Assembly: GCA_028867755.1 (NCBI GenBank)
Contig: JAGWFT010000001.1
Location: 644,727-708,726 of the forward strand
Direction of reading: 5' to 3'
Origin: Nitrososphaerota archaeon
GTDB taxonomy: Archaea > Thermoproteota > Nitrososphaeria > Nitrososphaerales > Nitrosopumilaceae
Length of the DNA: 64,000 bases
The notes beneath the pieces are model-generated. The model made no database searches. It was not told where the DNA came from and saw only the letters and a list, made by a program, of their open reading frames with translations. The position numbers were made by a program, and so were the translations under genes. Positions 1 through 64,000 of the stretch are shown here, piece by piece (position 1 is the stretch's first letter; each line of letters starts with the position of its first letter).

Positions 1-335
1 TGAAGACGATCTATCTGACCATTAATTTTCTCTATAATATTGGAATGTGCTTTTACTTGACTCATTCCATGAAAGAGCCGTTGTGTGTCTTCCTCGATAA
101 TATTTATTTGTCTAGAACTTTTTTGAATTTGATCTAATGAAGAGTTAACTCCATCTATCATGCTTTTTAATGAAATTAGTATTTTCTGATTTTCAGTGAA
201 AATCTTTGACATTGTTTTCACTTCTGAGGCCAAAACTTTGGTTGCGTCAGAAATTGAACTCATCTTTTTGAGAACATCTGAAGTCGGATCCTTGGATGAT
301 CCCTTATTACCCTCAGATCGTTTTGTTTGTTTCAC
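1..335 (-). CDS. Coiled-coil protein, 3' part outside the window
   Basis: Manual translation from GTG at 335 is open to the window edge: MKQTKRSEGNKGSSKDPTSDVLKKMSSISDATKVLASEVKTMSKIFTENQKILISLKSMIDG..., heptad-like. Confidence 0.7.
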   Translation of the reverse strand, partial: MKQTKRSEGNKGSSKDPTSDVLKKMSSISDATKVLASEVKTMSKIFTENQKILISLKSMIDGVNSSLDQIQKSSRQINIIEEDTQRLFHGMSQVKAHSNIIEKINGQIDRL

Positions 336-403
336 TTTAAATTACAATAACTGTAGCCGATAAAAAAGTTCGGTTTTAATTTTCTTCAAAAAATAACCAA
401 AAA

Positions 404-511
404 TTAGTTGTTGACTAATTCTGGGTCATGCATTACTTCATGAAATGTCTTCTCTACCAAGCCATTAGCAGTCTCGAAGAACTGCCTTGGACAGAATTCA
501 CAATTTAACAT
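404..511 (-). CDS. Small C2H2-type zinc-finger protein (35 aa)
   Basis: Manual translation MLNCEFCPRQFFETANGLVEKTFHEVMHDPELVNN; CxxC...HxxxH; TTAATA about 25 nt upstream. Confidence 0.65.
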   Translation of the reverse strand: MLNCEFCPRQFFETANGLVEKTFHEVMHDPELVNN

Positions 512-574
512 GTCTTACCGTACCATACGGTACTATTAACATCAAGGTAACTGTAGTATTACCCGACAAGAATT

Positions 575-1042
575 TTACTTTTTTTCAAGTTTTAGCGATG
601 CAGAATTTATGCAATACCGCAATCCTGTGGGTGCAGGACCATCCTCAAAAACATGTCCTAGATGTGAGCCACACTTTTTGCACATGACCTCAACTCGCAT
701 CACACCGTAGCTAGTATCAGTTTCAGTTTGTATGTTGTCAGATACAGGTTCCCAAAAACTTGGCCATCCTGTACCAGAGTCAAATTTTGTTTTAGAACTG
801 AATAGCTCTGAACCACAACAAACACACTGGTAAACTCCGTTGTCTTTGCAATTGTAGTATAGGCCAGAAAAGGGTGGTTCTGTACCTTTCATTCTACAAA
901 TAAAGTACTGATCCTGTGTAAGCTCCTTTTTCCATTCGTCTTCAGGCATTTCTGATAACAGTGATGTTTTTTGAGATATTAATCTTGGTTCTGTCAAGTT
1001 TACGGCCCATGTCTTCAAACCCAACTTTAAGACTCTACACAC
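575..1042 (-). CDS. msrB: Peptide-methionine (R)-S-oxide reductase MsrB (true start probably TTG 997 or ATG 946)
   Basis: [43 protein letters not shown] motifs. Confidence 0.95.
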
Positions 1043-1102
1043 TTGGATGTATAGTCAAGAAACTATTGGCAAAAGGCCATAAGCGTAGAATGTCTTCAAA
1101 AG

Positions 1103-1162
1103 GCAGTCAGATACCCCAGGTATAATTCATCATAAAATCAGCAAACCCAATCATCATTCTGC
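1103..1162 (-). ncRNA. Box C/D guide sRNA
   Basis: GCAG-A-ATGATGA(C)-TTGGGTTTG-CTGA(D')-TTTT-ATGATGA(C')-ATTATACCTGGGGTAT-CTGA(D)-CTGC; terminal stem GCAG/CTGC; TTATAAA upstream. Confidence 0.9.
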
Positions 1163-1287
1163 AATCTCTATTATCTGAATACGCTTTATAATGTGAGCGA
1201 TTGTAATGAAACGCTTGCTGCTTGATTCACGGAAAATGATGAAAGGTGTGTATATTTTTAAAACAAGGCCTAGTCAATCTCTAGCAT

Positions 1288-1710
1288 ATGGCAGACAATG
1301 AATTGGAAAGACTTCTAGCCCAACGGCATAAAGACGTTACACTTTTTGATTTTGAAGGTAAAAAGGTACCATGTATCATAATGGAGGAAAAGCGATTTGA
1401 TGAGATCATGAAAACTATAGCTGGAAAACCAATTTCAGTTGAAACCAATCTTAACATACTGCAGGACGGATTGGGTCATGTATTTGTCAATATGGCGTTG
1501 AACTTTTCTCAAGGAGAAATTGAAGAAAAGATATTGTTGTATGCAAACGAGTCCATGGAATTCTTTGAGGCATTAACTGATACATCCATGTTAGCTCTAT
1601 CTTCTCCTCGTTCGGAATATGGACGTTCTAATGTGTTTATGATACAACTTCCTAAACCTGAAAGAACTGCAGATGCTTTAGAGATAATCAAGAAAGGTCT
1701 TAAGATATAG
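1288..1710 (+). CDS. Hypothetical protein
   Basis: 140-aa ORF, normal composition, TATA-like TTTTTAAA upstream. Confidence 0.75.
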   Translation: MADNELERLLAQRHKDVTLFDFEGKKVPCIIMEEKRFDEIMKTIAGKPISVETNLNILQDGLGHVFVNMALNFSQGEIEEKILLYANESMEFFEALTDTSMLALSSPRSEYGRSNVFMIQLPKPERTADALEIIKKGLKI

Positions 1711-1800
1711 ATGCGGGGGCAAAGAAACCAGACGCTCATTTGACCTTTTTTAGAATAAATTTTGGAAAACAAAAAAAAGCTAAGAAATAAGTCCTAGAGC

Positions 1801-2028
1801 TTACTTTCTTAGTTTAAGCCCTATTTTTGCAGCAAGACCCCATGAAAGCAAAGTAAATCCTATTGGAAATACCCCACTTGATAGCATGGATAGAATCCCT
1901 TGTACAGAGATTCCGTTGTTGCTGTATGCGGCTAGAGCTATTGGCAATGCTGCCAAGCCAATTACACCAAATTTCTTTTGGGTTGTAGAGGCGCCGTCTT
2001 GTCTTGTTTGAATGTTTTGTGTGGTCAT
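1801..2028 (-). CDS. Small membrane protein (2 hydrophobic segments)
   Basis: 75-aa ORF with hydrophobic stretches and a basic C-terminus, divergent from the Lrp gene. Confidence 0.65.
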   Translation of the reverse strand: MTTQNIQTRQDGASTTQKKFGVIGLAALPIALAAYSNNGISVQGILSMLSSGVFPIGFTLLSWGLAAKIGLKLRK

Positions 2029-2061
2029 TTTATTTCTGATGTAGGTATACCATGGTGCTAT

Positions 2062-2138
2062 TTAGAATCGGTCTAACTTTCGAATACATCTTTGTTCACT
2101 TGTTGAACTTTTTGACAATTTCAGTTCAAGTTTTGAAC
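2062..2138. promoter_or_regulatory. Three phased 15-bp palindromes, putative Lrp operator array
   Basis: TTAGA-N5-TCTAA (2062-2076), GTTCA-N5-TGAAC (2094-2108), GTTCA-N5-TGAAC (2124-2138); centres 2069/2101/2131. Confidence 0.6.
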
Positions 2139-2175
2139 TCTGTAACGTATCTTATAATTTCTCAAATATGGCACG

Positions 2176-2763
2176 ATGGACGAGATTGATAGGCAAATCC
2201 TGAACCTGCTCATTACAAATGGGAGAATCTCTGCACGAAACATCGTAAAGAGCCTTGAAGACAAGGGAATAAGGATGTCGGAACGAGGGGTAGGAAAAAG
2301 AATGGAAAAGCTTGAGAAAGATAAGGTCATTTTGGGTTACACGACCATTGTAGACCCTAAAACAGTGAATATGACAGTGGCTCGTCTTATTACTGTCAAA
2401 TTTACATCACCACGAGACTTTCTTGAGAGGGTAGAAGAGATGAAAAAATATCTATCTGATGCACCATATTGTGATTTCTCTGCAAGAGCAAATGGCGACA
2501 TAGACTGGATAGAATTAAAGTTTTTCAACAACTCAGAACAAGCAAGGAAGGAAGAAGATCTGTACAGGGCATGGTTTGGAGATATAATTGAGAATTACAA
2601 GTCATATGACCTTGATATTCAGAAGTGGGGCTGGCAAATATTTGACGAAGGAACTTTTGATAGGTTCATACAGCAAATGCTGAAAAAAGATGGACGAATG
2701 TCCTTAGATGAACTAGTTGCGACAAGAAAGAACAAGTTGTTAGAGCATTCCTTATCACATTAA
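2176..2763 (+). CDS. Lrp/AsnC family transcriptional regulator
   Basis: MDEIDRQILNLLITNGRISARNI...RMEKLEKDKVILGYTTIVDP HTH signature. Confidence 0.9.
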   Translation: MDEIDRQILNLLITNGRISARNIVKSLEDKGIRMSERGVGKRMEKLEKDKVILGYTTIVDPKTVNMTVARLITVKFTSPRDFLERVEEMKKYLSDAPYCDFSARANGDIDWIELKFFNNSEQARKEEDLYRAWFGDIIENYKSYDLDIQKWGWQIFDEGTFDRFIQQMLKKDGRMSLDELVATRKNKLLEHSLSH

Positions 2764-2813
2764 GGTCTAAGAAAGGTCAAATGAGCATCCGCTGTCTTTA
2801 CCCAAGATGTAAA

Positions 2814-2887
2814 TGCGGTTGCCGGGATTTGAACCCGGGTCGCGGAATTGGCAATCCCGCATATTAACCAAGCTGTACTACAACCGC
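2814..2887 (-). tRNA. tRNA-Gly(GCC)
   Basis: GCGGTTG acceptor, anticodon loop TT-GCC-AA, CCGGG-TTCAAAT-CCCGG T-arm. Confidence 0.97.
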
Positions 2888-2928
2888 TCAATCGATTTAG
2901 AAATTTCTAGTATATTAAAGGGTACTGT

Positions 2929-3246
2929 TTGGAAACACATTTTTTTAACATCAAGATATCAACTAATATTATGAATCCCCAGCTTGAAGAAAAAGTTAAC
3001 CAGAAAATAAAAGAGGTGACTGGAAAATCAGACGAAATATTTAAAATAATAAATTCACTAGATGATCTCAGAACTCATTCAGACTCTTTTGCTTATGGGA
3101 TTGCTATAGGAAGATTATACAATTCATTTTATTATCAATGCAGAAGAATACTCAAACGCAGTCCTACAGATGAAGAATTTTCAGAGTTCCTTGAAATGCT
3201 TGGCAAAAAGCAAAAAGAAATTCTTGATGCGTTAAGACTTGACTGA
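2929..3246 (+). CDS. Hypothetical protein (probable start ATG 2971)
   Basis: Helical ORF with FAYGIAIGRLYNSFYYQCRRILKR. Confidence 0.75.
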   Translation: METHFFNIKISTNIMNPQLEEKVNQKIKEVTGKSDEIFKIINSLDDLRTHSDSFAYGIAIGRLYNSFYYQCRRILKRSPTDEEFSEFLEMLGKKQKEILDALRLD

Positions 3247-3750
3247 AGCTGGTTTTAAAGAAATTACCTTGATTGTTGGAGTGAGGGGCAATTTTACAGC
3301 GGCGTTGTGCATTGCTTTTTTTGCTACTTCTAGATGTTCTTTTTTGACAAATGCTTCCATGAGTATCTGACCCCTATTGACACGAGCAGCTAAACTGATG
3401 GCTTTGCCAAAAGCTCCTCTCATTCCTTCTTGAAGTCTATCTGCTCCGGCAGTCGCAATCATTTTGTTTTCTCTAAGCAATATGTGAGGATAAATTCTAA
3501 GACTAGAGAAATATCCAGTTTCTCCTGCTACAGTTTCAATGGCTTTGTTTGCGGCAAGTCTTGCTGACTCTATTGCCATGTGTCTTATCTGTATTTTTTC
3601 ATTGGAACATAGCTGGACACAATAATCATAATCTGCATCCCTTTTTCCACCTCCTGAAAACTTGGCAATTTTTATTTGAGGTTTACCCTTGATGAATTCT
3701 TTCCTTGTATAGGGTTGACCATTGCCAGTTCGATAGTTTGCGCCGTGCAT
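3232..3750 (-). CDS. rpl10e: 50S ribosomal protein L10e (uL16)
   Basis: IRHMAIESAR, RIYPHILLRENKMIATAGADRLQEGMRGAFGK. Confidence 0.97.
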   Translation of the reverse strand: MHGANYRTGNGQPYTRKEFIKGKPQIKIAKFSGGGKRDADYDYCVQLCSNEKIQIRHMAIESARLAANKAIETVAGETGYFSSLRIYPHILLRENKMIATAGADRLQEGMRGAFGKAISLAARVNRGQILMEAFVKKEHLEVAKKAMHNAAVKLPLTPTIKVISLKPASVKS

Positions 3751-3880
3751 AAGAACACTTTTTCATGCTATTTGCGCCCATATTTTAACCGTGAGATCGT
3801 TTGGGTGTTATGGCTTACTCGTAAAACCCATTTTTTCTAGATGACTAGTGTTTAAACAAAATATTGAGTAATATTATATT

Positions 3881-4474
3881 GTGATCGGGCTCATTGAATT
3901 TCTGATGTCTGAACTAGAATCAAAGGTAGAGGGGACTTTAATTAAAGATCATGTCTTGATCTTGGACAAAAATATGCAACACAGCCTGGAGCAAAAAGGA
4001 TTTGGAGAGACCATCAAGAAGAAGTTCTTTCTCAAACCATTTGAGTCTCTGTACCTGTTATATGCAGACAAACTCAAACTTCTCAAGGGAAAACAACCCA
4101 TAAACTTTGATTCTCTTATGACTGAATGTGTCAAACAAGACAATGAAGCTTTTACAAAGTTTTTGATTTATCGTGACTTGAGAACTCGAGGATATGTTGC
4201 AAAAGATGGGTTTGGATTTGGTTCAGATTTCAGAGTATATGAAAGGGGGCAATTCGGAGAAAAGGGTGCCAAGTATGTAGTGTTCGGCCTCACAGAGGGA
4301 AGAAGGCAAAAAATAGGCATACTGCAAAAACAGATAGAGCAAATTGTCACAATGGGTAAAGAACCGGTACTTGCTGTAATTGAGAGGCGAGGAGAAGTAA
4401 TCTACTATAAGATATCAAAGATTCAGTTTCATCAAAACAAAGACCAGCCGGGATTCTCAAGCATAGAATTCTAA
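3881..4474 (+). CDS. endA: tRNA-intron endonuclease subunit
   Basis: LKPFESLYL, IYRDLRTRGYVAKDGFGFGSDFRVYERG, VIYYKI. Confidence 0.92.
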   Translation: MIGLIEFLMSELESKVEGTLIKDHVLILDKNMQHSLEQKGFGETIKKKFFLKPFESLYLLYADKLKLLKGKQPINFDSLMTECVKQDNEAFTKFLIYRDLRTRGYVAKDGFGFGSDFRVYERGQFGEKGAKYVVFGLTEGRRQKIGILQKQIEQIVTMGKEPVLAVIERRGEVIYYKISKIQFHQNKDQPGFSSIEF

Positions 4475-4508
4475 TTTTAAATATAGTGAATTTTCTATAT
4501 TACAATGA

Positions 4509-4670
4509 ATGGAATTTAAAGAAATTTACTGTTTTAACTGTAAGAAAAGCCTAGGCAGGTATAGCGACAAATATTTTTCAGATCAAAAGATGGGTGAGAT
4601 CATAAAAGTAAATCATTCCACCCATGTGTATGAAGGACATGAGATCGTAGTAAGACGCATAACGACTTGA
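4509..4670 (+). CDS. Small putative Zn-binding protein (53 aa)
   Basis: Manual translation MEFKEIYCFNCKKSLGRYSDKYFSDQKMGEIIKVNHSTHVYEGHEIVVRRITT; CxxC plus H-x2-H-x4-H. Confidence 0.7.
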   Translation: MEFKEIYCFNCKKSLGRYSDKYFSDQKMGEIIKVNHSTHVYEGHEIVVRRITT

Positions 4671-4765
4671 ATTAATTTTTATTTAAATTGTCCTAATGGT
4701 AAAAGATAAATCAAATCTAGATGATTTCATAGTAACTATTTTATATCTAGAGCATATGGTCAGAC

Positions 4766-5188
4766 TTGTTGAGACTTTCTCTTTTTCTAGTTTTAGGTTT
4801 GGTCTTGTCTTTGGGAACCCTACAATTGGCTCATGCCAGCTATAGTAATATCTCGATATCGGATCCCACCACCATGGTAGACACAACTGGACATGCGCTT
4901 TCAAGTTTTACTGTGGGTCAAGAGATTGGTGTCCAATCTGTCCTGACTAATCATGGAACGACAAACCAAAACTATGCTTACATGGTTCAAGTAATGGACG
5001 GTTCTGGTGGAACAGACTATTTTCAGGCGCAGTCCGCCTCTCTAGAAGGTAATCAATCTTTCACCGTAGTACAAACATGGATTCCAACAAGTCCTGGCAC
5101 ATATACAGTACAAGTATTTGTCTGGGATGGACTTGCTTCAGCCATTCCACTTACAAATGTAGTTGAAAAACAAGTCACAGTAAATTAA
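4766..5188 (+). CDS. Secreted Ig-like/S-layer-type domain protein
   Basis: Signal peptide ending AHA; YMVQVMD...WIPTSPGTYTVQVFVW beta-sandwich pattern. Confidence 0.8.
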   Translation: MLRLSLFLVLGLVLSLGTLQLAHASYSNISISDPTTMVDTTGHALSSFTVGQEIGVQSVLTNHGTTNQNYAYMVQVMDGSGGTDYFQAQSASLEGNQSFTVVQTWIPTSPGTYTVQVFVWDGLASAIPLTNVVEKQVTVN

Positions 5189-5285
5189 CCAAAACAATCT
5201 GCCTCATTTTGAATTTAAGTCTTAGGTAGAACTTTGCAGTACAAATTCTTCGCATTACTTAATAAAAATAAAATTTTTTGGTCTG

Positions 5286-5903
5286 GTGATGCCTGACGAA
5301 TCTTGCAGAACCTGTGGAGGAGAGCTCATGACGCACTCTCAATGTGCAGAATGTAGAAAAACTATACAAAAAATATGCAAAACTTGCAGCATTCTTACAC
5401 GTAAGCAGTTTCATAACAGGTGTGGCAACCAACCAATTCCAATCTCTCATAATGGAAACGTGCTAGAAATAGTCCAGAAGAAGAGGTCTTTTAGTAAATT
5501 TGCTTTAATTCGCTCAGTGACTATAACTCTTGGTGTTTTAGGCCTTTTCATACTTGGTTTTGCTACGGCTGCATCTCTTGACATATTTCAGGATCATCCT
5601 GTCAGTGCTACAATGACAAAATCTGGTAATACTCCTGTACCTCAAGTATATCATACTGTAACCACGTCCAATTCTTTACAAGACTGTATTGCATATGGAA
5701 GCGGAGAATCGGTTACGGTAACATGTCCCACACAATATGGATATGTGTACAAGGCAATACTAGATATGCCACAGGATCTTGCAAGCAAATTCGCTGATTC
5801 GGTTTTTTCAATAAGGGGTGTATCTGTTATTGAACACTCAGACGGTTCTGTTATCCTACAGTATCAAAATAATGACTATATCACAAACTTTTTTGCAAGT
5901 TAG
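5286..5903 (+). CDS. Membrane protein with N-terminal Cys-rich zinc ribbon
   Basis: CRTC, CAEC, CKTC, HNRC, then one TM helix and a C-terminal domain. Confidence 0.8.
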   Translation: MMPDESCRTCGGELMTHSQCAECRKTIQKICKTCSILTRKQFHNRCGNQPIPISHNGNVLEIVQKKRSFSKFALIRSVTITLGVLGLFILGFATAASLDIFQDHPVSATMTKSGNTPVPQVYHTVTTSNSLQDCIAYGSGESVTVTCPTQYGYVYKAILDMPQDLASKFADSVFSIRGVSVIEHSDGSVILQYQNNDYITNFFAS

Positions 5904-6070
5904 CCAATAATGCAAATCTCACAGTCACAGGAAACCTTGTCATCTGCCTTGGCAAGGCATTTTGGGTGCTGTCCTGCCTGGCATTGAACGCATATGGATT
6001 CTGCATTATCTAGATCAGAGTATTTTTTTCCTCCATCAAACCCAAAACCGCCATCTCTTGGTCCTACCAT
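5900..6070 (-). CDS. Small Cys-rich protein (56 aa)
   Basis: Manual translation MVGPRDGGFGFDGGKKYSDLDNAESICVQCQAGQHPKCLAKADDKVSCDCEICIIG. Confidence 0.7.
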   Translation of the reverse strand: MVGPRDGGFGFDGGKKYSDLDNAESICVQCQAGQHPKCLAKADDKVSCDCEICIIG

Positions 6071-6171
6071 GTTTATTGTATTACAATTCAGGTATTTTAG
6101 ACCTCGTAAATCTCAAAAAAAATGATTATATTTTTTTCTATCCTGTCTAGTTATTAGAAAATTAAATCGTA

Positions 6172-6247
6172 TGCTCCCGCCGGGATTTGAACCCGGGATC
6201 ACTGCCTTGAGAGGGCAGTATGCTTAGCCGGACTACACCACAGGAGC
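6172..6247 (-). tRNA. tRNA-Glu(CTC)
   Basis: GCTCCTG acceptor, CTGCC-CT-CTC-AA-GGCAG anticodon arm, TTCAAAT T-loop. Confidence 0.97.
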
Positions 6248-6362
6248 TATCTTAAAGCCATAAGGAATAGCAATTTAAAGGCTGGCCTATTGATTGGAAA
6301 ATTGCAATAAAAAAGCATTAACGTAATGTTTTCTGCAACCATATGTGATCCGGGTTGATGCA

Positions 6363-6839
6363 TTATTTCTTGCTGTTTACCAAATCGGCCCAGAGTTTTC
6401 GCTCTTCTAACTGCGGGCTTTGATGACCTTCTTCCACTTCTTCCTTTATCAACTGTAGTGCAAGCTCTGCTTCGTTTTGTAGTTTTTGTGAAATGCTTTT
6501 TGAAAAAATACTTGTAACTCCTAGTATAGTATAACTCATCTGAGTTTCAAGAATTGTTGTACTTCCGGAAGTGTAAAGCAAGATGTCCTTTATGCCTGTT
6601 ATTGGACCTTTGAGCCACTTTATGTGAATTCCTTCTTTTGGAAATAGAGTTACTCTTTGTTGGCACTTGTTATCTTTTCCAAGAAACACATCACGAATTA
6701 TGACATTTTGTTCTTTTGATATGTTTCTGATGTGAGTTATTGCCTTCCAGTATGATGGGTCATTGTCAATTTCAGATATTATTTTCCACACCTTTTCTCG
6801 CGATGCGTTGATCTGAATTTTTGCATTAATCTCTACCAT
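6363..6839 (-). CDS. SRPBCC/polyketide-cyclase (START-like) protein
   Basis: INASREKVWKIISEIDNDPSYWKAI N-terminal pattern. Confidence 0.85.
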   Translation of the reverse strand: MVEINAKIQINASREKVWKIISEIDNDPSYWKAITHIRNISKEQNVIIRDVFLGKDNKCQQRVTLFPKEGIHIKWLKGPITGIKDILLYTSGSTTILETQMSYTILGVTSIFSKSISQKLQNEAELALQLIKEEVEEGHQSPQLEERKLWADLVNSKK

Positions 6840-6941
6840 GAGATGAAATTAGTAAATTTGGGATAAATATGGGTGGTACACACTGTAATACAGTCAGAGG
6901 CAAATATGATGTCTAAATCGCTAGTTTGTGAATGGTAAAGA

Positions 6942-8405
6942 CTATGACTTGAGTTTGATTATTCCCTTCTGTATCATGTATTGGAGACCTTGAACAAACT
7001 GATCATCGCCAATTTGTCCTTGCGACCACCAACCGGCGTCATTTTTTATCCATGCTGGAATTAGTTGAGTCCCAGACGCTACAGATGAAGTTCCAGATTG
7101 CGTTGGTATCTGTATTATTCCCTTCTGTATCATGTATTGGAGACCTTGAACAAACTGATCATCGCCAATTTGTCCTTGCGACCACCAACCTGCATTGTTC
7201 TTAATCCATGAAGGAATAACAGTAGATTGAGTTGTATTGGAGGTACTTGTGGTGTTTGTTATGGTAGTTCCAGTAGCAGCAAAAGATGGTGATGTATTGA
7301 CAGTTATATTTATCAAACCAGCTAGGCTTGTGTCAGGTGTTGTTCCTGCTGGACCAATCCCTAGTGCTGCAATTATAAAATGAGTTACAGGTGTTGTTCC
7401 CTTCAAAACTATAGTCAAGTCATCGTCACCTACTGGTGCAAATAACGCAGTTCTGCCACCGTCTTGAGCTACAGAATCAATTTGATGTCCTTGGTCATCT
7501 ACTGTATAGATATCATATTGAACACTGGAATATTTCTGACTCTGATCAAAGGTTTTCTCAAAAGATAATCTCCATTCCATGGTGCATCCTATGTGTGGTG
7601 TGGCAGGACTATAACGATATGCAACTATCATGTTTCCTGAATCTGTTGTCTGTGAGTCATGACCAACATCATTTACCATGTCAGGTGCAGGGCATTTTGA
7701 GTTTACACCTCTCTGTGTAGTAGATTGTGTATTCAAGAATGATGGTTCAGTAGGGCTATTGCCTGTTTGCAATAATTCCAAAGTAAAATCTGGCGGCGGA
7801 GTTCCGCTTGTAACATCGGTATATACAATTGCCTTTACTGGGAATGCAAGGTTTGGTGTAACCCAGAGCATGTTATCCACATCTTTGTGCCAACCAAGGA
7901 TCCATGTCTGGAAAGTTCCAGCTTGTACTGTAACTGACTGTTGTCCCATAGAGCCTACTGATTGACCTCCAACAGAACCAGTTCTGCCCCAGGAAGGAGA
8001 GCCAAATGTCTGAGCGTTATCTTTTGAAGAAAATGCATCAAGCCATGCTATAGTATTCTTGTAAACGTTTGCATAATCAGTGATGTTGGGATCTGTAGAA
8101 GTTGGATCTGGCGTTTCTGTACCTATGGTTACTATTCCTTTCTGTACGATGGAACCATCGATTGCTAACATTTCCAAGTTCCAGCCCTGACCATCACTAG
8201 TTTGGTTCTTCACCCAGAAATCAATCTCAAGTGGTGTACAATTATGCCAATCTGTCCAACATACGTTATACTTGTAATAATCACCTTGCTTGAGACTTTC
8301 TCCTGGATACCACGTTGTTGCAAACGCGTTGGGTACTACCATAAAAATACTGCCCATAATTATCGACGCTAGGATAATTGCTAATGAAAAGTAACTAGTC
8401 TTCAT
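6942..8405 (-). CDS. Secreted/surface protein with two C-terminal WIKNNAGWW-type thaumarchaeal repeats
   Basis: Signal peptide ending AFA; Thr-rich linker; two IPxWIKNxAGWWSQGQIGDDQFVQGLQYMIQKGII repeats. Confidence 0.88.
   Translation of the reverse strand: MKTSYFSLAIILASIIMGSIFMVVPNAFATTWYPGESLKQGDYYKYNVCWTDWHNCTPLEIDFWVKNQTSDGQGWNLEMLAIDGSIVQKGIVTIGTETPDPTSTDPNITDYANVYKNTIAWLDAFSSKDNAQTFGSPSWGRTGSVGGQSVGSMGQQSVTVQAGTFQTWILGWHKDVDNMLWVTPNLAFPVKAIVYTDVTSGTPPPDFTLELLQTGNSPTEPSFLNTQSTTQRGVNSKCPAPDMVNDVGHDSQTTDSGNMIVAYRYSPATPHIGCTMEWRLSFEKTFDQSQKYSSVQYDIYTVDDQGHQIDSVAQDGGRTALFAPVGDDDLTIVLKGTTPVTHFIIAALGIGPAGTTPDTSLAGLINITVNTSPSFAATGTTITNTTSTSNTTQSTVIPSWIKNNAGWWSQGQIGDDQFVQGLQYMIQKGIIQIPTQSGTSSVASGTQLIPAWIKNDAGWWSQGQIGDDQFVQGLQYMIQKGIIKLKS
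6958..7190. repeat. 77-bp exact direct repeat (6958-7034 and 7114-7190)
   Basis: Identical DNA copies 156 bp apart encoding the duplicated GWWSQGQIGDDQFVQGLQYMIQKGII. Confidence 0.9.
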
Positions 8406-8678
8406 GCCCTGATATGTACAATGTATTTTTGAGGACTAATAAACTTCATTAAACTATGTTAATGGTTACGGATTTCGCAGCTTGGCAGCAATTAGTGGTA
8501 CAACAGTCAAACAAAGGAAAAAGGACAACCTATGAGTAGAACTGCTGTACAATTTGCTTTCTAAGGCATCTTGGATATACAGAACTTCTTAAGGAAACAA
8601 ACAATCTAACAGAACAACAGTTTTTGTAAATTTTAACAGCTTGGACGCTTTATAGCAAAATCAATAATTGGGATTCCT

Positions 8679-9563
8679 GTGGACGTACAAAAGATTCCAG
8701 AATTGCTGTCATTATCGGAATACCCTGTAGGCTTTGGTGGATGTAGAAATGACGGATCGAATCTTGATTGTTGTGAGTACAATATTAGCGTCTTTGATGG
8801 CAAGTCAGGTGAGTCAATTCATGATCTTTCTGGAAATTTAATTAAACTGCATCATTGCTCATTGTCAGAATCCAACGTTTCAGTTCTAAATCAGTTAGAA
8901 AACTTGACCATACTTCATGATGCCCAATGGAATTTACGAATGTTTCTGGCTCAGATAAAAGAAAAAAAAGAAAAGATCTCAAACTCATACACTCAAAGCT
9001 GCCTTGTTGATGCAGGAGTCTTTGCAAATAAAGCCAAGGAGGCGGCAAAAGCCAATGACTCTTTTGCAGCGATATGGGTAAAATGCTCTGCATATTCTCT
9101 TGCAGACGCGTTGCTCTCAATTAACTCAAAACGGCCCAGCCCCACGCACATGTTAGAAATAACTAGAAACCTGAAAAAAAGTGAGATCAATCAAACTTTT
9201 TCTATGGTTCATCAAATACTTGGTATGGAAAGGGCTTCCACGTCGGTTCTTCAGCGAATGGTAAAATCAACTATAGGATTTTCTGACATGGTTGAAAATA
9301 ATGGACACTCAAAGATCATACAAAGAAAATATGACTATCTATCTGAAAACTCATTGTTATCTGATTGCTATTTCTATCTAGGATATGTGAACAGGGGCAA
9401 CATTCTAAAAATAAAAAATAGAATTCATAAAAATCCAGAATATATTCATGTGCTAAAGGTAGCACTTGATATAGAAAGCGATCAATTAGTTATAGACAAA
9501 CAAGCAGGTATGCTATTACAAAGAATAAACGAACTTCTTGTCGATATAAAAGATCAAAAATAG
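8679..9563 (+). CDS. Hypothetical protein, possibly a degenerate nucleotidyltransferase-like fold
   Basis: 294-aa ORF; N-terminal VGFGGCR...DCCEYNISVFD loosely resembles the G[GS]...DxD motif. Confidence 0.7.
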   Translation: MDVQKIPELLSLSEYPVGFGGCRNDGSNLDCCEYNISVFDGKSGESIHDLSGNLIKLHHCSLSESNVSVLNQLENLTILHDAQWNLRMFLAQIKEKKEKISNSYTQSCLVDAGVFANKAKEAAKANDSFAAIWVKCSAYSLADALLSINSKRPSPTHMLEITRNLKKSEINQTFSMVHQILGMERASTSVLQRMVKSTIGFSDMVENNGHSKIIQRKYDYLSENSLLSDCYFYLGYVNRGNILKIKNRIHKNPEYIHVLKVALDIESDQLVIDKQAGMLLQRINELLVDIKDQK

Positions 9564-9622
9564 CACACGGTTTTCTTGAATTTTTTAACAACCTTTAAAA
9601 CCCTGTAGGAGATCTCCCAGAT

Positions 9623-9766
9623 ATGACAGATGCAGCATGCGGATGTGACTCAGCATCAGAAAATAAGGTAGAATGCGATTGCGCAATGCAAGGCGAATGC
9701 TATTGTGACGCTAATTGTTCTTGCAAAGCATCAGTTTGTAAGGAACAAGTAGCATCATTCAGATAG
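9623..9766 (+). CDS. Metallothionein-like Cys-rich peptide (47 aa, 9 Cys)
   Basis: Manual translation MTDAACGCDSASENKVECDCAMQGECYCDANCSCKASVCKEQVASFR; TTTAAAA about 25 nt upstream; T-tract after the stop. Confidence 0.75.
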   Translation: MTDAACGCDSASENKVECDCAMQGECYCDANCSCKASVCKEQVASFR

Positions 9767-9805
9767 GTTTTAGACCCTTTTTTCTTTTATTTTTTAAAGT
9801 ACTAT

Positions 9806-9976
9806 TTACTTTTCGTCTTCATCTTTGATTCCCCATGTTCTAACAAGCTCTTTTTGAAACTTGTCTACCTGTTTTTCATTTAGGGAATCGCCACAATTCT
9901 TATGTGTTGGAACTACTGTCATACCGTCCAACTTGAATTCAACTTCGTACATGTGGACTTTTTCACATTCACACAT
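9806..9976 (-). CDS. Small hypothetical protein (56 aa), possible metal-binding
   Basis: Manual translation MCECEKVHMYEVEFKLDGMTVVPTHKNCGDSLNEKQVDKFQKELVRTWGIKDEDEK. Confidence 0.7.
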   Translation of the reverse strand: MCECEKVHMYEVEFKLDGMTVVPTHKNCGDSLNEKQVDKFQKELVRTWGIKDEDEK

Positions 9977-10053
9977 GTGCGAAGTACATTATGTTCCACT
10001 ATATTTGCTTATTTGAAACCTTTAACTATAAGACGGCGAGGTAGCTGAAACAG

Positions 10054-10728
10054 ATGGCCAACATTAAGCTGGTGGCACTTTTTGCTATTATTATAGTATC
10101 AGCTGGTGCAGGATTGGCTTGGCCATTTTTTACAAATCTTCATTTTACCATACTACCAATTACAGCAAGCCAATGGCACATGGGAAAGGGCTCCCAATAT
10201 GCACCTGAAATGGTGTACCTAGTATCCTATAACAATACAAACTTTACCGCCGACATGAAATTTTTACCTATACAAGGCCAGAATCAAAGCCTGTCTGTGC
10301 AGATAAAACCTAGTGGAAGTGACAAAATAATAACTCAGACAGTACAGATCGGCCTTGTTTATGATTATCCTAATGTCTCAGATGAAGCAAAACCATATTT
10401 TGACATTTTAGATCAGTCGGTATTTTCTATGCGTGATTATGCAACTACTGATCAGTATCTTGTAAAAGGTGCTGAATGGGGAGATCTCTACATTGGGGCA
10501 AACCACGAAAAACTTACTGTGACAGATTCTGGAAATATGCCATTTGGATTTGGCTCGGCAAATGCATTTTTGTTATCTTATAGGATAGGTGCAAATGAAA
10601 ACAAGTTCTGGATTGTGGACAATCTTCCTTTGCCAGTAAAATCCCAAGTATATAATTTTAATGGCACTATGATTTACAATTTTGAATTGGTATCACTCAA
10701 GGCACCCTCAACTCCTGGCTTGAGCTGA
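10054..10728 (+). CDS. Membrane-anchored/secreted protein, paralogous to the N-terminal domain of 6942-8405
   Basis: N-terminal hydrophobic helix; W-x2-G-x7-Y, WG and [FL]W[IV]xxNLx[LF]PVK motifs shared with 6942-8405. Confidence 0.8.
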   Translation: MANIKLVALFAIIIVSAGAGLAWPFFTNLHFTILPITASQWHMGKGSQYAPEMVYLVSYNNTNFTADMKFLPIQGQNQSLSVQIKPSGSDKIITQTVQIGLVYDYPNVSDEAKPYFDILDQSVFSMRDYATTDQYLVKGAEWGDLYIGANHEKLTVTDSGNMPFGFGSANAFLLSYRIGANENKFWIVDNLPLPVKSQVYNFNGTMIYNFELVSLKAPSTPGLS

Positions 10729-11186
10729 TAACAGTTAATCAAAAGCCAGTCACAAAACTTTGTTATGTTATCATCGAATTTGCCCCATACATGCAGGGAT
10801 GCAGGCAATATGTCCAACCTTGAATTTTCTAACATTACCCTAACCCCCTCCTTTCCCTCATACATGTATGCATCATGCACGTCAGGCTTGTCCAAAATCT
10901 CAATGGCTTTTGATTTTATCAAATCTCGGGCAATTAGAAAATTCCTGCTATTTCGCTGAAAGACCATTCCAACATTTTCTGTTCCATAAGATTCAAAATC
11001 TTCAATTTTTCCTCTTTGGGGAAAATTCAATGAAAGGTTGATACCGTATTTTTTTCCTATCCTTGACGCTGTTTCATTTATTATAGTAAATGCCATTGCT
11101 GGACTTTTTTTCAAAAGGATTCTGATTTGTGGCATATTTGATACAAGTTCCATTCTAAGTTCAGTAACAATCAAAGAAAAACTCAC
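10674..11186 (-). CDS. Hypothetical protein (probable start ATG 11135)
   Basis: Globular ORF MPQIRILLKKSPAMAF...LHVWGKFD. Confidence 0.75.
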   Translation of the reverse strand: MSFSLIVTELRMELVSNMPQIRILLKKSPAMAFTIINETASRIGKKYGINLSLNFPQRGKIEDFESYGTENVGMVFQRNSRNFLIARDLIKSKAIEILDKPDVHDAYMYEGKEGVRVMLENSRLDILPASLHVWGKFDDNITKFCDWLLINCYQLKPGVEGALSDTNSKL

Positions 11187-11256
11187 AACTATAAATTAGA
11201 AATTTTCTCATATATTTATTGAGTTCACTTAATTACCAGCTTTTTGATATTTACTC

Positions 11257-11898
11257 ATGCTTCCACTTGACAAGGATGGGGTTCCTCATGATGAAGGCTC
11301 AGAAAGAGCGTCAAGCGTTGAAGACTACAAGGTAACATGCATACAGTTCATCGAAGATATTTGTAACGACTATCTTGCATGGGTGGATTACTACAAACTT
11401 CCTCCTGACGAGGACAAAAAAAGAAGAGACATGATACACGCAATAGTGGAGCGCACAAATGAGTGGATTGCCAAAGTTGCAACCACAATCAAGGCAGTCG
11501 ATGTTGTCATGAACGATGGCATTCAAAAGATGGCAGAAAATACTGCAGGCTATCCTTTCCAAATTGGAGTTTTTGTTAACAACATGTCTGGATACACAAT
11601 TGCAAAACCTGGAATGATAGATATCAACATCAAAGCAGTTGGGAGAGATGGCTCAAAAGTAAAACTAGGCTGGCACCAAAAAGAAAAACGATTTCTCATA
11701 AGCTCCACAAACCCTGTTGTAATTGAAGAATCAAATGTTATGAATCAAGAGTTCGAAATGCTGGACATACACCTAAACATGGATGCTAAAAAATGTCATC
11801 CTAGAGATGTCATATCATTTACTGCAATTGTAGCAGAAATAAAAGAGGGTCAAGAATATGATCGACGGGGAATTACCACAATTATTCACATAGGGTGA
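11257..11898 (+). CDS. Hypothetical protein
   Basis: 213-aa ORF, normal composition. Confidence 0.8.
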   Translation: MLPLDKDGVPHDEGSERASSVEDYKVTCIQFIEDICNDYLAWVDYYKLPPDEDKKRRDMIHAIVERTNEWIAKVATTIKAVDVVMNDGIQKMAENTAGYPFQIGVFVNNMSGYTIAKPGMIDINIKAVGRDGSKVKLGWHQKEKRFLISSTNPVVIEESNVMNQEFEMLDIHLNMDAKKCHPRDVISFTAIVAEIKEGQEYDRRGITTIIHIG

Positions 11899-12202
11899 CT
11901 TCTAGTACTATTCTTGAATCCTCTGCTCGCTTGTCAGCATATTTCATATGGGATATTTTCCTTGTAATATCCTCTTCTTTGACCAACGATGCATAGCCTT
12001 GTAGAGTTGTTGTATTATTTACTATTATTTTGACAAAGGGATTTGCAATTGCGTTTTTTAACCAATCACTATTTGAATTTCTTCTTGAAAAATAGAATTT
12101 ACCATTGTAAAATACTGCTCTGAGATCAACAACATGCTTTCTTCCAGTCTTTCTTCCAGTAGTGACTAGAGTGGCGGCAAGTGGACCTTCTGTAAATTCC
12201 AT
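11882..12202 (-). CDS. Deazaflavin (F420)-dependent nitroreductase-like split-barrel protein
   Basis: LVTTGRKTGRKH...SDWLKNAIANPFVKI. Confidence 0.8.
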   Translation of the reverse strand: MEFTEGPLAATLVTTGRKTGRKHVVDLRAVFYNGKFYFSRRNSNSDWLKNAIANPFVKIIVNNTTTLQGYASLVKEEDITRKISHMKYADKRAEDSRIVLEVTLCE

Positions 12203-12290
12203 GGATTCGATTCCTGTTCTAAAGAATTTAACCCATTAGATTGAAAACTCTGATACCTGATTCAATAAACTGACTTGGCGACGCTCTCGT

Positions 12291-12737
12291 ATGGCAACCT
12301 CACTAGAACTTAATAGAAATCAGATAAAGGCAGACGAATTTAAGGGGAAAAAAGTCATCGATAGAGAAGGCATAGAATACGGTAAGGTAAAGCATGTACA
12401 CATAAACTCAGATACATTAGAAGTAGTGGGAATCACAGTGCACGAAGGGATTCACAAAGATTACTTCTTGTCACGAGATTATGTGGATAGGTTTACTGAA
12501 GAATCTGTTCTGCTTTCCTCTGCACCAATAAGAACTGACATAACCGTGGTTGATATTGATGGCAAAAAAGTTGGAAAGGTGAAAAGACTTCATATGAACA
12601 AAGACACCAACGAACTCGAATCAATCGAAGTAACAGAGGGTCTTACAGGCTCGAGAATCTTTCACACCTCTGAGATTTGGGGCGTTGGAGAGAAGATTAT
12701 TCTCAGACTGACAAAAGACGAATACAAAAAACCTTAA
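12291..12737 (+). CDS. Tandem PRC-barrel protein
   Basis: Two VIDREGIEYGKVK / VVDIDGKKVGKVK repeats. Confidence 0.88.
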   Translation: MATSLELNRNQIKADEFKGKKVIDREGIEYGKVKHVHINSDTLEVVGITVHEGIHKDYFLSRDYVDRFTEESVLLSSAPIRTDITVVDIDGKKVGKVKRLHMNKDTNELESIEVTEGLTGSRIFHTSEIWGVGEKIILRLTKDEYKKP

Positions 12738-12891
12738 TTTTCTACAATTTTCTTTTTAATTATTTGTTGTATTCAGTATATCTCATTAGGCAGACTGAAA
12801 AGCCAGTTATGTGCTCACACAAGACATCTAATTTACCATAGTTGACAAAAACTGCAATAATTCCTCACTTAGGAGATCTTCTTGGTATTCT

Positions 12892-15800
12892 ATGACTTCC
12901 TCATCGTTGAGGTCCTCTCTTACACTAGTAGGAATTATAGTACTTGTACTATCAAGTACCCTGTTTGAATATGCATGGGCAGATGGTTCACCGCCTTTTG
13001 TAGTTCAATGGGGCACCTATGGATTACAGACTAGCGGAAAATTTGCATTTCCTCAAGGAATAGCTACTGATTCTGCAGGTAATGTCTATGTTACAGACTT
13101 GGGCAATCGAAGAGTCCAGGAGTTTGATAACAATGGCAGCTTTTTGTCTACATGGGGAATCAAAGGATCTGGTAATGGTGCTTTTGAAGAACCTGCGGGA
13201 ATAGCAGTGGGAGGAGGTTTCATTTACGTTGTTGATAATGATTTGAGTTTTGTTCAAAAATTTGATATGAGCGGACACTTTGTCATGCAGTGGGGAAGCA
13301 AGGGTAGTGACAATGGTCAATTCTTACTTCCTCAAGGGATTGCGGCAGACTCTAAAGGTAATGTTTACGTTGTAGATACAGGAAATAGCAGAGTAGAAAA
13401 ATTTAACAATAATGGAACCTTTCTGCTTTCAATTGGAAGTAGCGGCCTTGGAGAGGGACAGTTTCTTTCTCCTCATGGAGTGGCTGTTGATTCATACAAT
13501 TATGTTTACGTCACAGATACCGGAAATAACCGAGTTGAAAAGTTTGCCCAAGATGGAACCTATCTCCAGTCATATGGTACAACTACAAGTTTAAAATCTC
13601 CAATTGGAATTGCGGTAGATAAGCCTGGCAATATCTATGTAGCAGACGACGGAAATAACAGAGTTGTTGAATTTGATAGTAACGGAAATGTAATAACTTG
13701 GGGTAATTCTGGCACAGGACCAGACTTTTTTATGGAGCCAAGAGATGTTGCAGTTGATTCAGTAGGAAGTGTCTTTGTTGTAGATAGTGATAATAACAGG
13801 ATACAAAAGTTTGGCTCATCTACACCACCGCCACAACCACAATCTCAAGCACAACCTCAAACACAAGCCACTGGCAACCAAACCAATCAAAACATTCAAG
13901 CACAAAATCAAAATACTGTACAAAATACAACTGTTTCACTAATTACGGATCCAAATGAGAAAACACTACCACAAATTACTGCTCCTCCTGATATGACTGT
14001 TGAAGCAACTGGAGTTTTGACTCCTGTCTCTATTGGTCAAGCTACTGCAACAGATGCGGTCAAAGTTGTCTCTATTACTAACAATGCACCATCCAAATTC
14101 CCATTAGGTGCTACAATGATAACATGGACTGCCATGAATGCAGGAGGAAACATTGTAAAGGCGGTTCAAAAAATAACTATAGTTGATACTACTCCTCCAA
14201 CACTAACGGCTCCACCAAATGTTACCGTTAAGGCAACAAGTTCTAATCATAATACTGTAGATCTAGGACTACCATCTACCTATGATGCGGTAGGGGTAGA
14301 ATCTGTTACAAATGATGCTACTCCATACTTTCCATTGGGACAAACAGTTGTCACTTGGAAAGCAATCGATACATCAGGAAATGTGGCAACCGCTACACAA
14401 ACAGTGACAGTTCAAGACACTACTCCACCAACAATAAAGGCACCTGCCGATATGACTGTAAATGCAACTGGAGTATTAACTCAAGTCAATGTTGGACAAG
14501 CAACTACTACTGATACTGTTGGAATTTCTTCACTTACCAACAATGCTCCTCAACAAGGATTTCAACTTGGTACCACCATAGTTACTTGGACTGCAGTTGA
14601 CGCAGGCGAACTTACTGCAAATGCAACGCAAAAGATAACAGTTGTTAACCACACACCTCCAAAGATAACTCCACCATCAGATATCACATTCGAGGCTACA
14701 TCTGCTACTGAAAACATAATACCAATAGGCAATGCAACAGCTACCGACATCGAGCCAGTTACCATAACTAACAATGCTCCTAGTGTCTTTCCACTAGGAA
14801 AGATAACCATACTTTGGACTGCAAAGGATACATCAGGCAATACTGCTAATGCTACTCAGACTGTTAATGTAGTGGATACAACTGCTCCCAAGATAACACC
14901 ACCAGCTAACATTACATTCGAGGCTACATCGCTTGACAATAACACAGTACCAATAGGCAATGCAACAGCTACCGACATCGAACCAGTTACCATAACTAAC
15001 AACGCATCAAAGACATTCCCACTAGGAAAGACAACAATACTTTGGACTGCAAAGGATACATCAGGCAATACCGCTAATACTACTCAGATAATTGATGTAA
15101 CTCATACCATCCCACCCAAGATAACTCCTCCACCAAACGTCACCTTCGAAGCAACATCTGTCAGTGATAACACAGTACCAATAGGCAATGCAACAGCTAC
15201 CGACATCGAACCAGTCACAATCACTAACAACGCATCAAAGACATTCCCACTTGGCAAGACAACAATATTGTGGATTGCTACTGACAAGGCAGGAAACAAA
15301 GCGAATGTTACTCAAGTAATTAATGTGATAGACACTACTACTCCAAAGCTAACACCACCAGCTAACATTACATTTGAGGCTACATCGCTTGATAATAACA
15401 CAGTACCATTGGGTACTCCTAAGATAACCGATATTGAGCAGGTAACCATGACAAATGACGCTCCAAAATCATTCCCAATAGGAATGACTACTGTAACTTG
15501 GACTGCAAAGGATACATCAGGCAATACTGCTAACGCTACTCAGACTGTTGTTGTCAAAGATACAACTGCACCAAATCTAACTCCTCCACCAAACGTCACC
15601 TTCGAAGCAACATCTGTCAGTGATAACACAGTACCAATAGGCAATGCAACAGCTACCGACATCGAACCAGTCACAATCACTAACAACGCATCAAAGACAT
15701 TCCCACTAGGAAAGACAACAATATTGTGGATTGCAAAGGACACATCAAACAATAAAGTAAATGCCACTCAGACTGTTGATGTGGTAGATACAACTGCTCC

Positions 15801-17067
15801 CAAGATAACTCCACCAGCTAACATTACATTTGAGGCTACATCGCTTGACAATAACACAGTACCAATAGGCAATGCAACAGCTACCGACATCGAACCAGTC
15901 ACAATCACTAACAACGCATCAAAGACATTCCCACTTGGCAAGACAACAATATTGTGGATTGCTACTGACAAGGCAGGAAACAAGTCTAACGCCACCCAAA
16001 CCATTGATGTTGTAAATACCACTCCTCCAAAGCTAACTGTCCCCTCTACAATAACATTCGAGGCCACTTCATTGAATAATAACACAGTACCAATAGGCAA
16101 TGCAACAGCTACCGACATCGAGCCAGTCACAATCACTAACAACGCATCAAAGACATTCCCACTTGGCAAGACAACAATATTGTGGATTGCAAAGGACACA
16201 TCAAACAATAAAGTAAATGCCACTCAGACTGTTGATGTGGTAGATACAACAGCACCAAAAATTACAGCTCCACATCAGGTCATAGTAAATGCCACAAGTT
16301 CTACAAGCAACAGTGTAAACATTGGTAATGCAACAGCTACTGATAATACTAAAGTAGTTTCCATTACTAGCGACGCTCCTGCAGTATTTCCGTTTGGAAA
16401 CACAACAGTAACTTGGACCGCAAAAGATGTGGCAGGAAATATCGCAACTGCCACCCAACTAGTTGAGGTTGTTGATCATACACCACCACAACTAACAGTT
16501 CCATCTGATATTGTAATCAACGCTACTTCCTTTGCAACTTCGGTTTCAACAGGCCAAGCTACAGCGAGTGGTATCATTGATACTTCACCAAAGATAACAA
16601 ACAACTCTACTGGTATATTCCACATAGGAAAGACTACGGTACAATGGACTGCAGTTGACAAGTTTGGTAATGCCAAAACACTTGATCAAACAATTAATGT
16701 CCTAGCATGTGGCAAGCCAGAATCTTTCTATAATGTAATGATGGGAACTAATAGTAGTGATATCTTAACAGGTTCGCCAGTACCTAATTTGATATTAGGA
16801 CTTGGTGGTAATGATACTATTCACGCAGGTCCAGCAGGAGATTGTATAATTGCAGGAGATGGTAACAACATAATATTTGGAGGTAGTGGAAACGACATGA
16901 TCATTGCAGGTAATGGAAACAATATCATACAAGGAAGTACTGGTAACGAATTGGTCTACGTGGGAACTGGAAGAGACATAATCCAAGGTGGTAGTGGTCA
17001 TAACACATGTTATCTAGGTAACCCAAATACAGACACAGTGGTTAATTGCCAAGCCCAAAAACAATAA
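12892..17067 (+). CDS. Large secreted protein: NHL beta-propeller, Gln-rich linker, 12 HYR-like repeats, RTX-like C-terminus
   Basis: Signal peptide; FxxPxGIAxDxxGNVYVxDxGNxRV repeats; about 76-aa DTTxP..FPLGxTxxxWxAxDxxGN repeats; GxGND nonapeptides. Confidence 0.93.
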   Translation: MTSSSLRSSLTLVGIIVLVLSSTLFEYAWADGSPPFVVQWGTYGLQTSGKFAFPQGIATDSAGNVYVTDLGNRRVQEFDNNGSFLSTWGIKGSGNGAFEEPAGIAVGGGFIYVVDNDLSFVQKFDMSGHFVMQWGSKGSDNGQFLLPQGIAADSKGNVYVVDTGNSRVEKFNNNGTFLLSIGSSGLGEGQFLSPHGVAVDSYNYVYVTDTGNNRVEKFAQDGTYLQSYGTTTSLKSPIGIAVDKPGNIYVADDGNNRVVEFDSNGNVITWGNSGTGPDFFMEPRDVAVDSVGSVFVVDSDNNRIQKFGSSTPPPQPQSQAQPQTQATGNQTNQNIQAQNQNTVQNTTVSLITDPNEKTLPQITAPPDMTVEATGVLTPVSIGQATATDAVKVVSITNNAPSKFPLGATMITWTAMNAGGNIVKAVQKITIVDTTPPTLTAPPNVTVKATSSNHNTVDLGLPSTYDAVGVESVTNDATPYFPLGQTVVTWKAIDTSGNVATATQTVTVQDTTPPTIKAPADMTVNATGVLTQVNVGQATTTDTVGISSLTNNAPQQGFQLGTTIVTWTAVDAGELTANATQKITVVNHTPPKITPPSDITFEATSATENIIPIGNATATDIEPVTITNNAPSVFPLGKITILWTAKDTSGNTANATQTVNVVDTTAPKITPPANITFEATSLDNNTVPIGNATATDIEPVTITNNASKTFPLGKTTILWTAKDTSGNTANTTQIIDVTHTIPPKITPPPNVTFEATSVSDNTVPIGNATATDIEPVTITNNASKTFPLGKTTILWIATDKAGNKANVTQVINVIDTTTPKLTPPANITFEATSLDNNTVPLGTPKITDIEQVTMTNDAPKSFPIGMTTVTWTAKDTSGNTANATQTVVVKDTTAPNLTPPPNVTFEATSVSDNTVPIGNATATDIEPVTITNNASKTFPLGKTTILWIAKDTSNNKVNATQTVDVVDTTAPKITPPANITFEATSLDNNTVPIGNATATDIEPVTITNNASKTFPLGKTTILWIATDKAGNKSNATQTIDVVNTTPPKLTVPSTITFEATSLNNNTVPIGNATATDIEPVTITNNASKTFPLGKTTILWIAKDTSNNKVNATQTVDVVDTTAPKITAPHQVIVNATSSTSNSVNIGNATATDNTKVVSITSDAPAVFPFGNTTVTWTAKDVAGNIATATQLVEVVDHTPPQLTVPSDIVINATSFATSVSTGQATASGIIDTSPKITNNSTGIFHIGKTTVQWTAVDKFGNAKTLDQTINVLACGKPESFYNVMMGTNSSDILTGSPVPNLILGLGGNDTIHAGPAGDCIIAGDGNNIIFGGSGNDMIIAGNGNNIIQGSTGNELVYVGTGRDIIQGGSGHNTCYLGNPNTDTVVNCQAQKQ
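13966..16709 (+). repeat. Tandem array of 12 about 228-bp HYR-coding units, units 4-10 partly near-identical in DNA
   Basis: Recurring ccaataggcaatgcaacagctaccgacatcga...aacgcatcaaagacattccca core. Confidence 0.88.
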
Positions 17068-17136
17068 AACTTCTATCATTTTTTATTGAATAATTTTCAT
17101 ATAGATTATAATGACAATCTATCTTTTTGAAGATAG

Positions 17137-18414
17137 ATGCCAAACTCAAAGAGATTGTTTTTGAGGTCAAAAAAAGTAATTCCATCTGGAATCAACAGTC
17201 CAGTTAGATACTATGATCCTTATCCATTCTTTGTCAAAAAAGCCCAAGGAAGTTCACTTTGGGATGTTGATGGAAATCGCTATTTTGATTTTTGTAATGG
17301 ATATGGTGCGTTATTGTTAGGACATAGGAAAAAAGAAATTATTTCCAGCGTTTTATCTCAGATGAGAAAGGGAACTCTTTACTGTGCACCAACAGAACTT
17401 GAGGTAGAACTGTCTGAATTGATATCAAAAAATTTTCCTTCAATGCAAAAAGTTCGGCTAGTAAATACAGGAAGCGAGGCAACTATGACAGCTATAAGGC
17501 TTGCACGAGGCTTTACAAAAAAGAAAAAGATTATCAAATTTGAAGGATGTTATCATGGAGCACATGATTATGTCTTGGTAAAGGCAGGATCTGGAGCGGC
17601 TCATATTGGTATATCAGTCTCTGATGGAAGTCTTGAAGAAGTTTCAAAGAACACGCTAGTTGCTCAATACAATAATTCTGAGAACCTTGCTTCTATTTTG
17701 GAAAAAGAAAAGGACGTTGCTGCTGTAATAGTGGAACCAGTTCTTGCAAATATGGGTCTTGTACCTCCAGAAAAAAATTTCCTAAGTGATATCAAAAAGA
17801 TTACATCAGAAAATGATAGTCTTTTGATATTTGATGAGGTTGTTACGGGATTTCGTGTGTCTACTGGAGGCGCTCAAAAATCATACTCAGTAGTGCCAGA
17901 TATCACTACTCTTGGTAAAGCACTAGGAAATGGTTTTGTTATTGCAGCAGTTGGAGGAAAAAGCAAGATCATGGATATGCTTTCTCCTGAAGGAAATGTC
18001 TATCAAGCAAGTACGTACGCCGGTAATCCAATATCCGTATCTGCTGCACTTGCCTCTGTAAAAACAATGAACAAAAACAAAGCCAACCTCTATCCTAAAC
18101 TAGAAAAAGCTTGCAAGGCTATGGTCTCAGCTATTGGGGATCTTGCGTCTGATATGAATATACCACACCAAATTAATTCTGTAAGCTCAATGTTTCAAAT
18201 CTTTTTTACAGCTAAAAGAGTGGTTGATTATTCAACAGCAAAGGCATCAGATGTTGCCAAATTTAAAAAATTATTCAAATCACTGTTAAACAATGGAGTA
18301 TTTGTAGCTCCATCGCAATTTGAAACTATTTTCCTTTCATACGCTCATACTGATGAAGATATCAAGAAAACAATTATCGCATACGAAAAAGCGTTAAAGA
18401 CGGTGAAAGAATGA
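17137..18414 (+). CDS. hemL: Glutamate-1-semialdehyde 2,1-aminomutase
   Basis: GINSPVR, VNTGSEATMTAIRLARGFT, FEGCYHG, FDEVVTGFR, TLGKALG. Confidence 0.97.
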   Translation: MPNSKRLFLRSKKVIPSGINSPVRYYDPYPFFVKKAQGSSLWDVDGNRYFDFCNGYGALLLGHRKKEIISSVLSQMRKGTLYCAPTELEVELSELISKNFPSMQKVRLVNTGSEATMTAIRLARGFTKKKKIIKFEGCYHGAHDYVLVKAGSGAAHIGISVSDGSLEEVSKNTLVAQYNNSENLASILEKEKDVAAVIVEPVLANMGLVPPEKNFLSDIKKITSENDSLLIFDEVVTGFRVSTGGAQKSYSVVPDITTLGKALGNGFVIAAVGGKSKIMDMLSPEGNVYQASTYAGNPISVSAALASVKTMNKNKANLYPKLEKACKAMVSAIGDLASDMNIPHQINSVSSMFQIFFTAKRVVDYSTAKASDVAKFKKLFKSLLNNGVFVAPSQFETIFLSYAHTDEDIKKTIIAYEKALKTVKE

Positions 18415-19346
18415 TGTATCTTGTAGGTGCAAGGGGAAGTCGTCTCTCTCTTGCTCAAACTAATTGGGTAATCTCAGAACTGAAAAAGAAAGCACCACAA
18501 ACACAATTTCAGATAGTTCCAATAAAAACAAAAGGCGACACAGATGCAAGACCGCTTTTTACTATAAACCAAAAAGGAATATTCGAAAAGGAGATAGATA
18601 AAGCAGTAGCTGAAAAAAAAGTAGATTTTGCAGTACATAGCTTAAAAGATGTTCCAGCAGATCTACCAGAAGATCTTGTTCTTGCCTGTATTCCAAAGAG
18701 GGAACCAGCTAACGATATCTTCATCTCAAAAGGTGGTAAGACTTTGAATGCAATGAAAAAAGGAGCAGTCATTGGAACAAGCAGCCTGAGAAGAGCAGTG
18801 CAGATATCAAGACAGAGACCAGATTTGATAGTAAAACCAATCCGAGGAAACATAGAAACAAGAATCAAAAAAATCGATGAGGAACAATTTGATGGTATAG
18901 TTTTGGCTCAAGCTGGTATACAAAGACTGGGCCTTGATGTAAAATTTGAAAGGCTCACCATGGAGAGCTTTATGCCTTCTCCAGGTCAGGGTGCTTTGGC
19001 TATAGTGGCAAGAAAAGATAGTCTTGAATTAATTGAACTGTTAAAAAAAATCGAGGATCCTACTTCTAGGATTGCCATCGAAGCTGAAAGGTCATTGTCT
19101 TTGTTCGTGGATTCGGGCTGTAGGTTTCCTGTAGGGGCTTTTGCTGCTCAGGATGGGGATAAACTAACCCTTAATGTTACAGTGTATTCTGTAGATGGCA
19201 GCAAATTTATCTCAGTTAAAAAAGATTTGCCACTAACACAGGCTGAAGAGCTTGGAAAACAGGTCGCATCAGAACTCTTATCAAAAGGAATAGAAGAGCT
19301 AGCAAAGAACTGGAGAGAAAAGGTAGAGGAATGGAATAAAAAATGA
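18411..19346 (+). CDS. hemC: Hydroxymethylbilane synthase
   Basis: GARGSRLSLAQT, GIFEKEI, AVHSLKD, GTSSLRR, RGNIETR. Confidence 0.97.
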   Translation: MMYLVGARGSRLSLAQTNWVISELKKKAPQTQFQIVPIKTKGDTDARPLFTINQKGIFEKEIDKAVAEKKVDFAVHSLKDVPADLPEDLVLACIPKREPANDIFISKGGKTLNAMKKGAVIGTSSLRRAVQISRQRPDLIVKPIRGNIETRIKKIDEEQFDGIVLAQAGIQRLGLDVKFERLTMESFMPSPGQGALAIVARKDSLELIELLKKIEDPTSRIAIEAERSLSLFVDSGCRFPVGAFAAQDGDKLTLNVTVYSVDGSKFISVKKDLPLTQAEELGKQVASELLSKGIEELAKNWREKVEEWNKK

Positions 19347-20086
19347 AAGGCAAAGTTTTCATTGTAGGAGCAGGTCCTGGTGATCCTAAGCTTATCACTC
19401 TCAAGGCTGTTGAAGCAATCAAGTTAGCTGATGTAGTACTGTATGATAGGTTAGTAAGTAAGAAAATAATCAACATGATTCCAAAAAAAGCTGAAAGCGT
19501 ATATGTTGGAAGAGATGTGGGTGATGATTACAAACATCAAGATGTAACAAATGAATTGATGGTAAAATATGCTAAAGCAAAAAGAAATGTCGTTAGACTA
19601 AAGGGGGGAGATCCATTCATTTTTGGAAGGGGAGGAGAGGAAGCAGAATTTCTCAGAGATCATAAAATCAAATACGAAATTATTCCTGGAATAACATCTG
19701 GAATAGGCTCTGCAGAATATTCAGGGATACCGCTGACTCATAGAGATTATGCATCATCTGTAGTGTTTGTTACCGGTCATGAGGATGCAAAAAAGACTCA
19801 AGGTATTGTAAACTGGAAAAAGTTGGCCAAGTCTGTTGATACTATAGTGATAATGATGGGGCTTTCAAGACTTGAGATAATTTCAAAGAATCTAATCAGT
19901 GGTGGCCTTGACAAGAATACTCCTGTTGCAGTAATTCAGAATGGTACTACTGATAAACACAAGATGATAAAGGGAAATTTGACAAACATTGCACGGAAGA
20001 TTCGTGAATCAAAAATAAGACCTCCATCTATAATTATAATAGGTAAAGTTGTCTCTCTCTCAGAGACGATAGGGTGGAGAAAGTGA
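19343..20086 (+). CDS. cobA: Uroporphyrinogen-III C-methyltransferase
   Basis: VGAGPGDPKLIT, VRLKGGDPFIFGRGGEE, IPGITS. Confidence 0.96.
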   Translation: MKGKVFIVGAGPGDPKLITLKAVEAIKLADVVLYDRLVSKKIINMIPKKAESVYVGRDVGDDYKHQDVTNELMVKYAKAKRNVVRLKGGDPFIFGRGGEEAEFLRDHKIKYEIIPGITSGIGSAEYSGIPLTHRDYASSVVFVTGHEDAKKTQGIVNWKKLAKSVDTIVIMMGLSRLEIISKNLISGGLDKNTPVAVIQNGTTDKHKMIKGNLTNIARKIRESKIRPPSIIIIGKVVSLSETIGWRK

Positions 20087-20877
20087 TACAGGGAAAAATC
20101 ATAGCAATAACAAGATCCAAGGAGGACTCAGAAGAGTTTGTTAGCTTAATTACAGGAGAAAAGGCACATGCAATCTCACTTCCAACAATAGAACTTGTCA
20201 GCAAAGGAGATGAAATGGTAGATGAATTTCTAAATGCCGTAAAGGAAGAAGATCCAGACTTTTCTGTATTTATGAGCTCAAAAGCTGTAAAACTGCTTTT
20301 TGACACTGCTAGAAAGATCTCAAAATATGAAAAGCTACAACTAGGAGTAGCAAATACTACAGTAATTGCGGTTGGTCCCAAAACAAAGGTTGCTCTTGAA
20401 GCTGAAGGAATCAGAGTTGCATACGTACCAGAAAGATTCTCGTCAGTAGGCGTTGGTGAAGTCTTTACACGTCTTAACGCGGAAGGAAAAAAAGTAATTG
20501 TACCAAGAAGTGGAGCGTCTACACCGTTTCTGGCTCAACTTCTAGAGAAGATAGGTCTACGAGTAAAAGAAGTCTACTTGTATGATGTCAAGTCTCACAG
20601 CGATTTGACACAGTGGGTAGAATTCAAACAATTATTCTCAGAGAATAAGGTAGATGGTATAGTCTTTACAAGTGTATCGTCTGTACAAGCATTCTTTGAA
20701 ATTATGCTTGGTGATACAGATGAAAATATATTAAAAACAAATCTGGAAAAAACAACTGTTGTGGCAATAGGGCCATTCACTGCAGACGAATTGAAAAAAT
20801 TTAGAATAAATCCAATTATTGCAGATGTTCATACTGTATCAGGTGCTGTAGAAACAATAAAGAATTGCCTTTGTTAG
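20074..20877 (+). CDS. hemD: Uroporphyrinogen-III synthase
   Basis: IAITR, AVGPKT, VFTSVSSV, AIGPFTA; position in the hem operon. Confidence 0.92.
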   Translation: MEKVIQGKIIAITRSKEDSEEFVSLITGEKAHAISLPTIELVSKGDEMVDEFLNAVKEEDPDFSVFMSSKAVKLLFDTARKISKYEKLQLGVANTTVIAVGPKTKVALEAEGIRVAYVPERFSSVGVGEVFTRLNAEGKKVIVPRSGASTPFLAQLLEKIGLRVKEVYLYDVKSHSDLTQWVEFKQLFSENKVDGIVFTSVSSVQAFFEIMLGDTDENILKTNLEKTTVVAIGPFTADELKKFRINPIIADVHTVSGAVETIKNCLC

Positions 20878-20952
20878 TATCTTTTACATCTGACATTTTG
20901 CTAGAATTCAGAAATTTCTAAAATGTTATTCTAAGATCTTGTAATAAGATTG

Positions 20953-21036
20953 TTAGCTCGACCTAAGGGAATTTCATTTGAGGATTATCGTTTAAGATCA
21001 TATTGTATTAGTTTGCATGCATTTAGCTTGGCCTAC
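20953..21036 (+). promoter_or_regulatory. Two TTAG-N6-CTA(A/C) palindromes upstream of sufB
   Basis: TTAGCTCGACCTAA (20953-20966) and TTAGCTTGGCCTAC (21023-21036); TATA TTTTATAA at about 21070. Confidence 0.65.
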
Positions 21037-21098
21037 TCCGCTGTACATGTATGAAGAGGTGTGTAACTTTTTTATAACATAACGGAGTTATACGAACT

Positions 21099-22499
21099 AT
21101 GACGACTGAGAACCTTAACATGGATTATACTAAATATGATTTCAAAAATTCCACCGAGATGTATGTCTACACAAGCAAAAAGGGGTTGTCAAGAGAAGTA
21201 GTTGAGGAGATTAGTAAACTAAAGGGGGAACCACAATGGATGCTCGACTTTAGACTCCGCTCATACGATATCTTTATGAAAAAACCAATGCCAAATTGGG
21301 GTGCAGATCTCAAAATTATCGATTTTAACAACATATACTATTATGCCAAAGCTTCTGAAAAAACAGAAAAAGACTGGGACAGTGTTCCAGCAGAAGTAAA
21401 GGCAACCTTTGATAAACTTGGAATTCCAGAAGCCGAAAAGAAATTTCTGGCTGGAGTTGGGGCTCAATATGAATCCGAAGTTGTATATCATAGTCTAAGA
21501 GACGATCTTACAAAGAAAGGAGTACTCTTCCTTGACACAGATTCTGCTCTAAAAGAACATCCTGAAATTTTCAAGAAATATTTCGGTAAAATAATTCCAC
21601 CAGAAGATAACAAATTTGCTGCACTTAACAGTGCAGTGTGGAGTGGTGGGTCGTTTATTTATGTTCCAAAGGGCGTAAAGGTAGACTTGCCATTACAAGC
21701 GTACTTTAGAATTAACAAGGAGAACATAGGTCAGTTTGAAAGGACATTGATAATTGCTGATGAAGGAGCAGAGGTTCACTATATTGAAGGATGCACGGCT
21801 CCTGTTTACTCATCAGAATCACTACATTCTGCAGTTGTTGAATTAATTGCAATGAAAGGTGCCAAGTTAAGGTATACTACAATTCAGAACTGGAGTAATG
21901 ATGTTTACAATTTAGTGACAAAGAGAGCATATGCATACGAAGGTGCTAGAGTTGAATGGATTGACGGTAACATTGGAAGCAGAGTCACCATGAAATATCC
22001 TGGGGTATATCTTCTTGGACAAAGAGCACATGGCGAGACATTATCAATTGCATTTGCAGGAAAGAACCAACACCAAGACACTGGTGCAAAAATGGTTCAC
22101 CTTGCTCCATATACTACATCTAGAACTACATCTAAATCGGTAAGCAAGAATAACGGCAGAACTACATATCGAGGACTCTTACATGTAGCAAAAGGTGCAA
22201 CAAATGTCAAAGCTTCAGTAAGATGCGATGCTCTTTTACTTGATGATACATCAAAAACCGATACTTATCCTTACATGGAAATTAACCAAGAGGATGCAAC
22301 AGTTACTCATGAAGCAACTGTTGGTAAGATAGGTGACGAGCAAATATTTTATCTGATGACAAGAGGCTTTACCGAAGAAGAAGCACTCACTCTTATTGTA
22401 AACGGATTCATTGAGCCATTTACTAAAGAGCTACCGATGGAATATGCGGTTGAGCTCAACAGACTAATCAAACTTGAAATGGATGGCTCAGTCGGCTAG
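21099..22499 (+). CDS. sufB: Fe-S assembly protein SufB
   Basis: [42 protein letters not shown]. Confidence 0.97.
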
Positions 22500-22529
22500 T
22501 CCGATCTGGCAATCACACTCTGAACAGCT

Positions 22530-23930
22530 ATGTCATCTTTTGTTCTGTCTAAGCTTGGTGTAAATCATCTAGATGAAATCTCTGAAGCTAACAACGAACC
22601 AACTTGGCTAAAAGACTATAGGAAGAATTCGTTTTCAATTTACGAGAAACTACCACCTGAGGTCTCTCCACTTTATAATAAATACACGGATGCCAATAGA
22701 ATGGATTCGTCTCAAGTGACTTTCTCTTTAAGCTCAGATACTACATTACCTGATTTTGTAAATGATAGACTATCTGAGATTTCAAATAATCCAAATATAG
22801 TTCAGATAGGGACGAATATTTCAAAGATAAATATTCCTTCAGAGTTAAAATCAAAAGGTCTTGTTGTATGCTCAATTCAGGATGCCATAAAAGAACATGA
22901 GGATAAGATAAAGAAAATATTTGAAAAAATTGATGCTACTAGAGACAAATACATAGCACTCAATAATGCATTTTTCAATTCTGGAATATTCATATATGTA
23001 CCACGAAACGTAGTTTTAGAAAAACCAATTCACATAATTTCATCTTTATCTCTTGATCAGACCTCCACTATCTCAAGAAACATTGTGATGGGAGATGAAA
23101 ATAGTAAGGCATCAATAGTTCAAGAGATTTATGCACCAAAATCTGATAAACAACAGGCCTATCTAGAAGTTCTTGATGTTACTGCTAATCCAAATAGTCA
23201 GCTTGAACTTGTGACGCTGCAAGCAATGGATCAAAATGCAGTAAACTTTTCATCAAGAACTGCAAGAATTGCTCAAGATGCAAAAATGAGCTGGTATCTT
23301 GGGTTGTTTGGCTCGTATCTTTCAAGATACAAGGTTGATAATTATCTCAATGGAACAGGTGCAAATGCACATGACACTGAAGTAGTATTTGGAAACAAGA
23401 ATCAATCATTTGACTTGGCTTCTAATTTGATACATAATGCTCCATCTACCGTTGGTAGGGTATTGGAAAAATCAGTTCTTAAAGATACTTCAAAATCTCT
23501 CTTTAAGGGAATGATCAGAATTGAAAAAGATGCACAACACTCTGAATCATATCTTGCAGGCCACTCAATCTTGTTAGATAAGGGGGCAAAATCAGACTCC
23601 ATTCCAGGCCTTGAAATACTAACAAATGATGTAAAGGCAACACATTCGGCCTCGGTTGCTCAGATGGATGAGGAACAGTTATTCTATCTTGCTACTCGAT
23701 GTTTGAACAAACCAGGAGCACAAAAAATCATAGTAGAAGGATTTCTTGAACCGCTATCAAGAAAGATGTCATACCAGATTCGTGCCTGGATTAGTTATCT
23801 TATTGAATCAAAATGGCTTGGCGGAGACCTTAAGATCAAAACAGATGAACAACTCAAAGCAATACTGGAAGTAGAAGAGACAAGATATCGTGAGACCGAT
23901 ATCTTCGAAAGCCATTACAAGTATAGGTGA
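22530..23930 (+). CDS. sufD: Fe-S assembly protein SufD
   Basis: SLFKGMIRI, KSDSIPGLEILTNDVKATHSASV, LFYLATR. Confidence 0.93.
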   Translation: MSSFVLSKLGVNHLDEISEANNEPTWLKDYRKNSFSIYEKLPPEVSPLYNKYTDANRMDSSQVTFSLSSDTTLPDFVNDRLSEISNNPNIVQIGTNISKINIPSELKSKGLVVCSIQDAIKEHEDKIKKIFEKIDATRDKYIALNNAFFNSGIFIYVPRNVVLEKPIHIISSLSLDQTSTISRNIVMGDENSKASIVQEIYAPKSDKQQAYLEVLDVTANPNSQLELVTLQAMDQNAVNFSSRTARIAQDAKMSWYLGLFGSYLSRYKVDNYLNGTGANAHDTEVVFGNKNQSFDLASNLIHNAPSTVGRVLEKSVLKDTSKSLFKGMIRIEKDAQHSESYLAGHSILLDKGAKSDSIPGLEILTNDVKATHSASVAQMDEEQLFYLATRCLNKPGAQKIIVEGFLEPLSRKMSYQIRAWISYLIESKWLGGDLKIKTDEQLKAILEVEETRYRETDIFESHYKYR

Positions 23931-24247
23931 GTGTGTTGTCAGAATGGATCAATGTTTGTGATATCAGTGAGTTGAAAAAAGGAGACATGCTTGATTTTGA
24001 TTACAAGGACAAAAAAATCCTTTTAGCAAATCTTGACGGAAAGATTTACGCGACAGACAGGATTTGTACCCATGCAGAGGCAGACCTTTCTACAGGAATT
24101 TTGAACGAGGAGGGAGTCACATGTCCATTACATCTTTCAACATTCAATCTTAAGACTGGGGTACCTCAAAATCTTCCAGCTGAAATACCGCTAAAAATCT
24201 ACAATGTTAAAATAGAACAAAATGAAATCTATGTCGAGGTAGAATAA
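23927..24247 (+). CDS. Rieske-type [2Fe-2S] ferredoxin
   Basis: CTH...CPLH ligand boxes. Confidence 0.93.
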   Translation: MSVLSEWINVCDISELKKGDMLDFDYKDKKILLANLDGKIYATDRICTHAEADLSTGILNEEGVTCPLHLSTFNLKTGVPQNLPAEIPLKIYNVKIEQNEIYVEVE

Positions 24248-24248
24248 T

Positions 24249-25493
24249 TTGCAAACAAGTGTGATAAATATTGAAAATATTAGAAACGATTTCCCAATTC
24301 TAAAACGTAAAGTTCACAAGGACAAAGCCTTGGTCTACTTTGATAACGCAGCAACCACCCAAAAGCCAATACAAGTCATTGATGCAATAAGCAACTATTA
24401 TCTGAATTATAACTCAAACATTCATAGAGCAGTTCATGAATTGGCAGAAGAAGCAACAATAGCGTACGAGACTACACGAGATAAGATTGCAAAATTCGTA
24501 AATGTAAAAAATCGAGAAGAGATAATTTTCGTTAGGGGAACAACAGAAGCAATTAATCTGGTTGCTTACGCTTGGGGAAGACAAAATGTTAACAAGGATG
24601 ACATTATAATTACCACCGAATATGAGCACCATAGCAATATTGTTCCGTGGCAGCTACTGACAAAAGAAAAAGGCGCAAGACTGGAGTATATCGGTGTTGA
24701 TGATAATGGGGAACTCTTACTTGATCAACTTGACAAATACCTAGAAACTGGCAGAGTAAAACTTGTTACATTCAGTCAGATGTCAAACGTTCTTGGTACA
24801 ATAACTGACTCTGAAGAGATTATACGACGTTGTAAGAAAAAGGGAGCTAAAGTATTAGTTGATGGCGCTCAGTCCGTCCCGCATCTGAAAGTAGATCTAC
24901 AAAAACTAGACTGTGACTTTTTTGCATTCTCTGCACATAAGATGTTAGGACCGACAGGTGTTGGTGTACTCTGGGCACGAAAAGAATTGCTTGAGAATAT
25001 GGTTCCATTTAATGGAGGTGGAGATATGATTCGTGAAGTACACAAATATGAAACAACATGGAATGATTTACCATACAAGTTTGAGGCAGGCACACCAAAT
25101 ATTGCAGACGTGATTGGATTTTCTGCTGCAATAGATTATCTTGAAAAAATAGGAATGGATAAGGTGCGTGAGCATGAGATCGAGATAACAAAGTATGCCC
25201 TTGACAAGATTTCAGAAATAAAGGGAATAAAGCTATACGGACCAATGGATACTGCAAAAAGAGGTGGTGTGATATCATTTAACTTGGGAGATATTCATCC
25301 ACATGATCTTGCAACTATAATTGATGAAGATGGAGTGGCTATTAGATCAGGACACCACTGTGCGCAGGTATTGATGGAAAGACTTGATGTTTCTGCAACT
25401 TCTCGCGCAAGCTTTTATATTTATAATACAAAAGATGAAGTAGATGTTTTCGTCAAGTCTCTCTATAGGGCAAAGGAGTTGTTTAGACTTTGA
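24249..25493 (+). CDS. sufS: Cysteine desulfurase SufS
   Basis: YFDNAATTQKP, FSAHKMLGPTG, IRSGHHCA (group II). Confidence 0.96.
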   Translation: MQTSVINIENIRNDFPILKRKVHKDKALVYFDNAATTQKPIQVIDAISNYYLNYNSNIHRAVHELAEEATIAYETTRDKIAKFVNVKNREEIIFVRGTTEAINLVAYAWGRQNVNKDDIIITTEYEHHSNIVPWQLLTKEKGARLEYIGVDDNGELLLDQLDKYLETGRVKLVTFSQMSNVLGTITDSEEIIRRCKKKGAKVLVDGAQSVPHLKVDLQKLDCDFFAFSAHKMLGPTGVGVLWARKELLENMVPFNGGGDMIREVHKYETTWNDLPYKFEAGTPNIADVIGFSAAIDYLEKIGMDKVREHEIEITKYALDKISEIKGIKLYGPMDTAKRGGVISFNLGDIHPHDLATIIDEDGVAIRSGHHCAQVLMERLDVSATSRASFYIYNTKDEVDVFVKSLYRAKELFRL

Positions 25494-25930
25494 GTAGTGC
25501 AGATATTTACAGAGAGATTATACTAGACTATTACAGAAATCCAAGAAACTACGGCAAGCTCACAAATCCTGACATAGCTCAGAGAGATAGCAATCCGCTT
25601 TGTGGGGATGAACTTGAAATGCATCTTAACATAAAAGACAACAACGTGGTAGATGTCAAATTCACTGGCAAAGGATGTGCTATAAGCCAAGCAAGTGCAT
25701 CGATGCTTACTGAACTTATCATGGGTAAGAGCTTTGAAGATGTAAAGAAACTTTCTAAAGAGGATATATTGGACAACCTTGGTCTGCATGACCTTGGACC
25801 AGCCAGAATAAAATGTGCTCTATTATCACTTAAGGTTCTAAAATCTGGTCTATACTCTTATCTCTCAGAAAAATTACAAGATGCGGCATCTGCAGACAAG
25901 ATAAAAGAAGAAGCGTCAGGTCTCTACTGA
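25490..25930 (+). CDS. sufU: Fe-S scaffold/sulfur-transfer protein, SufU/IscU family
   Basis: NPLCGD, GCAISQASAS, ARIKCA. Confidence 0.9.
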   Translation: MSSADIYREIILDYYRNPRNYGKLTNPDIAQRDSNPLCGDELEMHLNIKDNNVVDVKFTGKGCAISQASASMLTELIMGKSFEDVKKLSKEDILDNLGLHDLGPARIKCALLSLKVLKSGLYSYLSEKLQDAASADKIKEEASGLY

Positions 25931-25931
25931 C

Positions 25932-26270
25932 TTGTCAACCCAGGCAACAGAGATACCTATACAGATAAGAAAAGTGATTTTTGAAAAGTTCAATGATCCT
26001 AACACGAGATTTACAAACGATGAGATTTTTGAGATTCTAAAGAACAATGGGCTTGATGACTCTCTTACCATAGACGACATGGAGCCATACTTTAAGCGGC
26101 TGCATGATGAGGGACTGATAAGACCTATTGCCCAGAATTTTACCACTCAGTGGTTTAAGATCTTCGATGTCATAGAAAAATACAATTGCAAGTCTTGTAA
26201 CTGCGAAATTTACTTGGGAAAACTTGAACCAAGAGTGTGCCCAAATTCTACATGTAAGGCAGCTATTTAG
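25932..26270 (-). CDS. Hypothetical protein with C-terminal zinc ribbon
   Basis: CKSC...CPNSTC; wHTH-like N-terminal half. Confidence 0.75.
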
Positions 26271-27471
26271 CTCTGTATCTTGCGGCTGCTTCTTCTAAGA
26301 TCTGAATCATTGGTAGCTTTACACCAGTCAAATACAATACCAGTGCACCACCAGCAGTACTAATGTGATTGATCTTCTCCGCTAGACCATATCTTTTCAA
26401 GGCAGCTGTAAGGTGGCCTCCACTTACTATGGTTGTTGCAAAAGAGTCTGCTACTCCTCTGAGGAGGCTCTCTGTTCCAAACTTGAAATTCTCATTTTCA
26501 AAAAATCCAGCTGGACCACTCATGAATACAGTGCCTGCACCTTGTATTGACTTTAGATAATACTCAACTGACTTTGGACCAAGATCAAATATTTTATCTC
26601 CTTTGACAAGTTCACGAACGTCCATTTCTACTCTTTTTCCATTTCTTTCTACTGCAATATCTACAGGAACAGAAAAGACATCGGGGTATTCTCCTATGAG
26701 AGAATGAGCCTTTTGAACCACCTCTTCCTCTCTTTTTATTCCTAGTGGGAACTTGATTCTTCCCTGCGCTCTCAAAAATACATTAGCTATTACACCAGTA
26801 AGTAGCACCTGATCAGCACGCCCATTTTGAATCAGTTCTTTTATTGCTTCAAGTCTGTCTATCACCTTTGATCCTCCAAGGACTACTACATGTGGGCCTT
26901 TTGTAACCGTCATTATCTCGTCAAGCTTTCTTACCTCGCGCTCAACTAACCTTCCAGCACATGCAGGAAGAACATGCGCAAATCCTATGATTGATGGATG
27001 AGAACGATGTGAACTTGGGAAGGAATCTAGAACACACAGATCAAATAACTTGGAAAGTCGGCTTACCATTATGGTTGCCGATGCATCAGAAGGAGAGAAC
27101 TCGTAATTCTCTTCAGCACAAAGTCTCAAGTTATCAAGCAAAATAATATCGCCCTCTTTCATATTTTTAATTTCATTTTGAGCTTCTGACCCAATAACAT
27201 CCTCGACATATTTTATTTTGCGACCAAGAATTTGTTCAAGAACTTTGGCATGATTTTCCATTCCAGTATAATCTTTGTTGCCAACTCTTCCTTGATGTGA
27301 TGCAATCACAACCTTTGCTCCCTCCAAATCTTTGAGCGACTCTGTAGATTCTCTGATTCTACTTGTCTCAATTATCTTCATGTTGGCAGGATCTATGGGG
27401 CAATTCATATCTACACGCAAAAAGACAGTCTTACCTTTAGTATCAAAATCATCAAGAGTGAGGATCCTCAC
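26263..27471 (-). CDS. pgk: Phosphoglycerate kinase
   Basis: LRVDMNCP, SHQGR, LLDNLR, LGGSK, ISTAGGA. Confidence 0.96.
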   Translation of the reverse strand: MRILTLDDFDTKGKTVFLRVDMNCPIDPANMKIIETSRIRESTESLKDLEGAKVVIASHQGRVGNKDYTGMENHAKVLEQILGRKIKYVEDVIGSEAQNEIKNMKEGDIILLDNLRLCAEENYEFSPSDASATIMVSRLSKLFDLCVLDSFPSSHRSHPSIIGFAHVLPACAGRLVEREVRKLDEIMTVTKGPHVVVLGGSKVIDRLEAIKELIQNGRADQVLLTGVIANVFLRAQGRIKFPLGIKREEEVVQKAHSLIGEYPDVFSVPVDIAVERNGKRVEMDVRELVKGDKIFDLGPKSVEYYLKSIQGAGTVFMSGPAGFFENENFKFGTESLLRGVADSFATTIVSGGHLTAALKRYGLAEKINHISTAGGALVLYLTGVKLPMIQILEEAAARYRAK

Positions 27472-27576
27472 GGCGATCCTTTCTTGGGGGCAGTTAAAAT
27501 CTTTTAGTCAGGCAATAGATCATTCAAATCTTCTAGAACAATCGATCTCATTTTAATATGGACTGGTTTTCGATTA

Positions 27577-28269
27577 ATGTATACATGTCAACACAAAGGG
27601 GGTCTTTCTTTGAAAAAATGGCTTTTTGATGTAAGAAGTAGAACATTTTTCCTTCTAGCATTGTCATTTTTGATCCTTGCATATCTAGCAGGTGCAAAAA
27701 TTCTAGTCTATCAGGACAATGCCTTTGAAAATCTACTGCAAAAAGTCGCGGGAAATACGACTGTAGATCTTACTATGCAGATCTTTTCTGAACTTGGATG
27801 GGTTTTGTATCCAATCTTTGTTGCAATAGTACTTTTCATTATGAAAAGTACACGACGTCTTGGACTGATACTTCTTCTCTCATTGTTAATAGGAACTATA
27901 GCTGCAGCCTATCTTAGGTGCTATACGGGATATGAGAAACCAGATCTAGATTTTCTGGGGGCCCACCTATCGATAAAATCTGGGGCCGATGTAGGAGTTC
28001 CATGTCAGATAGACGGCACATTTCCAGCAGGTCATACAGTGAGAACAACAATCTTTGCATTTATTGTGGGATATGCATTATCAAGGAAGTTTCCTAGAGG
28101 ATGGTATTTGATATGGTTGTATCCGATTCTTGTTTCAATTAGCAGGCTTTACCTATTGCAAGAGTATCCTACGACAGTCATTGCTGGTGCAATACTTGGA
28201 ATATTGCTTGCAGATATCATGTCAAAAAAACTCAAGATCGAACTAATCTCTGATAAATCAAAAACCTAA
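27577..28269 (+). CDS. PAP2-superfamily membrane protein with non-canonical catalytic motifs
   Basis: FPAGH and SRLYLLQEYPTTV in place of PSGH and SRxxxxxHxxxD; multiple TM helices. Confidence 0.85.
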   Translation: MYTCQHKGGLSLKKWLFDVRSRTFFLLALSFLILAYLAGAKILVYQDNAFENLLQKVAGNTTVDLTMQIFSELGWVLYPIFVAIVLFIMKSTRRLGLILLLSLLIGTIAAAYLRCYTGYEKPDLDFLGAHLSIKSGADVGVPCQIDGTFPAGHTVRTTIFAFIVGYALSRKFPRGWYLIWLYPILVSISRLYLLQEYPTTVIAGAILGILLADIMSKKLKIELISDKSKT

Positions 28270-28569
28270 TTCACTTAAGACTTTGGAGCTTATCAATACC
28301 ATTGCAAAATGATCTTGATCGTAACTGTAGATCCAGTATCTTACATCGCGTTCTTGTTTTGCTTTTCGTAGACCTAGATTAAGCTCGTTCATAATTGTAA
28401 ACCCAATTTTTTTTGCAACATCTTTTTCTTTGGTCATGATTACTCTAAATCCTCCCTTTTGTGATGTAAAACCTGTCTTGACCATCTCATCTGCAATTTC
28501 GGGTGCCTTGATCTCACTGCTAACCTCAAATGTCTTTGATATTGGTATCTGTGATGGATGAAATTCCAT
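28258..28569 (-). CDS. Hypothetical protein
   Basis: 103-aa ORF. Confidence 0.75.
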   Translation of the reverse strand: MEFHPSQIPISKTFEVSSEIKAPEIADEMVKTGFTSQKGGFRVIMTKEKDVAKKIGFTIMNELNLGLRKAKQERDVRYWIYSYDQDHFAMVLISSKVLSELGF

Positions 28570-28728
28570 GTATCTTTTCCATCAATGCCAAATAAAATCT
28601 ACTTGCTGTATCTACAATATTGCTTAAATTTTTTCTTAAAAATTTAGAAAATATGTTAAAAATATTAACTCTTATGTCAAATCCTGATCATAGCAAAAAC
28701 TTAATCGATTACAAAGGCTCTAGAACGC

Positions 28729-29586
28729 ATGGCGTCTCTGGAGGCACTAGCTAAATCATATAGGGTAAAGAGGGCTGAGGTCGTAAAATTACGAAGAAAA
28801 AGCGAGAATAATCTAAAGGAGGCACTTTCAAAGAAAAGAAGTTCGTCATCAGGACTTGCGTCTTTATCTAAGAAAAAAGAATCCCTAGGTAGACAAATTG
28901 AGCATGTAGCGCAATCACTGAATCAATATCTGGCACAAAAAGAGAGCATAGCTAGGCTCAAGATTGCAGCTGAGGAACGATTAAGACATGAACAGGACTC
29001 GCAAGATAACGTTAGACAGGAAAGCGAATATGGAGGCACAGAAGAAAAGGTATCTTCACAAGAGAGATTGAAGTTCATTGGTGAAAAAATAAATGAATTA
29101 CATGCAGAAATAAAAGAACGCGAAGCGGCAGAACACAGGCTTGTCAAACAGATTGGAGATTTACAAAAAGAAAAAGCAAAACTTGAATTACAATTAAGAA
29201 AACAAACTCATACTAAACCAGGACTAGTTGAACAACTAAAGTCAAGTGAGAAAGCAGAATCAGTGCTAAGGCCACGAGTGCAGTCTTTGATTAAAAGAGA
29301 GACTCAGGCAGCCAAGATATTGAAGTCCATGGAGAAGAAATTGAAAGAGGCTATAGCTAAAAGAAGAAAAGCTGCACGAAAGGCCAAGAGAAAAGCTAAG
29401 AAAGTAAGAGTCAAGAAAAGAAAGGTCATCAAAAGAAAAGCAAAAACAAGGACAAAGAAGGCCTTAAAGAAGAAAGCAAGAAGAGCAAAGACCAGGACTA
29501 AAACATCAAAAAGGAAAGCAACAAGGAAAAAAATGGCAAAAAGAAAGACGACAAAGAGAAAATCCTCAAAATCAAAACGAAAGTAA
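28729..29586 (+). CDS. Long coiled-coil protein with Lys/Arg-rich histone-H1-like tail
   Basis: Heptad-rich body; last about 75 aa dominated by K/R/A/T/S. Confidence 0.82.
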   Translation: MASLEALAKSYRVKRAEVVKLRRKSENNLKEALSKKRSSSSGLASLSKKKESLGRQIEHVAQSLNQYLAQKESIARLKIAAEERLRHEQDSQDNVRQESEYGGTEEKVSSQERLKFIGEKINELHAEIKEREAAEHRLVKQIGDLQKEKAKLELQLRKQTHTKPGLVEQLKSSEKAESVLRPRVQSLIKRETQAAKILKSMEKKLKEAIAKRRKAARKAKRKAKKVRVKKRKVIKRKAKTRTKKALKKKARRAKTRTKTSKRKATRKKMAKRKTTKRKSSKSKRK

Positions 29587-29632
29587 TAATCCTACGCTTC
29601 ATTAATATTGAATAACTTTTTTTCCGTAAATT

Positions 29633-30409
29633 GTGTCACTTCCTAATAGAATTACAGTAGAAGTAACTGATCTGCCAAAACTCAATAATCCTTCTCTAAT
29701 TTGTGGTTTGCCAGGAAGTGGATATGTTGGAAAACTTGCTGTTGATCACCTAGTTGAAGAATTAAAAGGAATATCTTTTGCAAATATTTTTTCATCATCA
29801 TTTCCGCCGCAAGTATTGATTCAATCAGATGGTACTGCAGATCTTATGAAAAACACATTGTATTACTGTAAGGGAAAATCATGTGATCTGGTTCTTCTTA
29901 GTGGAGATGCACAACCTGTTAGTCCAGAAAGTGAATATGAGATGGCAAATGAGATAACTAATCTTTGTGAAAAACTTGGCGTAAAGACAATCTATACACT
30001 TGCTGCCTACATTACAGGAGCATTTACAAAAACTCAACGGGTTTATGGTACAAGCACTTCATCTGAAATTGTAAAAGAATTTCCAAAATATGGAATTCAT
30101 TCAATGAACAGCGGAAGCATTACGGGAATGAATGGGTTGATAATTGGAGTTGGAAAGAGAAAGAACATAACTGGTGTTTGTTTGCTTGGGGAAACTTCAG
30201 GCTATGTGGTTGATGCAAAAGCGTCAAAAGCTGTGCTTGAGACTCTTGCTAAGATACTTGATCTCAAACTAGATCTAGTTGGTATTTCAAAAAAGGCGCA
30301 AGATACGGAACAACTTGTTAAAACAATTGAGGAACAAATGGGTAGCAGACACTCTCCAGGGTCCCTACCAATGACACAGCATGACAAAAAACTAGGATAT
30401 ATTAGTTAA
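29633..30409 (+). CDS. PAC2 family proteasome assembly chaperone
   Basis: GLPGSGYVGKLAVDHL, GSITGMNGLI, CLLGETSGYVVDAKAS. Confidence 0.92.
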   Translation: MSLPNRITVEVTDLPKLNNPSLICGLPGSGYVGKLAVDHLVEELKGISFANIFSSSFPPQVLIQSDGTADLMKNTLYYCKGKSCDLVLLSGDAQPVSPESEYEMANEITNLCEKLGVKTIYTLAAYITGAFTKTQRVYGTSTSSEIVKEFPKYGIHSMNSGSITGMNGLIIGVGKRKNITGVCLLGETSGYVVDAKASKAVLETLAKILDLKLDLVGISKKAQDTEQLVKTIEEQMGSRHSPGSLPMTQHDKKLGYIS

Positions 30410-30410
30410 A

Positions 30411-31016
30411 ATGAAAAAACGCGGACCGATTGTGATGATTGCAGGTGCGGCATTGATAGTCATTGCTTTTGCAACATCTTATTCTGTCATGGAAAGGATG
30501 GGTGCAGGCCTTGGGAAAAATGGATTTTTTCCATCCCCAGAAAACATGTTCGACGAGGTGTCAGAAAAAGAAACAATTGATTCTGGAATGGCCTACACAT
30601 TTTCTCATACTGTATCATCATCTCAGGTGCCACTAATGTGGGGTCTATACATGACAGATTACAACCAGGATGATAAAGTCACAATTAATGTTACCGACAT
30701 TTTTGGTGACAAGTTAGGATCTTTTGAAGAAGGAGAACCTATATTCATAAAATCATTCATGATTCCAAAGGTAGACACGTACAGCTTTAACGTAGAAAAC
30801 ACTGGAAATTCATCGGTAACAGCAGAGATGATGTTCTCAGAGAATCCGGAAAAGTCAAAGGCATTAACTGACCCAAACTCGTCATTTAATCAAAACATTG
30901 TGCCTCTTGCGGCTGCAGGTTTTATGTTGATAATTGGTATAATTGCAGTCATATCTGGAATAATACTCAGCGTAATAGACTGGAAAAAGAACAGGAATCA
31001 GTCTAGATATATCTAG
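30411..31016 (+). CDS. Membrane protein (N- and C-terminal TM helices)
   Basis: Hydrophobic termini flanking a soluble beta-rich domain. Confidence 0.78.
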   Translation: MKKRGPIVMIAGAALIVIAFATSYSVMERMGAGLGKNGFFPSPENMFDEVSEKETIDSGMAYTFSHTVSSSQVPLMWGLYMTDYNQDDKVTINVTDIFGDKLGSFEEGEPIFIKSFMIPKVDTYSFNVENTGNSSVTAEMMFSENPEKSKALTDPNSSFNQNIVPLAAAGFMLIIGIIAVISGIILSVIDWKKNRNQSRYI

Positions 31017-31312
31017 AATTCTAGTACTTCGAGTTTACCGTACTTGCCTACATTAAGAGAATTTTCTCCTCTAAATGTGGATATGTATCCATTTTCAATT
31101 CTGATCTTTGAGCCCTGTTTTACCATCTTGATCTGTGCATCCCATAAGGTAAGCTTGATCTCTCCGGTATCATCTTTTAGCATTGCATCAGCAACTTGGG
31201 CCTGTCCACCAGTCTTAAGGTTGACAGTTCTTGGTTCGCTTATGCTGCCTATGACTCCCTCAACAGGTTCTAACCTGTTTTGTGGTTTATTGAGTTGGCC
31301 TATGTTTGGCAT
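31013..31312 (-). CDS. ssb: Single-OB-fold single-stranded DNA-binding protein
   Basis: VADAMLKDDTGEIKLTLWD...IENGYISTFRGENSLNVGKYG. Confidence 0.9.
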   Translation of the reverse strand: MPNIGQLNKPQNRLEPVEGVIGSISEPRTVNLKTGGQAQVADAMLKDDTGEIKLTLWDAQIKMVKQGSKIRIENGYISTFRGENSLNVGKYGKLEVLEF

Positions 31313-31382
31313 TTAGTAATTTTTTTCACGTTCAAATAATAAGTGTTTTGATATAAACTTCTGTTAAGATATCGGGATTTGT

Positions 31383-31874
31383 CTAGATTTTCTTATTCGT
31401 GTTAAGATTTGGGGTTTGTAAATTATCGTATTCACCTTTCAAGACTGCATAAACTCTAGGCATTATCATGTAGTATATTTGATAAGTTTCCATTCCTTCA
31501 AATTTACAAGCATTGTCATTATAGTAATTCATTCGATGAACTTTTCCTTTAAAATCTTCTTGAAATTCATCTGTTTCCATATCTATTCTATGAGCGAACT
31601 GATTTCTGACTTCATTAACTATCGAAAGTTCATGCATTATTCCATCGGATAAAACTTGTAATGATTCGATTAGTTCGAGTTTTGAAGCAAATCCCAATCT
31701 TCTAATAACTTTGTCTGGTTTTGAAATCGTCCTTCTCAAAATCGAATCCATTAGATATTCGATATAGAGATGTGTGATTATTGCGGTTGCCCGAGGCTCT
31801 CCACCTACTCTATTTAATTCTCCTATCATTTCGTTAAAGGTTTTTGCATCTGGTGGATTTGTTGGTAGTACCAA
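31383..31874 (-). CDS. HEPN-superfamily (MtlR-like) protein
   Basis: FASKLELI...VNEVRNQFAH (R-x4-H); starts 1 bp after the transposase remnant stop. Confidence 0.7.
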   Translation of the reverse strand: MVLPTNPPDAKTFNEMIGELNRVGGEPRATAIITHLYIEYLMDSILRRTISKPDKVIRRLGFASKLELIESLQVLSDGIMHELSIVNEVRNQFAHRIDMETDEFQEDFKGKVHRMNYYNDNACKFEGMETYQIYYMIMPRVYAVLKGEYDNLQTPNLNTNKKI

Positions 31875-31875
31875 T

Positions 31876-32098
31876 CTAGTTATTCTTAGAAGCCAACTTT
31901 ATTAGATTTTCAATCTTATTCTGTCCTAAATCCAATTTGATTCCTGCTTCTTCTGCAGGAGTCTTACCAATAGAACCATGATTTCTTACAAAGTTGTAGT
32001 GTATTCGGTATGCATCGATTAGCTTCTGTGCTGAATCTTTGTGATCCATGCCTCTCATTACTACTCTGTCTCTAAAGACTCCGTTCTATCATGTTATC
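31876..32098 (-). mobile_element. 5'-truncated, frameshifted DDE transposase remnant (IS6-like)
   Basis: DNMIER/frameshift/VFRDRVVMRGMD...YRIHYNFVRNHGSIGKTPAEEAGI, the typical DDE C-terminal NxxER...YNxxRxH...TPA. Confidence 0.8.
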
Positions 32099-32787
32099 TT
32101 TTGAGGTTGATTATTAAGCAGATATTCCAAAGCATTTACAAACTCATAATCAGAGATTTTCCCATCTGATAACCAGCCAGCGTTACCCCGAAACCATGAA
32201 GGTATGTCTGACATGGAATCTGATGTATCGTTTGATTTTACAACTCCATCATCTATGAGATTCTGTACCCCATAAGCATAATCCCAATTCCTGATTTTCA
32301 CATCATGCCATAATTTTGAAGCATCTTTGAACCACATAGGGATTGTTTTTGATGGTACCACTTCGGTAGAAGACTGATTGGATAACTCTATAGTGGATTC
32401 ATAAGTTTCACTTTTGGTATAGCCAAATATCTTGCCTCCTAGAAATTTTGCATAGAAATGAAATTGCTGGCCATTGTCTTTTGGTACTGCCTTCCAAAAA
32501 GTCAGGAATTTACCGTCAGAATCAGTAGTAGTAAGTGCTAAAATGATATTGGGACGCGGATAGGTTGTGCTATCTTCAATAAATATAGTACGATTGGGTA
32601 GTGGTGTTGTTCCATCAGGTGTAGTTAAGGTGCCTGAAAATGTTACATTAGTGCCCTCTCTTATTCCTGAACCTATAGTATCTAGATGAATTATTGCAAA
32701 AGATGTAGCGTAACTACTAGGTACGCCAAACAATAAAATTCCAATTAAAAAGATTTCTTTCAATTCAATCAGTACTTTAATTTGCAC
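32089..32787 (-). CDS. Secreted protein with C-terminal IPxWFxxxAGW-type repeats
   Basis: Signal-like N-terminus; IPMWFKDASKLW and IPSWFRGNAGWL repeats related to 6942-8405. Confidence 0.8.
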   Translation of the reverse strand: MQIKVLIELKEIFLIGILLFGVPSSYATSFAIIHLDTIGSGIREGTNVTFSGTLTTPDGTTPLPNRTIFIEDSTTYPRPNIILALTTTDSDGKFLTFWKAVPKDNGQQFHFYAKFLGGKIFGYTKSETYESTIELSNQSSTEVVPSKTIPMWFKDASKLWHDVKIRNWDYAYGVQNLIDDGVVKSNDTSDSMSDIPSWFRGNAGWLSDGKISDYEFVNALEYLLNNQPQKIT

Positions 32788-32879
32788 TTTTTATATTATT
32801 TCATTATTTGCATTCATAGGTTTAGACAAATAGCATTACAAAATCAAATTAATTGCCTATGATAATTTTGTTTTGAAAA

Positions 32880-32999
32880 TTAGGAAGAATAGGCACTCCA
32901 CACTATGACTATCATTGTTATTACAAATGCACTAAAAATAGAGCCCATTACAATAGTTAGTACTTTTTTTCTGCTCATTTTGGATATTTTTTGGGGCAT
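32880..32999 (-). CDS. Small single-pass membrane peptide (39 aa)
   Basis: Manual translation MPQKISKMSRKKVLTIVMGSIFSAFVITMIVIVWSAYSS. Confidence 0.45.
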   Translation of the reverse strand: MPQKISKMSRKKVLTIVMGSIFSAFVITMIVIVWSAYSS

Positions 33000-33107
33000 T
33001 AGATTGCCATATTATTCATTCTGTTGTTAGGGGTAGTATGATATGCTCATTGCAATACACGAATACAGTGATCAGATTTTAAATAGCCATGAATAAATCA
33101 AAACGAC

Positions 33108-33779
33108 ATGAGTGAACAACCTAGAACATTCTTTAATTTCTCATTCTTTAAGGTTGATCCAAAATGGCGCTGGATGGCAGATCTTGCAAAAGACGAGTCT
33201 GCAAAAGAAGTAGAAATTATACTGAAAAATTCACAGATGTCTTATAGGTCATATTCCACTCTTGGACTTCGTGACGATGCAGAATTCTTGTTGTGGTTTG
33301 TGTCAGAATCGGTTGAAAAAATACAGGATACGATATCAAAATTATACTTGACAGTTTTTGGGAAATATATCATTCCAACACATGTTTATCTTTCGTGTAC
33401 AAGACCATCAGTATATGCAAAAAATACTGCAACACACGGTTGGCTTGGTGGTGAAGAACAAAAAAAATATGTCATAGTATATCCATTTATCAAAACTAGA
33501 TCGTGGTATCTTCTTCCACTTGAAAAGAGAAAAGAGATGATGTCAGAACATATTGCAGTTGGACAAAAGTATCCGGAGGTAAATTTGAACACAACATACT
33601 CTTTTGGGATACATGATGAAGATTTCATGCTCGCATTTGAAACTGACAACCTAGACAAGTTTCAAGATTTGATAATGGATTTGAGGGAGACTCGTGTCAG
33701 TGAATATGTGCAAGTTGATACCCCAATGATTGTTTGTGTGAAAAAAGACCTCATACCTCTGATACGGAGCCTAGGATAA
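33108..33779 (+). CDS. Chlorite dismutase/coproheme decarboxylase (ChdC/HemQ-like) family protein
   Basis: YPFIKTRSWYLLP...EHIAVG...NTTYSFG...FMLAFETD. Confidence 0.88.
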   Translation: MSEQPRTFFNFSFFKVDPKWRWMADLAKDESAKEVEIILKNSQMSYRSYSTLGLRDDAEFLLWFVSESVEKIQDTISKLYLTVFGKYIIPTHVYLSCTRPSVYAKNTATHGWLGGEEQKKYVIVYPFIKTRSWYLLPLEKRKEMMSEHIAVGQKYPEVNLNTTYSFGIHDEDFMLAFETDNLDKFQDLIMDLRETRVSEYVQVDTPMIVCVKKDLIPLIRSLG

Positions 33780-34324
33780 TGAAGGCCCTAAAGGAATGGG
33801 CAACTGTAGTAAAAGCACTTGAGAATGGAAATCAAACTGTTTTATTAAGAAAGGGAGGAATCCTTGAGACTGCATCTGGATTTAACGTAGAAGCAGCAAA
33901 TTTTGCACTATTTCCCACATATGAGCATCAAGACAATGCATCACTAAAATCACAATATTATGGATATTTGTCGGATGCACGAGAGGGAAAACCAAAGGAC
34001 GGATACAATAGAATCACTTCTATTGCACAAGTGGTCGAAGAACATGACATATCATCAATTGAAAAAATCGAACAACTATCACCATTTCACATCTGGAGTG
34101 ATTCTTATATTGTGGAAAGAATGAATTGGATGCCGTCAAAGCCTATGAAGGTAGTATTTCTTAAGGTTTTCAAGATTGCCTCAACTGAGATACCTGTCTT
34201 GCCAGATTACCACGGATGCAAATCTTGGATAGAATTAAATGTAAATCCAGAAGTTGGAACATCTGTTTTGAGTGATATAGAACTACAACAACAATTGGAA
34301 GAATTTAGGAGAATTGTAAATTGA
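33779..34324 (+). CDS. DUF1802 family protein
   Basis: MKALKEWATVVKALENGNQTVLLRKGGI, LFPTYEHQ, YHGCKSWI; ATG overlaps the upstream TAA. Confidence 0.88.
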   Translation: MKALKEWATVVKALENGNQTVLLRKGGILETASGFNVEAANFALFPTYEHQDNASLKSQYYGYLSDAREGKPKDGYNRITSIAQVVEEHDISSIEKIEQLSPFHIWSDSYIVERMNWMPSKPMKVVFLKVFKIASTEIPVLPDYHGCKSWIELNVNPEVGTSVLSDIELQQQLEEFRRIVN

Positions 34325-35319
34325 AATATAGAGTACTTGGTAAAAGTGGAATCAAGGTATCAGAAATAGGATTTGGAGCATGGACTCTGGGCCTTGACTG
34401 GTGGGGAAAGAAAATTGAAGATGATGAGGCTAAGAAGTTGTTAAAACATGCATATGATTTAGGAATTAATTATTTTGAGACAGGTGATATCTATGGACGA
34501 GGAAAAAGTGAGCAATTGATTGGAGAAGTTTTCTCAGGAATGAGAAATGAGGTTGTAATATCTACCAAATATGGATATGACATTTACAGCAACGAGCAGA
34601 TAGGACACAAAGAACTACCTCAGAAATTTACTCCTGAATTTACTGAATTTGCTTTACAGAAGAGTTTGGAGAGACTGAAAACTGATTATCTTGATGTTTA
34701 TGGTCTGCACAATCCTAAGATACATACAATTCGAGACAAGAAAATATTTGATTATCTGGATAATAAAGTGAAAGAGGGAACTGTTAAAAGCTACCAAATT
34801 GCATTGGGGCCAGCTATTGGATGGACTAAGGAGGGACTTGAGGCAATGGATCTTACAAATACGACTGCAGTTCAGACAGTCTATAATATCTTGGAACAAA
34901 ATCCAGGTAACATTCTCGTAGAGCAAGGAGAAAAGCATGATGTTGGAATCCTAGTTAGAGTCCCTGATGCATCTGGAATATTGACCGGAAAGGTGACTAT
35001 GGACACAAAGATTAGTGAAAAAGATCATCGTTCTGTGAGAAGTGGTGACTGGGTAAAACAATCGCTTGAAAAGGTAGACCAGCTTATGCCAATCGCAAAA
35101 CGATATGGATGGAACATAACCGAACTTGCAATCAAGTTTATTTTGTCACACAGCGGTGTATCGTCAGTACTTCCTACTGTTGTAAGTGAAGAAGAGGTCA
35201 CAATGTTTTCGCAGATGTCTGATGGAAAATATCTTAATCCCTCTGACAAAAAAGAGATAACGGAACTCTTCAACCAATGGCCTCCGTACGAACTAAAATC
35301 GTCTGCACAGACTGCATAA
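34321..35319 (+). CDS. Aldo/keto reductase
   Basis: GKSGIKVSEIGFGAW, FETGDIYG, ISTKYG, SLERLKTDYLDVYGLH. Confidence 0.93.
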   Translation: MKYRVLGKSGIKVSEIGFGAWTLGLDWWGKKIEDDEAKKLLKHAYDLGINYFETGDIYGRGKSEQLIGEVFSGMRNEVVISTKYGYDIYSNEQIGHKELPQKFTPEFTEFALQKSLERLKTDYLDVYGLHNPKIHTIRDKKIFDYLDNKVKEGTVKSYQIALGPAIGWTKEGLEAMDLTNTTAVQTVYNILEQNPGNILVEQGEKHDVGILVRVPDASGILTGKVTMDTKISEKDHRSVRSGDWVKQSLEKVDQLMPIAKRYGWNITELAIKFILSHSGVSSVLPTVVSEEEVTMFSQMSDGKYLNPSDKKEITELFNQWPPYELKSSAQTA

Positions 35320-35398
35320 GGAGTTAAACTTTCTTTGAATAATATCTTCCTGAGCATTTTTAACAAAGCGCCGCCCTACAAAAGGAGATAGGCAGAAG

Positions 35399-35929
35399 AT
35401 GGTTTTGGCCACTAAAAAGACTTCAACTATGACATTCAGAATTGATGAGGATGTACTAAATAAATTGCGAACAGAATCTGAACATAGAGAGACAAGTCTT
35501 AACACATTTGTCAACCAGATCTTTAAGAGATACGTTGAGTGGGATATGTTTGAATCAAAGGTTGGAATGATTCCAATTGCCAAGCCGATAATAATAGAAC
35601 TCTTTGGAAAGATGTCAAAAGAAGAGATAATCGACATGGCTAATCGTATAGGAAAAAATGTTGTCAGAGACATTGCATTGTTTATGAAGGGAGACATCAA
35701 CCTGAACTCCTTTCTGTCATGGTTTGAGATAAGGATGAAAGCATCATCAATAGAGCTAAGCCATAACATAAAAAATGGATATCATACTTTCATTGTAAAA
35801 CATGATCTTGGCGATAACTGGTCCTTATATCACAAAACTGTTCTTGATCTAATATTTGTCGAGGTTCTTGACAAAAAAGTTCAATTTGATTATAATGCTG
35901 GCATGATCTCATTCAAGTTCAGCGACTAG
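35399..35929 (+). CDS. Ribbon-helix-helix domain protein
   Basis: TMTFRIDEDVLNKLRTES...SLNTFVNQIF. Confidence 0.8.
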   Translation: MVLATKKTSTMTFRIDEDVLNKLRTESEHRETSLNTFVNQIFKRYVEWDMFESKVGMIPIAKPIIIELFGKMSKEEIIDMANRIGKNVVRDIALFMKGDINLNSFLSWFEIRMKASSIELSHNIKNGYHTFIVKHDLGDNWSLYHKTVLDLIFVEVLDKKVQFDYNAGMISFKFSD

Positions 35930-36001
35930 ATATTTGCAACTGTTTGCACATAAACACATTCTAATCTACCTCATTATATCGACCAGAACAAAATAGAGAT
36001 T

Positions 36002-36325
36002 GTGCAGATACTTCTTTTGGGTAGAGATGTAGACCAAGAAAGCACACGAACTGTCATACTAAAAATAATATCAAACGAACAGGCCATGCGTATACTTGAA
36101 CACAGTATGGATTCTCCGAAATCGGCATATGCGATAAGTATGGCATGTGAAATTCCTCTCACACAGGTATATCGATGGGTAAGAAAGCTACACAAGATGG
36201 GATTTGTTCGCATTTCAGGAGCAACAAACGGTGCAGGTAAAAAGTACTTTATGTACCAAAGCAAAGTGAAGACAATAAAGATTGTACTAAGTGCTACCTC
36301 CAGTCCATTAATAGAAATATCATAA
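36002..36325 (+). CDS. ArsR-like winged-helix protein
   Basis: ILEHSMDSPKSAYAISMACEIPLTQVYRWVRKLHKMGFV. Confidence 0.8.
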   Translation: MQILLLGRDVDQESTRTVILKIISNEQAMRILEHSMDSPKSAYAISMACEIPLTQVYRWVRKLHKMGFVRISGATNGAGKKYFMYQSKVKTIKIVLSATSSPLIEIS

Positions 36326-36358
36326 CACCTCTTTTTCTATTTTTATTCTTGTATGAAA

Positions 36359-37381
36359 CTATACGGTAATTGTTTCTTCTATCTTAAACTCGTGTTCGAC
36401 AAAGTATTCAACTCGAGTTTTTTTGAATTCGCGAGAACTAAATAGTATCTTATAGTCGTGCACATCTATCTGATTTTGAATCTCCCGTGCAATTTTTTGT
36501 GCATCATCATTTGATTTGCAATGAACCATTGAGAATACATTGTAAGGCCAATCTGGATAAACGGGTCTCTGATAGCAATGACTTACTTGGGGGAATGCGC
36601 CCAACTTTTCACCTACTTGCTCTATTCTCTCTTCAGGTACTTTCCATACTATCATGCCATTTGCTACAAACCCGGCCTCTCTGTGCCTTAGTATGGCTGC
36701 ATATCTGCGCATCACACCAATCTCTTCGTAATATTTGGCCTTTTCAAGCAATTGCTCCTCTGTTATTCCAAGACTCTGTGCAGGTTTCAAAAATGGCCTC
36801 TCTGTTATTTCAAGATCTTTTTGTAATTCACGGATGTATTTCTTGTCGTCTTCTGTTGCAACAAATTTTACATCCCGAATTACCTTCTTCTCTTCGGTTG
36901 GCTTGACTTCTGCTTCTTTTCCTTCTACCATCTCAAGCTTTACGCCAATCTTGAAGAGCTTAATCGTTGGAAGCATTCTAACTTTATTGATGCCTTGTAA
37001 CTTTGAAAATTTGTCAATCTCTGACTTTAGATCAGAACCAGGTGGAACAGCTAGAGTAAACCATAGGTTATACTCATGGTTTCTTTCATAATTGTGACTA
37101 ACCCCTGGATGTCTGTTTACTTGACTTGCAACATGATCAAGTTTGTCTGCATCAATTGCCATGGCAACTAATGCACTCTTGTAACCCAGCTTTCGTGTGT
37201 CAAAGATTGCACTAAGCTGTCTAACTACTCCAGATTCCTTGAGTGTACGTAGTCTCTGCATCATTGTTTCATCCGAAAGCTGAAACTTCTTTGCAACTTG
37301 GGAATATGGCCTTGGAACAAGAGGAAACGTCCACTGAATCTCATTTAGGATCTCTTTGTCCAGATTATCCATGTATATCAA
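36359..37381 (-). CDS. ahbAB: Siroheme decarboxylase, fused AhbA/AhbB (Lrp-like fold)
   Basis: FPLVPRPY, VSHNYERNHEYNLWFTL, GFVANGMIVW, VSHCYQRP...WPYNVFSMVH. Confidence 0.88.
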   Translation of the reverse strand: MIYMDNLDKEILNEIQWTFPLVPRPYSQVAKKFQLSDETMMQRLRTLKESGVVRQLSAIFDTRKLGYKSALVAMAIDADKLDHVASQVNRHPGVSHNYERNHEYNLWFTLAVPPGSDLKSEIDKFSKLQGINKVRMLPTIKLFKIGVKLEMVEGKEAEVKPTEEKKVIRDVKFVATEDDKKYIRELQKDLEITERPFLKPAQSLGITEEQLLEKAKYYEEIGVMRRYAAILRHREAGFVANGMIVWKVPEERIEQVGEKLGAFPQVSHCYQRPVYPDWPYNVFSMVHCKSNDDAQKIAREIQNQIDVHDYKILFSSREFKKTRVEYFVEHEFKIEETITV

Positions 37382-37423
37382 AAACCAGCCTTGCTTACAA
37401 TTAAAAATGTTACCTAAATTTCC

Positions 37424-38116
37424 ATGGAATCTATAAATATCTTACAAAGGCAGCGAGAATCATTGATAGTTGATCTAAACCTCAAGGGAAATTTGGTGAT
37501 TGTTGTAGGCGGGGGAAACGAAGGTCTCAAAAAGGTCAATGCATTGCTAACACAAGATTGCAAGATTCTTCTTATTAGTGATTCAACTAATAGGCAGATA
37601 GACAAGTATGTCAAACAAAAAAAGATTGAATTTAAAAAAATAAAACTCGTAAACGCTGATTTTATAAAAAAATATAAACCATTTGCAGTGCTTGCAACTA
37701 CTGATGACAGAGATCTAAACAGAGAGATAGTAGAACAAGCAAAAAAGATGCGATGTTATGCTTATGCAGCAGATGATCCCGAAGTCAGTGACTTTGCATT
37801 CGGTTCTGTCATAAATATACAAGATACTGTGCAGATAGCTGTATCAACTGGAGGACGAAGTCCTGCAATGGCACGAAGACTAAGGATGCAGGCAGAAAAG
37901 ATATTCAAGAAATTAATCAAAAAAGAGGATATTTATCAAATAAAACTACAGGATTTTGCCAGAAGGGCAGCAAAGACAAAACTTGCCACATTCCCTGAGC
38001 GCAAAAAGTTCCTCTATCAGGTTATGAATGATAATCGTATCAAACAATTAATAGCTGACGGAAATTTAAAAAAAGCACAGAAACAGGTAATCGAGATGTT
38101 AGGTGGTCTAAACTGA
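37424..38116 (+). CDS. sirC: Precorrin-2 dehydrogenase/sirohydrochlorin ferrochelatase (probable start TTG 37463)
   Basis: VIVVGGG, ATTDDRDLN, AADDPEVSDF, IAVSTGGRSPAMARRLR. Confidence 0.9.
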   Translation: MESINILQRQRESLIVDLNLKGNLVIVVGGGNEGLKKVNALLTQDCKILLISDSTNRQIDKYVKQKKIEFKKIKLVNADFIKKYKPFAVLATTDDRDLNREIVEQAKKMRCYAYAADDPEVSDFAFGSVINIQDTVQIAVSTGGRSPAMARRLRMQAEKIFKKLIKKEDIYQIKLQDFARRAAKTKLATFPERKKFLYQVMNDNRIKQLIADGNLKKAQKQVIEMLGGLN

Positions 38117-38124
38117 CAAGCAAT

Positions 38125-39366
38125 GTGATTAACGCTAGAGTTACTTTTAGGAAGTCTCCTATACACATGCTTGAGCGATTTACATTTCGTGATATTGACT
38201 CAGCTTACGAGTCTTTTCTAAAACATTCAGGATTACAAGAATGTGTTCTATTACAAACCTGTAACAGGGTAGAATTGTTTGGATTTGGCAATAATGATGA
38301 TATTGAAAGGATCAAAAAGACATGGGCGTCTGTATCAGGACTTGAACAAAATGCCTTCAAAGAAAACTTGGAGATAAGCCAAGGAACAGAAGCATATCAA
38401 CATCTTCTAAAACTTACCTCTGGACTTGACTCGCTTGTTGTTGGTGAAGAACAAATTCTTGGGCAGATAAAAGAATCAATTAGTGCAGCACGTGAGCTTA
38501 AAGCATCTGGAAGCACGCTGAACACTTTATTTGACAAAGCAATTCGCGTAGGAACGCGAGTAAGACATGCGACAGGAATCAGTAGGGGAAGTATCTCTAT
38601 TGGTTCAATGGCAGTAAAGCTTGCTGAGGAAACCATTGATGATCTAAAATCAAAAAACATACTCTTGATTGGCACAGGAGAAGCTGCAAGCCTTGTGGCA
38701 AAATCTCTCAAAAAACGTGGAATTGACTTTAATGTGACTAGCAGGACATTTGAACGCTCAAAATCTTTTGCAGAAACTGTGGGTGGAAACCCAATCAAGT
38801 TTGAAGGAATCATAGCAAACTTCAAGTCAGTTGATGTACTTTTTGTTGCAACTGTAGCTCCATATTTTTTGGTGACATACGATAGGGTCAAAGAAGCAAT
38901 GGAATCGCGCAAAAATGGTATGTTGATAATGGATCTATCAAATCCCAGAACTGTGGATGAGAAAGTTGCCACTATAAAGAAGATTAAAATGATGAATCTT
39001 GATCAGATTGCAGAAATGGTAGATAAGAACATGCGAACAAGAATGGGCGTAGTATCATCAGCAGAGAAGATAATTAATGAGGAGCTACCAGTAGTAGAAG
39101 CAGCAATGAAGAGACTCGAGGTAGAACCAATAGTAAAAAATGTATTCAAGGAAATTGACCAGGCACGAGTAAAGGAACTCAAAAAAGCACTACAAATGCT
39201 TGGAGAAACAGATGAACAAAAAATCAGAATCATTGACCAACTCACGCAAGCAATAGTGGAAGATATCATATCAGTCCCAATGAATAACTTACGAAAGGCA
39301 TCTGAGCAGGGAGACTCTGAAATTCTTAGAACTGTCACAAAGCTCTTTGACTATAAGAAAGAGTAA
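38125..39366 (+). CDS. hemA: Glutamyl-tRNA reductase
   Basis: LQTCNRVE, SGLDSLVVGEEQILGQIK, IGTGE, DLSNPR. Confidence 0.96.
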   Translation: MINARVTFRKSPIHMLERFTFRDIDSAYESFLKHSGLQECVLLQTCNRVELFGFGNNDDIERIKKTWASVSGLEQNAFKENLEISQGTEAYQHLLKLTSGLDSLVVGEEQILGQIKESISAARELKASGSTLNTLFDKAIRVGTRVRHATGISRGSISIGSMAVKLAEETIDDLKSKNILLIGTGEAASLVAKSLKKRGIDFNVTSRTFERSKSFAETVGGNPIKFEGIIANFKSVDVLFVATVAPYFLVTYDRVKEAMESRKNGMLIMDLSNPRTVDEKVATIKKIKMMNLDQIAEMVDKNMRTRMGVVSSAEKIINEELPVVEAAMKRLEVEPIVKNVFKEIDQARVKELKKALQMLGETDEQKIRIIDQLTQAIVEDIISVPMNNLRKASEQGDSEILRTVTKLFDYKKE

Positions 39367-39400
39367 CAAATTATATTGCTAGAAAATTGTCATTTTCGTA

Positions 39401-40381
39401 ATGTCTTATCCCAACCTACGTCTTCGAAGACTAAGAAAGACTAGCAAGATTCGTGAGCTGTTAGAAGAGGTAAGGCTTTCACCAAAGGACCTAATTTGTC
39501 CAATATTTGTTCAAGAAGATCTAAAATCAAAACTACAGGGAGAGTCTATGCCAGGATTTGAAAGATTACCACTAAAAGATGTGGTAGATGAAGCAAACTC
39601 TATTGCAGAATTAAAGATTCCAGCAGTCATGGTTTTTGGAATTCCATCACACAAAGACGACAAGGGTACATCTGCATTTGCACAAGACGGTGTTGTACAA
39701 AAGGCAATTTCTGAAATCAGAAAAAACCTTGGCAATGAGATTGCTATCATGTCAGATGTCTGTCTTTGTCAGTATACTAGCTCAGGACACTGTGGGCTGG
39801 TAAAAGGCGATAAAATTGATAATGACTCTAGCCTTGATACATTAGCAAAGATAGCAGTAAGCCAAGCCAAAGCAGGTGCAGATGTTGTTTCGCCATCTGC
39901 CATGATGGACGGGCAAGTCAAGGCAATAAGACATGCACTTGATGATGCTGGATTTACAGATGTAGCAATCATGTCTCATTCTGCAAAACATAGGTCATCG
40001 CTTTATTCCCCGTTCAAAGATATGGCACATTCTGCTCCACAGTTTGGAGATAGGAAGACCTACCAACTTCCATATACCAACCCAAAAGAAGCTATGAGGG
40101 AAGTTGAGACTGACATTGCAGAAGGTGTGGACATTATAATGATAAAACCTGCATTGGCATATCTTGACTTGATTGCAACAACAAGACAAAAGTTTAACGT
40201 GCCAATATCGGCATACAGTGTATCAGGCGAATATGCCTTGGTAAAAGCCGCTGCACTGCAGGGGTGGATAGATGAAAAAGAGGTTACACTAGAAATTTTG
40301 ACCGCAATCAAAAGGGCTGGAGCAGACATGATAGTAACCTATTTTTCAAAGATTGCCGCAAAAGCACTCGGCGAGAAATGA
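39401..40381 (+). CDS. hemB: Porphobilinogen synthase
   Basis: DVCLCQYTSSGHCG, SPSAMMDG, IMIKPALAYLD, YSVSGEY. Confidence 0.97.
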   Translation: MSYPNLRLRRLRKTSKIRELLEEVRLSPKDLICPIFVQEDLKSKLQGESMPGFERLPLKDVVDEANSIAELKIPAVMVFGIPSHKDDKGTSAFAQDGVVQKAISEIRKNLGNEIAIMSDVCLCQYTSSGHCGLVKGDKIDNDSSLDTLAKIAVSQAKAGADVVSPSAMMDGQVKAIRHALDDAGFTDVAIMSHSAKHRSSLYSPFKDMAHSAPQFGDRKTYQLPYTNPKEAMREVETDIAEGVDIIMIKPALAYLDLIATTRQKFNVPISAYSVSGEYALVKAAALQGWIDEKEVTLEILTAIKRAGADMIVTYFSKIAAKALGEK

Positions 40382-40689
40382 GGGACGACGAAGGCTTTGA
40401 GATAGACCGTGCTTTTGATCTATTGCCACATGTTGTAGGCGCAAGCTGGGCTACTATATGGTTTAGAATGAACAGAATCAGGAGGCCAAGTGTTGAAGAA
40501 TTTCGAAACAAAGTTGCTGAATACTATAAGATGCTAGATTCTTTAGTTGATGTTTATTCTCAAGACGAAAAATTCGCAGATATGACAAGGCATATCAAGA
40601 TGAGATATCAGGAAGAGATGGATAGGATACTCAAGGGAAAAAATCAAGAAATAGAAAAAAGATTCAAAAGATATCTAGATTATGGCTAG
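40378..40689 (+). CDS. Hypothetical protein
   Basis: 103-aa ORF overlapping the hemB stop. Confidence 0.75.
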   Translation: MRDDEGFEIDRAFDLLPHVVGASWATIWFRMNRIRRPSVEEFRNKVAEYYKMLDSLVDVYSQDEKFADMTRHIKMRYQEEMDRILKGKNQEIEKRFKRYLDYG

Positions 40690-41318
40690 ATCTCTTCTCT
40701 GAGCTCATCTAGAAACTGTTTCATTATTTTTACTCTTCTTCTTGCTTCTTGTTTTGCACTATTGGTGTTCATTTTTTTCTCTAAGAGTAATAGTTTTTTG
40801 TAAAAATGGTCCAAAGTCCATTTTTTATCGTCTGGTTTGTGAGTCTTGCAAAAAGGGTCGTTATTATTGTAAAATGGTCTCTTTTCAGCACCTCCGACAG
40901 AAAATGTTCTTGCAATACCTATTGCACCCATTGCATCAAGCCTATCCGCATCTTGAAGTATTTTTCCTACCGCTGTCTCTGGTACCATGCCTCTAGAGAA
41001 ACTGTGGTCCCGAATTGCATCTGAAATTATTTTTATCTCTTTTTCCGTGTACCTGTATCTGCCCAGAATTTGTCTTGCCTTTACTGCACTTTCTACAGAT
41101 GAGTTCTTGGATCTTGGATCAGATTTTGGATAAGATACAATGTCGTGTAAGAGAGCAGCAGCAAGTACAACCCTTGAATTTACTCGTTCCATCCTTGCAA
41201 GTCTTTTGGCATTATTGTACACCCGCATAATGTGTTCGAAATCATGAGCGGGATCGTTTTTTCTCACTTTCCTTCTTACTTGTTCCCTAAGCCTTTCAAT
41301 AGGACCTATCTTTTTCAT
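40686..41318 (-). CDS. HD-domain phosphohydrolase
   Basis: AHDFEH...LLHDI...HSFS...LQDADRLDAMGAIGIAR. Confidence 0.92.
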   Translation of the reverse strand: MKKIGPIERLREQVRRKVRKNDPAHDFEHIMRVYNNAKRLARMERVNSRVVLAAALLHDIVSYPKSDPRSKNSSVESAVKARQILGRYRYTEKEIKIISDAIRDHSFSRGMVPETAVGKILQDADRLDAMGAIGIARTFSVGGAEKRPFYNNNDPFCKTHKPDDKKWTLDHFYKKLLLLEKKMNTNSAKQEARRRVKIMKQFLDELREEI

Positions 41319-41519
41319 TGAAACTAAATCACCGTTATGATCTACATGGACATAAACTGGTTGTATGAAACATGCTTGAACACTATATCCTTGAAAATTT
41401 TAGAATTTGTTGGTGTCATTCTTGTATTTCATAGAACAATATTCTGAAAGAATCTCCTTTTTGAAAAAAATAGATGAATCGTTCAATATATTTATAAATT
41501 AAAATTGTATAATAATACT

Positions 41520-41642
41520 ATGAGCTCAAAGGCATGGAAATGTTATAGGTGCAATCTTGTTTTTACTGATGCATCCCATGCCGACTTGCATGTAGATCTC
41601 TCAAAACATACGGTCAGAGAGATAGATCTCATCAAAGCATAA
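41520..41642 (+). CDS. Small C2H2-type zinc-finger protein (40 aa)
   Basis: Manual translation MSSKAWKCYRCNLVFTDASHADLHVDLSKHTVREIDLIKA; TTTATAAA upstream. Confidence 0.72.
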   Translation: MSSKAWKCYRCNLVFTDASHADLHVDLSKHTVREIDLIKA

Positions 41643-41684
41643 GACTGCGATAATCTTATTGCCAAAGGGCAGTCAATACTCTTT

Positions 41685-42938
41685 ATGTCCTTTTCAAATC
41701 TATCCAAGATGAATTTTGAAGTCTCTGACGAACAAAAAAGTTTTCTTGGACAAGTGGACATGGCATGCAAGTCCATTCGAGATTATGAAACCAAATGCTA
41801 TCTTGAAGAAAAACCAAATGATATGATAGTTCCAGAGTTTGGAAAGATTGGAATGCTTGGATGTCCAATCTCAAAAAGATACGGAGGACTAGGTTATGAC
41901 ATTCTAACATACGTATTTGCACTTGAAAGGATAGGAAGAGAAGGTAATTCGTTACGCACATTTTTTTCTGCACATGTATCAATAGGACAGATGGTTTTAC
42001 AAAATTGGGCAGATGAGGAACAAAAAAGACAGTATCTCCCTGATACCACATCAGGTAAAAACATCATGGCATTTGGGCTAACTGAACCTGAGGCAGGTAG
42101 TGACCCTGGCTCCATTACTACAAAGTTTGAGGAAAGTGGAGATAGTTTTATTCTAAACGGTAAAAAGCACTGGGTGGGAAATGGAACACTCGCCAAAATC
42201 ATGACTACATATGCAAGAGGCCCAGATGGAAGAATCTCTGCATTTATTGTAGATACAGATTCAAAGGGATTTCATGCAGAGGAAATGAAAAACAAGATGG
42301 GTTTGCTTAGCATAAAAAATGCAGAGATTAAATTTGAAAATTGTGTTATTCCAAAAAAGAATCTTTTGGGAACAAAGGGAAAAGGATTGAGCATAGCTTA
42401 CAGTGCTTTGATAGATGGAAGGCTGAGCGTTGCAGCAGGAGCAATAGGTGTAATGAAGGACTGTCTTGAAGAATCTATTAGACACTCTAAAAAAAGAGAA
42501 CAACACGGATCAGTACTTGCAAAAAAACAATTAATCCAGGAGCATATCTCTACAATGATACTAAATGTGGAAAGCTCACGATGGCTTGTTTATCGTGCAG
42601 CTATGGTAAGGCAAAAACTCCATGAATATGTAGAAAACTTGAAGGAAAAGGACCCAAACTGGCAGGAAAAGCTGAACCGCGAAGACAAGGAATACTCTAC
42701 ATTGAGAGGAAAGGCAGACAGGCTTGCTGCAATAGCTAAACTACATTCAACAAATGCTGCTTTTGACTCGGCAAATAGGGCAGTTCAGGTCTTTGGGTCC
42801 TTTGCATACCAGAAGACCGCCCGGGTAGCAAGGCACTTTTTGGACTCGCGCGCAATCATAATTTACGAAGGTGCAAATGAGGTTCTAAAGCTAAAGATAG
42901 CCTCGCTTGAGCTTGGTGACAAATATCAGGCATATTAG
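41685..42938 (+). CDS. Acyl-CoA dehydrogenase family protein
   Basis: AFGLTEPEAGSD, LNGKKHWVGN, GRLSVAA, IYEGANEV. Confidence 0.93.
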   Translation: MSFSNLSKMNFEVSDEQKSFLGQVDMACKSIRDYETKCYLEEKPNDMIVPEFGKIGMLGCPISKRYGGLGYDILTYVFALERIGREGNSLRTFFSAHVSIGQMVLQNWADEEQKRQYLPDTTSGKNIMAFGLTEPEAGSDPGSITTKFEESGDSFILNGKKHWVGNGTLAKIMTTYARGPDGRISAFIVDTDSKGFHAEEMKNKMGLLSIKNAEIKFENCVIPKKNLLGTKGKGLSIAYSALIDGRLSVAAGAIGVMKDCLEESIRHSKKREQHGSVLAKKQLIQEHISTMILNVESSRWLVYRAAMVRQKLHEYVENLKEKDPNWQEKLNREDKEYSTLRGKADRLAAIAKLHSTNAAFDSANRAVQVFGSFAYQKTARVARHFLDSRAIIIYEGANEVLKLKIASLELGDKYQAY

Positions 42939-42956
42939 CTATTTTCTATTGGTATT

Positions 42957-43685
42957 TTATTTCTGAATTTCTTGATTTTCAACATGTGGCTGAACCTTGT
43001 TCCACAACCATCCAAGTATCAAGGCATTAACAATCCAGTATGCTGTCATTGTGATTGCAGATATGGCTCTAAATCCATTGACTAGTTCCATCGGTGTTGA
43101 GATTTTGTCTGGGTTTGGCGGCATTATGACAAACATTGCACCGATAAAAACTGCATATCCCAAAAATGCGACAAATTTTTTGTTTTGCATCTTTTTGTAG
43201 AGTCTTGAAAATCCAAAAGCGCCAAGACCTGATAACGCTACAAATAATGCATATGTTGTAGCACGAAGCACTATAGTGTGAGGGTCACCTACTGTTGGTG
43301 GATTTGCAGGATATTTTAAAAACGGAATGAAATAAAGTGCTGCCCACATTATGGTTGCAAGTAGAAGAGCTTTTTTGACATTGTTTTGACCTGGAAGCAT
43401 GTGTCTTGAATATGCAAAGACTAGTCCAAACAATGAACCTGTTGCAATTCCAAGTATGCCACCAGATACTACGGAACCCTCTTTCTGCCATGTTCTATAG
43501 TCGCTAAATTGCTGCCAAAACTGTGGAGTGTTTTGAGTCTGTCCCTCATCAAACATACGTTGGTTCTCAATTCCTATAGCTCTGTCAAGATATGGTTCAA
43601 CAACTGCTACATTAATTATGCCATGAAATAATCCCGCCAAAAGACCTGCAATTACTACAATAAAGAGAAAGGAAAGGGTTTTCAC
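42957..43685 (-). CDS. cbtA: Putative cobalt transporter subunit CbtA
   Basis: EPYLDRAIGIE, PFLKYPANPPTVGDP; follows CbtB. Confidence 0.9.
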   Translation of the reverse strand: MKTLSFLFIVVIAGLLAGLFHGIINVAVVEPYLDRAIGIENQRMFDEGQTQNTPQFWQQFSDYRTWQKEGSVVSGGILGIATGSLFGLVFAYSRHMLPGQNNVKKALLLATIMWAALYFIPFLKYPANPPTVGDPHTIVLRATTYALFVALSGLGAFGFSRLYKKMQNKKFVAFLGYAVFIGAMFVIMPPNPDKISTPMELVNGFRAISAITMTAYWIVNALILGWLWNKVQPHVENQEIQK

Positions 43686-43696
43686 GTCATATCACG

Positions 43697-43924
43697 CTAG
43701 TGACATGGAAAACCTGATGCGTGTCTCATATCGTGGGTAAACTCATGTAGGTATCCTACGCCGTTCATCTGACCGTAGGCCATTTGACCTTCTGCTATGC
43801 TAAACAGCTGTCCTTGATCAAAACCCACTACGAAATACCCCAGTCCAAACAACGCAAACAGAGCTACTGCAGCAATTATTGGAACCACACGCCGTGTTTT
43901 TGTTATTTGAGATGTGTTTACCAT
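43697..43924 (-). CDS. cbtB: CbtB-domain protein
   Basis: One TM helix, C-terminal LHEFTHDMRHASGFPCH. Confidence 0.9.
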   Translation of the reverse strand: MVNTSQITKTRRVVPIIAAVALFALFGLGYFVVGFDQGQLFSIAEGQMAYGQMNGVGYLHEFTHDMRHASGFPCH

Positions 43925-43959
43925 TTCTATATCAAAACTGTTCGGCATTTATTTAAACT

Positions 43960-43978
43960 ATTGGACAGTTTATCCAAT
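43960..43978. promoter_or_regulatory. 19-bp palindrome ATTGGA-N7-TCCAAT next to the cbtBA TATA box
   Basis: Lies immediately upstream of TTTAAATA (43950-43957, minus strand). Confidence 0.45.
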
Positions 43979-44095
43979 GCTGTATTACATCATATCTTGA
44001 TAGGATCACATGATATCATAAAAAATAATTTATAAAATTGCAGTTCGTCTGATCTAAGTTTTGAGATACAGTTTTGACAGTACTAAAAATGTAAT

Positions 44096-45307
44096 CTAGT
44101 CCCTTGATAAGACTTGGTTCATTATGGACAAGCCTTGCTCTACCTGTTCTTTTGTTATTACAAGTGGAGGTATGATTCTAAGGGATTTTTGACCAGCACC
44201 AAGTGTAAGCAAGCCATTTCTAAACAACTTGACTATCTTTTTTTCTCTGCGTATTTTTGTGTCAAACTCTAGGCCGATCATAAGGCCTAGTCCTCTTACG
44301 TCAACTACTCCCTTTTTGCCTACAAGTTCTTGCAGTCCACGCTTTAGTATATTGCCCATCTTAGTTGCATTCTCTAGCAACTTATCACGTTTTATGACAT
44401 GGATTGTTTTGGTCCCGACTGCCATGTCTATTCTGCTTCCCCCTCCCCAAGTACTAGAAAGAGCAGATCTGTCACTTGGCTCAAATTTCTTGTTGTATAT
44501 TGCAGCTCCAACCTGCAAAGCCTTGGCGGTACTCATGATATCAGGAGTTACTCCGTAATGCTCAAAAGCCCACCACTTGCCTGTATGGCCAAGACCAGAC
44601 TGCACTTCGTCCAAAATTAGAGGTACGCCATATTGCGTAGCATATTTTCTCAAGTTTCTGATGAATTTTTTGCTTGCAACATAATATCCACCCTCTCCCT
44701 GAATCACTTCAGTTAGGATGAACGCAACCTTGTTTTCCTTTAGCAAAGATTCTAAAGCATTAATCTCAGGATCGTTATCATTTGTGCAGAACTTGATTCT
44801 CTTGACTGGAATCTCTGGAAAGTTGTACTTGTGCACTGGTCTGCTAGACGTAAAGCTAAGTGCTCCAAGTGTTCTTCCGTGAAATGCTCCAAGACACGAG
44901 ACTCCAGGTAGAGGCCCCATCTTCCGGTATGCAATCTTTATTGAATTTTCTACCGCCTCTGCACCGCTGTTGATAAAAAATGCCTTAAAGTTTCTTGGTA
45001 TTATGGTAGATATAATTTCTGCAAGGTCAGCATGTTCTTTGGAGTAAAAGTCCTGTCCTGCAATCTTGTGGGTTCCATTTGTGGAATATTCTGCTAATAC
45101 TTCCATTATGTCAGGATGTGAGTATCCTATGGGGCACGCACCAATGTTGGAAGTAAAATCAAGAAATTTGTTACCATCAGGATCCTCGATGATACAATCA
45201 TGACCATTTGCAATTACTAATGGGTACACAAATGTGGAATCGTACGCATATTTTCTCATTGTATCAATGATACGCTTTGAGTTTGGGCCTGGAATCTTTT
45301 TGTTCAT
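44096..45307 (-). CDS. Class III PLP-dependent aminotransferase
   Basis: NSGAEAVE, FHGRTLGAL, EVIQGEGGY, DEVQSGLGHTG, PDIMSTAK. Confidence 0.93.
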   Translation of the reverse strand: MNKKIPGPNSKRIIDTMRKYAYDSTFVYPLVIANGHDCIIEDPDGNKFLDFTSNIGACPIGYSHPDIMEVLAEYSTNGTHKIAGQDFYSKEHADLAEIISTIIPRNFKAFFINSGAEAVENSIKIAYRKMGPLPGVSCLGAFHGRTLGALSFTSSRPVHKYNFPEIPVKRIKFCTNDNDPEINALESLLKENKVAFILTEVIQGEGGYYVASKKFIRNLRKYATQYGVPLILDEVQSGLGHTGKWWAFEHYGVTPDIMSTAKALQVGAAIYNKKFEPSDRSALSSTWGGGSRIDMAVGTKTIHVIKRDKLLENATKMGNILKRGLQELVGKKGVVDVRGLGLMIGLEFDTKIRREKKIVKLFRNGLLTLGAGQKSLRIIPPLVITKEQVEQGLSIMNQVLSRD

Positions 45308-45446
45308 AATTTATTTTTCTATATACTATACAATAGAAAAATTTTCTAATAAAGACTATCATAGATATCTATGGGCGAAAACCACAGGGGATTTGACGAA
45401 CCAAATCGCAAACAAAGGCAAAGAAGAGCTAAAAAGGCAAGGAAAG

Positions 45447-45545
45447 TGCAGAGGGAGGGATTTGAACCCCCGAACCCCTAAAGGAAAGGATTTCCCATGC
45501 CAGATCTTGAGTCCTTCTCGGTTGGCCGGGCTTCGATACCTCTGC
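45447..45545 (-). tRNA. tRNA-Leu(CAA) with a 14-nt intron at 37/38 (45492-45505)
   Basis: AAGGA-CT-CAA-G[ATCTGGCATGGGAA]A-TCCTT; long variable arm; CTCA/TGGG central helix. Confidence 0.93.
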
Positions 45546-45614
45546 AACGAAAGATTTGGACATTGAATATATAAACTGAAACCGTAGTTTTGAATTCTGA
45601 CTTTGGATTATTTT

Positions 45615-45761
45615 TTAATTTAGTAGTTTTTCTGATATTGCAGGCATCGTATAGAAGAATTCATCTTCAAAAGCAAAATCCTGTTTTCCCTGCTTTCTTA
45701 ATGACTCAAAATAGCTCATACAATTTGCATAGAACTCATTTGATTGATTTTCTTGAGGCAT
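45615..45761 (-). CDS. Small hypothetical protein (48 aa)
   Basis: Manual translation MPQENQSNEFYANCMSYFESLRKQGKQDFAFEDEFFYTMPAISEKLLN. Confidence 0.6.
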   Translation of the reverse strand: MPQENQSNEFYANCMSYFESLRKQGKQDFAFEDEFFYTMPAISEKLLN

Positions 45762-45848
45762 GTATAAGATACTTTCAGAAAAGGGGTTTGTTTTGATATG
45801 TAAGAAATTTTAGACACATTTATTGTCTTTTTTTAATTCTGAAATGTT

Positions 45849-46283
45849 CTAGCTGAGAAGGCTTTGTACGAACTCGATATGATTTGAGGTGCTCAATCCT
45901 TCCACTATCTTTTCTATCTTACTGTCAAGTCCTATGAGATACGTTATTCTCTTTGTATACATGCCAAGTGCTCCTTTTGCATTATAAAGACCGGCAACTT
46001 TCTTACCTGGATCTGACAAAAGCTTGAACTGTAATTCATTTCTCTGACAGAACTCCTTGTGTGATTCTTCTGAATCTTGATTTATTCCAAATATTTCATA
46101 TTGGTCAGAAATCTTTGGGAAATAGTCTCTAAATCCACGTACCTCTGCAGTACATCCGGGGGTGTTGTCTTTTACATAAAAAAACAAGATGACTTTTTTC
46201 TTACCAATATGTGATGATAGCCTGACAGTTTCTCCAGTATCTGCTTTTAGTTCAAAATCTGGTGCAATATCGCCAACTTGCAT
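45849..46283 (-). CDS. bcp: Peroxiredoxin, Bcp type
   Basis: GDIAPDFEL, KDNTPGCTAE, LLSDP, KRITYLI. Confidence 0.9.
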   Translation of the reverse strand: MQVGDIAPDFELKADTGETVRLSSHIGKKKVILFFYVKDNTPGCTAEVRGFRDYFPKISDQYEIFGINQDSEESHKEFCQRNELQFKLLSDPGKKVAGLYNAKGALGMYTKRITYLIGLDSKIEKIVEGLSTSNHIEFVQSLLS

Positions 46284-46319
46284 ATATCTTTGAAAAATGA
46301 ATTTAATTTAACTTTTTTT

Positions 46320-47108
46320 TTAAGAACTAGTTTGCTCAGAAGAATCTTGGATTCCAAGCCAAGAGTACCCTTTTTGTTCCAACTCGTCTGCAAGCTCCTT
46401 TGGACCTTCCTTTATCATTTTTCCTTGTGCCATGACATGTACATAATCAAGTTTGTCCAAAAACTTGAGTATCCTTGCATAATGCGTGATTACTATTACT
46501 GTTGCATCTTTTCGTGATACTTGGCTTATTGCCTTTGCAACTGCTTGTACTGCGTCAATGTCCAATCCTGAGTCTGGTTCATCAAGAATTGATATTTTTG
46601 GTTGGAGTACTGCCATCTGTAACACTTCTGATCTCTTTTTTTCACCGCCGGAAAATCCCTCGTTAAGATATCTTGATAAAAAGTCTTGTCTTAGCCCTAC
46701 TTGATCTAGATTCTTTTTTAGATAATTCTGAAATTCTCTTACTGTCAAAAAAACTTCACGATTCTGGTCGCCAAGTGACTTACTCAATGCATTGTAAGCA
46801 GTTCTTAGAAAATGTGAATATCCTACACCTGCTACCTCTGTTGGATATTGGAATGCCAAGAATAGCCCCTTCTTTGCTCTTTCATCAGCTGACATATCAA
46901 GAATGCTTTGTCCATCTAGGAGAATGTCGCCACTTGTCACCTCGTATTTTGGGTGACCTAAAATTGTATAAGCCAAAGTGCTCTTCCCTGATCCGTTTGG
47001 GCCCATTATTGCATGTACCTCGCCAGGACTTGTCTTGAGATTTACTCCCTTGAGAATTTCCTTGCCTTCTCTTTGAGCGTGCAAGTCTTTGATTTCAAGT
47101 ATTGCCAT
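46320..47108 (-). CDS. sufC: Fe-S assembly ATPase SufC
   Basis: GPNGSGKST, LFLAFQYP, LNEGFSGGEKKR, ILDEPDSGLDIDA. Confidence 0.96.
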   Translation of the reverse strand: MAILEIKDLHAQREGKEILKGVNLKTSPGEVHAIMGPNGSGKSTLAYTILGHPKYEVTSGDILLDGQSILDMSADERAKKGLFLAFQYPTEVAGVGYSHFLRTAYNALSKSLGDQNREVFLTVREFQNYLKKNLDQVGLRQDFLSRYLNEGFSGGEKKRSEVLQMAVLQPKISILDEPDSGLDIDAVQAVAKAISQVSRKDATVIVITHYARILKFLDKLDYVHVMAQGKMIKEGPKELADELEQKGYSWLGIQDSSEQTSS

Positions 47109-47150
47109 GCACATCTCCAATGGGTTTTCGATATATAATCTAACAAAAAA

Positions 47151-47164
47151 TTAGATCAAGCTAA
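47151..47164 (-). promoter_or_regulatory. TTAG-N6-CTAA palindrome upstream of sufC
   Basis: TTAGCTTGATCTAA on the minus strand, upstream of TATA ATTATATA; matches the sufB sites. Confidence 0.65.
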
Positions 47165-47242
47165 TGGATGTTCTAAGGTTGTAGAATGATTCGAGAGATA
47201 CAAATCTGTTATTGATATGAGAAATAAACAAAAAGGAAGGGG

Positions 47243-48202
47243 TTAGTTTTTGGCTAACGCTGGTCTTAGAACAATCTTGATCTTGTATGCACTCAGGATT
47301 TCCTTGCATCTGTTTCGTATAGTAACCTCAGTGATTCCCGCAACGCTTGAGACGTCTCTTTGTAAGATGCTCTGCCCAAGTAGTGTTGATGCGATGTAAA
47401 GGTAGGCAGCAGCAAGACCGTTTGGTGCCTTTCCGTCTGCTATATTGTGGTCCTCTGTCTTTTCTGCAATCTCTGCAGCAAGTCTTTCTACGCGAACCTC
47501 AAGTTTTGCAAGGTTTGCAATCTTTGAGATGTATTTTTCAAGGGTTACTACTGGTGCTGTTTTTGATCCAAGCTCCATCACGAGCATTCTGTAGTATTTT
47601 GCAGTCAGCTTTACGTTCATTTTTTCGTCTTTTGAGCTTCCAGTTGCAGCGCAAATCTCATCCAGTGATCTTACAACATCGCACTGTTTGCATGCCATGT
47701 AAATGGTTGCAGCAGACATGCAGGCAACAGATTTTCCCTTTGCCTCTGTCTGACCATCAAAGTTTCTGTATATCATTGATGCGCTCTCAATTACATTTCT
47801 TGGTAGTGCTAGCGATTGGCAAGTCTCTCCTATCTTTGAGAGTATATTTGCAAGTCGCCTCTCTCTTGGAGATGCGACTCTAATTCTTGTCTGCCATTTT
47901 CTCAGATTGTACATCTGAAGTGCCATGTCGCTTGAAATTGATTTTCCGCTAAAGTCTCTAGTTCCAAGTGCTATCTCTGTTCTGATTCCAAGGTCATGCT
48001 GTGCATAGGTTGTCTGACCGCTTGCTCTTGCAGTTTTCATTTTTTCTTCTGGATTAGTTGCTCTTGATTCTGGGCCGTAATCTGACATCTGCTCCATTGC
48101 TACCAGTCCGCAGCCAGAACAAATTTTTTCTCCACTATGAATGTCATCAACTAAGATTGAACGACATTCTGGACAATTTGTTTGTAGTTCTGTTATGTTC
48201 AT
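47243..48202 (-). CDS. tfb: Transcription initiation factor IIB
   Basis: CPEC...CSGCG zinc ribbon, cyclin repeats, GKAPNGLAAAYLYI, VAGITEVTIRNR. Confidence 0.95.
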   Translation of the reverse strand: MNITELQTNCPECRSILVDDIHSGEKICSGCGLVAMEQMSDYGPESRATNPEEKMKTARASGQTTYAQHDLGIRTEIALGTRDFSGKSISSDMALQMYNLRKWQTRIRVASPRERRLANILSKIGETCQSLALPRNVIESASMIYRNFDGQTEAKGKSVACMSAATIYMACKQCDVVRSLDEICAATGSSKDEKMNVKLTAKYYRMLVMELGSKTAPVVTLEKYISKIANLAKLEVRVERLAAEIAEKTEDHNIADGKAPNGLAAAYLYIASTLLGQSILQRDVSSVAGITEVTIRNRCKEILSAYKIKIVLRPALAKN

Positions 48203-48468
48203 CTTCTATTTCCTCTGAATCTTTTTGGTTTCATCGCAGGAGATTCATCGACGATGTAAACGTGTTGTCCAATGTGTCTTTTGATATTGTTGGTAAGCGG
48301 AATTGCTGACGCATATGGTGCATCAACAGGACCTATCATTTCCGAAACTTTGGCGACTTTGGTTCCAGAGTTATCTACTATAATCTGGCCATCACGCAGC
48401 GGTTTAGAAAGTCTAATCAAGACTCTACCGCTATTTGCTAAATGCAATACCTCGCCTACCTCCTGCAA
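48199..48468 (-). CDS. gar1: H/ACA RNP protein Gar1
   Basis: VGEVLHLANSG...VSEMIGPVDAPYASA. Confidence 0.85.
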   Translation of the reverse strand: MQEVGEVLHLANSGRVLIRLSKPLRDGQIIVDNSGTKVAKVSEMIGPVDAPYASAIPLTNNIKRHIGQHVYIVDESPAMKPKRFRGNRR

Positions 48469-48542
48469 TTAGTGGATCAACCGAATACTGTTATCAATAG
48501 AGTTCTGTCAAAATTACTTTAGCTATAAGCTAGAATAGCTGT

Positions 48543-48842
48543 TTACTTGGTCTGTTTAGCTCTTCGCGATACAATCTTGTCTGAAATTGCAGAAATTATT
48601 TTGGTTTTTGGTTGTACCTTTGCAAGTACAATGTAGCCGGATCTGACATAGGGTCTTCTTGGAAATCTTACCTGCTCGTTAGTTTCTGTTGGTTCAAACC
48701 CAGCTGCCTTGGCAGCATCTATCAACTCTTTGAGCGAAGGATCGAAAATACTTTTTTCACGAGAAACTCGTCGGCCCATTTTTTTTGAAAGCGTCTTGTT
48801 GAAATAATCCAACCAGATTACGATGTGTTCGTAATCTTTCAT
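48543..48842 (-). CDS. srp19: Signal recognition particle protein SRP19
   Basis: VIWLDYFNKTLSKKMGRRV...FPRRPY..SGYIV. Confidence 0.9.
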   Translation of the reverse strand: MKDYEHIVIWLDYFNKTLSKKMGRRVSREKSIFDPSLKELIDAAKAAGFEPTETNEQVRFPRRPYVRSGYIVLAKVQPKTKIISAISDKIVSRRAKQTK

Positions 48843-48849
48843 TTTGTAA

Positions 48850-49230
48850 TCACTTTATCAAAATTGCATTTACTGCGCCGTCTTGGCCTGGTCTTGAAAC
48901 TACTTTGCACTGACCATCTTCAGTTTCCAAAATTGCGCCCTTTGAGATCACACCACGTCTTTCATAATCACTACTTGCTGGATTTTTTAAAACTTTGAGG
49001 ATCTTTACTTTCTTTACCTTTCCATCTGGAATAGATAAGTTTACAAAATCTGTAGTCTTGAGCGAAGTCTTTCTATTGTCACCGCGAACCTTTCTTGTAA
49101 CGGTAACATGTGGACCTGGAATTGCTTCTACTGAATATCTGTCAATTTCATATTTTCTCCTAGTTCTAAGAGGATATCTTCTGCCTCCAGTTATCTTACT
49201 TGTTGCAAGATTCTCTACAGACTTCTTCAT
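48850..49230 (-). CDS. rps8e: 30S ribosomal protein S8e
   Basis: KITGGR, RKVRGDNRK, RRGVISKGAI, SRPGQDGAVNA. Confidence 0.96.
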   Translation of the reverse strand: MKKSVENLATSKITGGRRYPLRTRRKYEIDRYSVEAIPGPHVTVTRKVRGDNRKTSLKTTDFVNLSIPDGKVKKVKILKVLKNPASSDYERRGVISKGAILETEDGQCKVVSRPGQDGAVNAILIK

Positions 49231-49291
49231 AAGCAGTCGATAAAGTAACTCTAATTTATACCATTTAGAACAAATGCCATTCTCAGTGGGC

Positions 49292-49888
49292 TCACTGACT
49301 TGGCTGTGTTATGGACTCGACAGTTTGCTCTGTCTGCTGTGGGGTCTGACTTGAAGAACCTTGGTTTGAAGATCTGACTTTGGTGAAAAGTTTCTGTTTT
49401 AATAAATCCTTGTCGCCCTGAATTCCAAAATATTTCTGGAATTTTTCTGTCGTGTTGTATATCTTGAGCCTTCCAACATTTTGGTGTTCAATGTATGCTA
49501 ACTGTTCAAGCAGCTTGAGATGTAGATATACACCAGAACCACGGACCTCTACCAATCTTTTTGATGAAATTGGCTGCATGTATGCGACATATGATAACGT
49601 CTTCAATGTTGCAGTTGGAAGCAATGGCTTTGATGCATACTTTCTGATAACTGTATTATATTCAGGTTTTAGCTGAAATACGTATGAGCCATCAGGCAAA
49701 GACGCTATCTCTAGTGCCCTAAAGGCGGACTTTGTCTTTTTCACAATTCCTGTCATGAGAGCAAGTGTCTTGGTTCTAGATTCTGTGCCAGAGGCCTTTA
49801 TCAATTCCTCGATTGTAAGCGGTCTTCCCGCAGAGTATAGTGCGGCCTCTAATCTGGCTACTGCCTCATCGTCTTCTACCTTGTTCAT
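49292..49888 (-). CDS. scpB: SMC-Scp complex subunit ScpB
   Basis: LEAALYSAGRPL, TLSYVAYMQPI, YNTTEKFQKYFGI. Confidence 0.93.
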   Translation of the reverse strand: MNKVEDDEAVARLEAALYSAGRPLTIEELIKASGTESRTKTLALMTGIVKKTKSAFRALEIASLPDGSYVFQLKPEYNTVIRKYASKPLLPTATLKTLSYVAYMQPISSKRLVEVRGSGVYLHLKLLEQLAYIEHQNVGRLKIYNTTEKFQKYFGIQGDKDLLKQKLFTKVRSSNQGSSSQTPQQTEQTVESITQPSQ

Positions 49889-49958
49889 TTATACAAAAAA
49901 GGAGGTCAGAAGATACTTAAATGAAATTCCTATTGACAGTTGATTTACTTGTAAACTT

Positions 49959-50618
49959 CTACTTTGTAAAAGAGACCACTATATCGTCTTCTGTCTGTTC
50001 CAGGTCCACTTTCATGTCTCTTGCAAGAAACAGTATTGCAAAGAAGCACCTGATGACATCTATCAACTCAAGGCCAGACGTGATATTCTTAAAGGAACCA
50101 TAACCTGTAGGCCTAATCTTGTTCATGATAAGCTCCTCGTACTGACCAATTATCTTCTCTAGAGATATGAAATAATCATCAAAGTTTGGCACTTGTACTG
50201 GCTCAAACTCCATCTGTCTGCGGCTTGAACGTGGGTTTGCAATAGTTCCAATGAGGTTTTCAAGTACCGAAAGCAACTCGTCCAATGTGACAGGATATGT
50301 GGATTCATGCCTGTATGGCATGTTTATTATCTCGATATCGATGTTTTCTCTTTGACTGAGGGGTCTTTTCTCCATGGCGGCTTTCTGTAATGCAAATATG
50401 CTTTCCACCTTCATTCTGTGGATCATAGCAGACGAGAGGGCTGCAATTCCTGCCACGCGAAGATCTTTCTTGTCTGTCTGGTTTAGAATTGTAATCAACA
50501 TCTCCAAGATTCGGGTGACGTCAATGCTCCAGACATCTTTTTTGGATATGTCAAGAGGTGTAAAGAGAATATTTACTGGCGGTTGTGCAAGCCCAGTGCT
50601 AGTATTTTCCTCAGTCAC
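49959..50618 (-). CDS. scpA: Segregation and condensation protein ScpA (kleisin)
   Basis: DVWSIDV, VTLDELL, FFAILFLA...LEQ; adjacent to scpB. Confidence 0.85.
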   Translation of the reverse strand: MTEENTSTGLAQPPVNILFTPLDISKKDVWSIDVTRILEMLITILNQTDKKDLRVAGIAALSSAMIHRMKVESIFALQKAAMEKRPLSQRENIDIEIINMPYRHESTYPVTLDELLSVLENLIGTIANPRSSRRQMEFEPVQVPNFDDYFISLEKIIGQYEELIMNKIRPTGYGSFKNITSGLELIDVIRCFFAILFLARDMKVDLEQTEDDIVVSFTK

Positions 50619-50731
50619 TAGGTATTAGGTCCTTTTTCTTTATAATATCTATTTGATTTGCTCTTTTGACTGCCCAAGTCAAGAATTTTACCATTTTTTA
50701 CAACTCAAAAAATATAATCTCGTACTGTATT

Positions 50732-51484
50732 ATGATACCATTGGAAAAAGACCTCGAAAAGTTTGACTTGGCATGTACTTACCTAAGAAATGATCAACAC
50801 ATATCAGCATACAACATGTTCATATCACTTGCCCAAAAAGAGATGAAAAATGAGACTTTCAAAGCAGGATTGTATCTTCTTCTTGCCTCAGAATGCAAGG
50901 CAAGACAGGGAAAGGACAACAAGGAAGAGCTTGACATGGCAGCAAACTATTATCTCAAGGTTGCAAAAAAAGACAATCTTGGTTCATCATATGCATACCA
51001 ATGTGCAGCAAGATGTTTTCTCAAGTCAGGTAAGGTAGACAAGGCGATGAAAGTGTCAGAAGAAGCAAAAAAACACATACCTGTAATTGTTGAGGAGAAG
51101 AGACCAATTGTTATCGTAGACGACAGCCCAGCAATTACACTGCGACTTAAGAGTTACCTTGAACAACTTGGATATGATGATATCAAGGCTGCAAGTGATG
51201 GAAACAGTGCCATTAAACTTGTTACAAAATTAATCAATGACTCACAAAATCCAGTCATACTGCTTGACATGCAGATGCCAAATACTACAGGGGACGAGGT
51301 TGCAAAAAAACTACTTGAGAAGAAGCCTGATCTTTCAATCATACTTATTACTGCAGATGAAAAAAGCAACCCGCGAGTGCGAAAAACGATAGGGTTTGGC
51401 TCTACTGCGTTTATTCAAAAGCCGTTTACAATGAACGAGTTAAAAAATGCACTTGATACTACAGAGCAAAATCGTATTAGGTAA
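50732..51484 (+). CDS. Response regulator with N-terminal TPR-like helices and C-terminal REC domain
   Basis: VIVDD, ILLDMQMP, ITA, IQKPF. Confidence 0.88.
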   Translation: MIPLEKDLEKFDLACTYLRNDQHISAYNMFISLAQKEMKNETFKAGLYLLLASECKARQGKDNKEELDMAANYYLKVAKKDNLGSSYAYQCAARCFLKSGKVDKAMKVSEEAKKHIPVIVEEKRPIVIVDDSPAITLRLKSYLEQLGYDDIKAASDGNSAIKLVTKLINDSQNPVILLDMQMPNTTGDEVAKKLLEKKPDLSIILITADEKSNPRVRKTIGFGSTAFIQKPFTMNELKNALDTTEQNRIR

Positions 51485-51983
51485 GAAGTAAGAGTGACAT
51501 GTTAAGAAGGTTAATGTCTTTTACCTGAAGGCCGCTTATCCTGTAATCTGAAATCTGATCAGAGAACTTTTCAATTATTTTTGATGTTGGATTTTTCTCT
51601 GTGCTATCTAGTCTCACAACTACCAACATATTCCAGTCTCCGTCAAGTGTTGCAATAAAAAGATAGTTTGGAAAAGTCTTTGCAAACTCCTTTATTGATT
51701 CCACTTGAGTACTAATTGAACGAGTAATCTTTAGCTTCAAGAACAATACTTCAAACTCATCTGTGACAGACACTCCGCTCAAGACAGCTCTGTAACCCTT
51801 GATGATGCCGCTTTTTTCTAATCTCTCAATTCTTTTTCTAATAGTCCTGTCAGAAACATCTACTCCTGCGTTTCGAAGTTCAGAGGCAATTTCCTTAGAA
51901 GGAGTTCTGGCATTCTTGTTTAAAATTGCAATAATTTTTTGGTCTACTTCGTCTAAAGCAGACCAGTCTGAATCTTCTGACAT
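51477..51983 (-). CDS. Lrp/AsnC family transcriptional regulator
   Basis: LDEVDQKIIAILNKNARTP...RKRIERLEKSGIIKGYRA. Confidence 0.92.
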   Translation of the reverse strand: MSEDSDWSALDEVDQKIIAILNKNARTPSKEIASELRNAGVDVSDRTIRKRIERLEKSGIIKGYRAVLSGVSVTDEFEVLFLKLKITRSISTQVESIKEFAKTFPNYLFIATLDGDWNMLVVVRLDSTEKNPTSKIIEKFSDQISDYRISGLQVKDINLLNMSLLLLT

Positions 51984-52021
51984 CGCTAGTATAGTGAATC
52001 CAGTGTTTTTGAATTTTATGA

Positions 52022-52144
52022 TGGTCCCACGCGCAGGATTCGAACTTGCGACTCTCCGGTTTCTGTAAGCCTGATAGGCTGATGACGGTCAGCCGAGAGC
52101 CAACCACTACAGCCGGATGCTCTACCAGGCTGAGCTAGCGTGGG
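52022..52144 (-). tRNA. tRNA-Tyr(GTA) with a 46-nt intron (52061-52106) and encoded CCA
   Basis: C1:G72 acceptor, TCCGG-CT-GTA-G[intron]A-CCGGA, CTGT/ACAG central helix. Confidence 0.94.
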
Positions 52145-52238
52145 ACATCGATTTTCATCCAGTTCGTTCGTATTAAATAATTATCGCTAGGAAAAACAGT
52201 TGCATATTTCCCAAAATTTGAAACAGATCTAGGAAATT

Positions 52239-52898
52239 TTGGGCTTGACCAAACTACATATAAGAAAGCAGATTGATCCCGATCACGTGTCTGGTTCCGA
52301 GGTTATAGAGGGAGGATATGTATGCGCACCATATTTGCACAATGAATCATCCTCAAAACTGAAAGAATCGCTTGAAAAGTCTGCTTACATTGATGACATG
52401 TATTTTGTCACTGCCACTTTTTCAGAAGATGGCAATGCATATTTTCCATCGCACACAAACACATATCTTCTTGCAAGGTTTCGAGACCCGCAACCAATAC
52501 TAAAGGAGGTTGACAAGTACAAGCAGGAAAGGCCAACTTTTGTATTCTCAAGATATGAAGAATTCTTCGAAAGGTTCAACGACCAAAAACTCAACCTTAT
52601 TTCCGTTTACTATCTTGATCACGGACACTCTGAATCTGATCTCTCAGATCTGGCAATGATAGTGGGAAAACGCAACAGGGTAAGACGCGCAGAATGTGGA
52701 AGTCTGCACATGTCATCTACTGAAGCTCCCAAGTTTACTTTTCCATATGTGGACAATCTAGTTGTCTTTGAAGTATCAAGTGGTAATACCCACCAGAGTG
52801 ACAACAAGTATTGTGAAAAGACAAGACGAGAAGTTGCACGAAAAGGAATCCGACTAACCAACTTGTTGAACCTTTCTGTCATAGAAAAAATAAAATAA
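52239..52898 (+). CDS. Hypothetical protein
   Basis: 219-aa ORF. Confidence 0.75.
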   Translation: MGLTKLHIRKQIDPDHVSGSEVIEGGYVCAPYLHNESSSKLKESLEKSAYIDDMYFVTATFSEDGNAYFPSHTNTYLLARFRDPQPILKEVDKYKQERPTFVFSRYEEFFERFNDQKLNLISVYYLDHGHSESDLSDLAMIVGKRNRVRRAECGSLHMSSTEAPKFTFPYVDNLVVFEVSSGNTHQSDNKYCEKTRREVARKGIRLTNLLNLSVIEKIK

Positions 52899-52933
52899 AA
52901 AAGTTATATACTCTGCCAAATTCTGTTTGTGTA

Positions 52934-53341
52934 ATGAGCAAGCCTTCTGAACTTGGTGCACTAAAAATTGGATCTTATATCTTGTTACCTGTTGATGCTA
53001 CAAGCCAGGAGCCATGCAAGATAGTGGAATACGATACCAGCAAACCAGGAAAGCACGGAGCTGCAAAGGCAAGAATTGTTGCAGTCGGTATATTTGACAA
53101 GAAAAAATACCCACACGTATCACCTGTGAGTGCACAGGTGCAGGTGCCGCTAATTGACAAGAGGGTAGGCTCTGTTATATCAAAAACTGAATCAGTAGTA
53201 CAGGTGATGGACTCTGAGACTTTTGAAGTCTTTGATGTGTATCAGATAGAAGAAGAAGTGGCAGACAAGGTTGCTCAGGGACAAGACGTTGAATACTGGA
53301 AAGTAATGGATAGAACTATTATAGTCCGAATCAAGAGCTAG
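52934..53341 (+). CDS. eif5a: Translation factor aIF5A
   Basis: SKPGKHGAAKAR hypusine motif. Confidence 0.96.
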   Translation: MSKPSELGALKIGSYILLPVDATSQEPCKIVEYDTSKPGKHGAAKARIVAVGIFDKKKYPHVSPVSAQVQVPLIDKRVGSVISKTESVVQVMDSETFEVFDVYQIEEEVADKVAQGQDVEYWKVMDRTIIVRIKS

Positions 53342-53345
53342 GTTC

Positions 53346-53419
53346 GGATGCTGATGATGACGAGAAAAGCCATCTGACGATTCATGCCATGATGAAGATT
53401 ATGAGTAATTGAAGCATCC
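53346..53419 (+). ncRNA. Box C/D guide sRNA
   Basis: 7-bp stem GGATGCT/AGCATCC; C ATGATGA 53354, D' CTGA 53374, C' ATGATGA 53389, D TTGA 53409. Confidence 0.85.
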
Positions 53420-53472
53420 AAGGCTTTCTCTTTCTCGAATGAGTTATACGCGATGAATTGGTTATGTAATCT

Positions 53473-53586
53473 GTGAAAGGCATATGCCACGTGTGTCTTG
53501 CATCAAATGTGGAAGTTACTCTAAAGGATCATCTGTCCTTGTGTGAAAACTGCCTCAAAAAGGTAGCCGAACTAGAAAAAAATTAA
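53473..53586 (+). CDS. Small CxxC...CxxC zinc-binding protein (37 aa)
   Basis: Manual translation (GTG start) MKGICHVCLASNVEVTLKDHLSLCENCLKKVAELEKN; TTATA about 25 nt upstream. Confidence 0.65.
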   Translation: MKGICHVCLASNVEVTLKDHLSLCENCLKKVAELEKN

Positions 53587-53612
53587 TTGAATGCATACAA
53601 TCAAACTGCAAA

Positions 53613-54296
53613 TTGATACTTGGATCGCTTTTCTCAGGAGGAAAAGATAGTGCATTTGCAGTCTATAAAGCAAGGTCTGAAGGCCATAACATATCATGTC
53701 TTGTTACAGTCTTTCCAAAATCTGAAGAAAGTCATCTATTGCACCATCCAAACATCAGACTGACTGCACTTCAGGCAAGAGCAATGAACATCCCACAAAT
53801 TACTATACCACTTGATTCTGATAACACCCGAGTAGAAGTCGACGAGATAAAAAATGCACTAAAGACTGCAAAGGAGAAATTTGGGATAGAGGGGGTGGTA
53901 CATGGTGGAATTCGTAGTGCATTTCAGAAAAACCACTTTGAAACAATTTGTCGTAGCTTGGACCTTAGAGTGATTGCCCCGCTCTGGAATGTAAATGAGG
54001 AAGCCTATTTGCATGAACTTGTACAATGTGGATTTGAGTTTGTCGTAACAAGTGTAACTGCACAGGGTCTTGATGATTCATGGCTTGGCAAGATCATAAC
54101 TTTACAAGATGTTGAAAAATTAATTTCAATATCGTCCAAGTTTGGATTCAATGCATCATTTGAAGGAGGGGAGGCTGAGACGTTTGTTGTTTCATGTCCT
54201 TTGTTTTCTGGGCACATCAGGATTGTAAAATCAAACAAGACATGGGATGGGTACAGAGGAAGGTTTGAAATAACCGAAGCTGTTTTGGAAGAATAA
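53613..54296 (+). CDS. dph6: Diphthine--ammonia ligase (Dph6-like PP-loop ATPase)
   Basis: SLFSGGKDS, IAPLW, GEGG-like FEGGEAETFV. Confidence 0.9.
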   Translation: MILGSLFSGGKDSAFAVYKARSEGHNISCLVTVFPKSEESHLLHHPNIRLTALQARAMNIPQITIPLDSDNTRVEVDEIKNALKTAKEKFGIEGVVHGGIRSAFQKNHFETICRSLDLRVIAPLWNVNEEAYLHELVQCGFEFVVTSVTAQGLDDSWLGKIITLQDVEKLISISSKFGFNASFEGGEAETFVVSCPLFSGHIRIVKSNKTWDGYRGRFEITEAVLEE

Positions 54297-55621
54297 TGCT
54301 AGACAGCCTCAAGACTGGCCTCCGGGCTGCACTAAAAAAAATAGTCAATTCGTCTGCAATAGATGAAGCACTAATCAAGGAACTATCAAAAGACATTCAG
54401 AGAGCACTGCTACAATCTGATGTTAATGTAAAACTCGTATTTCAAATCACAAAAAATCTCGAAGAGCGCTCACTCAATGAGACTCCGCCTCCGGGACTAT
54501 CAAGAAAGGATCACATTGTAAAGATCTTGTATGATGAGCTTTCCAAACTGTTGGGCACAGAAAATGAATATGTTTTCCAGCCAGGAAAGATGAATCGTGT
54601 TCTAATGCTTGGAATACAGGGAAGTGGCAAGACTACGATAACATCGAAACTTGCAAAACATCTGACAAAGCAAGGGTACAGGGTGTGTGTTATTGGTGCA
54701 GATACATACAGGCCTGGGGCACTGACACAGCTCAAGACAATGTGTGAAAAGGCAAATGTCGAAGTATATGGAGAAGAGGGAAATAAGGACTCACCTGAGA
54801 TTGTAAAAAATGGACTGAAACATTTTGAGGGAAAGAACTTTGATATTATATTAATCGATACGGCAGGACGACATAAGGAAGAAAAGGATCTACTCGAAGA
54901 GATGACACGAATCAGCCAGGTTGCAAGTCCAGATTTGGCATTGCTTATCATTGATGGTACAATAGGCCAGCAATGCTATAATCAGGCAGAAGCATTTCAC
55001 AAGATAGTACCGGTCGGTGGTATTATCATAACAAAACTTGATTCAAGTGCAAAAGGTGGTGGAGCACTTGCTGCAGCAGCTGCTACTGGTGCTAGAATAA
55101 TGTACATAGGTACAGGTGAGCGAATTGATGACCTTGAAAAGTTTTCACCAACTAGATTTGTAGGAAGAATGCTTGGGATGGGTGATATTCAGGCTCTGCT
55201 TGACATGGCTGCAAGACTTGAGACCGAAGGAAATGAAGAGAGACTCAAGCGCATATCGCACGGCAAGATGAACATGGAAGATTTCTATTTTCAGATAGAA
55301 GAGGCAACAAAGGCGGGAGGCCTGAGAAGCATAATGGAGAACATGCCTGGAATCTCTGGGATGGTAAAAGAAGACCAGCTAGACCAACAGGAAGAACGTA
55401 TGGAAAGGTGGCGATATGTTATCCAGTCTATGACAAAAGAGGAAAAGGCAGATCCAGACTTGATAAATGCATCACGAGTAAAGCGAATTGCTAGGGGTTC
55501 TGGGTGGCCAGAACACGAGGTAAAGGAGTTACTCAAGGCTTACAAAAATTCAAAGACCATGATGAAAGCATCAAAGGGTCGCCAGATGCAGGGACTGTTG
55601 CGCAAGATGGGCCTTGGATAG
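54296..55621 (+). CDS. srp54: Signal recognition particle protein SRP54
   Basis: GIQGSGKTT, DTAGRH, TKLD, Met-rich M domain, RIARGSG. Confidence 0.96.
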   Translation: MLDSLKTGLRAALKKIVNSSAIDEALIKELSKDIQRALLQSDVNVKLVFQITKNLEERSLNETPPPGLSRKDHIVKILYDELSKLLGTENEYVFQPGKMNRVLMLGIQGSGKTTITSKLAKHLTKQGYRVCVIGADTYRPGALTQLKTMCEKANVEVYGEEGNKDSPEIVKNGLKHFEGKNFDIILIDTAGRHKEEKDLLEEMTRISQVASPDLALLIIDGTIGQQCYNQAEAFHKIVPVGGIIITKLDSSAKGGGALAAAAATGARIMYIGTGERIDDLEKFSPTRFVGRMLGMGDIQALLDMAARLETEGNEERLKRISHGKMNMEDFYFQIEEATKAGGLRSIMENMPGISGMVKEDQLDQQEERMERWRYVIQSMTKEEKADPDLINASRVKRIARGSGWPEHEVKELLKAYKNSKTMMKASKGRQMQGLLRKMGLG

Positions 55622-55756
55622 ATTCATAGTTTTGATTTATCATACAGTGTCATAGCTGTTGGCATATCTACTGGTATGGGATTTTTGATAATTACGTTGA
55701 CAAGTAAGACTCCAATAGTGTGAATATTAAATAAAAACCGTTTCTATGGAACCATC

Positions 55757-56398
55757 ATGCATAATGTTGTCAAGCTACTTGGAAAAGTAGCCCAGAGATA
55801 CTACCCAAGCAGAATGTTGTCATTTGAGCCTGCACATATCTTCAAGGTTCTCCAAGTCATACATGATAACGTAAAAGCAAGCAGATCTCTTTTAATAGAA
55901 GAAATAGGACTAGGAGAAGGCTCTGTCAAGACACTTGTAAAACATCTGAAGATGAACGAACTTATCATAACATCAAAGGCAGGTATGACACTGACAAACA
56001 AAGGAAAAACCTTGTTTTCAAAACTAGGCGAAGTTATATCTGCAGAAACCAACATTCACGAATGTTCAATCACTGTGGGCAAGTTTAATCACGCAATACT
56101 TGTCAAAGGACTTGCAAAAGACGTGGGAAGTGGAATTGAACAAAGAGACGCTGCAGTAAGAATAGGTGCGCTTGGAGCAACCACACTTGTATTTCGCGAT
56201 GACAAACTCTTCACGTCAGACAAAAGCCATGATATTCCAATTAAAGATCGAAAACTGACATCAATAATAATTGAAAAGCTAGGGCCTGAAAATGGAGACG
56301 TAGTAATTATTGCAAGTGCAGAAAATAAAAAAATTGCTGATCTGGCTGCAAAAAGGGCAGCATTAGAAACAATATCAAACCATGAAAAGCATTCTTGA
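55757..56398 (+). CDS. Winged-helix protein with DUF4443-type C-terminal domain
   Basis: SRSLLIEEIGLGEGSVKTL, GIEQRDAAVRIGALGATTL. Confidence 0.8.
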   Translation: MHNVVKLLGKVAQRYYPSRMLSFEPAHIFKVLQVIHDNVKASRSLLIEEIGLGEGSVKTLVKHLKMNELIITSKAGMTLTNKGKTLFSKLGEVISAETNIHECSITVGKFNHAILVKGLAKDVGSGIEQRDAAVRIGALGATTLVFRDDKLFTSDKSHDIPIKDRKLTSIIIEKLGPENGDVVIIASAENKKIADLAAKRAALETISNHEKHS

Positions 56399-56479
56399 TT
56401 TGTGTAACCACGATTCAATAGTGTCTAATATAGAAAATGGATTGCACAAAAGATTTAAAACATTGCACTATGTAATCAT

Positions 56480-56548
56480 GTATGGCTATGACATTAGCCT
56501 TGGAATGAGTTTCCTAAACCGCTCCTGAAAGGTGCTGATAATGTCTAC
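56480..56548 (+). promoter_or_regulatory. Fluoride (crcB) riboswitch aptamer
   Basis: GTA-T-GGCTA-TGACAT-TAGCC, extra hairpin GGAA/TTCC, AAACCGC, GAAA hairpin, GCTGATA-ATGTC-TAC; GACAT/ATGTC pseudoknot; upstream of crcB; TATA TTTAAAA at 56454. Confidence 0.88.
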
Positions 56549-56707
56549 CTAATGAAAATTAATAGGTAGATAAATGAACAAAAAAATCAAAAACAAAAAG
56601 GGAGCGGGAAAGTATCCTAGCGTATCCACTAATACTTGCAATGATCATCTTGATGATATTATGAATTTACAGATAGTAAATTTAAGTAACAATACGCCTA
56701 GGCAGAT

Positions 56708-57097
56708 ATGAAAATGATAGAGCTTGCATTTCTTGCTGCTGGTGGGCTGGGAGGAACTTTTCTAAGATATGGTATTACAAAGTCTCCCTTACTTCTTGGC
56801 GCATTGCCTCTAAATGTATTAATTGCAAATGTTGTAGGAAGTTTCATTCTTGGTATTTTTGCTGTACTTTCACAACAGTGGAATCTTGATGAAAAGTATA
56901 CGTTATTGATGGCAATTGGATTCTGTGGAGGATTGACTACAATGTCCTCATTTGCATTAGAGTCATCCAATCTGATTGATAATAAGCAATATGTCCTTGT
57001 AGCAGTAAATGTACTAACTAATGTTGGTTTGTCATTAGGAGCAATATTTTGTGGTAAATCTCTAGTAAGCGCAATTCTAGGTGCTGAATTTAAATGA
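56708..57097 (+). CDS. crcB: Fluoride channel Fluc/CrcB
   Basis: GGLGGTFLRY, LIANVVGSF, GFCGGLTTMSSF. Confidence 0.95.
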   Translation: MKMIELAFLAAGGLGGTFLRYGITKSPLLLGALPLNVLIANVVGSFILGIFAVLSQQWNLDEKYTLLMAIGFCGGLTTMSSFALESSNLIDNKQYVLVAVNVLTNVGLSLGAIFCGKSLVSAILGAEFK

Positions 57098-57408
57098 GAA
57101 CTATGAAGATGTGGTCGCTTGTAATTAGGATAAAGAAAAATGATAATGCCAAGGGAAAACGTGTGCATGTTCTAGTGCTAGACATACTAAAGAAAGGACA
57201 AATCTCTGGTGCTACTGTGTGGACAGGAGTTGAGGGATATGGCAAGAGAGGAAAGTCTAATGTCATGATAGAAGGTTTTTCAGTTAACATGCCTATGGTA
57301 ATTGAGGTAATTGATGAATTGTCAAAACTAGAAAAGATACTTCCAGAGGTAAAGGAGTTAATTGGTGATAATGGGCTGATTACATTACATGAAGTTGGAG
57401 TAGTATGA
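57094..57408 (+). CDS. DUF190 family protein
   Basis: GATVWTGVEGYG...PMVIEVID; typical crcB partner; ATGA overlap. Confidence 0.92.
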   Translation: MRTMKMWSLVIRIKKNDNAKGKRVHVLVLDILKKGQISGATVWTGVEGYGKRGKSNVMIEGFSVNMPMVIEVIDELSKLEKILPEVKELIGDNGLITLHEVGVV

Positions 57409-57491
57409 CTCAAGAAACAATCCAGATTTAGATTAAAGCTTGGAATGGTACTGTAAAAAGCATTTAAAACAGTTTAACTAACCTATAGACA

Positions 57492-58172
57492 TTGAATAGT
57501 TACCAGTGCCATCAGGTCCTAGGTCTACAGGATGGTGCATCGATGAAAGAGGTAAAGGCAGCATACCGAAACTTGGCACTCAAACATCATCCGGACAAGA
57601 ATAATACGGATCAGGATGGAAAGAAATTCAAGATAATATCTGAAGCTTATCAGACTCTCCGATCTGATTATAAGAAAAACATTGGTACAAGTTCAAACCA
57701 AGAAAATTATCAGGAAAAAAACTCAAACAAAAAATATGATTTTGGCTCAAAAAGACACTCATGGGGTGCAAGAGATTCTGACAAGACCCCGCAAGAAGAC
57801 TGGACTAGATATACAAAATATGCAGAAGGTGCTTACCAAAACTTTTGGAAACAATACGAGCAGGTATTCTGGGATTATTATGAAAAAGTAAAATCTGACA
57901 CAAAGACAGATTCAGAACCAATCCAAGTAGAGCAAGAAGTTCCAATATCCGTACGGGTTGACCCAGAAAGATGTATAGCTTGTTGCAGTTGTGAGACCAT
58001 AGCTCCAAAGGTGTTTCATGTGGAAAAAAATGTACGAGTAAACCCCAAATCCAAAGTCATAAACGAAGAAGGTGCAAAATCCCAGAAGATTCTTGATGCA
58101 GCACATACATGTCCTACAAAGGCAATCAGTGTAACGCACAAAGAAACACAACAAAGACTGTATCCATACTAA
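57492..58172 (+). CDS. DnaJ-ferredoxin fusion protein
   Basis: J-domain with HPD; CIACCSC...CPTKAI Fe-S motif. Confidence 0.92.
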   Translation: MNSYQCHQVLGLQDGASMKEVKAAYRNLALKHHPDKNNTDQDGKKFKIISEAYQTLRSDYKKNIGTSSNQENYQEKNSNKKYDFGSKRHSWGARDSDKTPQEDWTRYTKYAEGAYQNFWKQYEQVFWDYYEKVKSDTKTDSEPIQVEQEVPISVRVDPERCIACCSCETIAPKVFHVEKNVRVNPKSKVINEEGAKSQKILDAAHTCPTKAISVTHKETQQRLYPY

Positions 58173-59407
58173 AAAGTAAGTTCCAAGGCCAAGAAACGGT
58201 CTTTCCAATTAGGAATAATATATGCCACATTTACGATAATCTAGTGGATAAGAAGAAACTGTCTGCTGTTATGGAAGACACTAGGGAAATTCTCAGAGAA
58301 CACCCATTATGTGATAACTGCCTTGGCAGAATGTTTGCAGGAAAACTTGGTGTAGTGTCACACAAGAGAATTGGAAGCAAAATCAGAAATATGCTAAAGC
58401 AAAGACCGCCAAAAACATGTTATATTTGCAAAAACATGATGTCAAATCTTGATTCCACTTTGAAAAAAATGATTGAGATGGCAAAAGAATACCAATTTTC
58501 TACTTTTCTAATTGGTGCAATACTACAACCATCAATTCATGACCGTGATGATGTAATTCGCTCCAAGTTCAAGCTGCGTGGAATAACAAGCATAAAAAGC
58601 GATATAACAAGAGAGATGGGAAAATCATTTTCGCGAAAGACAAGGGCAAAGGTGGATTATCAAAATCCTGATTTAGTATTCACAATTGATTTCAAAAAAG
58701 AATATTATGAAATAAAGCCAAAGGCTATACTTCTACAGGCAAGATATACAAAAAATGTTCGAGGCTTGCCACAAAAACAAAAATCATGTGACCAATGTGA
58801 AGGGAAGGGATGCTTTGTTTGCAATTTTCATGGAATACGTGAGTTTGAAAGTGTAGAAGGAAAGATAGCAAAATTTCTGATTGAAAAGTTTGGTGCACAA
58901 CAGGCAAAGGTTACTTGGATTGGAAGTGAAGATGAGTCAAGCCTTGTAACGGGAAACGGAAGGCCATTTTTTGTAAAATTGGTTAACCCGCACAAGAGGG
59001 GAATACCTCTTTCAAAAAAGATTGACTTGGAAGGAATCTCAGTTCATGGTATGCGTACCATAACAAAAATCCCCTCAGATCCTGTAAGGTTCCGTACCAA
59101 TGTTTCTATGGAAATTGAAGCAGAAAACGAAATAATGCCTGATACACTAAAAGAACTAACAAGACTCAAGGGACGACACGTGGTTCTGTACGAAAATTCC
59201 GGCCGCAAACATAAGAAAACTATCTATAGCATAAAATTCAAAATAGAATCTGACAAGTCATTTAGAATCATGATGGAATCTGATGGGGGACTTCCGCTGA
59301 AACGATTTGTTGCTGGGCAAGAGGTAGAACCAAGCATATCTGAAATACTTGAAACAAATTGTATGTGCAAGTTGTTTGATTTTAACAAAATAACTGTCAC
59401 CAAATGA
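58109..59407 (+). CDS. pus10: tRNA pseudouridine synthase Pus10 (true start probably about 58250-58270)
   Basis: LCDNCLGR, THUMP-like region, RYTKNVRGLPQK, GSEDESSLVTGNGRPF. Confidence 0.85.
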   Translation: MSYKGNQCNAQRNTTKTVSILKSKFQGQETVFPIRNNICHIYDNLVDKKKLSAVMEDTREILREHPLCDNCLGRMFAGKLGVVSHKRIGSKIRNMLKQRPPKTCYICKNMMSNLDSTLKKMIEMAKEYQFSTFLIGAILQPSIHDRDDVIRSKFKLRGITSIKSDITREMGKSFSRKTRAKVDYQNPDLVFTIDFKKEYYEIKPKAILLQARYTKNVRGLPQKQKSCDQCEGKGCFVCNFHGIREFESVEGKIAKFLIEKFGAQQAKVTWIGSEDESSLVTGNGRPFFVKLVNPHKRGIPLSKKIDLEGISVHGMRTITKIPSDPVRFRTNVSMEIEAENEIMPDTLKELTRLKGRHVVLYENSGRKHKKTIYSIKFKIESDKSFRIMMESDGGLPLKRFVAGQEVEPSISEILETNCMCKLFDFNKITVTK

Positions 59408-59555
59408 ATTCTTGGTAAATTTTACTCAACTGTTTTCTTCTTCCTAGTACGATCTTGATATAATTGTATTAACACAGGAAAGGTCAATTTTCAAGTTTGA
59501 TGAGTCACGATTCAAAAAAATAACATTCAAGTAAACGATTACAAAACTATCCATA

Positions 59556-59945
59556 TTGAATTCTATCACAGAAACCTGTGTTGTATCAGTACCAAAAGAC
59601 AAGGTTTTCAAATTCTTATCTAGCGTTGAAAATCTGCCAAAATGGAGCACACAATTCGTACAAAAACTGATTACTACTGATGGCAAGTACAAGGCAGTAA
59701 CTCCAATAGGTGAAGTCTTCATAAGGTTTGAAACTAATCCAAATGCAGGACTGATTGATATCTATGCAGGGTTTACTGAACAGTACATGACACCTGCATA
59801 TCTAAGGATCATCTCTTTTTCAGAGAATTCTACCGGAGTAATGTTCACATTCTTTCAATGGGATGATACTGACGACATGACTTGGAAGATATTTTGTGAA
59901 TGGATAAAAATTGAGGTTGGAAATATTAAAAAATATTTTTCTTAA
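59556..59945 (+). CDS. SRPBCC-like protein
   Basis: VPKDKVFKFLSSVENLPKWS. Confidence 0.8.
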   Translation: MNSITETCVVSVPKDKVFKFLSSVENLPKWSTQFVQKLITTDGKYKAVTPIGEVFIRFETNPNAGLIDIYAGFTEQYMTPAYLRIISFSENSTGVMFTFFQWDDTDDMTWKIFCEWIKIEVGNIKKYFS

Positions 59946-60018
59946 ATGATCTAGATTTGAGAAGATCATCACACATAAATAAATATTCAGTACAATGTAC
60001 GGTACTTAGGTATGTTTA

Positions 60019-60483
60019 ATGATAACAATCTGTCCTGATTGCAAAAGACCATTGATTGAATTTGATGCTGGTTCAGAAAACTATCATTGTTCTAATCCAA
60101 ATTGCAGTTTTCAATATCTTGAATTGATGACAGGAAAACAACATAGGAAAGCTGTACAAACTGAAGAAATAGAAAACAACCCTCCAGTTAGTAACCTAGA
60201 TAAAAAACCAAAGCGAATTCTTGTTGGTCTTGCAATAGAGAGCACATTGCTTAACATGGGTCATTCTATATTTGATAAAGTGACTGCCAAGCTGAAATAT
60301 GATTATGATGCTACCGTATTTGACTGCCTTGATAATCCACAATATTTGAAAAAAATACTTGAGACAAATTTTGACAGTGATGTTAGATCTGTACTGATAA
60401 AATCAGTCAAAACTCTCTTGGGTGAATTTGCTTATTATGATTCTATAAGCGAATTTCTGGACAAGATAAACGGCAGAAATTAA
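60019..60483 (+). CDS. Zinc-ribbon protein with a thaumarchaeal output-type helical domain
   Basis: CPDC...HCSNPNC; LAIESTLLNMG...FDCLDNPQYLKKIL. Confidence 0.75.
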   Translation: MITICPDCKRPLIEFDAGSENYHCSNPNCSFQYLELMTGKQHRKAVQTEEIENNPPVSNLDKKPKRILVGLAIESTLLNMGHSIFDKVTAKLKYDYDATVFDCLDNPQYLKKILETNFDSDVRSVLIKSVKTLLGEFAYYDSISEFLDKINGRN

Positions 60484-60523
60484 TGTCCAAAATTGGGAAA
60501 CTAGATCATACGTTACCGTTTGT

Positions 60524-60835
60524 ATGGTACCGTACAAATTATTTTATACTAATTATTTCTCATTTGAGAAAGAAATGATGGTTGGAGATGAGTTTATTGA
60601 CGGTGTAATCTCCTCGCTAAAGCGAAATAGCAATCTAATTCTTAAATCAAAAACAGATAGCTCCGTTACCGACTTGATACCAACACTCTATGATATGACA
60701 AAAATAATGATGAAAATACAGTGTAATCTTGAGAAGATAGGTGAGCCCTCAATGCTTGAGGAATTTTCTAAAATAGAGTCCGCAATCATGAAAATGACTC
60801 TTGATATTGAATATCTGAGAAGAAAGGGTCACTGA
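60524..60835 (+). CDS. Hypothetical protein (probable start ATG 60574)
   Basis: Helical ORF. Confidence 0.6.
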   Translation: MVPYKLFYTNYFSFEKEMMVGDEFIDGVISSLKRNSNLILKSKTDSSVTDLIPTLYDMTKIMMKIQCNLEKIGEPSMLEEFSKIESAIMKMTLDIEYLRRKGH

Positions 60836-60942
60836 TCTGCACCTGCACTAATTTTTGCTCCTGTTTCCTCTCAAGAGGCAACTTTGGAAAAAATTTCTAT
60901 AAAAATTCTACCAAGAATTTATCAAAAACTCCGCATATCACT

Positions 60943-61098
60943 ATGATATTGCCTCGCAAGGAGTACAAGACAATTACTGTAAAGGAAGAAACATTTGTGA
61001 GATTTCTTAAAGCGATTCATGATGCAAAGAAAGCAAATCCAGAACTTGATAATAGCACCTTTCTTGACAAACTTCTTGATTCATACAAAAAGAAATGA
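60943..61098 (+). CDS. Small RHH/antitoxin-like protein (51 aa)
   Basis: Manual translation MILPRKEYKTITVKEETFVRFLKAIHDAKKANPELDNSTFLDKLLDSYKKK. Confidence 0.6.
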   Translation: MILPRKEYKTITVKEETFVRFLKAIHDAKKANPELDNSTFLDKLLDSYKKK

Positions 61099-61188
61099 CA
61101 AGTAAGCATGTTTTATGGTTCAGTTCTAGAAAGATCTGAGCAAACCGATGTCAAGGTTTTATTATAGTTGGACTTCAAGCTTTTTTGA

Positions 61189-61893
61189 TTGGATCCGCTG
61201 TTAAAGGTAAATCAGGCCCACAAAAATGGTATTCTGTCAGACAAGGTTTACTCTCTCATAATTGACAGATTTAGAGTCGTACTTGAGGGCATAGGCAGGG
61301 TAGAAAAGGCATCTGGGATTAATTTTCCACTTGCATATGTAGAGCCATCTATCGTAATCTCACAGCCTGGTGGCTCGTTTGACTATGGGATTCTCTTTGC
61401 AAGAACTCTTCCTGTAATTGTAAACGAGAAGGTTGAGATCATAATCCAAATCACTGCCCCGCTTGTTGCCTATGGGCTCAAAGGCACAATACATGCCATA
61501 CTTGCCCATGAATTTTTGCACTATCTTGAATTAATCAAAAGAATGTCCAACATGGGGATGGTATCAGATGAAATCTCAGGTAACCTCTTTGAGAGCATAT
61601 ATGCTGATACTACAAGACTGTTTGAACCTCGTGCCGTATTTAATGACAAAACCCTATTGCTACATATAACAAAGAAATTTCCAGAAGGGTTCCGGGATTA
61701 CAAACTTGAAGACAAAGTATTGAAAAACTGGATTCAAAAGAAATTGCCTACAATAAATATTGCACTTGATAGAAACATAGTCAAGATTCCGGCAGATGTG
61801 CTAGCAAAGATCAAAGTTGATACAATTTTGATTCAAAAATTAGATCAAATAGAACAAAAAGCTTCTAAACTGCGAAAGAAAAAACTGTATTGA
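61189..61893 (+). CDS. Hypothetical protein with HExxH motif
   Basis: IHAILAHEFLHY. Confidence 0.8.
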   Translation: MDPLLKVNQAHKNGILSDKVYSLIIDRFRVVLEGIGRVEKASGINFPLAYVEPSIVISQPGGSFDYGILFARTLPVIVNEKVEIIIQITAPLVAYGLKGTIHAILAHEFLHYLELIKRMSNMGMVSDEISGNLFESIYADTTRLFEPRAVFNDKTLLLHITKKFPEGFRDYKLEDKVLKNWIQKKLPTINIALDRNIVKIPADVLAKIKVDTILIQKLDQIEQKASKLRKKKLY

Positions 61894-62067
61894 TTATTTT
61901 GTAAATTCAGTATAACCGCATTTACCACAAGTTCGTCTGTCTTTGTGTTCTGACATGAAAACTCCCTTGCCACATCTTGAGCATTCTTTTTTTGCTTTTT
62001 CTGCTTTATCGCTCTTAATTTTGTAATACTTGTAAACCGAAGGACTTGATCCTTTCTTGCCTGCCAT
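61894..62067 (-). CDS. rps27ae: 30S ribosomal protein S27ae
   Basis: Manual translation ...[29 protein letters not shown]; follows rps24e. Confidence 0.95.
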
Positions 62068-62429
62068 TACTTTGTCTCTTCCTTCTTCTCTTCAACAGGC
62101 TTGGTTTCAGCTGGTGCAGCGGCCTCTGCCTCTTTTGCAGGTTCTGTCTTAGATTTCTCTAATCTTTTGAATATTGCTGCCTTGAGGTGTTCCTTTGCCA
62201 ATTTCTCATCTTCATAGACATAGAACGTACCTGAAAGTATTGGTCTGCCCGTCTCGTTTTTGAGATTTATTGGAATCACAATCTTTCCTTCAAGATTGAA
62301 TTGCTTTGATATCATTTCGACAGCTTCTAATCTCTTAAGTCTGCCTGCAAGTCCTTTGAATGTACATGTAATCTCTCTTCTTGAAAGTAGAGGGTTCTTT
62401 ACATCACGTGTGACTTCAATCATGGACAT
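62067..62429 (-). CDS. rps24e: 30S ribosomal protein S24e
   Basis: [10 protein letters not shown]...FYVYEDEK. Confidence 0.9.
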
Positions 62430-62512
62430 GTATTGTGAGTCCTTTTAATAGTTCATATAAATCTTAACGAGGAATAGCTAACAATTTTAAGAAATCAGAA
62501 TATCGATACAAT

Positions 62513-63073
62513 GTGGATCGTTTCATGATTCATCTTAAGAACTCTGGATATCTACCACATGATGCACCATTGTTGTTGAAAAAGGCAGATCAGTTGACAT
62601 CTGAATTCCATTCAATTATCAGAGACATGCGAGTTTCAAAAAAGTATTTAGAATTTGATGTATCTATTGCAAAAGAATATCTTAATTTGCTAGTTGAAAA
62701 ACTTGGTCCAATTGGAGATCTTGATCATGCAAGACACATTGTTGAAGAAGAGATGGAAAAAGAAGAGGCATTAGAGAATGCAAAATTTTATTTTAATAAC
62801 GAGCGATTCTGGGAATGCCACGAAGTTCTCGAAGGTGTATGGAAGAAAACATATGAAGGAGAAAAAGATCTTGTACAAGGAATTATTCTTACCGCTGCTG
62901 CATTTGTCCATTATCAAAAGAACGAAAATGAGATATGCCTTTCCATCATGAATCGTGCGATGGAAAAACTTGCAATCTCTACCGGAAAGTACCATGGTAT
63001 AGATGTTGATAAATTCAAGAAAAAGGTCTCTGATATGATAACCACTGGGAAGATTGATACTTTTGCTATCTGA
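62513..63073 (+). CDS. DUF309 family protein
   Basis: FNNERFWECHEVLEGVW...QGIILTAAAFVH. Confidence 0.9.
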   Translation: MDRFMIHLKNSGYLPHDAPLLLKKADQLTSEFHSIIRDMRVSKKYLEFDVSIAKEYLNLLVEKLGPIGDLDHARHIVEEEMEKEEALENAKFYFNNERFWECHEVLEGVWKKTYEGEKDLVQGIILTAAAFVHYQKNENEICLSIMNRAMEKLAISTGKYHGIDVDKFKKKVSDMITTGKIDTFAI

Positions 63074-64000
63074 TGAGGCTAATTGCAGTCTTGATAACGT
63101 CTGCACCAGCTAGTAGCCCTATCTTTCCTTTTTTGGCCTGCTCTTCAGTAAATCTTGTGGTTCCATCTTTTTTGACTGAATCACCTGATACTAGGACTGG
63201 AACAGGATCATCACTATGACTCTTGTTTATGCACGGAGTAGAGTGGTCTCCTGATATTACAACTGAGACCTTTGAGGTATCTATAGAATTTAAAAGAGTA
63301 CCAAAAAATCTAGAGTCTATCTCTTCTATGTTTTTCATTTTTCCAACTGCATCTCCATCGTGGCCAAACTCATCTGGACCCTTGATGTGTACATAAATGG
63401 CATTTTGTGTTTCCATTGCCTTTGCAGCAACTCTTGCCTTTTCCTCATAATCTGTGAGGCCTCCAGCATTAAATGTCTGCATCTTTAGTACATTTGCTAT
63501 ACCAATTTCAACTGGCATGTCAACTATACATGAAAACTTCATTTCATGTAACTGGTTTATTGGAATTACATCTGGGAGTCTATTTCCAGCATCACGCAAA
63601 AGTATGGCGTTTAGAAGTTTCTTACCTTGCGAATTGCGTCTCTTGTTTATCTCACTATTTTTCATGATAACAAGAGATTGATCTGTAAATTCATTTACAA
63701 GTAAGGCAGACAGTTTTGCTGCCGCAGATTCATTTAGCGGAAGTGATTTTTCAATCTTCATATAGTCTCCAACAGCTTTTGCAACTCCCATGCCATCTAT
63801 TCTTGCATATGCTGGGTCCGTATTGCTAATGTCTGGAGATAACTCACCATCGCATCTTATTCTTACTATGACTCTGTGCCCTATGGTTGGAGATACTACT
63901 ACAGATGCCTTTGGGTTTGAAAACTTGATCTTTTGTTCCAGTTCACGAGAAATAGCTACTGCATCCTCTCTCTCAATCTTCCTGCCAGCTCTCCTATCTG
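63066..64000 (-). CDS. apgM: 2,3-bisphosphoglycerate-independent phosphoglycerate mutase (archaeal), 5' part outside the window
   Basis: Frame open to the window edge (DRRAGR); HIKGPDEFGHDG, SGDHSTPC, HSDDPVP. Confidence 0.93.
   Translation of the reverse strand, partial: DRRAGRKIEREDAVAISRELEQKIKFSNPKASVVVSPTIGHRVIVRIRCDGELSPDISNTDPAYARIDGMGVAKAVGDYMKIEKSLPLNESAAAKLSALLVNEFTDQSLVIMKNSEINKRRNSQGKKLLNAILLRDAGNRLPDVIPINQLHEMKFSCIVDMPVEIGIANVLKMQTFNAGGLTDYEEKARVAAKAMETQNAIYVHIKGPDEFGHDGDAVGKMKNIEEIDSRFFGTLLNSIDTSKVSVVISGDHSTPCINKSHSDDPVPVLVSGDSVKKDGTTRFTEEQAKKGKIGLLAGADVIKTAISLIR

What the first reader, a model, noticed from the sequence alone, without database searches (positions are those of the whole stretch)
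56454..56570. Fluoride riboswitch in a thaumarchaeon, with an inserted extra hairpin
Seen: every element of the crcB aptamer is present in order. These are 5' GTA, P1 GGCTA/TAGCC (56484-88/56495-99) with loop TGACAT, AAACCGC (56516-22), a GAAA-capped P2, and GCTGATA-ATGTC-TAC (56534-48). ATGTC pairs with loop GACAT and TAC pairs with the 5' GTA (pseudoknot). A TATA box (TTTAAAA, 56454-60) sits about 25 nt upstream and crcB-DUF190 lies downstream. An additional hairpin GGAA-TGAGT-TTCC (56502-14) is inserted where the consensus has a short linker. Known: this is essentially the only riboswitch class well supported in Archaea. Inference: a functional variant in Nitrososphaeria; I do not know of one being characterised.
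Basis: partly seen in the sequence, partly recalled or inferred. Interest (0 to 1): 0.85.

Follow-up and report, generated by a model that had tools for sequence, protein, structure and literature searches.

The report
Fluoride riboswitch before archaeal crcB
This is a genuine fluoride-sensing RNA switch in front of the fluoride-exporter gene of an ammonia-oxidising archaeon; it is an ordinary member of a known class, but its relatives show clearly that it acts by hiding a start site, here that of a short leader reading frame coupled to the exporter gene.

Summary
crcB and DUF190 follow.

The same RNA occurs in 35 of 151 Nitrosopumilaceae genomes. P1, P2, the pseudoknot and the extra hairpin all covary there. 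The proposed 5' GTA/TAC pairing is not supported (26% paired, equal to shuffles).

The extra hairpin is not a new variant. It recurs in other archaeal families and in about a fifth of the Bacillota hits I sampled.

The more informative part lies 3' of the aptamer. A 9-bp hairpin (56543-51/56563-71) uses the pseudoknot's 3' strand and ends 2 nt before an ATG. This helix is kept in 64 distinct leaders (98% paired). No terminator is present. The switch is therefore most likely a translational ON switch.

In this genome the masked ATG opens a 45-codon leader frame whose stop overlaps the crcB start (ATGA). Five other lineages show the same 4-nt or 1-nt overlap with different leader lengths.

Earlier reports of this scan described the same kind of element on other DNA. 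Verdict: real, a new member of a known kind, moderate interest.

The parts
56447..56460 (+). Promoter: A-rich BRE-like stretch and TATA-like box (56454-60)
   Evidence: An A/T-rich box lies at -30 to -24 relative to the first base of P1 in about 40 of 59 related leaders, preceded by an A-rich stretch at -38 to -33. The spacing predicts a transcript start at about 56481-56485. This is inferred, not mapped.
56484..56548 (+). Fluoride aptamer core (Rfam match 56475-56554)
   Evidence: RF01734 at 38.0 bits, cut-off 34. 93.7% of cells pair and 10 of 17 pairs show changes on both sides across 64 distinct relatives; 0 of 500 shuffles reach this.
56484..56499 (+). P1 (56484-88/56495-99); its loop carries the 5' pseudoknot strand (56490-94)
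   Evidence: P1 is 100% paired, with two pairs changed on both sides. The pseudoknot is 99.7% paired, with two pairs changed on both sides.
56502..56514 (+). Extra hairpin in the P1-P2 linker (4 bp, 5-nt loop)
   Evidence: Present in all 64 leaders. Three of its 4 pairs change on both sides; the third pair shows six different standard pair types. RNAalifold predicts it independently. It also occurs in other archaeal families and in Bacillota.
56516..56535 (+). Conserved linker (56516-22) and P2 (56521-25/56531-35, one U-U mismatch)
   Evidence: Aligned to the model consensus. P2 is 87.9% paired, with three pairs changed on both sides.
56534..56548 (+). 3' conserved block with the 3' pseudoknot strand (56541-45)
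   Evidence: Nearly invariant in 59 leaders. It pairs with the P1 loop.
56543..56571 (+). Start-site masking hairpin (56543-51/56563-71, 9 bp with one G-U, 11-nt loop). Its 5' arm is the pseudoknot 3' strand and its 3' arm holds a 4-nt SD-like word (56564-67)
   Evidence: An 8-bp perfect inverted repeat. 98.4% paired in 64 leaders against 30-49% when slid, with two pairs changed on both sides. About -10 kcal/mol. Ends 0-7 nt before an ATG in 59 leaders.
56574..56711 (+). 45-codon leader ORF; its TGA (56709-11) overlaps the crcB ATG (56708-10)
   Evidence: ORF list. No Pfam family. The leader region through roughly the first 23 codons is 84% identical in DNA to the leader and 5' end of a 391-aa gene that follows the switch in a same-genus genome. 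The same overlap recurs in other lineages.
56600..56607 (+). Possible anti-P2 strand, complementary to 56519-26 (linker plus 5' strand of P2)
   Evidence: It forms in the minimum-energy fold. Duplex energy is -16.5 kcal/mol, z -4.4. An analogous element that tracks the P2 sequence occurs in about 14 of 22 related leaders and is absent in the rest.
56708..57097 (+). crcB (Fluc-type fluoride channel), 129 aa
   Evidence: PF02537, E 8.2e-23.
57094..57408 (+). DUF190 gene, 104 aa; its start overlaps the crcB stop by 4 nt
   Evidence: PF02641, E 3.6e-21. Coordinates.

Best explanation
A genuine fluoride riboswitch begins at, or within a few bases of, the 5' end of the crcB-DUF190 mRNA. The genome is a Nitrosopumilaceae one, probably Nitrosotalea-like. 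The aptamer has the standard P1, P2 and pseudoknot, plus a common optional hairpin in the P1-P2 linker. Without fluoride, the 3' pseudoknot strand pairs with a downstream strand instead. This forms a 9-bp hairpin that ends 2 nt before an AUG and buries the SD-like bases. In this genome a second helix between the P2 5' strand and codons 9-12 of the leader ORF may lock this state further. With fluoride, the pseudoknot holds the 5' arm, the start region opens and ribosomes initiate, so it is an ON switch acting on translation. Here the controlled AUG belongs to a 45-codon leader ORF, which is a remnant of a larger gene. The signal reaches crcB because the leader's stop overlaps the crcB start (ATGA), which allows termination-reinitiation. 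crcB passes it to DUF190 through a second ATGA overlap. Shown here: the aptamer's identity, the covariation, the conservation of the masking helix and the recurrent overlaps. Inferred: fluoride binding, the direction of the switch, the transcript start and the coupling.
For: Aptamer identity: the RF01734 hit is above the gathering score, it is the only copy in the genome, and crcB and DUF190 follow. There are 35 of 151 family genomes with a match. P1, P2, the pseudoknot and the extra hairpin covary. The leader is 87-89% identical to relatives whose crcB/DUF190 DNA is only 72-75% identical. Masking helix: 98.4% of cells pair in 64 leaders, against 30-49% when slid. It ends 0-7 nt before an ATG in 59 leaders. 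Three-way covariation: in two genomes the P1 loop, the 3' strand and the masking arm all change together. No terminator-like site was found in 56000-57800. With the aptamer locked, the mean unpaired probability of 56560-79 rises from 0.43 to 0.77. Coupling: there are ATGA overlaps in this genome, in six leaders of another genus (18 codons), in two further leaders (16 and 20 codons) and before a TFB paralogue (47 codons). There is a TGATG overlap before a 368-aa membrane protein with a cation/proton-antiporter-like N-terminus (no Pfam scan run; 13 codons). Such overlaps support termination-reinitiation in archaea (PMC6728339).
Against: The AUG itself is unpaired in both modelled states, and only the 9 bases upstream of it are masked. 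The SD-like word is only 4 nt, its spacing varies among relatives, and some relatives have a better SD-like word in the hairpin loop. The OFF fold is about 19 kcal/mol more stable than the secondary structure of the aptamer, so the ON state needs kinetic trapping or large tertiary and ligand energy. The masking helix has little variation, because its 5' arm is constrained by the aptamer, so its covariation is thin. The alignment was fitted to the structure. The 45-codon ORF is unique to this genome, and no near-identical strain was found. crcB has its own weak AGG-containing upstream region and might initiate independently.
Confidence: 0.7

Rival explanations
1. The aptamer is a real fluoride sensor, but control is at the RNA level: premature termination, or protection of the 5' end from 5'-3' decay by the folded pseudoknot. 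The hairpin next to the AUG would then be a stability or termination element, not a ribosome block.
For: The aptamer sits at the extreme 5' end of the predicted transcript, where a compact fold could affect decay. Many bacterial members of the class act through transcription terminators (PMC2864571).
Against: No terminator-like site and no T-run follows the hairpin; the sequence after it is A-rich. The conserved feature across 59 leaders is the hairpin's adjacency to an ATG. Recurrent 4-nt and 1-nt stop/start overlaps make sense only if translation carries the signal.
Confidence: 0.15
2. In this particular genome the switch is a decoupled relic. The deletion that left the 45-codon remnant separated the sensor from crcB, which is now translated from its own start regardless of fluoride.
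For: The leader ORF is a truncated copy of the 5' end of a larger gene and has no family. An AGG lies 6-8 nt before the crcB ATG. A predicted long-range helix that could make crcB depend on leader translation is not better than shuffles (z -1.13).
Against: The leader is better conserved than the coding genes. The remnant stays open for 45 codons and ends exactly in an ATGA overlap, as in five other lineages with different leader lengths. A strong complement to this genome's own P2 sequence lies inside the remnant.
Confidence: 0.1
3. The match is a chance resemblance, or an aptamer of the same fold that senses something other than fluoride.
For: The score is only 4 bits above the cut-off. P2 has a mismatch. 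Binding was not measured.
Against: The low score is due to the insertion penalty; relatives with the same architecture score up to 54 bits. Covariation exceeds all 500 shuffles. The conserved core positions are kept. The downstream genes are the canonical fluoride exporter pair.
Confidence: 0.03

Closest known systems
Fluoride riboswitch class (crcB RNA motif, Rfam RF01734; Weinberg et al. 2010, PMC2864571; fluoride sensing by Baker et al. 2012 as cited in PMC5473149)
   Same: Same P1, P2 and pseudoknot fold and the same conserved core. Same position in the 5' leader of crcB. Same expected ON logic, in which the folded aptamer prevents an inhibitory helix.
   Different: It carries a 13-nt hairpin in the P1-P2 linker. 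This is optional in the class: absent from the consensus but frequent in archaea, and present in about a fifth of the Bacillota hits sampled here. The inhibitory helix is a start-site mask rather than the intrinsic terminator typical of many bacterial members.
[quoted passage not shown] 2018). PMC8241225 calls it the only natural archaeal riboswitch tested experimentally and says it presumably regulates translation
   Same: An archaeal fluoride riboswitch in front of fluoride-export genes, with presumed translational control.
   Different: A different phylum and a mesophilic, probably acidophilic host. Here the evidence is comparative only. The controlled start belongs to a leader ORF coupled to crcB. 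I could not read the original paper, so the details of its platform were not compared.
Overlapping gene pairs coupled by termination-reinitiation (ATGA / TGATG; Huber et al. 2019, PMC6728339)
   Same: The leader ORF/crcB and crcB/DUF190 junctions are 4-nt ATGA overlaps. Relatives use ATGA or TGATG.
   Different: The upstream partner here is a short, poorly conserved leader frame whose only apparent role is to relay a riboswitch decision. It is not a subunit of a complex.

Membership tests
Fluoride riboswitch (RF01734) | Covariance-model score at or above the curated gathering score over the full model | tested here: met
   38.0 bits against 34, model positions 1-64, E 5.9e-7. Same result in the whole-genome search.
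Fluoride riboswitch (RF01734) | P1 and P2 helices maintained by compensatory changes | tested here: met
   P1 is 100% and P2 87.9% paired in 64 relatives. Five of 8 pairs change on both sides. RNAalifold predicts both.
Fluoride riboswitch (RF01734) | Pseudoknot between the P1 loop and the 3' tail | tested here: met
   99.7% paired, with two pairs changed on both sides. The sequence differs from the Rfam consensus on both strands in a complementary way.
Fluoride riboswitch (RF01734) | Conserved unpaired core nucleotides in the P1 loop, the linker and the 3' block | tested here: met
   Aligned to the consensus. Invariant or nearly invariant in 59 leaders.
Fluoride riboswitch (RF01734) | Location in the 5' leader of fluoride-resistance genes | tested here: met
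   crcB (PF02537) and DUF190 lie downstream. crcB directly follows the switch in most relatives.
Fluoride riboswitch (RF01734) | Selective binding of fluoride by the RNA | not testable with these tools
   Needs in-line probing, SHAPE or ITC with NaF against NaCl.
Fluoride riboswitch (RF01734) | Fluoride-dependent induction of the downstream genes in vivo | not testable with these tools
Translational ON riboswitch with start-site masking | An alternative helix that uses an aptamer strand and is mutually exclusive with the ligand-bound fold | tested here: met
   The 5' arm 56543-51 overlaps the pseudoknot 3' strand 56541-45. The helix is kept in 64 leaders. Three-way covariation occurs in two genomes.
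Translational ON riboswitch with start-site masking | The helix covers the ribosome-binding region of the regulated start codon | tested here: met
   The 3' arm ends 0-7 nt before an ATG in 59 leaders; here it ends 2 nt before. Unpaired probability of the region is 0.43 free and 0.77 with the aptamer locked. The start codon itself is not paired.
Translational ON riboswitch with start-site masking | Ligand-dependent ribosome binding or translation | not testable with these tools
   Needs toeprinting or a reporter assay.
Termination-reinitiation coupled gene pair | Stop and start codons overlap by 4 nt or 1 nt on one strand | tested here: met
   Leader stop 56709-11 and crcB start 56708-10. The same arrangement is found in five further lineages.
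Termination-reinitiation coupled gene pair | Downstream translation depends on upstream translation | not testable with these tools
   Needs a reporter with the leader start or the overlap mutated.

The most novel reading that the evidence does not exclude
The unit 'promoter + fluoride aptamer + masking hairpin + AUG + a few Lys/Asn-rich codons' behaves as a portable cassette in acid-soil ammonia oxidisers. It has been placed before different genes: crcB, secreted proteins of unknown family, a cupredoxin, TFB paralogues and a complex-I-like module. It is joined to them either fused in frame or as a short leader ORF that hands ribosomes on through an ATGA or TGATG overlap. This would be comparative evidence for riboswitch control relayed through a leader ORF by termination-reinitiation in Archaea, a mechanism I found described in no paper I could search.
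Probability: 0.5. Interest if true: 0.55.

Novelty: new member of a known kind. Interest (0 to 1): 0.35.

Why it matters
Riboswitch mechanisms in Archaea are almost unstudied. According to PMC8241225, one natural example has been tested. This locus and its 60-odd relatives give a clear, testable picture of how an archaeal riboswitch can act without a bacterial-type terminator: by masking a start site and, where needed, relaying the decision through a short overlapping leader frame.

The hosts appear to be Nitrosotalea-like acidophiles. At low pH fluoride enters cells as HF and accumulates (general knowledge, not tested here). A fluoride response may therefore matter for nitrification in acid soils. 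Cultured Nitrosotalea strains would allow a direct test.

As an annotation matter the element is routine, because a standard Rfam scan finds it.

Tried and rejected
- **5' GTA/3' TAC pairing:** 25.8% paired, the same as shuffles. Rejected.
- **Bacterial-type terminator:** none found in 56000-57800.
- **Extra hairpin as a lineage-specific novelty:** rejected after finding it in other Thermoproteota families and in Bacillota.
- **Long-range helix 56616-25/56692-702 that could hide the crcB start until the leader is translated:** present in the minimum-energy fold, but the region is not better than shuffles (z -1.13, 28 of 200). Left as unsupported.
- **Near-identical strains to test conservation of the 45-codon frame:** an 18-base word from the leader gave 18 metagenome contigs, none homologous to the leader.
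- **Exact-word scan of genome contigs with the P1 hairpin:** mostly chance hits in bacteria; 18 of the 80 loci screened first (L058-L137) were real and were kept, and a wider screen of all fetched loci added a few more.
- **Literature:** no paper links fluoride riboswitches with Nitrosopumilus, Nitrosotalea or ammonia-oxidising archaea. The McCown et al. supplements and Speed et al. 2018 are not held.
- **Not attempted:** protein structure and complex prediction, because the question concerns an RNA.

Full report
**What is there.** Rfam's Fluoride model RF01734 matches window 56475-56554 on the + strand over the whole model. The score is 38.0 bits against a gathering score of 34, with E 5.9e-7 for the window. 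The 14 bases that hold the extra hairpin are treated as an insertion between P1 and the conserved linker. It is the only match in the 1.64-Mb assembly. Downstream lie a 45-codon ORF with no family (56574-56711), crcB (56708-57097, PF02537, 8e-23) and a DUF190 gene (57094-57408, PF02641).

**Relatives.** The window's genome belongs to a family in which 35 of 151 sampled genomes have a match, spread over 12 of 27 genera. All matches are 71-81 nt long against a 64-position model. Named records that carry the most similar leaders are Nitrosotalea MAGs. Others are Nitrosotenuis, Nitrosarchaeum and unnamed Nitrosopumilaceae. The host is therefore a Nitrosopumilaceae archaeon, probably Nitrosotalea-like. 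crcB itself occurs in 62 of the same 151 genomes, so roughly half of the crcB carriers have a detectable switch. These two tallies include the unpublished genomes G092 and G077. Locus L005 (G092) is one of six leaders of one genus used below.

**Structure.**
- I collected 59 leaders, built a covariance model, and realigned 69 matches, of which 64 were distinct.
- For P1, the extra hairpin, P2 and the pseudoknot together, 93.7% of cells form standard pairs.
- Ten of 17 pairs change on both sides, and none of 500 shuffles reaches any of the five measures. Slid controls pair at 27-45%.
- In the extra hairpin, three of four pairs change on both sides.
- RNAalifold predicts P1, the extra hairpin, P2 and the downstream hairpin independently.
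- The alignment was fitted to the structure and the sequences are related, so these figures lean towards the model. The pattern is nonetheless unambiguous.

**The extra hairpin is not special to this lineage.** Within the class it appears in at least five further families, sometimes much longer, and some families lack it. Outside the class it appears in two other Thermoproteota families. Others have the plain 65-nt form or a longer P2. In 151 Bacillota genomes, about 15 of 69 matches are 73-77 nt long. Most of the 17 that I read carry a 3-5-bp hairpin at the same place. It is an optional element of the class that the Rfam model absorbs as an insertion.

**Promoter.** An A/T-rich box lies at -30 to -24 from the first base of P1 in about 40 of 59 leaders, preceded by an A-rich stretch. 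In archaea the TATA box is usually centred about 26-27 nt before the start (established knowledge). The transcript should therefore begin at about 56481-56485, and the aptamer sits at the very 5' end. This is inferred, not mapped.

**Expression platform.**
- The 3' pseudoknot strand is part of the 5' arm of a hairpin, 56543-51 with 56563-71. It has 9 bp and an 11-nt loop, of which 8 bp form a perfect inverted repeat.
- Its 3' arm ends 2 nt before the ATG at 56574 and contains a 4-nt SD-like word.
- The same helix is present in all 64 distinct family leaders. It is 98.4% paired, against 30-49% when slid, and two pairs change on both sides.
- In 59 leaders its 3' arm ends 0-7 nt before an ATG.
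- In two genomes the P1 loop, the 3' strand and the masking arm have all changed in step. This supports both of the mutually exclusive folds.
- No terminator-like site exists, and the sequence after the hairpin is A-rich.
- The hairpin is worth about -10 kcal/mol. Locking the aptamer raises the mean unpaired probability of 56560-79 from 0.43 to 0.77.

The most likely mechanism is therefore a translational ON switch. Fluoride-stabilised pseudoknot formation withholds the 5' arm and frees the start region.

**Leader ORF and coupling.** In most relatives the masked ATG is the crcB start. In same-genus genomes it is instead the start of a 342-392-aa protein. This is either of unknown family or a cupredoxin (PF00127), with crcB further downstream where the fetched locus reaches it. 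In this genome the leader through roughly the first 23 codons of the ORF is 84% identical in DNA to the corresponding region of such a gene, and the rest is unrelated. The 45-codon frame is thus a deletion remnant. It nevertheless stays open and its TGA overlaps the crcB ATG.

The same arrangement recurs with other leader lengths:

| Leader length | Lineage | Overlap | Downstream gene |
|---|---|---|---|
| 45 codons | this genome | ATGA | crcB |
| 18 codons | six leaders of another genus | ATGA | crcB |
| 16 and 20 codons | two further leaders | ATGA | crcB |
| 47 codons | a same-genus genome (G121) | ATGA | TFB paralogue |
| 13 codons | two genomes | TGATG | 368-aa membrane protein (antiporter-like N-terminus; no Pfam scan) |

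Overlaps of exactly these two kinds support termination-reinitiation in archaea and bacteria (PMC6728339). I infer that the switch gates the leader ORF and that terminating ribosomes restart on crcB. crcB and DUF190 are joined by a second ATGA.

**A possible second lock.** The strand 56519-26 (linker plus P2 5' strand) is complementary to 56600-07 inside the leader ORF. The duplex energy is -16.5 kcal/mol, z -4.4, with 2 of 200 shuffles as good, and it forms in the minimum-energy fold. With it, the OFF fold scores -33.3 kcal/mol against -13.9 for the aptamer's secondary structure. Related leaders have an analogous element 16-27 nt after the ATG that follows their own P2 sequence. It is seen in about 14 of 22. 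Cognate pairs average -9.7 kcal/mol against -7.5 for swapped pairs, and seven lack it. I rate this helix at about even odds. Several other Thermoproteota families have a clearer downstream complement to the same aptamer strand.

**Selection.** The leader (56484-56599) is 87-89% identical to relatives whose crcB/DUF190 DNA is only 72-75% identical.

**Literature and novelty.**
- The class was described as present in bacteria and archaea (PMC2864571).
- A survey counted one riboswitch in Thaumarchaeota without further detail (PMC5473149).
- I found no paper on fluoride riboswitches in ammonia-oxidising archaea.
- The only natural archaeal riboswitch tested experimentally is said to be that of Thermococcus kodakarensis (PMC8241225). 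I could not read that paper.
- Earlier reports of this scan describe the same kind of element on other DNA: an archaeal fluoride switch with the inserted hairpin and masking helix, a leader-ORF version, and a Nitrosotalea island with eight switches. My results agree with them and were obtained independently on this window and its relatives.

**Limits.** No close strain was found to test the 45-codon frame. A helix that might tie crcB initiation to leader translation is not significant. The direction of the switch and the coupling are inferences from anatomy and conservation.

Noticed in passing
L176:1-11501 and L177:1-11500 (G121 contig C37, 52500-75500): A same-genus genome has seven RF01734 matches within 19 kb. 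They precede two TFB paralogues (PF00382), a six-gene complex-I/hydrogenase-like membrane module (PF00146 subunit), a ferredoxin followed by DUF190, a DUF6659 protein, proteins of unknown family, and a 389-aa secreted protein followed by crcB-DUF190. Enolase-like and HAD-like ORFs, named from their N-terminal sequence only, lie inside the island.
   Followed up: partly
L024:1600-2775, L019:437-1480: In same-genus genomes the switch directly controls a 342-392-aa protein with an N-terminal hydrophobic segment. One type has no Pfam family and the other is a cupredoxin (PF00127, 2e-11). Where the fetched locus reaches far enough (G035, G094, G121), crcB follows that gene.
   Followed up: partly
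L031-L057 (other Thermoproteota families): Several other families carry a downstream strand complementary to the linker plus the P2 5' strand, up to 12 bp, about 30-50 nt after the aptamer. This is a different and apparently widespread anti-aptamer design.
   Followed up: no
window 45447-45545 (-): A 99-nt tRNA match (38.1 bits) has a 22-nt insertion in the anticodon loop region and a further 7-nt insertion, presumably introns.
   Followed up: no
window 57492-58172 (+): The gene after DUF190 fuses a DnaJ J-domain (PF00226) to a single-cluster 4Fe-4S ferredoxin domain (PF13370). An ORF with a J-domain-like N-terminal sequence also follows crcB in another genus (L025).
   Followed up: no
window 55757-56398 (+): A winged-helix plus DUF4443 protein (PF14544, 8.5e-29) ends 56 nt before the riboswitch TATA box. 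No link to the switch was examined.
   Followed up: no
family-wide: crcB is found in 62 of 151 sampled family genomes, but the riboswitch in only 35. Three genera have crcB in most genomes and no riboswitch match, or only one, so many crcB genes in this family are controlled differently or carry a diverged leader.
   Followed up: no
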